From NCBI GenBank assembly GCA_951406725.2, contig OX597823.1, positions 69,626,001 through 69,690,000 of the forward strand: a stretch of 64,000 bases of DNA, read 5' to 3'. How positions within the stretch are numbered: position 1 is the stretch's first letter; each line of letters starts with the position of its first letter. The position numbers and the translations under genes are program-made. The stretch comes from Octopus vulgaris (lineage: Eukaryota). Under the pieces are notes generated by a model, which worked only from the letters and a program-made list of their open reading frames with translations, ran no database searches and was not told the DNA's origin. Below are positions 1-64,000 of this stretch, piece by piece.

Positions 1-50
1 ACCCCTAAGGGTGGATGCTACTGTAGCTTGTAGCCCCAGGAGGACATCTC
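1..50 (-). mobile_element. Truncated second copy of the hammerhead-bearing ~353-bp retrozyme-like unit (runs off window start)
   Basis: acccctaagggtggatgctactgtagcttgtagccccaggaggacatc aligns with 49822-49870 (accactaatggtgggtgttactgtagcttgtagccccaggagaacatc). Confidence 0.75.
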
Positions 51-2638
51 GCTCAGAGATTTATTATTAACAATATAGTAATAAAAGATTCGTGGCAGGG
101 ATCGAACTAACTCCATTGCCTTTCAAATCCAATCTATTTGCTCTGTCTCATCCAGTGATCAATTAGAATGATTGCCGTTATTTCATATGGAAAATTTGTT
201 TTACAGATGACACACAGTTGCATATACACCGAAAGATATACACATCATCATACAATCACACAGTTCTGTTTATACAAAGAAATAAAACAGTGGTATGTAA
301 CAATCACAAATAAGTATATAGATATACACAAACAGATAAACGGATAGATATCACATTTCCTAGAACATATTAAGACACGCAGATTCATAAAGTAATATAC
401 AGATGCGCACTCACTTACGTACACACACAATAATACACACATGCGACCAAGTGTCTGTAAAGGTATATACACAAACATGTAGAGAAAATACAAAGAACTA
501 TGTTCAATGAAGAACTTGTAATGTCCAATGTAAAGACTAATTGACAAACTCTGCTTTCTTCCCAATTTATACCAATTATTTAATTGAAGTAGAATCTTTT
601 AGATGATCTCTTAAGGATTATGAAATTTATTTTACTCCAGTATTTAAGATCTAACCATGCTTTCTTTTCTTTGAAGTCATGTAAGCATTCATAAAATATT
701 GTTTCTTGTACTAAATATTTTAAAGTTGGACGCAAATAGAAAAAAGAACTTGTAGAATATCAATCAAATTAATAGAGATTGAATTTTCTCTTTCATCAGT
801 TAAACCAGATAAAACCAAAGGTATAACACAGAGATAACAGAGATAACGTGGTTACAAATGCGATATTCAACTCACGAAACACCTGAGCGTTAGCACAATT
901 ACAGAATTTACGTATTTTCTTTGAGAAATAATTTGATAGTGGTTTTACATTAAGAAAATTTCACAATTCATTTGTCACTATTTCTTCCTTCTGTCACAAT
1001 AATCGAATACTTTTGAACAACAGTAATTGAGAGGCGCCAAACTAGATGACTTGTCTTGTAGTATCTATAACTTTATATAATGCTAGTGATAAGTTTCGTT
1101 TTATTTTTCCCAGGCTTCTAAATAAGTCGCGATCATAAATCTGACTATTTATGTTCAGCAATGTACGAAGTTATATAAAACTTATGTTAATATGCATTGT
1201 TATCTCCTTCTCAAAATATACTATTTCACAAAATCCCTCCAAATGTGAAAATTTAGATTTTCATTTGAACTTTTCGGAATTAAACCTATTTCCAGCAACA
1301 TCTCCGATTTTAAAATATTGTTCATCGCAAACAGGATTGCAATAAAATAGATTCAAATTGTAAACAGAATTCTAATGGAACTGGATACATGAGATATTGT
1401 TCTTAACTCATTACATTTCCTATTCATACTGTTCAGTGTATCCTGTTTACATAAACCAGCAGGAGAGAACTGGCTATTTGTAGTATCAATTTTCCAGTCT
1501 TTTATTACATTTAATGACTTCTATAATCTCAAAACCAGTATATTAGTGATACTGAATATTATATGTCGAACTATAATTTTCATATTTATAAGTACGCAAT
1601 AGGATCCATTTGTAAATATACTTCGAAACTTTAAACGGAACATTAGATAAGCGAGCTTTATCAAACGTTGCAAATATTACTCGTCGCACATATTATTGTC
1701 TAGAAGTGTAGGCGTGCTTATGCATTTTAAGAATTCACTTTATCAACTACCATGTTTTAAGTTCTCTTCGACAGCACTGAACCCTGGCCAAGTATTCTCT
1801 GTCTTAGCTTTGAGGCAGCCAAAACCATGTGAAAACGACGAACGTGAAGAAACAATATGTTCCAGGATCATCGGCTGCAAACTGTTAGTGTAATGTACTG
1901 TTGCCAATTATTAACCATTGCCTTTACAAAAGTGTCTAATTGTGGCGAACCAGAACAATGATTGAGGTGGCTGTTATGAAGATCTAACAATACAGCGACG
2001 TAATATAGTCTATGTATATGTATTTGCGATTGTGAGAGAAGCGTTCGTAGTATCTAACGATACCAGAGCTCTAGGAGTAACGGCTGGTTGCCTTAAAATA
2101 TCTACATACTGTTTTAATTCAGACATTGCCTTAGCAGGCAGCAGTTGATAGTAAATATATAGGTGTTTTTGTGTGTGTGTACGTGTGCGCGCACGTGTGT
2201 GTGTGTGTGTGTGTGTCTGCGCACGTACGTGTGTGTGTGTGTGTGTACGTACGTGTGTGCGTGTATCTGTGTGTGTGTGTGCGCGTGTGTGTGTTCTCTC
2301 TTGTGGTGCATAAATCATTCCATTCCTGTTTCATCTAATTTTCGAAAAAGACTGCTGTTGAAATTTAAAGGAAAGATTATACCACAATTCTCTTAAGAAA
2401 GCTTTCTTATAGTTTATTCCACTGTTGGTTATATGTGTATGTGAGTGTATGAGTGTGTGTGTGCATGTGTGTAATAACTAGATTGTTAGGATATTTAGCA
2501 TAGAATAGAGTAGAATAAAATAGAATAGAATAGAATATAATAGATAGATAGATAGAATATATATGTACACACATACCTATACATATATGAAGAACGGGTG
2601 AGGATATAGATATATGTGCGTGTGTGTATGTATGTAGG

Positions 2639-2714
<76 letters not shown>

Positions 2715-2755
2715 TATATACATATATATATGTTATATATATATATATACATATA

Positions 2756-2799
<44 letters not shown>

Positions 2800-3512
2800 C
2801 ATATGTACGTGTGTGTGCTAGTGTTTACACGTATGTCGAATCCGAGAGAGAGAGAGAGAGAGATAGGCGGTTTCAGGAAACTTTTGATATAAAAGCCATT
2901 CTTTCTAAATCACGATGCGTCTAATTGTATGCAAATTGAAGTGGATCTATCCTGTAATCCGTATTGATTCTTGTCTTTATCTGACATGATATACTTAACA
3001 ACCTCTTAGTGATTCTACTTTGGCATAAAGCTTGTTTGTGTTGTTATTGTTGTTGTTATAATATTGTTGTCTTTGCAGTCGTGTATTTTTGTTATTTTTT
3101 CTTTTGGTTTTGCTAAACAAAATATCACTTACTTGTGTATGTATGTAAAAACTGGATTTAACTCCTTCATATTGCTTCTTTCAAATCACACCATAATTCA
3201 ATGCGTGAGAGGCAATCTTTTGTGAAAACTATCGGTGTAAGAATTGCACGCTTGATATCTTGAGTTATGTTATTCTTCTATTCGTCTATTCTTGAAATTG
3301 CTTCAATCATATGGTCATGCTGTAGCATTATCTCAAAGCGGTATGGTCGATCATATTCACATATGTACGAGTTTCTGCTGTCTGATAATTATTTTCTCGA
3401 CATCTATTCATCATATGGCTAGGATACTTTCTGACGTAAATGGATGAAACTCGTTATGTTTTACAGCGATATGCACAAACACACATAATCACACGCACAT
3501 ACACATATAGCC

Positions 3513-3577
<65 letters not shown>

Positions 3578-3920
3578 TCTACTTCCATGCCTTAGAACAT
3601 TTTTTCAACCAATATATCCCTCTTTATTTGTTCTCTACTTATTATTTCTTTACCCCTTCTCCTCCTATGGTTTAGCCTTTGACGTCAGATCTACTAACGG
3701 TTTTTTTTTAAATACTTAATACCGTTCGGTTTATCATTTATGCAGTCATCAAAATTGTTATAATGTTTTGTTGTTGATATAGGTTCTCTTTCTTTCCTGA
3801 TGAGAAGATTACAGTATTTTACATCGTTTATTCCTTTGGAATAAAACCAATGTTGTCTTCGAAACATATGTCGAAAGTAAATGAATTTGCATAACACCTG
3901 CGTTCAACTCTATTTATTTA

Positions 3921-3998
<78 letters not shown>

Positions 3999-5630
3999 AT
4001 TACACACACATACATACACACACACATATACACGTGTATATGTCAGTGGATGCTTGAGTTCCCGTCTATAACATTACATTCACATGATATAAGTTAATCC
4101 GAGTCTGCTGCAAATGACGCTTCCAAGTTGCAATGCACTAAAACCGAACCCGGATTCGTAATCACACGGTTGTGCTTTCACTTATATTTTACCATTAATA
4201 GAAATGGGTTTTAGGAACTAGGAGAACGCTAAATTATATTAGGCTATGGTCATAAAGTAAAAAGTGGACACAGCCGACCTATTCGCGCGCACTGGAAGGT
4301 AGGAAACGCCGAGCACTTGCGTGTCCTCCATTTCCATCACTGTATGTTACAACTTTGCATCAAAGTTCTTGCTTTCTGACCTTGGACTGCTGTCCTTCTT
4401 ATTGCTGCTATTGCCGTGTTTGTTTTTAAAAAAATCAGCACGAGTAAAATGTTTTATGGTGTGGTTGATTTGTGCTTGGAAACAACATCTTCAAATCACA
4501 AAGTGTTTAGAACCGTTCATCAATTTATCTATTTGTAAGTCTATATCATGTTTGTCACGTCTTGTCTTGTATGAAGTGATGTTTTTTTAGCTTAATCTGG
4601 GGCGAAGTGCATCGGCCAAGTTTTTTTTTTCTTTTTTTGCAGGACGTAAAATTAAAAGCTAGGAGGCAGAATCTGGCGACATGGTCCTAATGTATCTAAC
4701 AAAATGTAGTCAGCTAAAGGAACCGAAGAATAAAGTGGTGAGAATAAACTGGATGACGGTATATGTCTAACATTCCGAAACAGATACATCTAATTTTACA
4801 GGCTTCTACACCGATAGCACCAACTCAGTTTTATTCACTACACACGTGGTTATAAATAGTTACACGGTTACGCGCAAATAGTCCGTAATTCACATGAACT
4901 TCGTTAGCTGACCGTAATAATCGAACTCAGTGTAATTTTAAAAGGAAAATTCTATGCCGAGTTTAACTAGAATAAAATATTGGAGTTTAATTAGAATAAA
5001 ATATTGGACTTAGTCAATTGAGTACCTATGGCTTATGAGTTATTTCTGTTCAAAACAATTCATCCTTTCACTGAAAAGCATTTTATCATCATCTACATTT
5101 CGTTGATTCTACCGTAAATACTTCAGCAAATATGCAAAAAGTGTATGATGCTGGTCAGGTCATAAACGACCAAAACATATTCGGAGTTTTCCTCCCGTAT
5201 ATACAAAAATATTTACAATAATATCAGTCATGAACTAACATCGGTTTCTTTTCTTTATCAACAAAATGTTTTGATATCTTTTCATACACTCTGAATTAAA
5301 GATATCAATACTAACTTCCTCTTATTCCTATCAAGGACCTTTGTATTAAAATAGTTAAAATTGATGTTTATTGGCAATGGAGCAGACAAATAGTGAGGAA
5401 TTTTACCAAATGCCTTGCCGTATTGATTTATGCCATGCATTGCTCTTAGTTCAAACCTAGCCAGTGTTGGCTTTGCATTTTCTCCCTAAGGATAGATAAA
5501 ATAGTAATCAGTAATGTACTGGTGCATATTTATTCGATTAGGTATTCGTCTACAAATTTATGTATGACTTTTGAGCCATATAGAGAACAACAAACGAATT
5601 TCTCTCAATGCACATGTTTTCATAATGATA

Positions 5631-5906
5631 CAAGAGATGTCCATCGGATGAAATGGTCCACGGACCGGTGCCGGTCCGCGAGCCATCAGCTGCCGGTACG
5701 CGGTGAGTTTCCAGAAAAGAAAGGAACATTCTAAAATGCTTATAAAATGCTTATGTAATATTGTATTATTTGTTTACAAAATGAATATAACATAAAAATA
5801 TTGTCATCTTTTATTATATTCATTATATATATTGTTTCCGGTATAAATTAATATTACTAAGAAATATTACCGGTAGCTGGCACATCAGATAGTTTGAGAA
5901 GCACTG
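5631..5906. mobile_element. Probable hAT-type MITE remnant
   Basis: Right end is the reverse complement of CAGTGCTTCTCAAACT (hAT/Charlie-like TIR), with GC-rich subterminal ggtccacggaccggtgccggtccgcg; left TIR is degenerate. Confidence 0.5.
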
Positions 5907-6135
5907 ATCTAGATAATTATATATCTAGATGAACGGCGAGATGAACACAGTCGAAAAGCTTTTGATGATAGTTTCACTTGATCATGGCCTTGTGTTGTAT
6001 ATCTGTAACGCTAGTTTCATTCTTTAATGAAACCAGTGACGACCTCAGTACGTTGTATCCGTTGTTTCCATTCACCCATCGTAGTCAAAAAGGGGGATAA
6101 GAGGTGGAGCGGGAAGGAGAAAGATAGTGAGAGAA

Positions 6136-6181
<46 letters not shown>

Positions 6182-6197
6182 TTATATATACATATAT

Positions 6198-6228
<31 letters not shown>

Positions 6229-6244
6229 ATATATATATATATAT

Positions 6245-6327
<83 letters not shown>

Positions 6328-7668
6328 GTACCCCACATGAAATAAATGTTATCGGTTGTGATGCGACGTCATATGAAAGGTTATATGACATTCTTGCTTT
6401 GTTTATCATTTAATATTGCTTGAATATAATATGGTAATGAGTTATATTTGTATATAGTCAGAAACGGAGCATAAAGATGTAGTTGATAACTAATTAATAT
6501 TCTCTAAGCTAACATAATCAATCATGACTAGTATTTGTGATTTTGAGGTATCGTATCTGCTGTGTAAGAAAAATAGATTATCTTCAAGTTGTTGTTCAAA
6601 TGAAAGATCTTAAAGAATACTTTATTTTTCTAATGAGTTCATATATATCAAAATGACACAATGGAAAAAACCAATAAGTCGGAATAAAAGCCCTTTCTTT
6701 CTCATTTTTGTTCATAGCTATTTGCTGACTAACAGTCAATACAATTTGTCTCAGAACAGACTCTCTTCTCATTGCGTCTGTTTTCTTTTCTTTTTTTAAT
6801 CATAAGGATAAATCGTTCATCGTAGTTTTATTTGAGCATAGCTAAATCTCATGAGGTAGTCATAAAGGTACTAAATAGTAAATCATAGTTTCATCCGCTT
6901 ATATATAATGAACTGTGCTGAAATTAATTTTCTCTAATTTCAGTTTGATAATTAACTTCGTTGCTTGCTTTTGATTAGGCTGTTTCATTGGGCAACCAAC
7001 TTATTGTCTGCGTATATATATTTCTAACATCTCCAGTAACTCAGATGATTTGTACTTATTATTCAATGAAAGTTATAGCTGAAACTGTCAGATATCATTT
7101 GGCCCAGGTCTATTTAATTGTCATTAGACCAGACATCGCAGTTAATGAAATAGATTGCAGAAAGTAAAATCTCTCCAGTGCTATTGATATGAAAATTATT
7201 TGAAATTTAACCGTTTTACTAAATATAAATTATCTATTATACTGCATAATAGCAGGCTTTAAGTTTTAATTTCCTGGTGATAATCTGAAGCTGAAATCAG
7301 CCAAACGTGACAACGTACTCGCTCATAAGCAAGTATGGTAATATCTACCGTGATTTCTCTTATTGTTTCAGTTGATTGTGCCATCAAGAAGAAACATGGA
7401 CACTCTCCCAGCTACCCTATCCTTGATTCTGCAGAACAACTAGAATGTGGGAGCTGGAGATAGAGAACGACTAGTACGCAATAATAGCTGAATAGAATGA
7501 ACCAGCATGAAGTGAAATGGTTTGTTCCAAAACACAATTTGTCAACTGGTTCAGGAATCAAACCCAACATCTTTTGATTGGGAGCCTCGCGTTCAAATCA
7601 ATAGGCTACGTGCCTTCAGAATGTTAAGCATGGACGTGAAAACAATACTAATATTAACTGTAGTACTT

Positions 7669-7851
7669 GGGCGGTGAGTTGGTCGAACCTTTAGCCGCAT
7701 TTCGTACTCTTAGTTCAAATTCTGCCGGGACTGACTTTGACTTTATCCTCCGGAAGTTGATAAGATAAGTACCTGTTGAGTACTGTGATCGGTGTAATCG
7801 ACTTAATCTCTTTTCCAAACTTACTGGTCTTGTGCCAAACTTTAAAACCAA
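7669..7851 (+). mobile_element. tRNA-derived SINE (abundant family, tail ...ttgtgccaaaatttgaaacc)
   Basis: B-box-like gttcaaattc; body homologous to copies at 32962, 42339, 37683, 18164 and 57776. Confidence 0.7.
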
Positions 7852-7970
7852 TACAGTTCTATATTTAAGAGATGAGGAATCATGTACATTATTTACAATT
7901 GACGGATATTAAGGAAGGACAGGAGAATATTAGATTTATAAACCCTAAAATTCACACCACATTTGCCCAC

Positions 7971-8045
7971 GGGCATATGGCGTAGTGGTTAAGAGCTACT
8001 AACCCCAAGATTCCGAGTTCGATTCCAGGCAGTGACCTGAATAAA

Positions 8046-8125
<80 letters not shown>

Positions 8126-8250
8126 CAACAACATCGAAAACTACCTTAGAAATGAGAACCCCAAGACACCTGAAGAAGGCTGGAGGGTATATCAGCCGAA
8201 ACGTTGTGTTGACAACAAACAAGATGAGGACAAAAATCCGTCAATTTAAA
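7971..8250 (+). mobile_element. tRNA-like head + (AAT)n + minimal hammerhead (Penelope-associated composite)
   Basis: A box TGGCGTAGTGG at 7978, B box GTTCGATTCC at 8017, (AAT)n 8041-8130, HHR 8165-8210. Confidence 0.65.
8165..8210 (+). ncRNA. Minimal type I hammerhead ribozyme
   Basis: GACAC-CTGAAGA-A-GGCTG..CAGCC-GAAAC-GTT-GTGTT: stem I GACAC/GUGUU, stem II GGCUG/CAGCC, stem III reduced to palindromic ACGU. Confidence 0.75.
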
Positions 8251-8644
8251 GCCAATATTAATCGTAATAGTAGGTTATGCTGCGCACAAAATCCTGGATG
8301 AATACATTAAACAAAAGTCAATTACTGAATCACCTGTGCCTAGCAGCTCACTGCACCAAAATTAACCCTGCTAGGGAAAACTCAAATCTTATGTGCACTT
8401 CATAGTTTTAATTCCCAACTCAGGGTACACTCTTTGCAAAATACAAATAAGACATTGTTCTATACGATCGTCAACCAATCACATAACACAATCCGCACAC
8501 AATCACTACATAATAAAATACCATACACTTAAATATACAATTCAATGGCATTCTATGCTTGCTCGGAATTTTGACCTGTGTGTTGAACATACTTCTCTGA
8601 AGACATCCAGGTACATAATAACAACTTAGCTATTGTTGGATCAT

Positions 8645-8711
<67 letters not shown>

Positions 8712-8983
8712 CACATATATATATTGACACACATGCGCGCGTGTGTGTATGGAAAAAGTTTTTGAATATTCAGATTATCTACTCTCTTGAAGGGGAGCTG
8801 GTCGTCATTGCTATTTGGTTGTTATGTCACATCGTCCACTAGAAGTGCAGGTGGTTTTAAGAAATCAAGAGATTTTGTTGCATGGTATTTGACATACTGG
8901 TATATGTTTATGTTATTCAAATAAATAATTCCTGGCCATTTCGAATGATTCCTTTTCGCTCATTTCAGTTTCCCTCGCTTTAA

Positions 8984-9115
<132 letters not shown>

Positions 9116-9143
9116 GTTGATGATAGGATATATAAATAGATTA

Positions 9144-9424
9144 ACCGGCATTCCGTCGGTTATGACGACGAGAGTTCCAGTTGATCCGAATAACAGAACA
9201 GCCCGTTCGGAAAATTAACAAACAAATGCCTGCGCACTTTTCAGACATGTGTACCCTTAACGTAGGTCTCAGGAAGATTCAGCGAGACACAGAGCTGAAT
9301 TACAGTTTTCCAGCTATGTAGACTGGAGCAGTGTCAAATAAAGTGTCTTAATCAAGGACACAACGCACCGCCGGTTTTCCAACTTACAAACGTACGATCA
9401 TGAGCCACTAAGCCATGTACCTAC
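9144..9424 (-). mobile_element. SINE with tail ...gtcgtcgtaaccgacggagtgc (RTE-like tail)
   Basis: Homologous to 48845-49145 and, in the opposite orientation, ~24000-24200. Confidence 0.6.
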
Positions 9425-9429
9425 ACAAC

Positions 9430-9573
9430 TATGGTAAGAAGCTTACTTCCCGACTACCTAGTTCAGGGTTCAATCCCAATACGTAGCACCATGGGCAAAT
9501 ATCTTCTCTGTAGCCTTGGGCCGACCAAAGACTTGTGAGTGGGTTTGGTAGACGGAAACTAAAATAAGACAAT

Positions 9574-9648
<75 letters not shown>

Positions 9649-9860
9649 GTGTGTATGTGTTTGTGTTTGTATTGTCCACCATCACCGTACAACAACCGGT
9701 GTAAGTTACGTAGTCGTGACTTACTGGTTCGACACAAGATACCGATAGAATAAGTACTAGGCTTCGAAAATTAAGCTATGGAGCCGATTTGCTCGAGTAA
9801 AGCCTTTCAAGGCAGTGCTCCATCATGGCCACAGTCAGGTAACTGAGACAAGTAAAAGAA
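9430..9860 (+). mobile_element. tRNA-derived SINE with internal (GT)n
   Basis: ggttcaatcc B box; ggccgaccaaag..ttgtgagtgg.tttggtagacggaaact body, shared with 29266-29660. Confidence 0.65.
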
Positions 9861-10973
9861 TTAAAAAATAAAAGAATATGTATCTATCTTTCTAAACATA
9901 CATACATGTAAATATGACTGTTTACGCGTATGCCTAGAATCTATGACCATATGAATGAAATAAATTTGACATACACAAATCCAAAATAAATAACGAACAT
10001 AGTGGTGTTAAAATATATTTCTTGGCATACATATACATTTAAAACCGCTGGAATTATAATGATTTAAGCCTTGTCATATTAGTCATCTATGTATTTGATA
10101 TTTTAGATATGACATTACCGGAGTATTATTAGTTATCTATGTAACACATTCAATATGGCCACTGTATCAAACATCTTTTTCGGTTGAATCTTCGATATCG
10201 TCGCCATTATACAGTTTGTTCTAATTCCTTAATTAATAATTTTATACTTTATTAACAAATAATTTTTATCAGTTACTTTTTATAGATCACCTTTTGACTA
10301 GTAATTGTTTTATCGTGCTCATTTTTATTTGTTTGGTATGATTGAGACCCTCAACGTATAATTATTGATATCATCTTTTCAATTATAATTATTGAGATTA
10401 TAATCGTAATCACGCTCTAAACTGAAATGCTAAAATAATAATCATATCATTATCATTATTTTTTTTTTCGTTCTCATTGTTATCATTGATATCATTATCA
10501 AAACCTTTATTGTGTCCATTGATGCCATTATCTTCGTCCTCCTCTCACTTCTCTTGTTCTTGTTCCTTCTTATTATAATTGGCTTCATCCTCATCTTCAT
10601 CGTCGTCAACGGCACCGTTATCGTTATCATCATCACATCAGCCACAAAAACAAAAACAATATTGTCATTCTCATTTCCATCGGCACTAGTGCCGTCCTGG
10701 TCACCTCTCATATCATCACGTCATCCTACTTCTCCTTCTTTTTGTCTCATAACCATCATCATAATCATCATCGCCATCATCATCATTGTTGCTATTTTGA
10801 ACAGCACCCAGAAAACAATAATCACTAATATTATGGTTGTAAACATAACGATAAACATCACGATATATACCATAATCGTGATTAGGATAGCAATCTCTAC
10901 CATCATCAACAAAAACAAAAACAAACTTATAGCTATCATTATCACTTCTACCATTGTCATGGTCACAATTACA

Positions 10974-11019
<46 letters not shown>

Positions 11020-11340
11020 TCGTCGTCGTCTTCGCCGTCACTCTCATCAAACTTTATATTCTTGATTGTTTTCGGTCAGCATTCATTTCTGTAAAAGTAT
11101 TTTCCCAGTGTTGAAATATATTCCCGCTCCCTTCTACACGCACATTTCACACTTGCAAACATACCTTACACACAATTCACACACATGTGTTTGTCATGAA
11201 GAGGAGAAAAAAAAAATCAAGCCATAGTTTTTGGAAAAGGTTAACGTTAGTTTCGGAAGAGAATCATGTCAAATTATAGTATACGTAAACGAAATGCAGT
11301 TACGCTCTCCCAACTATACACACACGCGCACAAACACACA

Positions 11341-11395
<55 letters not shown>

Positions 11396-11822
11396 CTCCC
11401 TCTCTCACATACACATACACACACACGTGTATGTATGTACGTGCGTATGTATGTATGTATGTATGTATGTATGTATGTATGTATGTATGTATGTATAGAG
11501 TATTCCAATATCTGATGCTTCAGAACAAAGAAGCTGGTACTAATATATTAGGTAATAGTGTGAGAATACGGTTATTTACATTATTATATATTTATTAATG
11601 ATATTAAAATGTATCTTCTTACATATAATGAAACGCAATATGTATCTCGAACAGTTTAGGAGTGGCTGACCATCAGAGACGCTGAAGGTATACACACTGC
11701 ATTCAAATGCCTTGCTCTGAAAACGCAGGTCATTTAATTAAAATAAAGCTGCAAACTTTTACCTCAAATTGCATTTTGTTTATTAGATTCACACACATAT
11801 ATATATACATATATATATATAC

Positions 11823-11875
<53 letters not shown>

Positions 11876-11877
<2 letters not shown>

Positions 11878-12982
11878 AATTGAGATAGGGGTTGTAAATG
11901 CAACCCTCCATGGGATAACATATATCCAATATACTGCTAGTGAAGTACCCAACAAGGTTAATACATAAATGTTAAGGATTGCGATGCAATCAATTCATTT
12001 ACTGTATTATATGGGCAAAGGTAAAATGTTTTACCACAAATTCATAATACAAAATAAGAAAATGGAGAAATACATCTAAATCAAATATCAATTACCAGAT
12101 AATACTCAATCACATACTTTATTAAACCACCACATAAGAAACTATAGGGTCAAACATAAAAAAGTAGAGCAAAACAGTGCACATAAAGGAGTGTACATAA
12201 AAAAGTGTACATAAAAGAGTTACGTTATACAATAAGTAGAATATATATAAGAGAATATAAATATAAGTAAATATAAATATAAATATAGATTACGTCTTAC
12301 AGCTGTTTCGGCTATGTAGATAAGTATGTCTCATTTTACTTATATTAGCCTTTTATGGTAGGTCAATATGTAGTTATAAATGAGACATTTACAAAAATAT
12401 CATAAGGCCTCTTCAAGATTATGTGATATAAATCAGTCTACATATATACCCATATGGGTGTGGGTACATACCCACAATACATCATATACATATACGTATG
12501 AGTGCATATACTCACACTCCTATACATATAAATATATACATATACATAATGATATAAATAATATAAATTAGTAAACCTACATAAGCTCCACATTAAATGT
12601 TACAGTTTTTCAACTTAATATTGTGATAATAAACATACACATATTAATACCTAAATGCAGATATACAGAGCCAATAGTACATTATATTGATTCCTACAAA
12701 TTTCTAAAGTGTCATTAAAGTTAGCATCATTATCATTGTCAATACCATTAATGCTACCAATTTATATTTACTTATATTTATATTCTCTTATATATATTCT
12801 ACTTATTGTATAACATTACTCTTTTATGTACACTTTTTTATGTACACTCCTTTATGTGCACTGTTTTGCTCTACTTTTTTATGTTTAACCCTATAGTTTC
12901 TTATGTGGTGGTTTAATAAAGTATGTGATTGAGTATTATCTGGTAATTGATATTTGATTTAGATGTATTTCTCCATTTTCTT

Positions 12983-12988
<6 letters not shown>
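11876..12988 (-). mobile_element. Penelope-like element terminal remnant with ~228-bp inverted repeats and decayed hammerhead, inserted in (TA)n
   Basis: IR 12051-12278 / 12760-12987; HHR-like motif 12292-12420 on the minus strand; (TA)n on both sides. Confidence 0.65.
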
Positions 12989-13030
<42 letters not shown>

Positions 13031-13064
13031 TGTATGTATGTATGTATATATAGTCCCCTCACTC

Positions 13065-13109
<45 letters not shown>

Positions 13110-13226
13110 ATATATATATATATATATATATAGGATACTTAGGAGGGTTCTTGGTATCTAAGACATCTTTACGTAGCCATCTGTTAGGATTCTTTTTTTC
13201 TAACAGCCTAAACTGTTGAGTGTATA

Positions 13227-13815
<589 letters not shown>

Positions 13816-13823
13816 ATAATAGC

Positions 13824-13866
<43 letters not shown>

Positions 13867-13971
13867 GTAGTAGTAGGAGTAATAATAATAATAATAATGA
13901 TAATAATAATAATAATAATGATGATGATGATAATAATAATAATAATAATAATAATAATAGTAGTAGTAGTA

Positions 13972-14036
<65 letters not shown>

Positions 14037-14044
14037 AATAAAAT

Positions 14045-15450
14045 AAAAAAAGAGAAAATAAAAAAAGAATATTATAGACGAGTTAGATCAATACTAAACA
14101 CAGAGCTCAATGCTAAAAACAAGATAATAGGTATCAACACTTTAGCTGTCCCAGTTATAAGTTACAGCTACAATATCCTTAACTGGACACGAAATGAACT
14201 GACCAAAATAGACAGGAAAACAAGAAAAATAATGACAGGATCTAGGATGCATCACCCAAAATCTGACATAGAAAGACTATATATACAACGTATAGAAGGT
14301 GGTAGAGGCCTTATACAGCTGGAAAACTACTATAAAATAACCACCATAGGACTGCAAAAATATCTACTTCAGAAGGAAGGAAAACTGATCCAGATAGCGG
14401 CAAAACACGAGCAAAACAAAAAACTGTTCTCAGTATTTAAGGAAGCTGACAAATACAAACAAGAAATCATACCACCTAATAAACATGAAGAAGAAGAAGA
14501 AGATGAAGAAACAACAAAAGCTATAAAAAAAATGAAATCCAAACTAAAAATAGAACAGCAAAGAACCATGATAAAACGATGGCAAGAAAAGCCCCTTCAT
14601 GGTAAATACTGGACTAAACTAAACGCAAAAGAAATAGACAAAGAAAAATCCCAGCAATGGTTGAGAAGCTCAGGACTCAAAGCAGAAACAGAGGGATTTT
14701 TAATTGCAGCACAAGACCAAAGCCTCCCCACCAGAAATTACCAAAAACATGTAATGAAAAGAAATATTACAAGTAACTGCAGAATATGTGGAGATGGACA
14801 AGAAACAATAAATCATATTATCTCTAGCTGCCCAGTCCTGGCTAAGAAGGAATATATTCACAGACATGACAGAGTTGGAACTTACATACATTGGAAGCTA
14901 TGCCAACATTATGGAATAACAACAGAAAAAAGATGGTATAGGCACACACCAGAAAAGGTCACAGAAAACGAGAAAGCAACCATACTCTGGGATATGCCGA
15001 TACACACAGATAGAGAAATTAAGGCCAACAGACCAGATATAGTTGTCAGAGACCATGAAGAAAAAAAATGCTTTCTAATTGATGTATCAGTACCGGCAGA
15101 TGACAACGTGTCTCTAAAAGAAATGGAGAAACTCTCAAAATACAAAGACCTGGAAATAGAGGTAACTAGAATGTGGAATCTGAAAACAGAAACAATTCCT
15201 ATCATAGTAGGTGCATTAGGCATGATAAAAAAATATTCAGACAAATACATAACAAAAACACCAGGACTTACAAACACATATAACATACAGAAAATTGCAC
15301 TACTGGGCACTGCACACATCCTACGCAGAACACTTTCCATACAATAACCATCAGAGCATCACAACAAATCACAGCACATACCCAAGGCACACAGAGCTGT
15401 GCTCGGTAGTGAAGTGAAAGCACGCTATAAAAATAAAAATAAAACTACTG
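14045..15450 (+). mobile_element. 5'-truncated R4/Dong-clade non-LTR retrotransposon (RT thumb, CCHC, RLE endonuclease)
   Basis: Open ~430-aa frame to stop 15347: GGRGL, IAAQDQ, CRICGDGQETINHIISSC, RHD, RPDIVV..LIDVSVP..KLSKY; short 3' UTR; flanked by (TAA)n, the known Dong target. Confidence 0.92.
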
Positions 15451-15470
15451 AATAATAATAATAATGATGG

Positions 15471-15519
<49 letters not shown>

Positions 15520-15665
15520 AATGATGATAATCTATTATAATAATGATCTGGTTTGTAAGTTTGTCCAAAATCACGCAGTGAGGAAGTAGAAGTGTAAGTA
15601 AGGGTAAAAAAGAGAGACAAAATGGTATTAACAATGAGAGAGGGAGTGGTATCAAACAGCGCCTC

Positions 15666-15715
<50 letters not shown>

Positions 15716-15757
15716 AACACAAACATTTTCACTTTATTGCTGAACGCTGCCTCTCCC

Positions 15758-15868
15758 TCTTTCTCTCTCTATCTTTCCACAGACGCACACACAAACTCTC
15801 TCTCTTACTCCCTTTCTCTCTCTATCTGTCCACAGACGCACACACAAACTCTCTCTCTTACTCCCTTT

Positions 15869-15875
<7 letters not shown>
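15758..15875. repeat. ~57-bp tandem duplication in a CT-rich tract
   Basis: tctctctctatct(t/g)tccacagacgcacacacaaactctctctcttactccctt occurs twice. Confidence 0.8.
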
Positions 15876-15900
<25 letters not shown>

Positions 15901-17151
15901 CTCTCTCTCTCCCTCTCTCTCTCTCAACAACAATATTTTCATTCGAATATAAAATAAGTGAATAAGTAGTCTTTTTTAAGTCATAGAATTAAAATATTGT
16001 CTATTGAAAGAAAACTTGATAATATTCTGTTTAAAGAAAGCTAAATAGAAAAAGGAAGGCATTTATAAATATTTACAAATACCAGCCGATACTATGATGT
16101 TTGTAAATACTTATGAATGAAGGATTTTGCTAAGACGGTGAAGTTTGTCTTCAAGATCTTTTTCCGTTGCAGGCAGTAAAGAGAGTGAGAGAGGGAGAGA
16201 CAGACAGACAGAGAAAAATAACGTGGTGATCTTCTTAGAAAAAAATAATAAGTCTCTGTGTATGCCTTTAATATAATCCCGTGTAATTTTAGACTTTGTA
16301 TGGTTACGTATATGTCTTGCAAACAACTTGCACATGCAAGTGCGACCAGTTAAAAGCTCCGTATACCAGAAGCTAGCAAGTGTATGGGGTCATCAGGAGA
16401 GAATGCGCGCCGTTTCGGGGCCTACCTCTCGACGGCATCAATGCGCACCGGCCCCCTCACTGATATGAGGCCCCGCTTGCTAGATCAGCTGGTTATGAAG
16501 AACTCAGTATACTCCTAGCCATCGCTCATCGTCTCTTTTTAACCAAATCCATTTGTTTTGAAGTTTGTGTTCCTGTTATGGAGAATGAATCAGACAGAAG
16601 GCGACAGTTAGCCAGAGAGAGAGACAAAGGCGAAGAGTAGCCAGTCCCACACAAGAAGAACTGGACGCAAGAAGATTAAACAATACATTAAGGTTATTAA
16701 ATCACTCACAAGAAATGAGACAAGAGAGACGAGCGCAGAAGACAGGCTCGAAGACGTCAAAATGTAAAGGAGCACCTAAGCGTAAAAAGGAGAGATATCC
16801 ATAGAGAGAGAAGCACAAAAGCGCCACGATGACACAGAAGGGCATGCGGCAGTCACTAGAGAATATCTAAGAACGAGAGTATCGCAAAAGCGACAAAATG
16901 AAATGGAAGAGGAAGCAGTACAAAGAAAAGAAATCGAAAGAGAGAGAGAGAACATTGTGGAGAAGAATAGAAGTATAATGGTTAAAACTGAAACGGACCA
17001 TCGAAAAGAAGGCGAACTCATTGCCCTGTAGGGTTTTCACAAGAAACGTGGTGTTGAAGCAATTACTGAGATAAAGGTTGTAATGTTTTTATCTTAATTT
17101 TATCTTCTGTATCATTTTCATGCCGTCATTTCTGAAGGCACGGGTACACTA

Positions 17152-17229
<78 letters not shown>

Positions 17230-17240
17230 TAATAATAATA

Positions 17241-17337
<97 letters not shown>

Positions 17338-17370
17338 CGACGACGACGACGACGATGATGATAATAATAA

Positions 17371-18160
17371 GCAAGGGTGACCTAAAAAGAAGAGTGAAAG
17401 CCTAATCATCGCTGCCCAGGATCAGGTGTTGAATACCAACTCAATGAAAATGAATATATACCACACAACTGCAACGAACCTCTGCAGAATGTATGGGAAG
17501 AGGGTCGAAAGCGTGACTCACATTGTTAGCGCTTGTAAAAGTCTTGCACAGAAAGATTACAAGTACAGATGCGATAAGGTAGCCCAAAACGTTCACTGAC
17601 TACAATTCCGGAAGTATGGTTACAAGGTAACGGGTGCCTGATACCAACATACACCAGAAAAAGGTAACAGACGAAAAGGGGAAGGCAAAAATCCTCTGGG
17701 ACTTTGACTTCCGGACAGGCAAGGTGTTAGAGCAACGAAGGTTGGATATAGTAACCTTCAGGAGGGACAAACAAGAGTGCCTGATAATCGACGTGGCAGT
17801 GCCAGGAGATCAACATATTATCGCGAAAGAAAAAGATTGATAAATATGAAGACCTGAGAACTGAGATCGCCAAGATGTAGCAGCTACGAGAGCCAAACAT
17901 AATGGCTGCCCCATATTGTCATCAGAGCATTGGGTTCGATACCACCCAATCTGAAAAAAAACATCTGGTAACTTTATAAATACCCCACATTCTAGATATA
18001 TTGCAAAAATCGGCATTACTTGGAACTGCACGCATATTGCGTGGAGTACTGTCTGTCTGAGGTCCTTGTTGTGACTTTACAGACAGTACAAACCCCCTTT
18101 AGATACAATATCTTCAATTAAAAACATCAAGATATTAGATACAGTGCGATGTCTTAAATG
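17371..18160 (+). pseudogene. Decayed R4/Dong-clade 3' fragment
   Basis: SLIIAAQDQ, ILWDFDF, LDIV..LIIDVAVPGD, QKSALLGTARILR motifs with stops and frameshifts; follows (TAA)n. Confidence 0.85.
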
Positions 18161-18163
18161 ATT

Positions 18164-18345
18164 ATAGGCACGAAGCCTGAACGTTTGAGGAAAGACTAGT
18201 CATTTACATCAACTCCAGTGATCAACTGATGCTTATTTTATGAACCCTGAATGAAAAGCAAAATTGACTAGACGGAATTTGAACACAGAACTTAAAGGCA
18301 GAAGAAATGCGGCCAAGTAATTTGTCCGGCGCAATTTACTACCTT
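18164..18345 (-). mobile_element. tRNA-derived SINE, decayed
   Basis: Reverse-complement homology to the 7669/32962 family. Confidence 0.55.
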
Positions 18346-18739
18346 AATGGTAATGTCTATTTAATACTGTCAGACATCTGTGTAGATCTTACGTGAGTGC
18401 AGAATTTAAACAGAGTGAGATTTGGAATGAGAATATAATTAAAGCACTTATTGAATATTAATAAATTAACCTTTATTTCCTTATGTCAAATACAGATTAT
18501 TTAGTAGTTACATCGCCCAAAGATATATTTGCGTTAATGATTTCCCAAATTTGTGTAGGTTTGAATTATATATACGTTAAACGATTTTGATTTCTATGGG
18601 AAGTTGTTGAAATTTGTCCAGTGAATCAAGCATAAATAGCTTTATGTCACATTTACATGTAACAATTAGATATATTCCTCACCCAGCACCTGTGCATCCT
18701 CTGTAAAGCAACAGCTATTTGAGCTTTACTATTCTATAT

Positions 18740-19900
18740 CTCTAAACTATCAGCTTTCGCCTTTGACAGAGCTAGTTTAAAGCGGGGTCGTTACCTGCGA
18801 CATAATTAGATCTTTCAGCTTTGTTTGGCAGGTGAATCTTCCGTTATTTACCCCGCCTTTAGATTTCGTTCAACACTCCAGCTCTTTGATCGGTATCTTT
18901 CTATCAGATCAAAGTATCGTCTTCTGTGCTGACAGTATATTTTACTGCCCACATTCCAAACACTCTGATGTTCCCAGGGTTCTGTTTTGTGACCTGTAGT
19001 CTGTTTCTCGAATACTTCAATTTACAAATAATATCATCGCCAACTAATCACATGTCTATACAACTTTTGTTGTTTTATCTTACATGTTTAAGCCAAATAT
19101 CATCTACAGACAACAGAGACATCTCACACCGAATTTGCGCTGACTCCATGAACAGAAACCTTGGAAATATCCTTTAAAGTGGTCATACCTGCCTTGCCTT
19201 GCATAACGTTAACACAACACAAGCACTGATCCCTATTTAAACAAGTATAGAAAACAAATAGAACCTCTGAAATCACACTGAATATTACGTTTTTTCTATG
19301 AGGATCTCTTCTAACAAACGTATATCTCAAACATTGGCTCCTTTCTTCAGTTCCAGAAGATATTTCAACCCTCAACGACTTCTAACTCATTGCAAAGCTC
19401 AGGTTAGAACCAAATGACATTCTAGAAATCATTCAGAGAAACGTCAGTAGATACAATGTGGTCAATGTGGACTTCAGCATTACCAAACGTAAATGATAAA
19501 ATCCCTTTTGCTTATGATAGCGAACTATCCTTGAGTTATCGTATATGGAGACCAAAGTGTATATTGACTGAACACAGGCTGATAATCATTTGTTTGACTT
19601 AATCCAGATTAATCAAAATAAATTCACTCAGTGTTATTGGCTTGAAATTTTTATCCTCAGACATGCTATCTCTTCTTTATGTCTCCTATCTATTCAATGA
19701 ACTCTGTTGACTGGAGCTGGATGGTCTTGTACCACATCCACTCAGACACTCATGACTCGCCTATCTTCTTGTTAAACTAAGTTTGTGTCCAACCCTGAGT
19801 GCTCGCACTAGCCACAATGCTTAGTACTAACAACTTATCAATTCGGCCTTGTGGAATGTCATCGATGCATATCTTTCCTGCATTCGTCGTCTTGCAATAG
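18740..19900 (+). pseudogene. Highly decayed CR1/L2/Jockey-group LINE reverse transcriptase
   Basis: AFDR (~18760), VP-QGSVL*P (~18970), SRRYFNPQRLLTHCKAQVR (~19350-19410); boundaries approximate. Confidence 0.6.
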
Positions 19901-20929
19901 TTTAACTTTAACGATATCAGTCTCATTGGTATCTGAATTTACGTATTCAATAACATCCAAGTATCTCAATTCTCCACTTACTGGTGTCCAAAGTTAGTAC
20001 GGTTAAATTACAAAAATATTAACTTAGCAACTACAAGTACACTACTTTCGCAGTATTCTTTCCTCGAGATTATCGCTCGCAATAATTGGAATCACTACTC
20101 CTGCTTCTATTTGGCACTGGTATGGACGTGTAGTCGAGATGTTTGCATCCAACAGCTTCGTTATGATTTCAATCCCACTGAGCGGAACCTTGAGCAAGAC
20201 GGCAACTATGTAGAAATCAGTCGGAGAGACTGTTTCTTTAATTGGGTGGTGAAATGTAGTCCATCGCCCCGCTTTATCCACATCAGTACAGGTAACAAGA
20301 TGCCTGGCTTTAGCGGACAACCCTCTTTTGTGAGCATTCGAACCACGTTTCTGATTCATCCCTTTCGTCCATCAACTTTTGAGGCCCCAGAACAAAAATC
20401 ATGCACACGACTCGTTCATCTTAGATGACGTCATAATAAATAAATGTAAAAATAAACGTAATTGCTGCAAACATTATATAAATGCCAGAATCAATAAGAA
20501 CCGTCCACTATCTCCGGTTAACATGGTTAAAAAAAAAAAGCAGAATGCAGAATAATGAAAAATGAGTTATATAATTTTAGATATACTTTTTTTCTTTTCA
20601 TTTACTCTTTCCAGAAAAAAAAAACTATATTATTTGCAAAATTACTTGCTTGGAAATTTAATGAAATAGGTTATTCATCTTAAATGATAACGTTTCTGGT
20701 AGGTTTATCTCAGCGGGGACTCAGAGGACATAAAATCTGTTGGAAGCCATGACAGTAGAAAATGTCATTGACAAGTCAACCTTGGAAATTTAGTATAATT
20801 CATTTACATTCTGGTTCGTATTCACATTCATTTTGTTAGCTAGCTATTTCCTGATAATGGAAAGTTTATTCTCAGAGCAGAAATTAGTAAAGAATGCTTC
20901 AGCGGATGCTTAGATGTTTATTATTATTA

Positions 20930-20988
<59 letters not shown>

Positions 20989-21034
20989 GTTATTATTATT
21001 ATTGTTATTATTATTATTGTTATTATTATTATTA

Positions 21035-21077
<43 letters not shown>

Positions 21078-21308
21078 TATTATTACTATTATTATCGTCA
21101 TCGCATCGTGATCATCATCATCATCATCAGTAGTAGTAATGGTAGTAGTAGTAGTAGTGGTAGTAGTGGTGGTGGTAGCAGTAGTGGTGGTGGTGGTGGT
21201 GATGAGAGCCATCGAGCTGTAATTTCGTATTTGTTACACAACAGAAATATTGTTAGTCATTGAACATTTGACATGATGGCAGGTTATAGGAATATTTAGT
21301 AGTAGTAA

Positions 21309-21381
<73 letters not shown>

Positions 21382-21438
21382 TCCTGCTGTTGTTGTTGTT
21401 GCTGTTGTTGTTGTTGTTGTTGTTGCTGCTGCTGCTGC

Positions 21439-21469
<31 letters not shown>

Positions 21470-22300
21470 GCTGCTGCTGTAGTTGTTGTTGATTTCGTTG
21501 TTGTTTGAAAAACGTTTGGTCATGCAGGCTGGTAGAAACAACGTTTCTCTAAATCAATAATCGATACACGATTAACAATGTTACCAAACTCCATTATTGG
21601 ATTTATTCAAGTTGAATATCTCATTTTTCATTTATTGCTTCTGATTTACAACTCTTCATACCAGTGTAAAATACTATATATCATAGAAAAACAGATCTGT
21701 CCATTAAGTTTTAAGAGATTTTCCAGCAATTTTGTCTGCGACTATTTTACATGAACACAGTATCATTATAACCCATTCTGAAACTAAAATTGCTTATTTT
21801 ATTACAGTACTCAGTATTTTTCCACTGTCACTAAAATATGTCATGATGTACAGCGGCTTAATCCAATGTTCATAGCTTAAAAGACTTTTCTTCTATGCCC
21901 ATCAGATAGATAGATAGAACATAGTTGATGGCATCATTTTTGTTCATGGGAAACTTTAATTTCAGCATTGCCAAATATAATAACAATAATATTGTACACC
22001 CTCATGCTCTTTGTTTTCGAGTAGACTGATTGGGATATACAAACGCATGTTAGGAACAGAAAGCATATTGATAGAATATGAACTATCAATCGTGTATTAC
22101 TATTACTATTACTCACGCCAGAGATGAATTCAAGCGTTGTGCTGATCGCCATTACATTGCATATGTCGAGTTATTATATCATACGACCTAGGTTCGGTTC
22201 CTTGTGGTAGATATTTCAAAGATTTTATTTATCTCGGGCTTTGCATTTTCTGATTCTGCATTGTTCTCTAGCCTCCGTATATACATGCATAGATACATAT

Positions 22301-22327
22301 TTACACACACACACACATGCAGTTATA

Positions 22328-22368
<41 letters not shown>

Positions 22369-22967
22369 GTGTTGTATGTATGTTTGCATGTATGTATGTA
22401 GGTGTATATATATTAGTATATACATACACATATATGTGGGTGTGGAGAGAGGGGAGAAAAGGAGAGATGCATGCATATAATGTGTGTGTACCTCTGTGTG
22501 TATGTGTGTACATCTGTGTGAGTGTGTGCGTGTGTTGTGTGTGTGCGTGCTGTGTGTTTATATTTATATGTATACATGCATGTATATGTATATATCGTAG
22601 ATAATTTCCAGAAAAAGAAGAATTTATTTTATATGATATATAATATAAATTTATTCTTCTTTGATGATCAAAGACATCCTACCAACCATTCTAACCATAT
22701 TTTCTCTAACCTCATTTTAGTTTCATTTATAGAAATAACCAACCGTATAGATGTGTTCTTCTACATTAATATCGCTGTCTAGTTTTGCGGGATATAAGGC
22801 TGGCAAATGCTATACTTATGACGCTTATTGCGTTAAAATGCGTCTCCTGTCGTTCTAGACAGTCTGTCGTCTTTTTGGCAGCTGTCCTCTTGTTTCTAGA
22901 AGAACAGTTCCTTAATGACATGTCAATTCTTGAGAATTATTTACACACACACACACATGCAGTTATA

Positions 22968-23008
<41 letters not shown>

Positions 23009-23577
23009 GTGTTGTATGTATGTTTGCATGTATGTATGTAGGTGTATATATATTAGTATATACATACACATATATGTGGGTGTGGAGAGAGGGGAGAAAA
23101 GGAGAGATGCATGCATATAATGTGTGTGTACCTCTGTGTGTATGTGTGTACATCTGTGTGAGTGTGTGCGTGTGTTGTGTGTGTGCGTGCTGTGTGTTTA
23201 TATTTATATGTATACATGCATGTATATGTATATATCGTAGATAATTTCCAGAAAAAGAAGAATTTATTTTATATGATATATAATATAAATTTATTCTTCT
23301 TTGATGATCAAAGACATCCTACCAACCATTCTAACCATATTTTCTCTAACCTCATTTTAGTTTCATTTATAGAAATAACCAACCGTATAGATGTGTTCTA
23401 CATTAATATCGCTGTCTAGTTTTGCGGGATATAAGGCTGGCAAATGCTATACTTATGACGCTTATTGCGTTAAAATGCGTCTCCTGTCGTTCTAGACAGT
23501 CTGTCGTCTTTTTGGCAGCTGTCCTCTTGTTTCTAGAAGAACAGTTCCTTAATGACATGTCAATTCTTGAGAATTAT
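22301..23577. repeat. Near-perfect 640-bp tandem duplication
   Basis: 22301-22940 matches 22941-23577 except a 3-bp deletion; TAT microhomology at the junction. Confidence 0.95.
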
Positions 23578-23682
23578 AGATGGACGAGAATATTTTCCTT
23601 TCTCATTTGGCGTTACTTCAAATTGCCATCGACCAGTTCATCTGTTTTCTGTGGGAAAGGTTATAATTTCAATAAATAGAGA

Positions 23683-23717
<35 letters not shown>

Positions 23718-24204
23718 CTTTTATCTTTTATTTGTTTCAGTTATTGGATTGCGACCGCGCTGGAGCACTGTCTTCAAGAGTTTAATCGAGCAAATCAAAC
23801 CCACAAAATTATCCTTTTACTGATTCTATCTGGTTTCTTTTGCCGAACTAGCACCGGTTGTCAAGCAGTGGTGTCGGATAAATCCAAAGACAAACAGATA
23901 TACATACATAAATAGATACACACACCCACACATTCATATACACTCACATACACTCATATGTATAAACACAAATACATACATACACACTAACGGCATAAAA
24001 ACTCGTCGCGTGTATTGTACTTGTAATTCAAAAAGCATTGCCTTGTCACACTCTGTGTCTTGCCAATTATCCCTGCGAATTACGTTAAGTATATGTGTGT
24101 CAATATAACGCTTAGTCGCTTGTTAATTCGGGAGCAAGTACTTCAGTTGATTGAACAAATGAATCGTTATTATAGTCGAACGACGGATATCCATCAACAT
24201 CAAG

Positions 24205-24249
<45 letters not shown>

Positions 24250-24328
24250 CATACACACACACACATACACACATACACACATACACACGCACGCACACAC
24301 ACATATACACACGCGCGGATAGATAGAC

Positions 24329-24413
<85 letters not shown>

Positions 24414-24430
24414 TATAGATAGATAGATAC

Positions 24431-24510
<80 letters not shown>

Positions 24511-24512
<2 letters not shown>

Positions 24513-25003
24513 TGTTTCTTTATTAGCCACACAGGGCTGCACACAGATAGAACAAATTACTAGGTAGAGCTTTTCTTTTGAATGTTTAAAACTCCTCGTC
24601 GACGTCCAGGTTCGCCCCGAGCTCGTCGTCGTACCTCCCCTCCACTAAACCCCTATAGAATGCTTTGGTTGTGTTGAAGTCACTTAAGGTCGACCCAGGA
24701 CGGCAGAGTTGCTTGAGAGCAACGCGACACTCGCGGTGCCATTCGCCCTTCCTCGGCCTCTTTTTGATCCACGACTGCAGTTCGGTCATGGAGACGAGCT
24801 GCGGGAAAGCGTGCCTCACAAACGGCGACCACACCTGTTCACCGTCGTCTACATAGAGCCAGAGATGTCGCAGTCTCAGCGCGTGTCTGCGCATCATCAA
24901 CCACGGCATGCCCAGCCCTCCTTTTAACGGGTGTTGACAGCAAATGGATCGCCTGACCATCGGGACGCATCCTTTCCACAAGAAGCGAAAGAGGATGCGA
25001 AAG
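24511..25003 (-). mobile_element. Tx1-clade LINE fragment (post-RT ORF2 joined to 3' UTR) inside (GATA)n
   Basis: RILFRFLWKG..PLKGGLGMPWLMMRRHALRL is nearly identical to ORF2 at ~51070-51220; AATAAA at 24519-24524 (minus). Confidence 0.9.
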
Positions 25004-25013
25004 TAGATAGATA

Positions 25014-25096
<83 letters not shown>

Positions 25097-25217
25097 GTAT
25101 GTAGGCAGGCAGGCAGGTAGGTAGGCAGGTATGTTTGTATGTATGTATGTATGTATGTAGGTAGGTAGGTAGGTAGGTAGGTAGGTAGGTAGGTAGTTAG
25201 GTTGGTCGGTTGGTAGG

Positions 25218-25350
<133 letters not shown>

Positions 25351-25364
25351 GGATAGATAGATTT

Positions 25365-26330
25365 CACAGATTCTTTGAAATGTATCATCAGCGATGTTTC
25401 TGGGGTCCCAAGAGGTTTCGGGTCTTTCAACATCGGGCCTCTTGCCCAGTTGATCGAACTGAGGATGAGCAAGTCTACGTCTGCATCCTAGTGGCTGCAT
25501 TTTCTTTTCTGTTCTCTTTACCCAAAAGGTACCAAGTGGTCTTCTATGTAGCTTCGGTTATGGAATTTATAGTTTTCCTCTCTTCTGCACCACTAATTCC
25601 AAACTGAATCAAACTTTTTTTTAGAGTAAGCGCCACACAAAACCCTGGGGAGCCTACTTCAATTGCCTTGCAACGTACCCACCATTTTTAGTTTCTGCTA
25701 GCACCTGATATTAAGAAAGAATTCTGTGATGAGCCTCCTCCAAGAATTCTTCCGGAGCACAGTCACTTTCCACATGATTCTCCGTTTGCTGGGGTTTCAG
25801 AGTTTCGTTCGAACGATGTGCTCTGAGCACTTTAATCGTTCCATTATCCACTCTCAACTGCCAGTCCAAGGTAGCGGTGTGTAGGTACAATTCTTGATAT
25901 TTCAGTTAACTGGGCTTTTTCTCGTGGGGTGATATCTGCCGAATCTAATGGCTGTTGATATCGGTTCTACAATTAACTTCAGCACATGCTCAGGTTGCAA
26001 GCTATGGCATCAACCTGCTAACGTCCTGAGGCGGTTGCTGAAGAGATAAGTGTCGCAAATGATAGGTGGGGTACTTCCGTCTCGCATCATGTGTGAAGAT
26101 CTGTCGGAATTACTAAAATGTGTAAACAACCTAGATCAGAAATTTGATGTGCCGGATGTAAACCCGCCAAATATCAGACCTGGTGATGTTCCGCTGCTGT
26201 ATGCTGACCCGCCTTGTCCAGACTCCTTACTGACTGAGTTGCAACATCTTGATTGCCTGTGCTTCCTCAACAACTGCATGAAATTTTTAGATGAGACATT
26301 GTCGTTCTTTTCGTTTTGCCATTTCAAATC
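25365..26330 (-). pseudogene. Possible piggyBac-like transposase relic
   Basis: Fragmentary motifs ITEFF, KMVGTLQGN, LILSS..PET in the expected order; many stops. Confidence 0.35.
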
Positions 26331-26713
26331 TTGAAAGTTGGAAATTAATATTGGCCTGAATATCTTACCTCAAGATACCCAATAAGAGCCCTCGCCCTCA
26401 AATGTTCCTCTGTTACTTGCAACTCTCTGGCAATTCTCTACTTTCTACCTGTACGAAATTTAAGTCACTTGCTAGTGCTTTGGTATCGCTGCAATATCTA
26501 TACTTCGTAGCTTCCATTGTCCATGTCACTACAAATTCTTCACAGAGGCCGCAAAAGGTCAGTCATAGAATGTTGGTTTTGCACACAGCAGTACAGTTTG
26601 CTTCCTTGATCATCAAGGTACCTTCTAGAAAAATGTTCTAGAAAAATGTCTACCATGATTCTCACAATTTACGTATTGTCATTGTATAAAGACTGGGGCA
26701 CAATGAAGATTGC

Positions 26714-26759
<46 letters not shown>

Positions 26760-26764
<5 letters not shown>

Positions 26765-26980
26765 GGAAAGTATATATAAAGGGAAAGTTTAAGAAAATAA
26801 AAGACGAAGGCAGGTGGAGTACAAACAAACAAATGTATTAGTATAGCGCTCAGGAATAGAAAAAGTCTTTTACGTTTCGAGCCTACGCTCTTCGACAGAA
26901 AGATACACAGAAAAAAAGACAAGGAGAGAAACAAGGAGAGAAAAAAATGCGTGTAGGAACTAACGATCTATCATGGCGTC

Positions 26981-26985
<5 letters not shown>
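26760..26985 (-). mobile_element. Penelope-like stub in (TA)n with variant minimal hammerhead (26866-26903)
   Basis: Minus strand: TCTTT-CTGTCGA-A-GAGC gtag GCTC-GAAAC-GTA-AAAGA. Confidence 0.6.
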
Positions 26986-27035
<50 letters not shown>

Positions 27036-27269
27036 ATATATACATGTGTATGTGTGTGTGTATGTCTTTGCCCACCACCACCGCCTGGCAACCGGTGTTG
27101 GTGTGTTTACATCCCCATATCTTGGCAGTTCAGCAAAATAGACTGATTGTATAATGACATGGTTTTATAAATAGTAAGTACTGGGGTAGATTCTTTTGAA
27201 GGCGGTGCCCCAGCATAGCTGCAGACTAATGACTGACACAATAAATATAGATATATACCTACATTTCAA

Positions 27270-27552
27270 GTGATCGACCTGGCTATCAGATGCTGCTACA
27301 CGTCGCTGGTCACAATGCGCCTTGCATTGTTTTAGCATTCAAATGACGCCACCCCGCTGGCTAAGCGAGGAGGCCAACAGAAGAAAGAGTGAGAGAAAGT
27401 TGCGGCGAAAGGGTACAGCAGGGATCACCAGCTCCCCCTGCCGGAGCCTCGAGGAGCTTTTATGTGTTTTCACTCAATAAACACTCACAACGCCCGGTCT
27501 GGGAATCGAAACCGCGAGTCCGCTGCCCTAACCATGGGCCATTGCGCGTTCA
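27270..27552 (-). mobile_element. tRNA-derived SINE (distinct body)
   Basis: Minus strand: atggcccatggttagggcagcgg..ggtttcgattcccagaccgggcg, a tRNA-like head with A/B boxes. Confidence 0.65.
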
Positions 27553-27641
27553 CTATATACCTACATATGTAGATTATTTTATGCACAACTCCATTGTCTC
27601 CTAAGACAAAAAGGATGCTAACAACATACATATATACATAA

Positions 27642-27673
<32 letters not shown>

Positions 27674-28316
27674 CCGTGTGTGTGTGTGTGTTGCTTAGTG
27701 TGTGTATGTGGGTTTGTTTTGGTGTATATGTGTGTGTAATAATTATTTTCGTGAGTCAAAAGAATCGAGACATTTTTAATAACAAAGGCACAAAGATAGA
27801 CTCGAAGATACACGATTTTTAAATATGATGAAATAAAAACGCACCTGAAACAGCTGTAGTGTGTGTATATATATGCAGGTATATATGCAGGTGTGTGTGT
27901 GTGTACATGCAGGTATGTGTCAGCGTATGTCTGTATGCGTGATGTTCTTACTTACTCTGATTTTAATCCAACTTTCTGTGCTCCCCTTTCATTTTGTGAC
28001 CCTTAGACTCTCCTAATTTTTTATATATCTCCTATTCATCCCCCTCTCTTTACCTCCGCCTCCTTTACCTCAATTTTTACATTCTGCTGTTGCCTTCTTT
28101 TCTTCTTCTTCTTCTTCTTCTTCTTCTTCTACTTCTTCTTCTTCCTCCTCCTCTTCCTCCTCCCCTTCTTACTCTCCCTCTCCTCCTCCTCCTCCTAATT
28201 TCTCTTCTGTTCTTTTCCCCCTCAATTTCACTTGTTCCTTATTTTTCTTCTTCTTCTTCTCCTCCTCCTCCTGCTCACCATCATCATCATAATCATCATC
28301 ATCTAAATGACGCTTG

Positions 28317-28362
<46 letters not shown>

Positions 28363-29265
28363 TTCATCATAATCATCATCAACATCGTCGTCGACTACGT
28401 TATCATCGCTATCATCTGTTTATTATACTTATTTCTCTCCTCTGATAACATCACTGACTTTTTATTTTCTATTTTCTATCTTTCTCGTAAATTTCTATCC
28501 ATACAATGTTCTATTTTGTTTCTTTGTTGTTTTTTCTATTTCCGTTCTATGCTATAGTTCTGTTCCCCCATCTCACTCTCTCTCTCCCTCTCTCTATCTC
28601 TATTTGTCTCTCTCTCGCTCACTCTCTCTTTCCATCTGTTTTTCTTTATCCCGTTGTGTAATAGTCCATTAATATTTGCGTTCTTCTCTCACTCTTCCAT
28701 CCTATCTACTCTTTTCTTCACTTCTTTCGCCTGTTTCATTTTTTGTTTCTTACCTCTTTCTCTTTCTCTTTCTCTCTCTCTCTCTTTCTTTCTCCCCTCT
28801 TTCTTTTACTTTCTCTCTCTCTCTCTCTCTCTCCCGTTTTTCTCCTATCTTCCCCGACTTCCCCTTTTAGTTTTATCATTACATTACACGAAAGCAAATT
28901 GAAAACACTCTAGTCAAAAACGTACAGATGTTGACCTGTAATATTTTGTGTAGGTCAACAGAATGGGAGAACGCGCATACAAATGCTTCTATTTTAGAAC
29001 ACACATTATAGGAAAAATCTTGACCTCTCTTGACAAAGATGATCTTCTTCATCCTCATTCTTCATATCTTCATATCCCCTTCCTCTAAATCCTTGTTATC
29101 GAATTTATTTTGCCTTAGTTTCCAAATATCCGAGATATAATGTGTTAACTTAGAAGATACACACACGATACACACACACACACATATTTATAAGCGTCCA
29201 TGTATGTGCTTTAGCATATGTATATTGTAAAAAGAATATGTGTATGTGTGTATACATATATGCGC

Positions 29266-29419
29266 AGGCGTGGCTGTGTAGTAAGAAGCTTGCTTCGCTA
29301 CCAAATGATTCCGGATTCAATCCCACTACATGGCACCTTGAGCAAATGTCTTCTACTTTATCCTCGGGCTGATCAAAGCCTTGTAAGTGGATTTGTTAGG
29401 CGGAAACTGCAAGAAGCGT

Positions 29420-29481
<62 letters not shown>

Positions 29482-29660
29482 CGTGTGTATGCGTGTTTAT
29501 GTGTGTTTATGCGTGTATACAAGTGTATGTGTCATTATGCCTGTTTGTCGCCTACCACCGCTTGACAACCGATCTTGGTGTGATTATGTTCTGTAACTTG
29601 GCGGTTCGACAAAAGAAAAAACCGATAGAAAATATGCTAAGCTTTTAAAAAATAAGTCTT
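29266..29660 (+). mobile_element. tRNA-derived SINE with internal microsatellite
   Basis: ggcgtggctgtgtagtaagaagcttgcttc..gattcaatccc head; homologous to 9430-9860. Confidence 0.7.
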
Positions 29661-30049
29661 TTGGTAGTTCAACTGTATAATTATCCAACAATAATCTAAT
29701 GGTTTCATTTCTAAAGTCATGAAAGATGTTCGAATGAAGATGCAATGTTTCGAAATATACAGATATTTTTGACTGATTGTTTTCGGAAGGTGAATTAACA
29801 TATCTATGTTGTGTCTTTTGAAACTTCGATGTGTTTAAGGAATAGCTTCAGTATGATGCCTAAAATATCATGCACATTGTGAGCTTCAAATTCTAGACCA
29901 GCTCCTATCGGTCTATTATTCTATGCAGCGAAAGCATAGAGAAACTAAACGAATTACGCAAAAAACACTCCTCGGTGGAACAATCTAGTATATATGAGCA
30001 ATGTAACTAAACACGTACTGTTGGTGATTTTTTAAACTTCTTTGGCTAG

Positions 30050-30198
30050 TCTCTGTTCTCTTTCCCCTTTCCGACGTAGAGATATGCTCGAAACATCAAA
30101 AACAAAAACTCTCACTCTTTTACTGAGCGTCAAGCTAATACATTCCATGTGCACGTCCTGTTGTTGTTTGTTATTTTTAATGTTCGTTTATTTGATTT

Positions 30199-30258
<60 letters not shown>

Positions 30259-30495
30259 TAATCCAAACAAGAAAACACAGAAAAAAAAACACAAAAAAAC
30301 ACACAAAAAAACAGCAACGCGAGGACGTGGAACAATTAAAGTATTATTTGACGCTCAGGAAAGAAGGGAAGGAGGGTTTAACGTTTCGAGCGGAGCTCTA
30401 CGTCGGAAACAAGGAGAAGGAAAGATCTCAAGAAGGGAAGACAGAGGAAAAAAATATTTTTGCTGGTGGTGCTCAAGAGATCACAATGTATGTAT
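30050..30495. mobile_element. Two tail-to-tail Penelope-like stubs around (TA)n, each with a variant hammerhead
   Basis: Plus 30068-30100: CCGACGT-AGAG..CTC-GAAAC-ATC; minus 30376-30410: GTTT-CCGACGT-A-GAGC tcc GCTC-GAAAC-GTT-AAAC; the downstream ctgagcgtcaa..aatac..cacgtcc is shared. Confidence 0.6.
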
Positions 30496-31739
30496 ATCTA
30501 TATATACATAATACATATATGTGTGTGTTTGTGTGTGTGCATATCACCCTCTGTATATCATAGTTTATGGAAGTTGCTCTTGACTTCACGGCTATATATC
30601 GAAGCATAAATTTCTCCAACGCAAGTTACCAATGGATACCCAGCTTTGACAAATACGTGTGAGGGCGAAACGCGTCTGTCGTTTACGTGGTACTCTACAT
30701 CGTGACTTTCAAAGGTGCGCATACATTTAGAATGATATAGAGAAAATGAATTTTAATTAAATGAATATTATTCAATGGTTGTCAATGTAACTGTGTGCAT
30801 GTGTATGTGTGTGCATGTATGTGTGTGGTGTGTGTGTGTGTGTGTGTGTATGTGAGGATGCGCGTGTATATGTCTGTGCTTGTTTATTCCTTGCTATTGA
30901 TTGGAGAGTAGCAGTTAACAAACCATGGAACAGTCTGTCGTGGACGCCTCCCCACTCTTCTTTCCGTACTTCTAAAGCATAGAAAGAGTGTATTTTACTT
31001 TTTGTGGATATATATCAACGTCTATGTTGTCACACAGTTGTAGGAAGGAAACTTGGAGAGTGCTTCAAGAAATCAATTAAGATTATGAATCACTGATCCA
31101 AAAAGGGAAAGCTGCCTGTGGAGAGCAGGAAATGTAAACCTGCAGGAGGCAAGCGGAAGGATCCCGGAGGAAACATGGAAAATGCTAGAGAAATGGGTGT
31201 CTATCTACAGAAACATTCCGATATAATGTATTTAGGATCAGATTAGTCAATTTTTTGTTTGTTTTTGTTAAATCAGTAATATGAAAAATGAGCGAGGTTT
31301 AGCTACTTTTCTAACAGTTCGATCAACAGTGCAGTGTTCTTATTTGTATCAGCTTTAACTAGATGGATTTAAAACTGCAGATAGTTGTGTTGCTAATGTC
31401 AGCAAATGATTGTTCTCACTATCTGTCACCTGAAATTTTCTCAAATCTGCCCTATTCAACTCTACATTCTGACGGACATATTTTTTATCTGTTTATAATA
31501 TTTATGAGACATTCGTGGCAGGCATCATCGTGCAAGCGATAAGATTTAAATAAAATGAGATCTTAACCTTTGGTTGAAGCCGTGTAGTAACAAACATGAA
31601 TAAAGTAACAGTATCATTTGTTGTGTCTTTGAAACTGTCCAGACGCTATATTGTGTTTCTGAACAAAATATCTAACAAATGTTATTACCTGATCTTCTTC
31701 CACTATTATACATTCTAGAGCCTACAGTCTCTGCAATTC

Positions 31740-32390
31740 ATTGCATATAGACCAAACTGGTCATCGTTTGGGTTAACGTTTCCAGGAACATCAATAACCT
31801 TACATTTGCAGAAGGTACGTTGTTATTAACTTTTAGCAGAAATGACCCGCAAACCTTGTAACTCCGGTAAATTGCAAGGTAATGTCCTTTAGAATGGGAA
31901 TAAATGTAGAGAGAAAAAAATCAATGTGCTTCAAGGAACAACGGTCACCAATCTTCAAATTATTATTGAGAGGAAACCAACTGAACAGATATCGAGAATA
32001 AAGTCCCTGGGAAATATACGGTGGAAATCAAGAGGATTCAAACCAGAAAAATAGGTTAATAAAAAGTTAATTTGGTTCTATTTTAATATATGGAGCTGAA
32101 ATATAGCCATTAACAAAAATACTATCACAGAGATTACAAGTCTTCGAGGTGTAGCTATATGGAAGACGTTTGATAATATCCTGGATAAGGTATGACTAAT
32201 GATGAAGTGCTGAAATATAGCAAAATCTAATAAGGTGGCATGGAAGAAAACAGATTAAACAGGTTGTGCAGTTTATTGGGAAAAATAATTTACAGAAAGT
32301 CTATAAATTACAAGGCAAAATGAATGTGGAAACCTGATGGGAAAACCAGAAAATACATGGATGGATAATGTCAAGAATTAGACAAAATAC
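31740..32390 (+). pseudogene. Decayed RTE-clade LINE RT fragment
   Basis: NINNLTFAEGTLL (cf. NNLRFADDT) at ~31790 and SILIYGAEI* (cf. YGAETW) at ~32080. Confidence 0.65.
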
Positions 32391-32961
32391 TGTGAATAAA
32401 TAGCCCCGACAGAGATCTGAAAACTACTATATCCGATGATGAGGAGGAGGAGAAGGAGAAGGAGATGAAGTAGTAGGAGGAAGTTAGTACCGTATTTCTC
32501 TTCATTTATGCGACTAAAGCATAAAAAATATATTTCGTGACCATGTTCTTCGTTAAGACAAGCGTACAAAGTGTAGAAAGTTAAACAGAAAATATAATTA
32601 AGCACAATCATCATATTCTAGGATAAGCTAAATTACCGTGTAGATATTTTTTTAAAACCATACAAACACTCAAAAGACTGAAATACTTTTGTGTGCACCT
32701 CACTGTTCCAGACGGCGAATAAGCAGAGTCATTAGAGTGTACGTCAAAATACCTTGAACTACGTTTTCCGACTCCCTGCGATCTGAATTCGAATCCTATT
32801 GAAGTCAAATTTGCCTTTCATCTTTCTGAGATCGACAAAATAAAGTACCAGTCCATGGCGAAGGATTTGAGATATTAAGTTCCGAAAGAGGTTCCTTTCG
32901 TTATTTGTTCCGCTGCTTTGCATTTTGATATTTTGGATGGTAACCTTATGCAGTAGATATA

Positions 32962-33232
32962 AGGTGGCGAACTGGCAGAATCGGTAGCAGCATCACCTCC
33001 GTCTTTATACACTGAGTTCAATTTCTGTCGAGGTCGACTTTGTTTTTCATCCTTTCGGAGTCGATAAATTAAGCACTGGGGTCGATCTAATCAAGTGGCC
33101 CCCTCTCCAAAAATTTCGTGCCTTGTGCCTACAGTAGAAAAGGATATGATAAGTACCTGTTGATCACTGGGAAATAAAAATGACTGACCACTTCCACGAA
33201 TTTGCTGACCTTGTGCCAAAATTTGAAACCAA
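32962..33232 (+). mobile_element. tRNA-derived SINE plus a partial second copy
   Basis: ggcgaactggcagaatcggtagc..gagttcaatt..gaggtcgactttg. Confidence 0.75.
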
Positions 33233-33822
33233 TCTTATTCAGTTACCTGGTATAAATCACTGCTCCGTCTTCAGGTGCCTTTGACGAAATTCACTTTGTT
33301 CTAAGCACCAAGACCAGGTTTGCGAATAGCTTCGCCATTCCACCAACTAGTCTCATGACACTGAAACCATCAAAGAGAGCTAAATGGTAAAATAAAGCCT
33401 TCTTTCACTTTTATGCAGTGCAGGAATACTTGCTAAACACACATACATAAACACACATGCACACACACACACGCACACACACACGCACACGCACACACAC
33501 ACACACACACGCACACACACACACATACACACACATAGGAAAACGCATACGCACATAGGAATACACATCATAGAAGAGCAGAATGGAGTAAATGGAGCAA
33601 GAGTAAACACGAAAACAAAAAGTGTTGGTGAAGAAGTCAGAGATGTGGGACGAAAGATTTCGGAACAATGAGTTAAAATAAGAACAGTAATAAACGAGTA
33701 AAGAAAAAATATATAGTGCGTGTGTTTATTTGGCAAAAAGCAGAAAATGACCGTCCCGAAATACAACAATATCTGTTTCAACACACGATTTCACAGCAGG
33801 AATCTTGCAACACAAAGTGATA

Positions 33823-33851
<29 letters not shown>

Positions 33852-33858
<7 letters not shown>

Positions 33859-34260
33859 GAAATGAGGTAATCAGATCGGATGGTTCATATTTATAGATAT
33901 TTATTTATATATTACATTTTTTACATATATATATCATATCATTCAGATCATATCATTCGGATTATTAGCGCTTTCTCCCATTCCAGTGGGGTTTTCAAAT
34001 CAAATCAATTCTTATATATAATAGTAATATCCTACATATATTTTTATTTTCATTTTTATTCTCTTATTTCCCTTTAGACTTTCTATATCCATCCTTTTCC
34101 AAAATAACTTCTCATATTGAACTCTACTAATTCCCTCTAGTTAACTCTCTAATATCGTCTCTGATGAAGGGATATCCCTAATATCCCACAAACAGTCTTC
34201 TCTTTATAAATCTGCTACAAATTCCACACAGCCTAGGCCTTGTCTCATTTTATTTAAAAC
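33852..34260. mobile_element. Penelope-like stub with decayed hammerhead(s)
   Basis: Plus 34157-34200: cgtct-CTGATGA-A-GGGATAT..ATATCCC-a-CAAAC; weaker minus-strand motif ~33960-34000; starts at (TA)n. Confidence 0.5.
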
Positions 34261-34305
34261 ACACACACACACATACGCATACACACACATACATACCTAT
34301 ATATA

Positions 34306-34365
<60 letters not shown>

Positions 34366-37300
34366 AAATTCAAATCTCGTTATGGCAGATTTTAAATTAC
34401 ACTTCATGCAAAATCGATGAAATAATCACACGATGTCATCGACCTTACACGTCTCATACAAAAATTGGCCTGGTTTCTAATTGAAAAACCAATTTGTCAG
34501 AGAAAAGGTTCAATAACACGGCTGGCATGTAAGAGTATTGAATTGCATTTTACAAAGTTTAATTGCTTTGACCTTATAAGTTATTAGTTTAAAATCTCGC
34601 TGGAATTGATTACAGAAGCACTAGTAATATACTGGAGTTTTGTGGGGGGTGCGGTTATCGTTTATATAAATATTATAAGAAATAACTTTTATTTATAAAG
34701 ATACTATTCGACGTCGATGTTCCTCCATAGTGGCAGTCAAATGGTTGACACCAGTTAAAAAGTAAACAAGCTTAATTAACTTATCCACTGCTACGTGTTC
34801 AAGAAGAATGTGGACTTCTACATAGTCATTTATCTGCATGAAATAACAGCCAAATTCTCTTAAAACCATATTCTATCATCTTAACAAAGGAAGGATACAT
34901 TCAGTCACATAGTTGTTAGTCTTGTGTCTTAGCTCAAACACGAACCTACAAGTTCGAGTGATCGAAAGGACAATATCCACTCTATTCAGCAGAACAGTCT
35001 GTCGCAAGGTTAACTCAGCACTCACTATTTGCAGCTGTAACCGTTACCCATTTTCAGACGAATCCGCCTCAGCAACGTTAAACGAAGTGTTTTGTTTAAG
35101 ATTTAGCGAGCCGCCTACTCTGGAAACCGAAACAACGACCTTCCCTTCGTGATATAAAGTCCCAACCGGTAGGCTACGCAGTTAATGACTAGGATGTTCT
35201 AATTACTTTGAAAAGAAGGGGTGGTACGCATGTAGGGTTTATTGGATCCTATCACTACAAGATTAGAGCTGACAGGGTCTATACAACATTAACAACAGCA
35301 AAATATGATACTTGCAAATACTCGCAAATGAAACAGGGCAGGTTCTGTATATTATTTCATTCTTGACCTAGTAGCTAGATTTTAGGGCTCAGGTCGTGGG
35401 TTCGATTCCTGTACTGGGACGTGTGCTGTCTCCTTGAGCAAGACAATTAATTTCATGCTGAGTGTCCTATCCAACTCAGAAAAAAATGACTGCTGTACCA
35501 GTGCTGGAGCTCTTTTCTCTCATTTATGCAGACATCATCCTGACACTTTCATTGGGCCCAGGTTGGGAGGGCACAGACAATATCTATATGCCTTACTCGC
35601 AGCTGTACAGGCATTTAAAGCAATTAACAAAAACATGTGATTCATGTTACTGAGTCATACACACCATTAACAGCTATGCTAAGTCTCTTTCATATTCCAA
35701 ACACTTTTATGTTGGTGTTACATTGTCTTATACGTTACTGCTTTTGTATTGTATGTTGAAAAGTTATGAGAGACAACTAATATAAAGTTGAGCGAGCAAC
35801 GTGAGCTTATTTTTTGTTTAGTCAGACATAGGAGATGAAACACCTATGACATACTTCCATGTTTCTTGGACTGGTTGAAGGAAGGTATTCTCAAAGTAAT
35901 GACCTGACCCGAATGCACCCGAACGCATATAGCAGAATGAAAATCAGTTACGGCATTCAATGCTCATGCAATTTACTAGCCAAGAAAAAGTAGGTTTTCA
36001 TTCGAAGAGGTTCCAAACTGTTTCCGTCTAACACATATCACTCACAACGCTTTGGTAGACCTGAGTCTGTACAGATGACATTTACTAAGGTTACACACTG
36101 AGCGATTGCACCCAAAACAATGTATTCTCTAGGTGAACTTTTTAACAACTACTCAGCTATGATTGTCTCTAGTGGTAAGTGAATATAAAAGAGTAGATGC
36201 TCATTTACTTGGGTTACAGGCCATTTTCTGAGGCACTAATGAACCCTATTCTTGGCACTTGAGTTGCGATATGTTCATGATATATGTATGTAACTTATAA
36301 CGGTTGGAATCACCAAGGTTTAGGTCAGTACCTTGTGGTGGAAAACATCTGTGCTGTAACTGATGTCTTTATTTTCGCTCTGACGTTTATTAAATTAGCT
36401 TGTAATGCCGAGGTTAATATTTCCTAGAAGTTAAGAAAAGGCAATTAAAACCCTTTGCAGTGTACACATGTATGGCATTATTACATGAACTCAACTTCAT
36501 GGCTGTTCATTATCGATATAATTAGAAGATAGATCACTATTATCGGTATGTAAGGAACCACTTCTGTTTCCCTCTCTATTTTCTGTATTATTTATAGAGA
36601 AGAGACAAACGGATCAATGTGTAAAATTATTTTCTCTGCGTACAATATGCTAGGTATGTAATGTACAGGAACATGAAAGCATTCATTATTCATGTGTTTT
36701 CCATGTATATTAGTAATGCATATGAACGAAATCATTGTAAATGAGCTATTAACGGTAAACTCTGCTCACAACAACCATATCTGTTATTCTATCACATTGA
36801 CTACTGTGGATTAATATTAAATGAGATATGAGTTTAGATTATGCCAGGGCTAATTCTGTTTTACATCATTTTGGGGTCGATAAAATTAGAATTATACTGG
36901 TGTCGCTACCGTCCTCTTTCACTCTCCCTACTTTAATTGGCCTTTTGCCCAAATAAAAAAAAAACTCAATATTATTCGATTTAATCGCAAATTATTAAAT
37001 TACTGTAAACATTATTATTCACGGGAGGAAAATGCATTAGCTACAAAGAACGATACTAGACAGCTGCAGCTGAAAAAAATATACACCCTTACAGTTATAC
37101 AATAAATAAACTGCCCTTTTTTTATCTTGTAATTAAATCGATATATGTCATCTTGATAGAAATTGAACTTGCAGTTGTTAAGTGCCCAATGCACTATTGA
37201 TTATCTTTAAAGATTTAAATCTCTTTTTAGTTTAATTTTTTTTAATATTAGGATAAGTAGGATAGGTTTTGTATGATTTCATATTTACATACAGCTGGTG

Positions 37301-37682
37301 GAATTTGTGCTATGCCTAGATTTATTCATTCTGTAAGCTACTTAAATCCGAGCAACACTTAGAGTGCTAGATTTAATCTGCCACCTAGTTTTACATCACT
37401 ATTTGGCTTTTCACTCCTTAGATGTCTTTCGTGGAGTCTTTTCTGTCGCAAACACACAAACGAGGTAAATGGTGTGCAGTTATCTCATCAGTTGCGGCTG
37501 GTTTTTCGTCCGCTGTGCTCCGCAATTGTCGAAGTTCTCACAAAAAGATTATGGAAACAGTCTTCTTGATTTAATCATTAAAAATATAAGGAATTCGAAG
37601 AAAAACTGAGATGTAGACAGAAGGAGATGTATAAAGAAATGAACCCTACGTTGAGGTATAAAATGAAATAAGATATTGGTGT

Positions 37683-37900
37683 CAAATTGTGGCACAAGAA
37701 CAGCAGGTTTTGGGGAGAGATGGGAGGGAGTAAGCCGATTACGTCGACCTCAGTGTTCAGCTGGTACTTATTTTGTCGATCTCGAAAAGTGGGGAGGCAA
37801 AGTCGACCTCCCTGAAATCTGAATTCAGAACATAAAGACAGATGAATGGCTGCTAAGTATTTTGGCCGTCGTGTTAACGAATATTCTAACTTGCCTCATT
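37683..37900 (-). mobile_element. tRNA-derived SINE
   Basis: Reverse-complement homology to the 32962 family. Confidence 0.65.
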
Positions 37901-39000
37901 CAGAGTGAATTTTTTGAAAAAACTAGCCGTGACATTGTGCAAAGAGTTACGTGAATTCTTATAGAAACATATACGTCAGATAATGCAAGAAAAAAGAAAA
38001 CAATAATTATTTTAGCATAAATATAAATGCCAATAGTAAAATTAGAGGCGATACAACGTGAACTAAATTCTTGTTATCGGCCCGTCTCTTTTTATACCAA
38101 TATACCTTTGAAGACAAAATTTCTTTGTATTATTTCCCACTATATAATTGCATAGGAACATTAGTAATCTTTCTATTTCTGATATTTCACACATACAATT
38201 ATTTCCACCTAAGATATTTTTCTCCAGTAAATCATGACCCCAGTAACGGTTGTGAACCTTCTTTCAATGGCGGGTCATTCCGTAAATAAATATTTTTCAC
38301 CGTCATAACATAAGTAATATGTATAATTTCCCCCACTGACAAAGTTAAACATTCAGAGGCAATATTTGATTAACTTTGATTTCATTGGCTCTAAGGTCAA
38401 GCTTCATATTGATAAGGTTATCTTGGAGCAAAATATAGGTTTCGAATTTCATTCACAAGTAGTTCCTAAAGAGATACCGTAAGAACTATAGTGTAAGAAA
38501 ATTATGTGCGCGCGCGTATGTGCGTGCGGGCATGCGTATATGTGTATGCATGTGTGTGTGTGCTCCTGCGCGTGTGTATATATATACAAGCGCACACACA
38601 CACACACATCCTTCCTATCGATTACTTTAAGTCATTTCTATGTACATTGAGCAATTGCTGTAATATTTATTGGTGTTTGAACAATCAAATAAGTATATAG
38701 AGGTCACTAGACGTAATATATACTATCCTGTCCAAATACAGAACTTATTCAAACATGAAATCAAGATAAATTTGCAAATCATGTGAAATTCAAAGAAAAT
38801 TCATTTTTTAAATATATATGGAATTATACTTTGTGCCTAGCGTTAAGATATCTTAGCTGTGCATTTCTTGTCCAACTAATTTAAATTCCTTAGCATTGCA
38901 AAGCCTACTCTAGGTATATATCCAATATAAAATTTAAACATGGTACTATGTGCTACCGAAATATCCTTTCTGCGCTTTCACAGAATACAGGAATACACTT

Positions 39001-39347
39001 TTACCTTTATATACTTATTTCTTTACTACCCACAAGTAGCTAAACACAGAGAGGACAAACAAGGACAGACAAACAGATTAAATCTTAAATCGATTATATC
39101 GACCCCAGTACGTAACTGGTACTTATTTAATCGACCCCGAAAGGATGAAAGGCAAAGTCGACCTCGGTGGAATTTGATCTCAGAACGTAGCGACAAACGA
39201 AATTACCTTTATATACCTATTTCTTTATTACCCACAAGGGGCTAAACATAGAGGGGACAAACAAGGACAGACATAGGTATTAAGTCGATTACATCGACCC
39301 CAGTGCGTAACTGGTACTTATTTAATCGACACCGAAAGGATGAAAGG
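39001..39347 (-). mobile_element. Tandem SINE copies with Tx1-like 3' tail
   Basis: ~202-bp period; tail tttctttattacccacaaggggctaaacataga resembles the Tx1 3' UTR at 24513-24557. Confidence 0.75.
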
Positions 39348-41104
39348 TGACACACACATCTGTCAGGTTGCTTGACCTGTCTCAAGTAGCAGTCAAATCG
39401 CCTTCATATGAATTAATGTCTCTTTTATTTTTAAGAGAGTACAGAGTAGTTTCAGAAATATTTGCCTGTTAGTTCTACCTCATCAAACTTGCGCTTAGAA
39501 TTTCCTTCAGTGGCTATGGATTGTTCTATGAGGAGTATTCAAGAGATCGGTATAGTGAACTTTCTTGTTAAATCAAAGCCTCAGTGGCTGAGTATTCCAG
39601 TGACACATGTATCAACATCCTGAGGCCGAATAGGCATGGCACGATATATATTAACTTTGTACACGGGAATCATTAACCAATGGATCTGACGGGCTTCTGC
39701 GCAGTTTCCTTCAAGTCAATTTTACTCATTAGGATTGGGTCGGCTCGAGACTGTAGTAAAAGATATTTCTCCAAGATGTCGCGAAAAAGAATCAAACCGG
39801 CAAACTCATAGTTGTGGAGTGAACTTCTAAAAGATTAGGAAAAAATCACATTCGATAATGTAGCCCGGAGGAAGTTGTGTCTGAATATAAATTGGGATGG
39901 TCATGGCCAGAGAGCCTTTGGTCATACGCATGTTCGACGAAACCAATTTTAGACTAAACAACATGAACAACATTCTCAAAGCTTCAGTCATTTCAACGAG
40001 AACTATTTTAACCATAGCAAAAATGCGTATCTCAGACATCTTCCACGAAGTTATAATACATCATCGAAGGATTTATCATTACATGCAGATTCTGTTTGAG
40101 GTTGGATCAATTAAATATCGCTTCAATATATTTGACGGAATATACAATCAATACATTGATATTGATTTTTAACCGGTTCATTCCTTTTGATCATGAGAGT
40201 GTTTCATCTTTGCCGTATATTATATTTTTTACTATTAGAAAGCATGTTTTATTGGGAATCTGGTAATGTTTGATGTACCTGTAATTTTAGGAGCGATATC
40301 TGCCTTGCTATCGAGGAATATGGCTATTATTATGTCGGTCACGGCAGTGGATTGAAATAAGCGGTGAGGTAATAACAGCATTTTATGCAACATTTAGTTT
40401 CGTCGCCTCGATTCCTGCGTTCAAATCTTGCTAAAGTCGTAAAAATAAGTAAAAACCAGTCAATTTCTACAATCCGTTTCCTCGACTATTTCCTTCCACT
40501 TTTGTGCAAACGTTTACCAGCCATATAAAACATGTTCTATCACAACACTTTTGACTAATCTGGATATGAAACGAAGGAATTCCTTACGTTTTCCTTAAGA
40601 ACTTCTTCACTATTGATGATTTAATATCCTTTATGCATACAGAATCCGAGTTTTCTGATTATTTTGTTTCAGTTTCATTTTACTTCATGGCGCTGTTATC
40701 GTCTTTCTTATCAAATTAGCTACTTTTGCTATAAATTTTCTTCTGTATTCCTTCTATTCCTTTTTTTGAACGTTTTCTTTTTATTATACTCACGTTATTT
40801 TCCTTTCGTTTCATTTGGGATTTTACTTTTCTCCATAAATATCTTTCTTTTAGATCCGCATCCTGAAAAATGATTACTGTATATCGCTTATCAGAGATTA
40901 TATACCTCTACGACTTTCTATCTGTTGATTTATCTATCCTTTCTTCAATATATGATACCTTAGATGAACTAATGTGGTGTACTAATTCTGTTTCTTTATG
41001 TTCTTATGTGTGAAAATGTAATTCATGTATTAATTAAAATAACAGCTCCAATTAATGATATAGCAATAACCGTAAAGAGTGTTATGTCACAACATATGTA
41101 TATG

Positions 41105-41153
<49 letters not shown>

Positions 41154-42338
41154 GCGCACACACACACATACATACATACTTATATACACACATGTGTTGA
41201 ATTCATAGCTATTCATTTATATATTACATATCGTGTATACATTTATGTATGTGGTTGAAACTAAAATGAACGAAGGGAAATAATTCACGTAAGTCCATGG
41301 CATGAATTTAGACACATAAGTTAAGGGTTGACGGACCGACTGACATACGCAGCAAAACGTAATGACTGAAATTTCCACTTTCGTTGGAGAAAAAAAAAAC
41401 AAAGTTGGCTGCAATTGTTAGTGACTCTCCTAGAAAGGGGGAGATAAATTCAAACGATGGATGTTTGATCTCGCACAACTAGTTTACATTACCTAATTAG
41501 AAGAAAATCTAAATCCACATCTTTGCTTGCAGTCAGGTAACTGATACGGATATTAACTGGTCATATTCAATCTTATCAATATAGCATACTCTGCTGAATG
41601 TCGCTATGGCCAATTGATAGAGGTTTGTTACTTACAGCAAAGGAGATATGAAGAGATTTGAGCAGCAATAATTTGCATAATTAAAAAAAAATCTTTCAAG
41701 GGGAATTACTCAAATAAGCAAATGGCGTGCATAGTCAATTTAGACGGTAATGTATGGTAGGCAAACATTCTTAAATCTAAATTTCCTTTTTAGATGGAGG
41801 AAAACAGTAAAATACTAACAGTAGGTGAAAGACAATAAAGAAAAGGGGAGGTGATATCAAAATTATTGTACATACTTGAGTGAAATCTGATGTTTGTTTG
41901 CAAGCCAGGTGGGGGCAACTATCGGTATTTTCAGACTTATCTCCTCTCGTAAAGATATTGCAGCTATAAAACTGTAGATGAAACAAACAAGAGGCACTAT
42001 AACAAAAATTTGCTGTGAATGTTTGAGATATCATTTAACTTTGTCGATATTGTTGTTATTAATATTGTTGTTGTGATTGTTCTTATTGATATTCCTCATG
42101 ATATTGTGATTGATATTGTTGTTGTTGATTTCTTGTTGTAATGTATAAGATTAGCACTGATTAATGAAACGTATTTGATCAAAAGTATTTACAAGCTGAG
42201 ATAATATCGTTTTCCTTTATCATATTACTTTTTTCTAACATTTCATTTAGCGTATATCATAAGCATAACATTTTCTTGAATACACAAAACCTGAAATGAG
42301 AAAAAAAAGGATATTTTAATATAGTAAGCTGTGAAAAT

Positions 42339-42868
42339 GCGGCGAGCTGGCAGAATCGTGAGAACGTAGAGTAAAATGCTTAGTGGCATTTCCTCTGTAA
42401 TTACGTTCTGAGTTCAAATTCCATTACGCCCGACCGTTGCTTTTCATCTTTTCGCGGTTGATAAAATAAGTAGCAATCGAGCACAGAAGGTCGATGTAAT
42501 GAATTTACGCACCACCCCCTCCCGCCTCCGACATTACTGGCCTTGTAGTAAGATGTGTGTTAAGGTGCTGAGGTGGCAGAATCGTCAGTACGACGAACAA
42601 GATATAATACTTTGTGGTATTTCGTCCTTCTTTACATACTGAGTTCAAATTCTACCCAGGTCGACTTTACCGTTCATCCTTTCACGGTCGATAAAATAAA
42701 TACCAGCTAAGAACTGAGGTTGATGTAATCGACTTAAACTCGAAATTTCTTTTATTTATAAAATAGAAACAAACAGATCAATGTCTAAAATATTTTCTGG
42801 GGGTCGATGTAATAGACTTAACCCCTACACCGAAAATGCTTGTCCTGTTCAAAAATTTGAAACTAATA
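42339..42868 (+). mobile_element. Cluster of ~3 tRNA-derived SINE copies
   Basis: Repeated ggcgagctggcagaatcgt..gagttcaaattc..gataaaataagtac..gatgtaatc. Confidence 0.75.
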
Positions 42869-43590
42869 TGATTGAATAGAGAACAGACTGTTATTTCTAG
42901 CAGACGAGGCCGAAGACAATGGTTAGATATTTCTTCTTTGGCCCTACAGCATGTGGTATAATGAATGAACGTGCAAATTTCTGTGCAACTTAACTACACA
43001 GAGAATAGATACGTCTCTGTTCATTACAGGAGGCATAAAATAAATATAAAAATATGCAAACAAACCTTATATCAAGAGACAAACAAAACCCATCAAGTTG
43101 TGTGAAAAAATATGAAAATAAAACAAATTAGCAAGTCTTCCTGTTAATGAAACCTCCTGCTATGATAGTATGAAATATCACACTGCCAACGGCCATGCCA
43201 TTAATAAAGAGATGAATCATGCAAAATGATAGAACCTGAAGTTTTAGGAGTGTTTTTCTTTTTTCTTTTTCTTTTTTTACTAACGTATCTGTGAGATACG
43301 ATGTAGCTATAGGTGTATCTATCTAACTAGCTACTTATAGGTATCTGCCTATCTGTTCTACCTCTGTCCCACTCAGGCGCTCAATTGCTTTCTTATCTTT
43401 CGTAAATCCCCCACCTCTCTCGCTTTCCCCTTCATTCTCTCTCTCCTTCCCTCATTCTTTCTCTCTTCTCCTCTCTCGCTATATATATATATATATATTC
43501 AAAATATGCTTCAACACACGAACTCACATAAAGAATCTGGCAAACCAAATCCCAAAACGAAATATATATATATATGTGTGTGTGTGTGTC

Positions 43591-43647
<57 letters not shown>

Positions 43648-43788
43648 ATTATACATATACGTATTTATCTATAAGTGTGTATGGATATAGATAAATAGAC
43701 ACACAAACAAAAGACAGACACCAGACAGGCAGACAGACAGACAGACAAACAGATAGATTGTTACGTGTAGGGTGTGTGTGTATGTGAG

Positions 43789-43811
43789 TTAGGGTAAGGG
43801 TTAGGGTTAGG
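43789..43811 (+). repeat. Short interstitial telomeric-type repeat
   Basis: ttagggtaagggttagggttagg. Confidence 0.5.
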
Positions 43812-44415
43812 TGTGTGAGTTCGTGCGTGCGTGTATATCTGCGCGTGAGCGTCTGTGTAAAATAAACTATATAATATTAACAGTAGTGCAATCATGCAAC
43901 CGTAGATTGTTACTTTATTTTTCAAATTAAAATTATTTATCTTATTTTGTTCGCTCCTTTATTTTATTTATTTAGTTTCTTCATCTTCTTCCTTCTCCCT
44001 CTTCTTCTTCTCCTCCTACTCCTTCGCCTCCTCTCCTCTATCCTGACCTTTATTGAATTCATCCCCTTCTATAATTCAGTCCATCACAGATGAAAATGGA
44101 TCCATCCGCTATCGAAGAAAAAAAAAGATAACTTCAGAAGAAATATGAAAATTCGTAAAAAATATAAATATATATATAAAAATATTTTTTAAAAGCCCAT
44201 AATGTGTGTATGCGTGTGTGCGTGTCTGTCTGTGTATATATGTGCGTATATATGTGCATATATATGTATTTGAATATAATATATATAGCACACGTATATG
44301 CATGAATGCATGTATGCATATAATTATGTTTATATATAGAGTGAGCGATACACATTTAGATAACTGTGAGCCTGTGTGTATGTATGTATGTATGCATGCA
44401 TGCATGAATGAATAC

Positions 44416-44447
<32 letters not shown>

Positions 44448-44859
44448 GCGTTTGTGTGTGATATCCTTTAAACGTATCGGAGTTCATTAAGTAACCACCT
44501 TGGTGGTTGGGACTGACACTATTCAATTTCGTATCATTCAGTTCTACGAAGCAGTCTCTATGAGGCAACGCACGTAAATCCAAATAACATGTACATAAAG
44601 GAAATAAGTACAATTGCAAAGCATATTTGCGATTGATTTCGAAGAACGTGTCAGTGTGGCTCAGGATAAGAACGATTATTCATTTATTTATTTATTTATT
44701 TATCCGCTTGTACATTTATTTTAGCAGTTTGTTTTATGTTATTCTTAAAAAAAATATTTTTCGTTGTTGATCTTCCAGAAATGGAATTCGGAGTATAAAT
44801 CGAGTATGAAATATAGGCATAGAACTTAATGATTATAAGAATTATTGATACGGGTTGAG

Positions 44860-45021
44860 TGTATATACACACACACAAACACATACACATAGATACATAT
44901 ATATATACATTGCAATCATGTACATACAAATAACCATACATATATATGTATGTATGTATATATACATATACACCTACACACACATATATAAACATACATT
45001 CATACATACATGCATACATAC

Positions 45022-45094
<73 letters not shown>

Positions 45095-45168
45095 CACATA
45101 GATATACATATATATATGTATGTATATATGTGTATATGTATGTATACATATACATATACACACACACA

Positions 45169-45224
<56 letters not shown>

Positions 45225-45556
45225 GGGTAAGCGGATGTAGACATAATGGACGTATTGCACAAGTGTTTTGCTTCTGCTATTTGTCTGTTGATACCCAGGC
45301 AACGCTTTTGTTATTAACGCTGTTGAATCTAACTGATTGTATGTACTGCCCAGGTGTCGAGACCATTGTAATATCCATTAGGCATCTGATAAAAAGAATA
45401 CGTGTTTGATCTGCTTGTTGCCTCTAAATTTATATATATATATATATACATGTGTGTGTGCGTGTGTATATGTGTGTTTACGTATGCGTGTTATATGTAT
45501 ATCTATCTATTATCTACCTATCTACCTTATCTATTTATTCATCTATCTATCTATCT

Positions 45557-45592
<36 letters not shown>

Positions 45593-45613
45593 GCATATAT
45601 CTATATGTATATA

Positions 45614-45682
<69 letters not shown>

Positions 45683-46074
45683 CGTGTGCGTCGTGTCTTC
45701 GTATGTTTCTTTGCAGATATGAAATCGTCCCCTAACAAACTGGCAAGGGTCATTTTTAGTAGGTCAAGAGACCCCTTGCTTACTTGCATTGTAATTGTAT
45801 AAAGGAATAATGCATTCATTTATGTGTGCATGTCATGTGTGCACGGTATTCGTACCAGTGCGTGTGCGTATCACGACAGAACATAAATTTATGTCTAATT
45901 ATTGTTTATGTTTCTTCATATGTATTCCATACGCATATGTAGTTGTGGACATTTATTCAGCAAGAAACCTCAGCTATCGGAACTCTGAGCGATTTTATAT
46001 ATTTTTACTGTTCTTCTGATTGAGTATCTCTATGTGTTTATGTTTGTGTGTATTTATGTAGATAGATAAAAAAA

Positions 46075-46133
<59 letters not shown>

Positions 46134-46390
46134 CACACATACATACATACGTACGTACGTGTATACATGCATGCATGTATACATACAAACATGTATACAA
46201 TCAAACGTGTATACATACAAACGTGTATACATACAAACATGCATGCATCTGTGCATACATGCATACATACATACATGCATACATACATACGTAGGTAGGT
46301 AGGTAGGTTGGTAGGTAGGTAGGTAGGTAGGTAGGTAGGTAGGTAGGTATGTAGGTAGGTAGGTAGGTAGGTAGGTGGGTAGGTATGTGC
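44860..46390. repeat. Compound microsatellite field (representative of many: TA, CA, GATA, TAGG, TAA, CAT)
   Basis: Direct inspection; source of the spurious YI/HT/CV/LSIY ORFs. Confidence 0.95.
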
Positions 46391-48613
46391 AGCCTGATCG
46401 AGAAATCCGATGCTCAGAGGCACTCAAGATGTGAATAAAAATTGATCATGTGTCTGTTAGATTCCCAGTCACTGTGTCCTTTTAAAAACAATGTAGCTTA
46501 CGAGTTTAGGAAGATCTGACTACTATTTCTGGCAAGCTAAGAGACCATCCAAAATGACTCAGGTTGCTGACAATGGCAATGGTGGCGGTGAGGATTTTGT
46601 ACTCATTATTAAGAAGAAACAAATTAATCACCAGTTATTCTACTATATATACATTTTAGAGACATTATGTGCCTTTTACATATGTACATATGGATATTAA
46701 TATATAGATATATATATAATATATATATATACATATATGTGTGTGCGTATATACATATGTGTATGTATATATATATATATATATATATGTATTTAAAAGA
46801 GAGTTTGTATGTGTGTGAGCGTGTGTGTGTGTGTGTGTGTGTGCGTATGTTCCTTATGCATTCCAAAACTGAGTTGCCGATTTTGATGTATGGGGTCTCA
46901 AAAGATTCAGTAAGCTTCTGGCTACCAACTAAGCTATATTTTCATTCACATATTCGCATTACAAATTTATCCATATCATTTTTCTTTTAGTCCCTATCTT
47001 AAACGATATGTATATATGTATATATACATATATATGAAATTAGATAAAGCTCTTCAAATCAGAGTTATATGTATCATTACCACATAGAAAAACAAACAGC
47101 AGAGTCGAGAAAACTGATGACCTGGGCTAAATACATTGATGTTCTTGAGTTCAGATCACAGTGTATGCTTTCAGAATAAAGATAAATTTATCGTTGTTTC
47201 TAGCTATCTCTTTATCTGGGAATGAAAAAAATCCTCGACTTTTTTATCAGATAATCAGGAGGAAGAGTTGCACTCACAAGTAATTTTAGACTATCCGAGA
47301 GGTCTGTGAGGAGGGGGCTTCGGAATTTATCCCCAACCCAGAGGCCTAAATGCATGCAACAGAGTGAACTCTTCTTAAGGGTCCCAAAATGTTGGTTGGT
47401 GATGGTGTTAAATCCGGCAATGTATTGAATGTAGTCCTGAAACAGATCGCGGCAAAATTTGAATTCAGAACACGAAATATAGAAAGCATATCATCCTATC
47501 CTCTGGTTTAACGATTCCACCAGTTGATCACTTTTGACAGCGAATATAATTATTGATCCAAAGATAAAAGCCAATGTTGACCTAGGATTGATTTGAAGTT
47601 AGATCACAAGAAACCAGAGTAAATATCACAATCCATTTCGTCCGCCTCAAAAAATTATCTTTGTCAAAGACCCATCGGAGTGCTAAGTTTTTAAATATTG
47701 TTACAGTACATTTTGAATTAAAGGTTTATTGTGCTTGGATTAACAATTTATCATTTCGAGCTTTGATAAGAATAAACTCTGGTGATATACTAAGACTAAA
47801 ATTCCTATGACTACACTATATTGTCTGCTAAAATATGAAATCAACACGTATGTAGCGAAATTTTAATTTTCTTACACAAATAAACTCCAGTACAGTCACA
47901 GACTCAGGCATGTACACATACGCATACACATATATAACTATGCCTTTTATCGAAAAGTACACAAACACATATAAACACGTCTTTCATCGTAAAGTTGACT
48001 GGAGGAACAACTTATTCATTATTAATCCATATAGATTTGCAAAACATCAACTCAAGGAAAAATGAACACAAAGCTGAGAGCAGGCCAAACCTTTTCATCA
48101 TGTTATCACACAGAAACACTTTAGAATTAAACTAAATTACAAGAAAACTTCAGTAAATATTAAGATGTGATGGAATTTCTGGCACGAGTCTTCTAAGCTA
48201 TGGGGATATTTTGGGAAAATATTTGGGCAGAGTTCCCATTAAAGTGCATCAGTACATTTTGACGAAGAGGCTATTGATTTTTAAGTACAAAACAATGCTC
48301 GTGCAATACACAGAGAATGTAAGACCTTGAGCATATCTGCAAATAAAGAAACCAAGAATAACAACGCAATATCGATAAGTGAAGATCATGTGTGGATATA
48401 AACGTTCTCAAATGTATGTATATTGTAATCGCACACACACACACACCTACATATATATATATATATATTATCTGCAAGTGTGTATACATATATATATATA
48501 CATAAATAAATATATATATGTGTGTATATATATATAAATATATATACACACATAGGCACAAAAATGTATATGCATATGTATATGTATGTGCATATATATA
48601 TATATATATATAT

Positions 48614-48777
48614 AAGGTAGATGTGGAAATAGTACAGAAGTGAATTCAATTTAACAAGGAATTTAATAAAATGACTAAAAAGTTATATAAATAAATAATT
48701 ATAAATTATTTTATTAAATTCCTTCGCAAATTGAAATGTCTTAGATTTACTTCTGTGCTATTTCCAACTCCATCTTT
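48614..48777. repeat. Imperfect ~60-bp inverted repeat stub between (TA)n arrays
   Basis: ggaaatagtacagaagt..aaggaatttaataaaat / attttattaaattcctt..acttctgtgctatttcc. Confidence 0.75.
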
Positions 48778-48844
48778 CATATATAAAAAATTTGATTTGT
48801 ATAGATCTCTAATCTTTTTTCAACCTATATATATATATACATGA

Positions 48845-49145
48845 GTAGGAGCACTCCGTCGGTTACGACGATCTGCTGATGCGATCTGCGGAACAGCTTG
48901 CTCGTGAAATTGGCGTGCAAGTGGCTGAGCACTCAACAGACTCATGTAACTTTAACGTAGCTCTCAGGGAGATTCAGAGTGTGACAAAGATGGCCCTTTG
49001 GAATACAGTCACAATTCATTCATGCCAGCTGATTAGATTGGATAAATAAAATGTCTTGCTCGTGGACACAACGTGTCGCCGAGAATCGAACTCTTGACCT
49101 TATGATCGTGAGCCGAATGCCCTAGCCACTAAGCCATACACCTTC
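48845..49145 (-). mobile_element. SINE (same family as 9144-9424)
   Basis: Minus-strand head atggcttagtggctagggcattcggctcacgatc..gagttcgattc with A/B boxes. Confidence 0.75.
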
Positions 49146-49186
49146 ATATATATATGTGTGCTTGTGTGTGTGCGTGTGTGTGCGTG

Positions 49187-49310
<124 letters not shown>

Positions 49311-49415
49311 TTAATAGTAATAGTATGAGAACAAAAGAAAGAATGAGAGCTCGATATTATGTAAATTGAGGAACTTGTCTGTAATATAATTTGTGACAAG
49401 TATTCGGTTGCTATA

Positions 49416-49474
49416 GTAAAACTCCAAGTTTCGGATGTAGGGGCGGAAATCTGCTCCGGCATCTCATCAGTTAT
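49416..49474 (-). ncRNA. Type I hammerhead with intact core in a (TA)n-nested stub (49310-49515)
   Basis: ATAA-CTGATGA-GATG..CATC-C-GAAAC-TTGGA-GTT-TTAC; stem I weak; flanked by a 22-bp inverted repeat 49378-49399 / 49494-49515. Confidence 0.55.
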
Positions 49475-49512
49475 TAATATGGCAGCCACATAATTGTCAC
49501 ATATTATATTAC

Positions 49513-49638
<126 letters not shown>

Positions 49639-49788
49639 TGTGTGTGTGTGAATGAATATATATATACATATACAAGGCGCGTAAGATATGTGAGGACAGA
49701 TTTATGTTAATAAAAAACAGATTATAATAACAGATATTAAATCTATTTATCAAAAAATGCTATGTGGATAAAAATAAACCTTTTCTAT

Positions 49789-50019
49789 AACGTGAGGTAT
49801 ACTGCCGTCTCAATATGGCTAACCACTAATGGTGGGTGTTACTGTAGCTTGTAGCCCCAGGAGAACATCGTCTCCAGCTGGCTTTAGGCACACTTTCTGT
49901 GATCTTATGGTATTTGCAAAGGGAGTTCATCCTTCCCATGTCAACCTAAGTGATACGCACGGACTGCAGTTTCTAGGTTTTGACCTGTCATCAGCGTACG
50001 ACAATCACCGGTTTTCGAT
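49789..50019 (-). mobile_element. Retrozyme-like unit, part downstream of the Tx1 insertion
   Basis: Contains the HHR; 49792-49829 is directly repeated at 55451-55489. Confidence 0.8.
49950..50009 (-). ncRNA. Type I hammerhead ribozyme (retrozyme/Penelope type, palindromic UGCA loop III)
   Basis: GGTGAT-tgt-CGTACG-CTGATGA-c-AGGT caaa ACCT-a-GAAAC-TGCA-GTC^CGTGCG-t-ATCACT; predicted cut between 49962 and 49961. Confidence 0.85.
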
Positions 50020-50271
50020 TAATTCTTTATTATGATTATAAAATCGGTACATAGAAGAAAAATACAGGACATACATACAAAAAACAGTTAAGTGGTTCGT
50101 TTAAAAATTTCCAAAATATATGGATTATTCATTATACAAAAAAACTGTATTTAAATTTTCCTTTGCATTGACTAATATAACATTACATTAGATTGAAATC
50201 TTACCGAAATATTTTCAACCCCGGCAACCTATAAGGTCCCGCAGCTTTCCTTTCCTCTTCTCCATCCATAG

Positions 50272-53200
50272 TTAAACTGGGTTTCTGACACCCACTGTTT
50301 TCGCCACTTCCTTCCATCTTTTTTCATACACACCTCGTGGGAAGGTCTTCTTTTCCAGCCCCATTTTGCTCTTCAGATGATATCTGAAGTAAGTGAGCAA
50401 GCCGGGGCCTGAGACAAAGGATCCTATTGCGACTCCTTCCATTCTTGTACGCCACATGCATTCTTTTACTACTGCAACCGTGCAATGAAAACATGCCTCA
50501 CCTTCCTTCGAGAGTCCAGTTGGCGGTATCATCTTAATCATAGACTCAGCCGACAGCTGTACTCGTCCCAGATGCGATAACACGTGTTCTGTGTAACTTA
50601 TCAAGTCTGACAACTGCCGACAGTGTACAAAAGCGTGCTGGACGGTTTCATCGTCCAACCCGCATATTGGACATGTCGGTGGCACTGAAATTCCGTGCCG
50701 CGATAACTTCTCGCGAACAGGTAAAGCATTCCTATAACACTGCCAGGCCAGGGATCTTTGGAAATTATCCAAATACCCCGTCCTAAAAGTCTTTTTAAAC
50801 AGGTTGGTAAGCTGGTCTTCGTCGAGCCCCAGAGCCCCTCCTAGGACGTCGTCGTTCTTTGCCTCTACAAGCCTGCTATAAAATACCGAGGTGGTATTTC
50901 CGCAGCCGGCCTTGCCCGCCTTGTGAATCAGCATGAGTGCCTGTCGGCACTCCTTTTGCCATAAAGTCAGATTCCGTCTTTTGATGCAACCGGGTTTTAA
51001 ATTCACTAAGGAAGCCGGTCTCGGGAAAAATTCCCCTGCCAGCGGACTCCACACCTTATCACCCTCCAGGTGGTGCCAGAGATGCTTCAGCCTCAACGCA
51101 TGTCTGCGCATCATCAACCAAGGCATTCCTAACCCACCCTTTAACGGTTCCTGGCAGCAAACGGGGCGCTTCACAAGTGGCTTTCCTCCCTTCCACAAAA
51201 AGCGGAAAAGGATTCGCTCCAACTTTCTAAGCCATGAATCGGGGCAAGGGACAACGGTCAGGCGGTAAGTGATTACAGATGCAATGAACATCTGTACCAC
51301 CTCCGCCCTTCCTTTCAAGGACAGAAACCCTCCGGACCAGGTCCGTACTATGGCCTCCACCTTGTCCGTCACCTCACTCCAATTCCTCTCCGTTTGGGAG
51401 TCTGGCCCAAACCAAACTCCTAGCAACTTAACAGGACCATCTGTCCAGTGTACCAGGGCACTAGACGATATCGACTTGCTCCTCCAGGTGCCGAGGCGTA
51501 AGCCAATCGACTTGTCCTTGTTAACTTTTGCTCCTACCACCGCCTCGTATCCTCTGATAGCATCTTCTACACAAGGTAGCTGAGCCTCATTGGACACGAT
51601 GAGGTTGACGTCATCCGCAAAAGCAGAAACCGTCCTCCCGCCTCCGATTTCATCCGGGTTACTTCCCAGCCTCTCCAACTTTCGCAGCAATGGCTCGAGA
51701 GCCAACACGTACAAAAGTGGTGACAAGGGGCACCCTTGACGAACTGAACATTCGATCGAAAACGGTTCCGTTAGGTAACCGTTTATCTGGACGGTGGACT
51801 TGATGCTGCTATACATAGCGGAGATCCACCCGTGAAATTCAGGGCCCAGTCCAGCCGTTTCGAGGACCGTCGCCAGGTACTTATGGTCTACCCTATCGAA
51901 CGCTTTACTTTGGTCTAAATGGACCATTACCCCGCCCTTGCCGGTTAATTTACCCACCCTATCTAAGGTGTAGCGTATAAGGTAAAGATTTCCTGGATCG
52001 ACCTGCCTAGAATTGCACATGTCTGTGCTTTCCCTACAAGTTTCTCCACGACAGTCGTCAACCTTTTTGCCAACACCTTGGCCAAAATCTTTAACTCTAC
52101 ATTAAGTAGAGTTATGGGCCTGTAATTGCTAATGTTATCCCCCTTGCTCGGGTCTTTCTGGATTAGCGTCACCACTCCCCGGCTTACAGAACTGGAAATT
52201 CTCCCGTTCTGCTGCCAGTTCGCGTAGACGCCTGCCAGTATTCCCCCGAACAAGTCCGGCATACTTTGATAAAACTCGTAGGGCAGACCATCCAACCCCG
52301 GCGAGTACCCCCTCTATCTCCGCGGGAGTGATCGCTCCTTCACAGCACTCGACCTCACGCCCCGAGAGCCGTGGTCCGCCGGCTAGGAAGTCCTTTAAGG
52401 CCCTCCCCCGCTCCAGCGAACCCCCCTCCCCCGAACGTGCGGGTGAAATGCTGGTGAAGAAACTTTTGCATCTCCTCCTGTCCATAGATCTTGTGTCCCT
52501 GTTCGTCAGTTAAAGACTTGATTGAAGCTTTGTTACCTCTCTGACTCTCCACTCGACGGGCCCATCCGGCAACGTTAATACCTTTTCGTTTCCCTGCGCG
52601 TAGCTTAGCTCTAACTCTGCAACCTTCGTGTTTGGAGTTAAGGTGACGGTACAATACCGTCCTTGCCGCCATCATTCCGGATGCAGTGCCAGATTCCATT
52701 GCCTCGTTTAGATTCTTAACTAAATCGTCCTCTATCCTATCTAACCTTAGCTGATTGCTAAATCTAATGGACTCTGAACGAATGGCTCTTTTGGGGGAGT
52801 GCCACCATCTATTGTTAGTGATGGTGCCACATAATGCCCTCTGTACTAACACCTTAATCCGGGTACGGAAGTCTTCACAATTCAAAATAGACTTGTTCAG
52901 CTTCCAGTACCCGGGTCCCTGTCTATGGCACTTATCTAATTGCACCCTACAAGTCACAAATGTGTGATCCGTGTAAGGCACAATGTGAAACTGTGGACAA
53001 CTAAACATATCCTTATCTTTTCCTAACGAATATCCTATCTATATACGATCTGCGTGAGCCGTCGTTGTTACTCCACGTCCACTGTGGAACGCTCGGCTCA
53101 TCCAGTCAATAACGGTCTACTAGATTAAAGCTCTCTAGTAGACCCTTGAGGCTAGGCTTCCCCTTCCTATTGGTTGAGCCAACACTGTCGACCCGCGCTT

Positions 53201-53628
53201 CGAGGACAGTGTTAAAGTCCCCTACTAAGACTACCGTTTTCGACGTCACTAAAAAGTGCTCCAGATTCTGAAAAAAACCCGACTGCCTACACTCATTCGG
53301 AGCGTATACAGCTCTAACCTGAAGGACTGTTTACTTACGTGGGTTACATCCAGAACGACCAGCCTGCCTTCTGGGTCCAGAAAGACAGTACTTACCTGCA
53401 AGTCCAAGCTATTCCTGATAAGGACTGCCACGCCCCTTCCTCCTCCTCGGCTAGGAGAAATAAATTTCTCGAAACCATTTAGAAGAGACGAGAACGCTTG
53501 GCCCCGTTCATCTTGGACTCGGTTACAATAGCTACGTCAACTCCGTGTGTCGTGAGGTCGTTCAGGAGACAAATTTGTTTCCATTTCGACCCCATTCCAC
53601 GCACATTCACACAACCCAGCTTTGCCAT
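50272..53628 (-). pseudogene. Tx1 ORF2: APE endonuclease, reverse transcriptase, zf-RVT (frameshifted)
   Basis: MAKLGCVNVRG, YAPN, GDFN, TDH; DGLPYEFY, YRPITLLN, LDQSKAFDRV, VRQGCPLSP, FADD; CPICG..ETVQHAFVHC; split across several frames. Confidence 0.93.
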
Positions 53629-53652
53629 TGTCGGAGAGAGAGAAAAAAAATC

Positions 53653-55077
53653 TTACGGTTGGGACAGGGAGCATGACAGTTTAAATCTGCATGCTTCTCT
53701 TTCTTCCTCCCTTGTGGTCGTAGCTGCAGGGCTCTTAACCGGCGTTGCCATCGGGCTCTGGGTAGGTGTGGTTGCCGGGGTTATAGTAAGTTTGCCCTCC
53801 AGTATTTCGTTAGTTACGTCTCTGATAAGGTTATTTTTAAAATGTTCTTGGAGTGTTTTTTCCTTCCACTCGTCTTCCTTTATTTTTGCAAAACGAGTGG
53901 TCGACTTAGTGTCTGCAGACTTACTGAATAATTTCAGTTTTGAAAATTTTAAATACTTAAACACTCTATCGTTCCTCTCGTCGAATGCTACAATCTTTTC
54001 ATTTTTTTAATCAATTTTTTCCAATCTTGTTTTATGGGGAGGGGCTTGGCGAACTGTGTTCCAATGAATACAGTGCCGTGGGGGTAGGGCTGGGGAATTT
54101 GTTTTGTATGTATCTCTGCGGTGTTTGCTGATTTTTTCTTTGTTTGGGGAGGGGAGTCCAGGGTATTTTCTTTTTTCTTTTGTGTGTCACCTGTGTAAAT
54201 TCCATTTGTTCATTTTTATCTTCCGTTTCGATTCCCTTCCTCGTCGCAGTCTTGGGGTCTTTTTCCGCCTTTTCTTTTTCTGTGTTTGAAGCACTTTGAG
54301 GAGGGGCTTCGCTGTTTTTTCTTTTTTTTTATGCAGTTCGAGCGGACGTGACCCTTTTCACCACATTTGAAACACCTAGGTCTGCGACCCTCCACTGACA
54401 CTCTCATTGTAATTCCCTCCTCAATAAATACCCTATCGGGTAAGTTTTCTAGCACATTATTTTCTGCTTGAACGAGGAGTTCGAGCGCTTTTCCCTTCCA
54501 GTTTACCTCCTCTTTCCTTTAAATCTGCAGAATTGAGACTTTCTGCTCTACGTCGTGCAGAACCGCCGCTGCTACCCACATTATATCATATCCTCTTGGT
54601 ATGTCTTCCACATATAGTTTCGCAGTTCTTTTGCCCATATAGGTAGGTAGTAACATGATATCCTCACTTTTTAAGGTCATCGATGAAATTTCTCTTGCCA
54701 CATCAGCCGAGTCGAAATGTGCTTCAACGGTAGCGCTGCGAGCACCTCGACCGACGTAGCGAATTTTGCTCCACACCGGGGACAAGCACTTCTCTACTAT
54801 TTCGTTCTTCACGTCCATTATTTTTTTCTCTTTGTTACTGTAAACCTGCCTTGGTCTTTATTTCCTGTAATATCGCTTGCGGCGGTACCAGTTTTATTCC
54901 GTTGCCTTCCTTTTTGACCAAGTTCCGGTATTCGAACAACTGTTCTATTCTGAATTCCACTTCCGTTACGGTTCCGCCCACTGCGGCCGAAAAAGACTGT
55001 TTTCTAACCTCGATATCCTTCTGTTCACCTTTTCCCATCACGGGAAAGTCGCTCCTCGACGCCAAGTCGAACTCCAT
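53653..55077 (-). pseudogene. Tx1 ORF1 gag-like protein (frameshifted)
   Basis: Fragments 54835-55077, 54519-54818, 54216-54455 (CFKCGEKGHVRSNC CCHC knuckle) and 53653-53964, ending just upstream of the ORF2 ATG. Confidence 0.85.
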
Positions 55078-55311
55078 TTCTCAAATTATGAGAACCAATT
55101 TTTCAAAAAAATTACCCCGAAGGTAATAACAATGTTTATACACAGAATTTTCAGCCCCGTAAGGCGAAAATTACTGTCACACAACGGACAACTGTTCAAA
55201 TTCACGAGCAAACACAAACAACGACGAACAAAAAACGAACTCACTCAACAAAATAGGCAGCTAACTTCTCAATACGCAGATGAAAGAGGGGTCCCTAGAC
55301 GAGTGACAAAC

Positions 55312-55489
55312 CACCGGTTTTCGATGAAAGGGGTCCCAATGCAAATACTTATATCGTTTTTCCAGTAACTTTTCGTCACTGATCTCGAAAAACTGTATGC
55401 AAGCAATGATAAATCTCTGAACGCGGTATAAACTGTAACTGCACGACAATGTGAGGTATACTTGCCACCTCAATATGGCTAACCACTAA
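55312..55489 (-). mobile_element. Retrozyme-like unit, part upstream of the Tx1 insertion
   Basis: Begins at the TSD and ends with the ~39-bp terminal redundancy gtgaggtata..aatatggctaaccactaa. Confidence 0.8.
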
Positions 55490-55663
55490 AACAAAATGAA
55501 AACATAAAAACACGAAGAATATAGCTTATTATTATAGTTTAAAATACATACACAGTTATAAAATTACATACCCTTATATGTTTATTTTGATAACTGTGTA
55601 GGTATATGTTCTTAACTATAAACGTACACTATGTTCTTTCTGTTTTTATGTTCTATTTTGTTA
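55488..55663. repeat. Imperfect AT-rich palindrome
   Basis: aacaaaat..aacataaaaaca..tacacagttat / ataactgtgta..tgtttttatgtt..attttgtt. Confidence 0.7.
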
Positions 55664-55861
55664 TAAATATAAAATATTTTTTATACATCCTTCCCTGAAG
55701 ATATTGTCACTTGTTGAAATCAACCAAATTAATTTACTTATTTTAAGTTAATTTTGATTAATTTTTATGCTGCAAGTATTGAATATAAACAATTGTAGGA
55801 CTGGTCTTTTGAATGTTAATAAACTTTAATTAATCTTATCGCCATCATCTCTCTTGTTTTG

Positions 55862-55892
<31 letters not shown>

Positions 55893-55951
55893 ATGTGTGT
55901 ATGTGTGTATTTATATATATATATATGTATATACATATACATACATATATG

Positions 55952-56039
<88 letters not shown>

Positions 56040-56041
<2 letters not shown>

Positions 56042-56188
56042 CAGGAGTGGGTGGACAGACGACCTGACCGATTCCCTATCCGCACGTGTATAATATTAAT
56101 ATTATTATATATGTACGTGCCTCCCTTGTTGGGCATTCATCCAGTCTAATTTTGGATATTTTTATCCCTCCGAGGTTTATAACCTCAA

Positions 56189-56192
<4 letters not shown>
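56040..56192 (+). mobile_element. Short stub related to the terminus of the 11876-12988 element, in (TA)n
   Basis: Reverse complement caatttgag..gggataaaaatatccaa..gaatgcccaacaagg versus 11876 caaattgag..gggataacatatatccaa..gaagtacccaacaagg. Confidence 0.6.
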
Positions 56193-56234
<42 letters not shown>

Positions 56235-56241
56235 TATATAC

Positions 56242-56279
<38 letters not shown>

Positions 56280-56379
56280 CTACATATATATATATATATT
56301 TACATACACATACATATATAGAAGGAGACAGTCAGACAAAAAGAGAGAAGCGTATAGACAGCCAGACAGTGATTGATCA

Positions 56380-56462
<83 letters not shown>

Positions 56463-57775
56463 TCTAAAGTCCTTAAGTCCATCATCTACATTTCTACTAG
56501 ATCTCCATTGTTTCATCCTCAGTATGAAGAGATTTTGAATGTGTTACTGCCTTTTAACTCTTTTACATATTTGTGGGTCGTAATGTTTTTTAATAGTGAG
56601 CTGTAATAATATATTTTTAATAAATCTGTGACAATCTAATAATCAAGGTTATTGAGATATTTCATTACCAAGTTGCAACTTTAATGACTCTAATTGTTAT
56701 TTTAACCATTAAAGTTCTTTGGCAGAATCACCTTGCAGTTGCAACATGCAGAATTTCAACGCTTTACTCCTAACAGTACAAAAATAGAGAGAAAGTATTA
56801 AAGGACAATTCATCTATATCTACATTAAATGTATTTTCTTTTCTTCTTTTTTATTTTGTAAAATGTAAAGTTTAGTGGTAGAGAAAGAGTTAGCTAAAAG
56901 GTAATTGATAGTAGCTAATTATTTCCCCCCCACTAAAGTACGTTTACAATTTTCTGCTAAGGAAAAAGAAAATATATTTAATATCAGTCAGTTATACCCA
57001 GTAAGTGTATCGAGGGTAGTGAGTTACAACTTTAATTTAATAGGTTACAACTTAATTTATACGGTTACAACTTTAATTTGAATGTTATGATTAACACCCA
57101 ACAAGTTGAAAGCACTATGTCCTACCCCATCCAATGGTATAAGTGGTGTTGTTGCTCTTTTTGTCTTTCAGTCGTTATTGTGCAGGTTAAGAACGATTTG
57201 GTGGCTATTTCTAGTAGGTCCAGATTCCACGCAAATGTTTCGAGCGTGCTGGTTTTCATGGCAAAAGAGATCAGCTCAGACGATAAGTCAATAATGGACA
57301 CCGATTAGCTTAAAATTACATAACTTTAGATGTATGTGATTTCTTTATAATTCATTCCTAGAAGAAATGAAAGTGATTTTTATTATCAGCATGTAAAACT
57401 ACATCTAAACTATATCCGTTGAAAATAATCTGGTGAAAATCTGAAAAACTTCAATTGGTTAGAAGATATTTAACAAGATCTGAGATCATACTCTTACAAT
57501 TACAAAAAAAAATAGAAATTAGAGAAAGTTTGTTGTGAAGAGATAAAATACAGCAAAATGTTTGCAATGAGGAGCAGGTTTAAATATGCTTTCAACGCTT
57601 GTGCTTTTTTGAAGAGTAAAAATTAGCCTCTATATTCTTTCTGAATGAAAAAGGACAATTGTTGATTTCGTGTTAATTTATCGATATACAATTGATCAAA
57701 AATTTCGTTCCAAAGTTGTACTTGTCTAGCAACTGTCATAATGAGAGGCCGTGTGCTCCAAGTAGGGTAGTAACC

Positions 57776-57955
57776 TTTCTACTATAGGCACAAGGCCTAA
57801 ACGTTTTTATGTAAGGAGGCTAGACTATGACAACGGCTCCAGTGCTCAAGTGGTACTTACTTTATCGACCTCGAAAGGATTAAAGACAAAACAGACAGCG
57901 AAAGATTTTGAACTTAGAACGTTGAGAGAGACTAAATGTCGCTAACCATTTTGAA
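57776..57955 (-). mobile_element. tRNA-derived SINE, decayed
   Basis: ggcacaaggcct..tggtacttactttatcgacctcgaaaggat. Confidence 0.6.
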
Positions 57956-58139
57956 CGGCTAGCCACAGCCATTTACTAATGTGTTGTTTTCTTTGTCTAA
58001 CCTTTGTAATGAACAAATGCTGTGCTTTTATTCTTGTAGACTAACCTAGATCTCATGACCTTTTAGCATCTGTCGGACATTGTTCGTCAGTTTTAGTACC
58101 CCTATTTTTTGTTTTATTTGTTTAGCTATAATTATTATC

Positions 58140-58915
58140 ATTATTATTTAAGACGTCACACAATATCCAATATCGTGATGTTGTTGATTGATGATATTGT
58201 GTCTACTTGGGGTTTGTAATGCCTGTCAAGTCATAGACAGTACTTTACGCAATGTGTGTGCTGTTCCAAGTAATGCTGATTTTCGCAATACTCCTAGATT
58301 GTAGGGTTTCCAAAGTTTCCAGATGTTTTTTCAGAGTGGGCGATAGTGAGTCCAATGCTTCCATGATAATATGGGCAACGTTTATGTTTGACTCATAGCT
58401 GCCACATCTTGGCAATTTCAATTCTCAGGTCCCTATATTTATCAATCTATTCGCTTTCTTTCATGATAATATGTTGATCTCAGGGCACTGCCTCGTCGAT
58501 TATTAAGCACTCTTCTTTGTCCCTCCCAAAGGTTACCATGTCTGGCCTTCGGTGCTCTAATACATTGTTTGTATGGAAATGAAAGTCCCAGAGGATTTTT
58601 GCCATTCCCTTTTCGTCTATTTTCTTTTCTGGTGTACCAAGCACCCATTACCTCGTATCCATACTTCCAGCATAGTAGCCGGTGAAGGTTTTGGGCTACC
58701 TTGTCGTGTCTGCGCTTGTACACTTTCTGTGCAAGACTTCCACGAGCACTGAAAATGTGAGCCACACAGTCTGCAAAGGTTCGTTGTACTTGTGTGGTAT
58801 ATATATTTTTTTTCACTGAGTTGGTATTCAATGCCTGATCATGGGCAGCGATGATTAGGCGTTCAGTCTTCATTTTTTTATGTCACCCTTGCTGAACCAC
58901 CTCCAATCTTGCATA
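58140..58915 (-). pseudogene. Decayed R4/Dong-clade 3' fragment (same subfamily as 17371-18160)
   Basis: ERLIIAAHDQALNTNSVKKNIY, YKRRHDKVAQNLH; ends in (TAA)n. Confidence 0.85.
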
Positions 58916-59227
58916 TATTATTGTCATCATTCTATGTTCTGTTTGTTTTTTCTTCGTTTCACATTTTTGAAACCTTCGTCTTTCTCTTCGCTATATATAA
59001 AGCATAAGGTTTATTAAATCATTTCTCTTTTGTGATATAAAGTTTAGACGTTAGGTGTATTCTGTGTACATTAAATCTATTTTAAGTGTTATTAAAAAGA
59101 ATTAGAAAAATATAGTATAGACGTATGGAAAACTAAGTATAATATCGACGAATTTATAAGAATCTATCAGTACAAACTTTCGATTGCAATAATACATATT
59201 TAATTATATATTTGCGCATAACCATTA

Positions 59228-59284
<57 letters not shown>

Positions 59285-60739
59285 TATGTATATATATCCA
59301 TACATATCGCCATGTAATTTCCCTTTATGCTATTCATCATAGCTGTAGTAATTTTTATCAGTATTTGAAAATGGTACCGCTGGTTTTACTGAACAAAATG
59401 AAAATTATTTCAAAAGTAAATTCTTAAGGTCCCACATTACAGGCATGTATGTGATGTGTGTATATGTGTGTGCACGTGCGAGTGTGTGTGTGTGTGTGTG
59501 TGTCTGTGTCTGTGTGTGGTGTCTATATATATTTGTTGTCTAAAATCACATTTTTAGGTTGTAAATGTAAATATGGCATTCGCCCTACTAAATTGCATTA
59601 GTTACTTATTTTCACATTTTAATAAAAAGAAAATAATTTTTGTAAAACGTAACAGTGTAATATATATTTTTTGATGAATCATTTTAATATTTAATATAAT
59701 TCCATTAACTATTAATTCGATCAATCTTTTGTTCTTGATAAATTCGTACCCTATAAATTCGTTTGATTGTTCGCATACGCGAGATTTTATTCCTCACAGT
59801 AAACGAACACACTGAAATTTGTTTTCTATCATCTTGCACGAATAAACATTTTCAAGACTGTAAGATTAGATTTGAGGAATTTTTGGTTGCTATTTCTACC
59901 AGGTCATGTGACGAGAAAAGAGGCTCCCGCGGGCCTTGGATATTATAATTGCATACGTTTTATCGCATACAATTTCAGTTCATATATCTTCTGACACATA
60001 AAGGGAATTGAAATTTATTTCCACAAGACCACTAAAGAGAGTCTGCTATATATATGAGATGCGCAATGTGCAGACAACTAAGAAATCTTTTCTAAAGGAA
60101 ATAATTGAAATCTTCAAACAAATTCTTCTGCTCTGTTTCGTCTGCTGGCAAATCGAAAGATTTCAAACTTTGAATAGACACTAGTTGCCTTTGTTTTATT
60201 TTATTGTTTTCTTTTCTGCTCTCTTCTTGTAATTTGAAACATTTAAAGCCATGATTATGGACTATATAACGGTTAGGTTTTCTTAGAAGCAGAGATATCG
60301 CTACGATATATCTTACTTTTATTTCTGTAGTCTTAGTTTTATTGCGTGTTTTTACTGCACAACTAAGTGCAGCACTGTATACTTTTGGTACGAGTAGTGT
60401 TTTGCATTGTTGTTAGTTTTATATTGTATTGAAATTATTCTCATATGTGAGCAGTGCATATAGTAATATTTTCTCCATGTTCCGTGTATGAATACATCGA
60501 ACCGAAGGTCTACTCTATATTCACAGAAGATCTAACCACACAGTTACTACTATAAGAAATCCATTCAGCATTAAAACCAAGGGAATATTCAATATTCACT
60601 AAAAAAAATACATTTAATTGAGTTCCGTATTACTTGAATGATACACGATGAAAAAAGTAAAGCTGAGAAAAGAGAAACATTTCGTTCAAGCCACTCTTTA
60701 GCAGAAACAAAATAAGTTTGTTTAAGAGCCTTTTAGATC

Positions 60740-61125
60740 AAATGTAGTTATTTCTTTTGCTTTTTCTGGCAAATTGACCTTTCTTCATCATTATATCTGA
60801 TGTCTTAGTGGACAACATTCCTGACTGATCCTTCTGCCACATAGAAATCTTTTGCGATTGACCTCATGGACTTTCTGGGATTGTAATCAATGGTCTGTTG
60901 AGCTTGATAGAGTGTTTAGAATGCTTTTTATACTTTGATACTGGTGATATGTTTCCATCTTCAGTCTCCAGCTCCTTCCAAACTTTGTAGACGAAAGATC
61001 TGGCAACTTTTAAAAATGGAGATATTTCTAAATCACTTTGCTCAGTGTTTGTAACCACAATAACAGCATATATCTTCATTTGTTGAGTAAGCTGAGTGTC
61101 TGCCATTATTATTTTCTGAAACAAA
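60740..61125 (-). pseudogene. Tc1/mariner-like transposase N-terminal (HTH) relic
   Basis: SDLEISPFLKVARSFVYKVWKEL helix-turn-helix-like segment followed by decayed sequence. Confidence 0.5.
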
Positions 61126-64000
61126 GATTATACAGAGTTTATAAAGAATGCAGCAATCACCCCAAAAATGTATGTCCTCAAATACCTTATGCACTCTGTA
61201 TATATGTATATATACACTCATGCGCATCATATTTCTACAATGGTTCTACTAACCGAATTGCTATAACAAGGCATTGGGCATCAAAAATGTAGAGAAGACC
61301 CTTGCCCCAAATGCCTCACAGTTGTCTTGAAACCGATTAGATCTTCGTAGCTGCGAAGCAAACTACTCCACCACTCAAACATACCTCTGTATGTCTGTAC
61401 ATATATATTGCTGTGTATGCGCATGTAATAGCTCGCCATTACATAATCTTTAAATTATTGTTTCTCTTATTCTGTCTATATCTTGCCTCCGCCGCCATTA
61501 TATCTATGTTTTCGCTCTAATGGCAGAAATTTTATTTAATTTTGCTCTGTACATTTTAATGTCAGAACGTTCCACGATCTCGTAGGATTTGCGTAAAAAA
61601 AAATTCTGTAACATATTGTGATAAAAACTAACGAAAATAATGTAAAACATCATCGTATATGAAGAAAAAAACGGAAACAAACAGGAAAATATAATATATC
61701 AAATAAAAACTTGAAAAAGTTTTGGTTTTGGTTTTTATTCTGAAAATTGTGATAGTGATGTCACAGGAAAGTGTGAAAGAATGATGAAGAGGCTGAGTGT
61801 GTAAGTGTAAGATGATGGAGTAAGCATTAAAGATCAATGAATGAATGTATTTAAAGAGTAATGTATGATTATGTGAGTATATGCATGTGTGTGTATGTTA
61901 ATGCGTATGTGGTGCGTAAGCTTGCGAGGAAAAGACAAAAAGATAAATAGAACACCTGAGAGAGAGTGAGAGAGGGAGAGGAGAGAAAACAGAAAGGGAA
62001 TATGCACCTGCATATACATGTGTCTGAGACAGAGAGAGGAAGTGCCAATGTGCATGTGTGTACATGTGTGTACATGTGTATGAGCGAGTGTGGTTATATG
62101 TTTATAATTTTAAGAATGTGAAGTTTGTGAGTGTGTGCAAGGGATTCTAAGAAAAACAGTCGGAGGGAAATATAGAAAAATTCAAAAAGGAAAAAGTGAA
62201 CGTGTGTGAGTGCGTATTTATTTGTGAATGAATGAGTGAAAGAGAACGTATGTTTGTGAGTTTGTTTGCGAGCGTATATGTGCAATTATGTATGATTTTG
62301 TTTATGTGTAAAAGGAAGAGGATGAAGTGATAAGGAAGAGAGAGACACAGACAAAGAGAGAGAGGGAGGCACAAAAAAATACTATGAATATGAATGATGC
62401 GATCGTGTTTCTGTCATGCGGAAAATGAGAAAAAGGGAGAAGAAAGGGAATGGAAAGGATATATGTTTGTGTGACAGAAAGTGAAAAGAAAAGAACCGCT
62501 TCAGGGAGAGAATTTACCGGAGAAAATGATTTAAGTGAGGAAATATATGTGAAAGAAATAGAGCGAGGAAGAGGAATAAATTCAGAAGGACATAGGTGTA
62601 AGAGAGAGTCGTGGGATGTGAGGTTAGAAGTGACATGCCAGTGAGAATAAATAAAATGCATGGTGGAGAAAAGACAGCGAAATGCGTAGATAGACTATCT
62701 AACGTAGAAAAAGAAAGATTGGTATGATCATGGTGATGATGTTTAGCCCTGGGTACATCAGCCTTCATTGAACAGACGCTTGTTATCAAAGCCATTCTCT
62801 GTTTGTCTATCGTGCATATAAATTATATTTTTAGCAATACTTTTTCTAATCTGCCAGTTTTTTTGTAAGACGAATAAATATCTATGATTTGATGGAATTT
62901 GGTTACTGTTTGTGGCATTTCGAGTAACAGCATAGAGCATAAAGACAATCGAAAATGTTAATGCAATGAAGCAAGTTTCACTATTATGTTTTCAAAAACC
63001 TTAAGTATGGAACGAATTCTACAGCACAATCGTAACTTTGACATAATAAAATAATGTTATGGAAATGGAAATGGAAATCTATAAATTATTCCTCAAAATA
63101 GAAGTAAATCCAAATTTAAAATTGTGGAACTTTTACAGATCAAGCTAAGGCTTATCAAAACGAGGAAAAGGGAAGTGAAAAGCAAACAAGAATTATAAGG
63201 GATTAAGGGTTAACTGAATGTTTTAGTCGTTATAACACACTGTTATTCAACAACTGCAGGAAAGATATGAATAGAGAAAGATATTAACAGAGGGCAAACG
63301 TTTTAAGAAGAAATGTTTAGACATAGCAATTAATGAGGGGCCTAAGTGATAGGGTGCTCCATAGGTGATGGATACAAGAGAAACGAGTGGGACAGAAGTG
63401 CTTGAGTCGCAAGAGTCCAACCAGATTCAAGGAGAAAAGACCATTTTATTAAGACCATTTTAGTGACCTGATGCCAATCAGTCGGACGCCCCTTCTCTGG
63501 ATGCGGATTAGGATGTTGGAGTATGCAGAATAGCTTCATTTTGAATTGACCTCAGATTTGAATTTCTGAAATGATTTGGGTGATGAGAACAATGTCATAT
63601 TACAAGTATTTTGATTCTTTTCCAATAGAACAATATTATTTTAAATGCTACATTCTTCTTGTCTATGAGTAAGTTTTATCAAAGGTATTTTATATGATCA
63701 TAAGAACATAAAACCAAATTTATATCCACTCATAAACACATACCCACACACACATACGCGTACACATATGGTGATGTTTGTTCTACTGTTTTGTTTTCTG
63801 TAGGTATTAGTTGTTTTAATGCCCAATTAACATCGCTTCTTGGTCCTTTGATGCCTTAATAGATTTCACGCTGTTGCAAGCATTTGAGTCAGGTCACTGG
63901 ACTTAGAATAACATCCTGTTGTTTACCCACAGGTCCCAGGAACTCTGAAAAAGAGACGTGTGTCAATAGACACTCATCAATTCCACAATATTGAACGAGA

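Follow-up and report, generated by a model that had tools for sequence, protein, structure and literature searches.

We studied a Tx1-type LINE and its short host repeat in a 64,000-nt stretch of the Octopus vulgaris genome (the window, to whose numbering all positions refer). The LINE, a member of what we call family 1, is a full-length, decayed copy of 5,292 bp on the negative strand (50020..55311), as are all the features given below. It contains ORF1 with a CCHC zinc knuckle (53653..55077) and ORF2 with APE endonuclease, RT and zf-RVT (50272..53628), both broken, the longest open stretch being 609 aa. The Pfam domains RVT_1, zf-RVT and zf-CCHC were found in this copy and the APE domain (Exo_endo_phos) in sister copy L091; sister copies with intact 1,148-aa ORF2 frames exist. 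An ORF2 with APE, RT and a C-terminal zinc-binding region next to an ORF1 with a CCHC knuckle is the domain set of the Tx1 clade. The best PDB match of ORF2 was L1 ORF2p, and ORF2 of sister L290 scored 461 and 405 bits against two U2-inserted APE elements from metagenomes (L222 and L217) and 231 bits against human L1 ORF2p; by these scores, which are not a tree, the element appears closer to the Tx1/Keno type than to L1 proper. The 29 closest homologs had no informative name, 39 metagenome loci yielded distant relatives only, and an Rfam scan of 15 of them revealed U2 in two, U1 in one and a hammerhead in none.

The LINE terminates in AATAAAGAATTA, without polyA, and carries an AATAAA (50026..50031) 6 nt before its end that is conserved in sister lineages. 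It is flanked by a 14-bp target site duplication (TSD), CACCGGTTTTCGAT, at 50006-50019 and 55312-55325. The 3' copy (ATCGAAAACCGGTG, 50006..50019) corresponds to the predicted +1..+14 of the repeat's transcript, and the 5' copy (55312..55325) to a predicted RNA leader with +1 at 55325. The coordinates, the TSD, the missing polyA and the common strand of LINE and hammerhead ribozyme (HHR) described in an earlier note were all reproduced; the extension of the TSD by 'gacaa' proposed there turned out to be the element's own variable 5' start (GTTTGTCACTCG / TTTTGACTCG).

Removal of the LINE and one TSD copy restored, as had been proposed, a 353-bp unit with a type I HHR. Its downstream half lies at 49789..50019 and its upstream or promoter half at 55312..55489, the first ~41 bp of the latter duplicating the 3' end of the unit. 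The HHR (49950..50008) presented the core CUGAUGA at 49994-49988, then GAAA and GUC, with a predicted cut between 49962 and 49961, i.e., 58 nt past the LINE's 3' end. Stem I has 5 bp plus a distal helix, which uses the last TSD bases, so that the suggested overlap between TSD and distal stem I holds; stem II has 4 bp closed by a C.A pair at its base, and stem III has 2 bp with a palindromic loop (ACUGCAGU). An Rfam scan of 49760-50100 did not detect the HHR and the 76-nt fold gave a z of only -1.81; the call is therefore based on the motif together with the covariation seen among copies, where 70 parses from different subfamilies showed the palindromic stem III in 53 and U3-A8 in 9. No ribozyme family, this HHR included, was present among the best 150 of the 167 Rfam matches in the window. 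The Rfam matches over the whole window were microsatellite noise.

A non-coding 353-bp unit with a type I HHR falls within the 170-400 nt expected of non-LTR retrozymes. We found 2,445 candidate unit loci in the genome; of 30 loci examined, a minority, among them L042, L053 and L054, had head-to-tail multimers, and many had monomers and inverted pieces. None of the 30 best GIY-YIG loci (of 6,136 candidates, 150 scored) carried the unit as a Penelope partner would, and PLE fragments near L070, L102 and L115 were discarded as partners, being unlinked or on the opposite strand.

Genome-wide, family 1 had 42 exact 3' ends: 39 adjoined the HHR unit, three another Tx1 5' end, and none lay elsewhere. 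Likewise, 29 of 30 5' ends came after the unit's upstream half. This tabulation, and the like behavior of sister families, bear out the earlier proposal of site-specific parasitism of a retrozyme-like repeat; target-specific insertion with a 14-bp TSD into a multicopy repeat is also as expected of the Tx1 clade. In four of the 42 copies the full element end was followed by 2-3 extra target bases, a pattern at odds with a read-through trailer that anneals in register.

The upstream half of the unit carries a PSE-like element, ATCAGTG (55377..55383), 58 nt upstream of the TSD start, with a motif and spacing as in the genome's U1 and U2 genes: of 12 U1 loci, eight had an ATCAGT-type motif at -56..-58, and all three U2 upstream regions had it at -59. 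From this match in spacing, with the TSD beginning 57-59 nt past the ATCAGT element, the TSD start is the predicted +1 of a snRNA-type promoter, and the insertion site looks like the retrozyme repeat's predicted transcription start. Of 54 occupied 5' junctions, 53 had the motif at -57..-62 relative to the TSD, as had 17 of 29 empty units (Fisher p = 5e-6); a lenient recount gave 59/60 and 19/29, respectively (p = 3e-5), and the motif was visible upstream of all six truncated copies examined. Since the TSD lies at the predicted +1 and occupied units keep the PSE more often, it is probably not the ribozyme that the LINE targets. Counting against promoter capture, no LINE 3' end was found before any of the 12 U1 loci, although U1 has a PSE. 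Runs of four or more T occur 30 times in the LINE and speak for transcription by Pol II; the choice between Pol II and Pol III rests on these runs because the single U6 pattern match in the genome is pseudogene-like and without a PSE.

Sister lineages use other targets. Four of 30 family-2 3' ends adjoined position 1 of the Rfam U2 model, with a fifth in tandem in the same array; L186 is a rearranged 3' fragment rather than a clean insertion. The U2 copies sit in two arrays. Of 144 aligned promoter bases the arrays share 87, yet copies from both are 99.8% identical over the last 1.3 kb. Their 5' junctions read U2 TSD, then ATCGCTACGTGGTG (a 14-mer of retrozyme type), then the element. They nest among retrozyme-B and -A2 copies, and their endonuclease DNA is 98.2-99.0% identical to that of three retrozyme-targeting copies; the endonuclease differs from that of an A2 copy by three amino acids. 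Of the two ORFs, the comparison between lineages covers the endonuclease part of ORF2. U2 5' ends number 57 in the genome, against the 2,445 unit candidates. These data show a young U2-inserting sister lineage that keeps a fossil leader derived from the retrozyme, by which the switch ran from retrozyme to U2.

Some other sister lineages insert just past TATA boxes in satellites. In two tandem-satellite targets, TATAAAAG ends 22 nt before the TSD and an Inr-like CACTC is present, and lineages that occupy three unrelated targets have endonuclease DNA of 98.7-98.9% identity; L332 is without an endonuclease. Three observations count against promoter capture: target E, that of the youngest intact lineage, had neither PSE nor TATA at four junctions; the C27 target had only a weak TATA; and five of 20 sister 3' ends had unique flanks, sister 5' ends being located in all but seven of 20. 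The terminal AATAAA is kept in lineages that target HHR units and in those that do not, so a ribozyme-free route to the 3' end is on offer.

The reading we favor, with a probability of about 0.65, is that of a promoter-capturing Tx1 clade that inserts in sense orientation at +1 of multicopy transcription units and whose choice of target is aided by RNA ends derived from the target. The LINE would insert exactly at the predicted start of such units, here an HHR retrozyme; as the junctions show, staggered nicks near +1 and near +14/+16 duplicate the first 14-16 bases of the predicted transcript. The host promoter would then transcribe a full-length copy, whose RNA, to judge from the junctions with U2, would start with a target-derived leader, while its 3' end would run into the target and be cut back, either close to the element's AAUAAA or at +58 by the HHR. 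Target choice would need an intact upstream promoter, as the correlation with the PSE suggests, and a short ATCG-like sequence, and target-derived RNA ends would probably help lineages of nearly identical endonuclease settle on U2, satellites or retrozyme subtypes. The retrozyme, as an abundant promoter-bearing repeat, would be the ancestral and commonest target, its ribozyme being best explained as incidental or secondary to targeting. TSS position, read-through and HHR activity are predictions from sequence.

A bolder version, which we put forward tentatively, is that the clade seeks out transcription start sites and that its RNA ends re-target it in cis. Insertion at +1 would supply both a host promoter and target-derived ends steering progeny to like start sites, so that a single chance jump, from retrozyme to U2 or onto a TATA satellite, could start a new target-specific lineage whose endonuclease is essentially unchanged. 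Where the target is a retrozyme, the host's hammerhead may in addition shorten the trailer to 58 nt. In favor of a role for RNA ends in the main reading too, among 33 TSD pairs the 5' copy was shifted toward the A-type leader in 10 of the 13 discordant ones (p = 0.09, not significant alone). Subtype fidelity of family-1 lineages was absent (15 changes vs 15.8 when shuffled, on a poorly resolved tree) among the 27 copies compared, 16 truncated, deleted or short ones having been dropped by name and others lost to the end pattern; strict RNA homing within retrozymes is therefore unsupported. Family 2 did show fidelity (13 vs 18.7 changes, 0 of 200), a result inflated by near-copies and two partly non-homologous rows.

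Ordinary Tx1 endonuclease specificity would instead have the APE read a short motif (TC|ATCG..GGTG) in an abundant repeat, promoter capture being a by-product. In its favor, ATCG occupied +1..+4 in 41 of 42 family-1 sites and GG +11/+12 in 37-38, U2 has ATCGC..GG in common with the unit site while U1 (ATAC) was spared, and Tx1 target choice is credited mainly to the endonuclease in the available text of PMC4494074. However, units that have lost the PSE while retaining about 25-50 nt of the local sequence upstream are common when empty and almost absent when occupied, the nearly identical endonucleases described above serve unrelated targets, and the motif is short and degenerate, yet no family-1 end lay outside a unit or tandem. 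We consider this explanation unlikely.

The organizing role that the earlier note gave to the HHR fares similarly. There, the LINE targets the HHR boundary, and flanking hammerheads excise an RNA with target-homologous ends, possibly circular. The predicted cut does lie a constant 58 nt downstream of the insertion site, covariation of HHR cores and stems is seen across subfamilies, polyA is missing, and families 1, 2, 2C and D, which fall on either side of the deepest split in a midpoint-rooted tree, all occur in HHR units; HHR-targeting ancestry depends on that root, a protein tree with an outgroup having lost the family-2 rows. However, a same-strand HHR stood upstream of the 5' junction in only eight of 42 family-1 copies, and the target sequence carried at the 5' side was a 14-nt leader starting at ATCG, as against about 295 nt, so the 5' end is not HHR-set. 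A duplicated 58-nt trailer was seen at no junction, AATAAA is conserved across all lineages, and sister lineages thrive at U2 +1 and at TATA-Inr satellites with no recognized ribozyme. What stands of the borrowing is possible HHR trimming of the LINE RNA at +58; circularization found no support, and as a whole we give this explanation little credence. That the unit is the element's own terminal repeat, or an abundant repeat hit by chance, would suit its presence beside nearly all copies and is ruled out for practical purposes: at 28 of the 30 best unit loci the site is contiguous and free of the LINE, the TSDs on either side are subtype-specific, 5'-truncated copies too have TSDs and the upstream half, LINE copies are 93-97% identical while their flanking units fall into divergent subfamilies, and the position in the unit is constant to within 3 nt.

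A Tx1 element targeting hammerheads or retrozymes was not found in the literature searched, which did not cover Repbase; the supplements of PMC4494074 may list further targets. Hammerhead retrozymes would thus be a new target class for site-specific LINEs, and +1 of snRNA-type and TATA-type promoters a new site rule. Target switching seems to have been caught under way, with 98-99% identical endonuclease DNA, unrelated targets and a fossil leader. Gain or change of specificity in APE LINEs is usually credited to the endonuclease; in this clade the roles of protein, promoter and RNA ends become separable, and if RNA ends steer targeting, this would bear on RNA-programmed gene insertion. For an invertebrate retrozyme, the analysis further yields a predicted promoter and start site.

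Known Tx1-clade targets include piggyBac Tx1D (Tx1), Mariner-N4 (Tx1-Mar), LTR elements, Harbinger, satellites, U5, 5S and microsatellites (PMC4494074), whose main text, as available, names neither HHR nor Penelope targets. The octopus element resembles these LINEs in its APE-RT, CCHC ORF1, constant site in a multicopy repeat, TSD length and tandem self-insertion; it differs in its target, an HHR retrozyme at the predicted +1, and in having near-identical sisters on unrelated targets. The U2 target is shared with Keno (Tx1) and Utopia, according to the accessible part of PMC4640811. The U2-inserted metagenome relatives are preceded by about 27 nt of U2, which continues near +37 on their other side, and bear polyA tails, in contrast with the octopus U2 insertions, all at +1 with a 14-bp TSD and no polyA, and none at the Keno-type internal site (3' flank near +37). 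In R2, the element itself encodes an HDV-like ribozyme at the 5' end, and the endonuclease is restriction-like. The octopus ribozyme is part of the target and is found 3' of the element, with a leader that would stem from the host start site; common to both would be promoter-less co-transcription, target-derived 5' RNA being postulated in R2 to anneal and prime the second strand (PMC3774820, in the part available). The unit is like non-LTR retrozymes, as portrayed in the accessible text of PMC7229834 and bioRxiv 10.64898/2026.07.22.740005, in its about 350-bp non-coding length, type I HHR and short palindromic stem III, and shares a mismatch at the base of stem II with axolotl HHR_Amex2; it is unlike them in its mostly 1-2.5-mer dispersed copies and inverted 5' pieces, and no Penelope partner was found at the 30 GIY-YIG loci. 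That same text of the two sources contains no mention of Tx1 or octopus. Newt satellite 2, another HHR repeat, has a snRNA-type Pol II promoter (as cited in the available part of PMC2220036), which the octopus unit's predicted promoter resembles. Finally, Ty3 integrates within 1-4 nt of the TSS, and Dictyostelium TRE5-A, an APE element of the L1 clade, binds TFIIIB through its ORF1 (PMC5911963, as far as available); as proposed here, the promoter positions integration, Ty3 and TRE5-A using Pol III tRNA promoters and TFIIIB, whereas the octopus clade would use snRNA- and TATA-type starts and duplicate the first 14-16 transcribed bases.

The window (contig C10, 69626001-69690000) holds a Tx1-type LINE at 50020-55311 on the minus strand; the two flanking copies of its 14-bp target site duplication (TSD), at 50006-50019 and 55312-55325, are identical. 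The earlier note had claimed that removing the LINE and one TSD copy restores a 353-bp unit, with the predicted hammerhead ribozyme (HHR) cut 58 nt beyond the LINE end, and this was reproduced. Pfam searches revealed RVT_1, zf-RVT and zf-CCHC domains in the window copy and an APE domain in copy L091. An open ORF2 was present in none of the 46 fetched loci of the window LINE's family (family 1), the longest frame having 1,037 aa; frames of 1,148 aa were present in sister copies, those of related lineages. The ORF2 of one sister (L290) scored 461 and 405 bits against U2-inserted metagenome elements and 231 against human L1, consistent with the Tx1 assignment. Elsewhere in the genome (G000), up to nine young Tx1 copies stood head-to-tail with a period of ~5.28 kb, several with ORF2 intact (contigs C9:59.20-59.25M, C5:29.18-29.20M and C27:38.30M). 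The window also holds a tRNA-like SINE head (49060-49140, minus strand), similar to a sequence that breaks up a copy of a second family (family 2) in locus L119; a MITE-like element (12047-12991) with 232-bp terminal inverted repeats, 98% complementary and 481 bp apart; and an apparent local duplication of ~640 bp (22273-23236, paired matches).

An exact 24-nt pattern from the 3' end of family 1 matched the genome (2.80 Gb, 227 contigs) 42 times, whereas the reversed control gave 0 matches. Of the 42 distinct 3' flanks, tabulated as the earlier note had proposed, 39 were HHR units (36 assigned by rule, 3 by eye), 3 were 5' ends of another Tx1 and none was anything else. Of 30 5' ends, 29 were preceded by the unit's upstream half and one by another Tx1. 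The TSDs were subtype-specific on both sides of the LINE and present also in 5'-truncated copies, and family 1 was spread over the retrozyme subtypes without lineage fidelity. Family 2 (83% identical) had 30 3' ends: 19 at the unit, 5 in tandem, 4 at U2 and 2 elsewhere. Six of ten more divergent relatives adjoined HHR units, five of these being of the divergent type C. One or more additional Tx1 families had ends stacked at the same site, downstream in L166, L189 and L190, and upstream in L199, L206, L214, L215 and L280.

The unit is predicted to carry a self-cleaving HHR, which Rfam did not recover and whose fold was modest (z -1.81). A motif-plus-stem filter gave 70 distinct parses across the fetched loci, a few probably by chance, with cores CUGAnGA (35), UUGAnGA (14), CCGAnGA (10), UUGAnAA (9, U3-A8) and UCGAnGA (2) and the cut triplet GUC in 66. 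Pairing in stems I and II was kept despite sequence variation; stem III was palindromic in 53 parses, and 33 had C.A at the base of stem II. PMC7229834 describes animal retrozyme HHRs in which stem III is short and palindromic and the base of stem II is mismatched. A first look found 2,445 candidate units; among the best 30 loci, 28 were LINE-free. Truncation at the 5' end to differing extents, inverted segments and, in some cases, head-to-tail multimers were seen in this set, which resembles the Penelope-mobilised retrozymes of bioRxiv 10.64898/2026.07.22.740005 (partial text), although none of 30 GIY-YIG loci held a partner Penelope-like element. Contigs of runs X1, X19 and X20 span the empty site. 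Retrozyme copies frequently terminate immediately at (TA)n, near position +230 or +280 (L103, L105, L106, L112, L123). An abundant Penelope-like family (L137, L142 and many other places) has 781-aa open frames with no HHR motif downstream, and its 3' region contains tandem repeats of ~60 bp; fragments like the genome's GIY-YIG Penelope-like element lie at window 29626-29914.

The U2 insertions begin at Rfam model position 1, and ATCAGT was located at -59 in all three distinct U2 upstreams. ATCAGT or ATCATC occurred at -56 to -58 in 8 of the 12 fetched U1 loci (17 were found), the other 4 being pseudogene-like. In the unit, ATCAGTG (window 55377-55383) shows a U1/U2-like spacing to the first TSD base; because it reads as a putative snRNA-promoter element (PSE) at this spacing, the TSD would be the first 14 transcribed bases. 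For newt satellite 2, which is an HHR repeat, an snRNA-type Pol II promoter is reported, as cited in PMC2220036. The motif was found at -57 to -62 in 53 of 58 full-length 5' junctions; of the remaining five, four came from U2 or tandem insertions and were anchored on the leader, and the fifth had the motif at -49. It was present in 53 of 54 occupied unit junctions versus 17 of 29 empty units (p = 5e-6, lenient 3e-5), the empty set being the 30 loci nearest the window's subtype and not a genome-wide sample. Truncation or deletion accounted for 10 of the 12 motif-less empty units, and two mismatches for 2. None of the 12 U1 loci had a LINE insertion. In L256 a U1 copy without PSE is preceded by 13 nt that nearly repeat its 5' end, and in L220 and L225 metagenome Tx1-like elements lie ~30 nt into U1 snRNA genes.

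The genome has 57 U2 starts. The U2 copies of the LINE (99.8% identity over 1.3 kb) lay in two arrays with dissimilar promoters (contigs C3 and C23) and nested among type-B and A2 copies; their endonuclease DNA was 98.2-99.0% identical to that of three retrozyme copies, and the protein differed from that of one of these at 3 amino acids. Twenty sister 3' ends, chosen for diversity from 150 protein matches, adjoined HHR type D (3), target E (5, plus 1 tandem), TATA-Inr satellites (3), a C27-type repeat (2) and unique sequence (5), with 1 unassigned. Target E, a dispersed repeat into which the youngest intact lineage inserts (L290, L309, L311 and L313 flanks), showed no promoter motif and no Rfam match in L289/L291. 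Two tandem satellites of ~510 and ~600 bp (L296/L334; L305/L335) each contain TATAAAAG and an Inr-like CACTC, TATAAAAG ending 22 nt ahead of a 15-17-bp TSD in both. Endonuclease DNA identity among the target E and two satellite lineages was 98.7-98.9%. HHR targeting was represented in both branches of the deepest split (midpoint root), and is therefore probably ancestral in this clade.

Four U2 junctions were ordered as U2 promoter (or preceding copy), U2 14-mer, ATCGCTACGTGGTG and element. The extra 14-mer is a type-B retrozyme target sequence, which indicates that the donor RNA started at the retrozyme ATCG. TSD copies agreed in 20 of 33 family-1 pairs; in 10 of the 13 discordant pairs the 5' copy was closer to A-type (p = 0.09). 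Several of these A-ward shifts fell on subtype-diagnostic positions, and flanking sequence farther upstream was unconverted. Two to three extra target bases followed the element end in 4 of 42 copies, which is better explained by a template that stops at the element's end than by an annealed trailer. The LINE contains 30 runs of T4 or longer, some of them immediately following the leader, and these speak against transcription by Pol III.

We read these elements as a promoter-capturing Tx1 clade that inserts at the transcription start, with a probability of about 0.65. The site is fixed, the TSD staggered, the PSE associated and the leader target-derived, and different targets occur under near-identical endonucleases. 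The insertion site would be the start site of the target, the LINE would be transcribed from the host promoter, the nick may be steered by RNA ends or promoter-bound factors, and the RNA 3' end would come from AAUAAA processing or the HHR. Several findings count against this reading: target E has no promoter motif, the U1 loci lack insertions, family 1 is not faithful to subtype by lineage, and some copies carry extra target bases past the element end. RNA-reprogrammed start-site homing is a more tentative proposal, falling somewhat short of an even chance. Ribozyme borrowing as the main principle, which the earlier note had favoured, appears unlikely: a same-strand HHR lay upstream at just 8 of 42 5' junctions, and a terminal AATAAA in all lineages makes ordinary 3' processing possible. 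Equally improbable is pure endonuclease readout of target DNA, since near-identical endonucleases serve different targets, although ATCG, nearly invariant at family-1 sites (41 of 42), makes a sequence component of targeting real. Chance insertion into an abundant repeat, and the unit as part of the element, are excluded by the flank census at both ends and the subtype-specific TSDs.

The proposed promoter-capturing insertion by this Tx1 clade can be set beside known systems. No Tx1 on hammerheads, retrozymes or snRNA +1 was found in the openly accessible article texts searched; the available text of the O. vulgaris repeat paper PMC13282606 makes no mention of a ribozyme. Tx1 families on other repeats and U2 are already known (PMC4494074, PMC4640811, in excerpts). 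Identity with Keno was rejected because the metagenome U2 relatives use an internal U2 site with polyA, from which the U2 lineage here differs. Promoter-positioned integration is known for Ty3 and TRE5-A (PMC5911963, excerpt), and the target-derived leaders parallel those of R2 (PMC3774820, excerpt), except that the leader of the LINE needs no ribozyme.

Follow-up and report, generated by a model that had tools for sequence, protein, structure and literature searches.

A dispersed 353-bp hammerhead repeat of Octopus vulgaris with two fixed 3′ ends and a Tx1-like LINE at its predicted transcription start

The window, as we call the whole 64,000-nucleotide stretch of Octopus vulgaris DNA analysed here, contains a real retrozyme, a 1.12-unit copy of a dispersed 353-bp hammerhead repeat that has two fixed 3′ ends. 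In the account that we consider the probable one, this repeat likely carries its own snRNA-type promoter, its RNA is likely cut and closed into a ring, and a Penelope-like reverse transcriptase likely re-inserts it, with a Tx1-like LINE having entered the window copy at the predicted transcription start. Retrozymes, their Penelope link and Tx1 families that target U2 genes or other transposons are known already. Taken by itself, the retrozyme adds one more ordinary member to a known class; what sets it apart are the predicted promoter, the priming geometry and the site-specific LINE.

Metazoan non-LTR retrozymes have been described and their link to Penelope-like elements proposed (Cervera and de la Pena 2020, PMC7229834; Li, Clavereau and Pollet 2026, 10.64898/2026.07.22.740005). 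The octopus family resembles them in its non-coding unit of a few hundred base pairs, GC content below 50%, type I hammerhead and lack of LTR structure, as well as in its co-occurrence with Penelope-like elements and its proposed Penelope mobilisation. It differs from them in that its copies are mostly dispersed, about one unit long, with two fixed 3′ ends and inversions, rather than arranged in long tandem arrays. The window copy has one hammerhead and falls outside what Li et al. call 'active' (10.64898/2026.07.22.740005, accessible part). A site-specific LINE parasite is a feature of the octopus retrozyme that the accessible parts of PMC7229834 and 10.64898/2026.07.22.740005 do not mention for retrozymes, and a literature search outside Repbase, subscription journals and supplements found nothing on cephalopod retrozymes or on Tx1-LINE targeting of retrozymes.

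The interrupted copy and its family

Removal of the LINE and of one copy of the 14-bp duplication (Table 1) leaves an empty site of 231 + 164 = 395 bp, or 1.12 units, where the unit length of 353 bp is read from an uninterrupted natural copy (L005) and unit position 1 is the first base of the duplicated 14-bp word. The sequence-only reading had recognised a real element, but its coordinates covered only the left 231 bp (first row of Table 1), and the 5.3-kb gap went unexplained. The direct repeat of 38-39 bp that it had reported is contained in the longer match between the two ends of the copy (E 5e-10), and its unit of ~353 bp without an ORF agrees with L005 and with the absence of any ATG ORF longer than 56 aa overlapping a natural 760-bp multi-unit copy. 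The 42-bp redundancy is the stopping point of one copy longer than the unit. The unit has a GC content of 44%, and an ORF with reverse transcriptase and GIY-YIG, the hallmark of autonomous Penelope-like elements, was not found within it. No flanking target duplication was found around the window copy, the longest common word being 7 nt, and whole-window repeat finders returned microsatellites only, in a window that is microsatellite-rich and ~34% GC. A further partial copy had been claimed at 1-50; it is real, with 89.6% identity over 1-48, an extension of 30 bp past the window start and a 15-bp inverted arm.

Table 1. Features of the interrupted retrozyme, its LINE insert and the neighbouring copy, in window positions
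Feature	Position	Strand	Remark
Retrozyme 3′ part, unit positions 1-232	49789..50019	-	ends at the family's 'short' fixed 3′ end
Retrozyme 5′ part of the same copy, unit positions 190-353, with upstream target duplication copy	55312..55489	-	5′-truncated at 55489
Terminal redundancy, 3′ copy	49789..49829	-	42 columns, 90.5%
Terminal redundancy, 5′ copy	55448..55489	-	42 columns, 90.5%
14-bp target-site duplication, downstream copy	50006..50019	-	first base 50019 = unit position 1, predicted transcription start
14-bp target-site duplication, upstream copy	55312..55325	-	
Type I hammerhead motif	49950..50009	-	unit positions 11-70
PSE-like element	55366..55389	-	ATCAGT at 55383-55378, 58 nt upstream of the target duplication's first base
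Full-length Tx1/L1-like LINE, 5292 bp	50020..55311	-	co-oriented with the hammerhead; both ORFs in pieces
LINE ORF1 piece, CCHC zinc knuckle (PF00098)	54216..54518	-	
LINE ORF2 piece, 609 aa, reverse transcriptase (PF00078) and zf-RVT (PF13966)	50272..52101	-	
Second, short family copy, unit positions 151-229, minus arm	1..49	-	to the short end
15-bp inverted arm of the second copy, unit positions 261-275	55..69	+	long end

The family is dispersed, as the sequence-only reading had held, with over a thousand copies in the genome (2.8 Gb in about 30 large contigs). A first look gave 2445 candidates, and a 17-nt motif at the LINE target has 1502 genomic matches versus 69 for its reversed control; the searches give best-scoring copies only, so that all counts below come from biased samples of 30-150 loci. 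The tandem arrays that had also been expected are not borne out. Long arrays are absent from the mapped loci, the longest mapped retrozyme segment is 762 bp (L127, which carries the promoter-like element and two hammerheads), and only 4 of 70 segments cross two cut sites. Head-to-tail repeats with at least two hammerheads are thus a minority of the family (4/70; L127), and the window copy has a single one. Elsewhere in the window, inverted arms of 232 bp, 98% complementary and separated by 481 bp, occupy 12047-12278 and 12760-12991.

The hammerhead motif

The type I hammerhead that had been described, with its internally looped stem I and minimal AC-UGCA-GU stem III, lies on the minus strand and covaries across the family. 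Its core consists of CUGAUGA from 49994 followed by GAAA; stem I is made up of 6 bp and 5 bp separated by a UGU/U internal loop, stem II has a C.A opposition at its base and then 3 bp with a 6-nt loop, and stem III has 2 bp closing a palindromic UGCA loop. Cleavage is predicted after the GUC at 49964-49962, that is, after 49962 or unit position 58. Rfam scans, to which the earlier reading had looked for confirmation, returned no hammerhead at gathering score or at E<=5, and the minimum-free-energy fold of the monomer (-16.5 kcal/mol, versus -8.6 for the active arrangement) keeps stem I without the catalytic arrangement, so that the hammerhead call rests on motif and covariation. Read between successive cut sites, a natural unit folds more stably than each of 100 shuffles (z -2.8).

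Covariation was assessed with a fuzzy pattern on loci L001-L150, which yielded 112 contexts and 82 distinct sequences. Eleven of 20 named pairs vary on both sides among the 82, a result that 0 of 500 shuffles match and for which slid controls give 1-7 pairs, with cell counts inflated by relatedness among the sequences. Judged by this comparison of copies, selection acts on the hammerhead. In 12 of the 82, U-A replaces the tertiary C3-G8 pair; a U3-A8 variant and the canonical dimeric hammerhead architecture have both been reported (PMC4209133). Of 96 parsed hammerheads, 87 have a palindromic loop-3 word (TGCA 75, TA 5, TATA 4, CGCG 2, CCGG 1), which is the expectation for hammerheads that cleave as dimers (PMC4209133), and the 8-mer stem III duplex of two hammerheads has a calculated energy of -11.1 kcal/mol.

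The C.A opposition at the base of stem II had been taken as a possible impairment of the window copy. It is instead a subfamily trait, present in 80 of the 96 parsed hammerheads, with G-C at this place in older subfamilies, and a core-intact pattern that includes it has 276 exact genomic matches versus 0 for the control, so that damage specific to this copy is rejected. The G10.1-C11.1 pair, usually conserved in hammerheads (PMC4209133), is absent from the young subfamily, a point against the account favoured here. The pair next to C.A, counted by hand among 100 matches listed, is A-U in 60, G-C in 36 and mixed in 4, an exchange which indicates that stem II went on covarying after C.A became fixed. 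A second hammerhead-like core, in another repeat, lies at 8170-8210 (+) beside an (AAT)n tract, and other minimal hammerhead-like repeats occur near retrozyme copies (L002:1280-1320, L009:940-985), with which they share (TA)n landing zones.

Copy ends, RNA template and the Penelope-like partner

The ends of copies were mapped at loci L031-L150, picked by short internal queries or by the LINE, which gave 156 distinct segments; once those that fell below 85% identity, met a LINE junction or reached the edge of a locus were set aside, 92 3′ ends and 95 5′ ends remained. The 5′ ends are spread across the unit. The 3′ ends fall at 222-236 in 53 of 92 cases and at 268-284 in 26, so that the two windows together hold 79 of 92, versus about 8 expected, and define two fixed ends ~47 nt apart, 'short' at ~231 and 'long' at ~277. 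Random circular permutation with variable start points, as the sequence-only reading had expected, is rejected on the strength of these two fixed windows; permutation is one-sided, in that copying begins at fixed points and stops at varying ones. Of the two findings on copies named there as counting against the retrozyme, fixed ends do occur, at the 3′ side, and absence of hammerhead covariation does not.

The two ends also pair with each other. Loci L001-L150 contain 45 head-to-head inverted pairs, 22 of them with both outer ends classifiable, and these comprise 21 short-long pairs (two of them neighbouring duplicates), one short-short and no long-long (p 4e-7). The copy at the window start is short-long too, its minus arm ending at 229 and its 15-bp plus arm at 275. 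A (TA)n or (CA)n tract adjoins 34 of 80 fixed ends, versus 321 of 5000 random 30-mers. Penelope insertions are 5′-truncated, lie next to an inverted copy and bear a tail of 30-40 bp on one side (Craig et al. 2021, PMC8557442), and the retrozyme shares with endonuclease-positive Penelope insertions the truncation, the inverted copy, the one-end tail and the (TA)n bias (PMC8557442, PMC4209133); in these sequence comparisons, its end geometry is that of the Penelope 'tail'. It departs from Penelope insertions in having no ORF and a tail of ~47 nt rather than 30-40 (PMC8557442). Mobilisation by a Penelope-type enzyme, proposed from the outset, is likely in view of the two fixed 3′ ends, the short-long inverted pairs and the microsatellite bias.

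Two candidate partner families were found through fragments at retrozyme copies. The first, met through a fragment abutting one copy, has intact Penelope-like ORFs of ~900 aa in many near-identical copies, and its repeats contain hammerheads with palindromic stem III; Pfam recognised a reverse transcriptase in one of three of the Penelope-like ORFs. The second, older family, met at another copy, has a decayed hammerhead with a CCGGTG lead-in, as in the retrozyme, and two 3′ ends ~50 nt apart. The family labels 'Neptune-like' and 'Penelope-type' are our assumption from the appearance of the motifs. No direct homology of the unit to Penelope terminal repeats was detected in 24 element loci and 12 longer stretches of two families. 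The best common end motif, near the long end, agrees at 14 of 18 positions and is equalled by 3 of 400 shuffles for one Neptune-like copy, by 145 of 400 for another and by 394 of 400 for the Penelope-type family, and is suggestive only as a link to a partner. A palindromic stem III is a further likeness to the hammerheads of Penelope-like elements (PMC4209133), from which the retrozyme hammerhead differs in being canonical with an extended stem I; the unit around it lacks homology to those Penelope terminal repeats that were compared.

It is improbable that the repeat is the detached terminal repeat (pLTR) of a yet unfound coding Penelope-like element, its copies being stubs and not a self-standing retrozyme. 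The end geometry is as in Penelope elements, the older family offers a decayed hammerhead with the same lead-in and a similar pair of 3′ ends, and Penelope fragments adjoin copies L008, L087 and L132. The tandem unit, however, measures 353 bp where several kb would be expected, what lies behind a copy is another unit and not an ORF, and the Penelope ends tested lack direct homology to it. Young Penelope-like elements (L187-L192, L195, L196) have frames of 891-934 aa and repeats whose hammerhead has a long stem II, and one of them is a tandem of 3.6-kb units that are 99.9% identical. A 77-bp inverted pair of 77% identity (55487-55559 and 55590-55665) abuts the 5′ end of the window retrozyme and is possibly the end of another Penelope-type insertion.

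What the enzyme copied can be narrowed from the 70 fixed-end segments that the LINE has not cut. The predicted cut is crossed by 54 of them and position 1 by 45; 35 contain the promoter-like element, 22 are longer than one unit, and a single one has its 5′ start at 55-63, near the predicted cut. With 54 segments running across the cut and one starting near it, cleaved linear monomers were not the template, which by this comparison would be a ring or an uncleaved multimer, both of which fit. The claim that the terminal redundancy stems from reverse transcription around a circular RNA therefore stands as regards an over-unit or circular template, with ring and read-through RNA both compatible. 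The ring itself is putative: in 15 copies, whose picture was mixed, the repeated parts within a copy did not clearly exceed parts drawn from different copies in similarity. We nevertheless favour the ring over the uncleaved multimer, since RNA from position 1 has no upstream promoter and only more than one lap restores the promoter together with two hammerheads, as in L127.

Somewhat doubtful, though not to be neglected, is a template in the form of linear read-through RNA that rare dimer or trimer loci supply uncleaved, used by the same Penelope-type enzyme while a weak hammerhead seldom cuts. Such a template would suit a slight enrichment of 5′ ends between unit positions 1 and 20 (9/95), the 582-bp copy L126, which runs from 4 to 232 of the next unit and so equals a full copy of a dimer transcript, the C.A at the stem II base and the failure of 8 of 9 Xenopus dimers to cleave (Li, Clavereau and Pollet 2026, 10.64898/2026.07.22.740005). 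Against it, RNA from position 1 omits the promoter, so that the offspring would be unable to remake the full source locus; several subfamilies with covarying hammerheads have propagated nonetheless, L127 carries the promoter and two hammerheads, and no long arrays were seen.

The ring-based account would then run as follows. RNA polymerase II would start at unit position 1, directed by ATCAGT at -58. Where a locus has two hammerheads, as few do, their palindromic stems III would pair as a dimer, and a 353-nt RNA would be cut after 58 and ligated. DNA copies start at ~231 or ~277 and run back variably, often beyond the cut site and promoter; inverted insertions have one end of each kind, as if the broken ends of the target had been primed at two fixed sites of the RNA, and the enzyme responsible would be Penelope-like. 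The window copy would have run from 232 to a stop at 190, one lap plus 42 nt, and its single hammerhead means that it would not release unit RNA by itself. A later LINE insertion at position 1, with a 14-bp duplication as for its family elsewhere, would have placed the LINE behind the promoter of the repeat and severed the ribozyme from that promoter.

The LINE, its target and the snRNA-type promoter

Six other full-length copies of the LINE are 94-96% identical, with ORFs likewise broken. Pfam found no match for the endonuclease piece of the window LINE, and full-length relatives encode endonuclease-RT-zinc finger proteins of ~1150 aa that also match PF03372. Among the 120 hits listed, none is named Tx1; the Tx1 clade label is our inference from domain architecture. 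Searches with the LINE ends alone gave 193 and 124 candidates, of which 40 were scored and the best 30 examined per end, both sets including the window copy itself. Among the best 30 3′ ends, 26 join the retrozyme family at position 1 (3 of these offset by 2-4 nt), 2 more are flanked 5′ by the family and 3′ by a stacked element, and the remaining 2 lie within an unrelated hammerhead repeat; of the best 30 5′ ends, 29 are preceded by the upstream part of the family. Exact duplications of 14-16 bp flank 11 of 18 paired LINE copies, the others differing by a mismatch, and the duplicated word agrees with the local target subfamily, which makes the insertions independent. At the level of sequence, these junctions show a LINE family that inserts at one exact base of retrozyme repeats with target duplication, and the LINE thereby marks the predicted start with single-base precision.

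A composite in which the LINE and the flanking repeat halves move as one unit with terminal repeats is very unlikely and was rejected. It would account for the repeat on both sides of the LINE and for the 42-bp direct repeat that bounds the whole 5.7 kb, but the LINE ends are 92-100% identical while the flanking repeats are 71 to 96% identical and of different subfamilies, the duplications match the local subfamily, and 5′-truncated LINEs have target duplications as well.

The base chosen by the LINE coincides with the start predicted from a PSE-like element. ATCAGT occurs at -57 to -61 in 10 of 10 U1 and 11 of 12 U2 loci, which have four unrelated-looking upstream sequences, and the single U2 locus without it has a sister LINE inserted at +1. 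With a matrix built from the snRNA sites, the PSE-like site of the window ranks first in the unit and among the top 30 of 127,952 window positions; ATCAGT and the target motif at this spacing occur together at 905 genomic sites with variable spacers, versus 0 for the control, the promoter core being only 6-7 nt. The retrozyme is thus likely to be transcribed from its own snRNA-type promoter, and unit position 1 is the predicted transcription start. Newt satellite 2, an amphibian tandem satellite, is an earlier example of a hammerhead repeat under an snRNA-type promoter, which was shown experimentally there (PMC2220036, citing Coats et al. 1994). The octopus case differs in that the promoter is deduced from motif position and the family is dispersed and invertebrate.

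Target-specific LINEs of the Tx1 clade include Tx1L in Tx1D, Keno in U2 genes, Tx1-Mar in Mariner-N4_AMi, and Kibi and Koshi (Kojima 2015, PMC4494074). The octopus LINE is like them in its APE-RT organisation, its CCHC ORF1 and its multicopy targets, which in the clade include transposons and U2 genes; unlike those named in the accessible part of that paper, it targets a hammerhead retrozyme, at one base aligned with U1/U2 +1. Two of its insertions lie in the unrelated hammerhead repeat (L216:5623-6380, minus, and L217:5879-6460), which starts with ATCG and has ATCAGT upstream, 58 nt away in the one measurable insertion. A sister LINE, 82% identical over 3.6 kb (L220:2507-8140), sits at U2 gene +1 with a 14-bp duplication, and its head matches an element stacked in L219.

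Whether these LINEs read DNA or follow a promoter can be weighed on this material. The chances are even that the endonuclease simply reads the DNA around ATCG...CYGGTG, the promoter-start match being incidental or historical, without tethering. The 17-nt motif is nearly confined to the retrozyme family, so that sequence reading alone would steer most insertions there; the endonuclease mainly sets target choice in such LINEs (PMC4494074), and U2 likewise begins with ATCG. What speaks against sequence reading is that the two insertions in the unrelated repeat share little with the family target beyond ATCG and the ATCAGT spacing, and that the sister family uses U2 +1 and also appears stacked at a retrozyme repeat.

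The reading with the widest reach, offered tentatively and as doubtful in its entirety, is a three-layer parasite system, in which a ribozyme ring with an external snRNA-type promoter would inherit that promoter only by more than one lap of copying, a Penelope enzyme would prime both broken ends at two sites of the ring, and a Tx1 LINE clade would target the promoter, at +1 of PSE-driven retrozymes or U2 genes, and not sequence alone. If it were true, the LINE clade would switch targets with little change in protein. The LINE and its U2-targeting sister lend themselves to the question of whether Tx1 endonucleases go by the DNA sequence or are guided by the promoter complex, a question that bears on tools for site-specific gene insertion. 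The system also bears on how animal retrozymes are transcribed and inserted and on the one-sided tails of Penelope-like elements, and its coordinates are exact, with the start base and the cut site predicted and two priming points spaced by 47 nt on an RNA of 353 nt, which is small enough for assays.

No LINE relatives were found in metagenome contigs. In the window, 24829-24999 is a 171-bp older relative (74%) of LINE ORF2. Stacking of LINEs at one target was observed at L218, L219 and L076, where a second copy or the sister family enters the duplicated word of the first. The LINE 5′ UTR at 55280-55300 has GGGACCCCTCTTTCATC, close to the sequence just upstream of the target (55326-55340, minus), and this is possibly a captured piece of the target.
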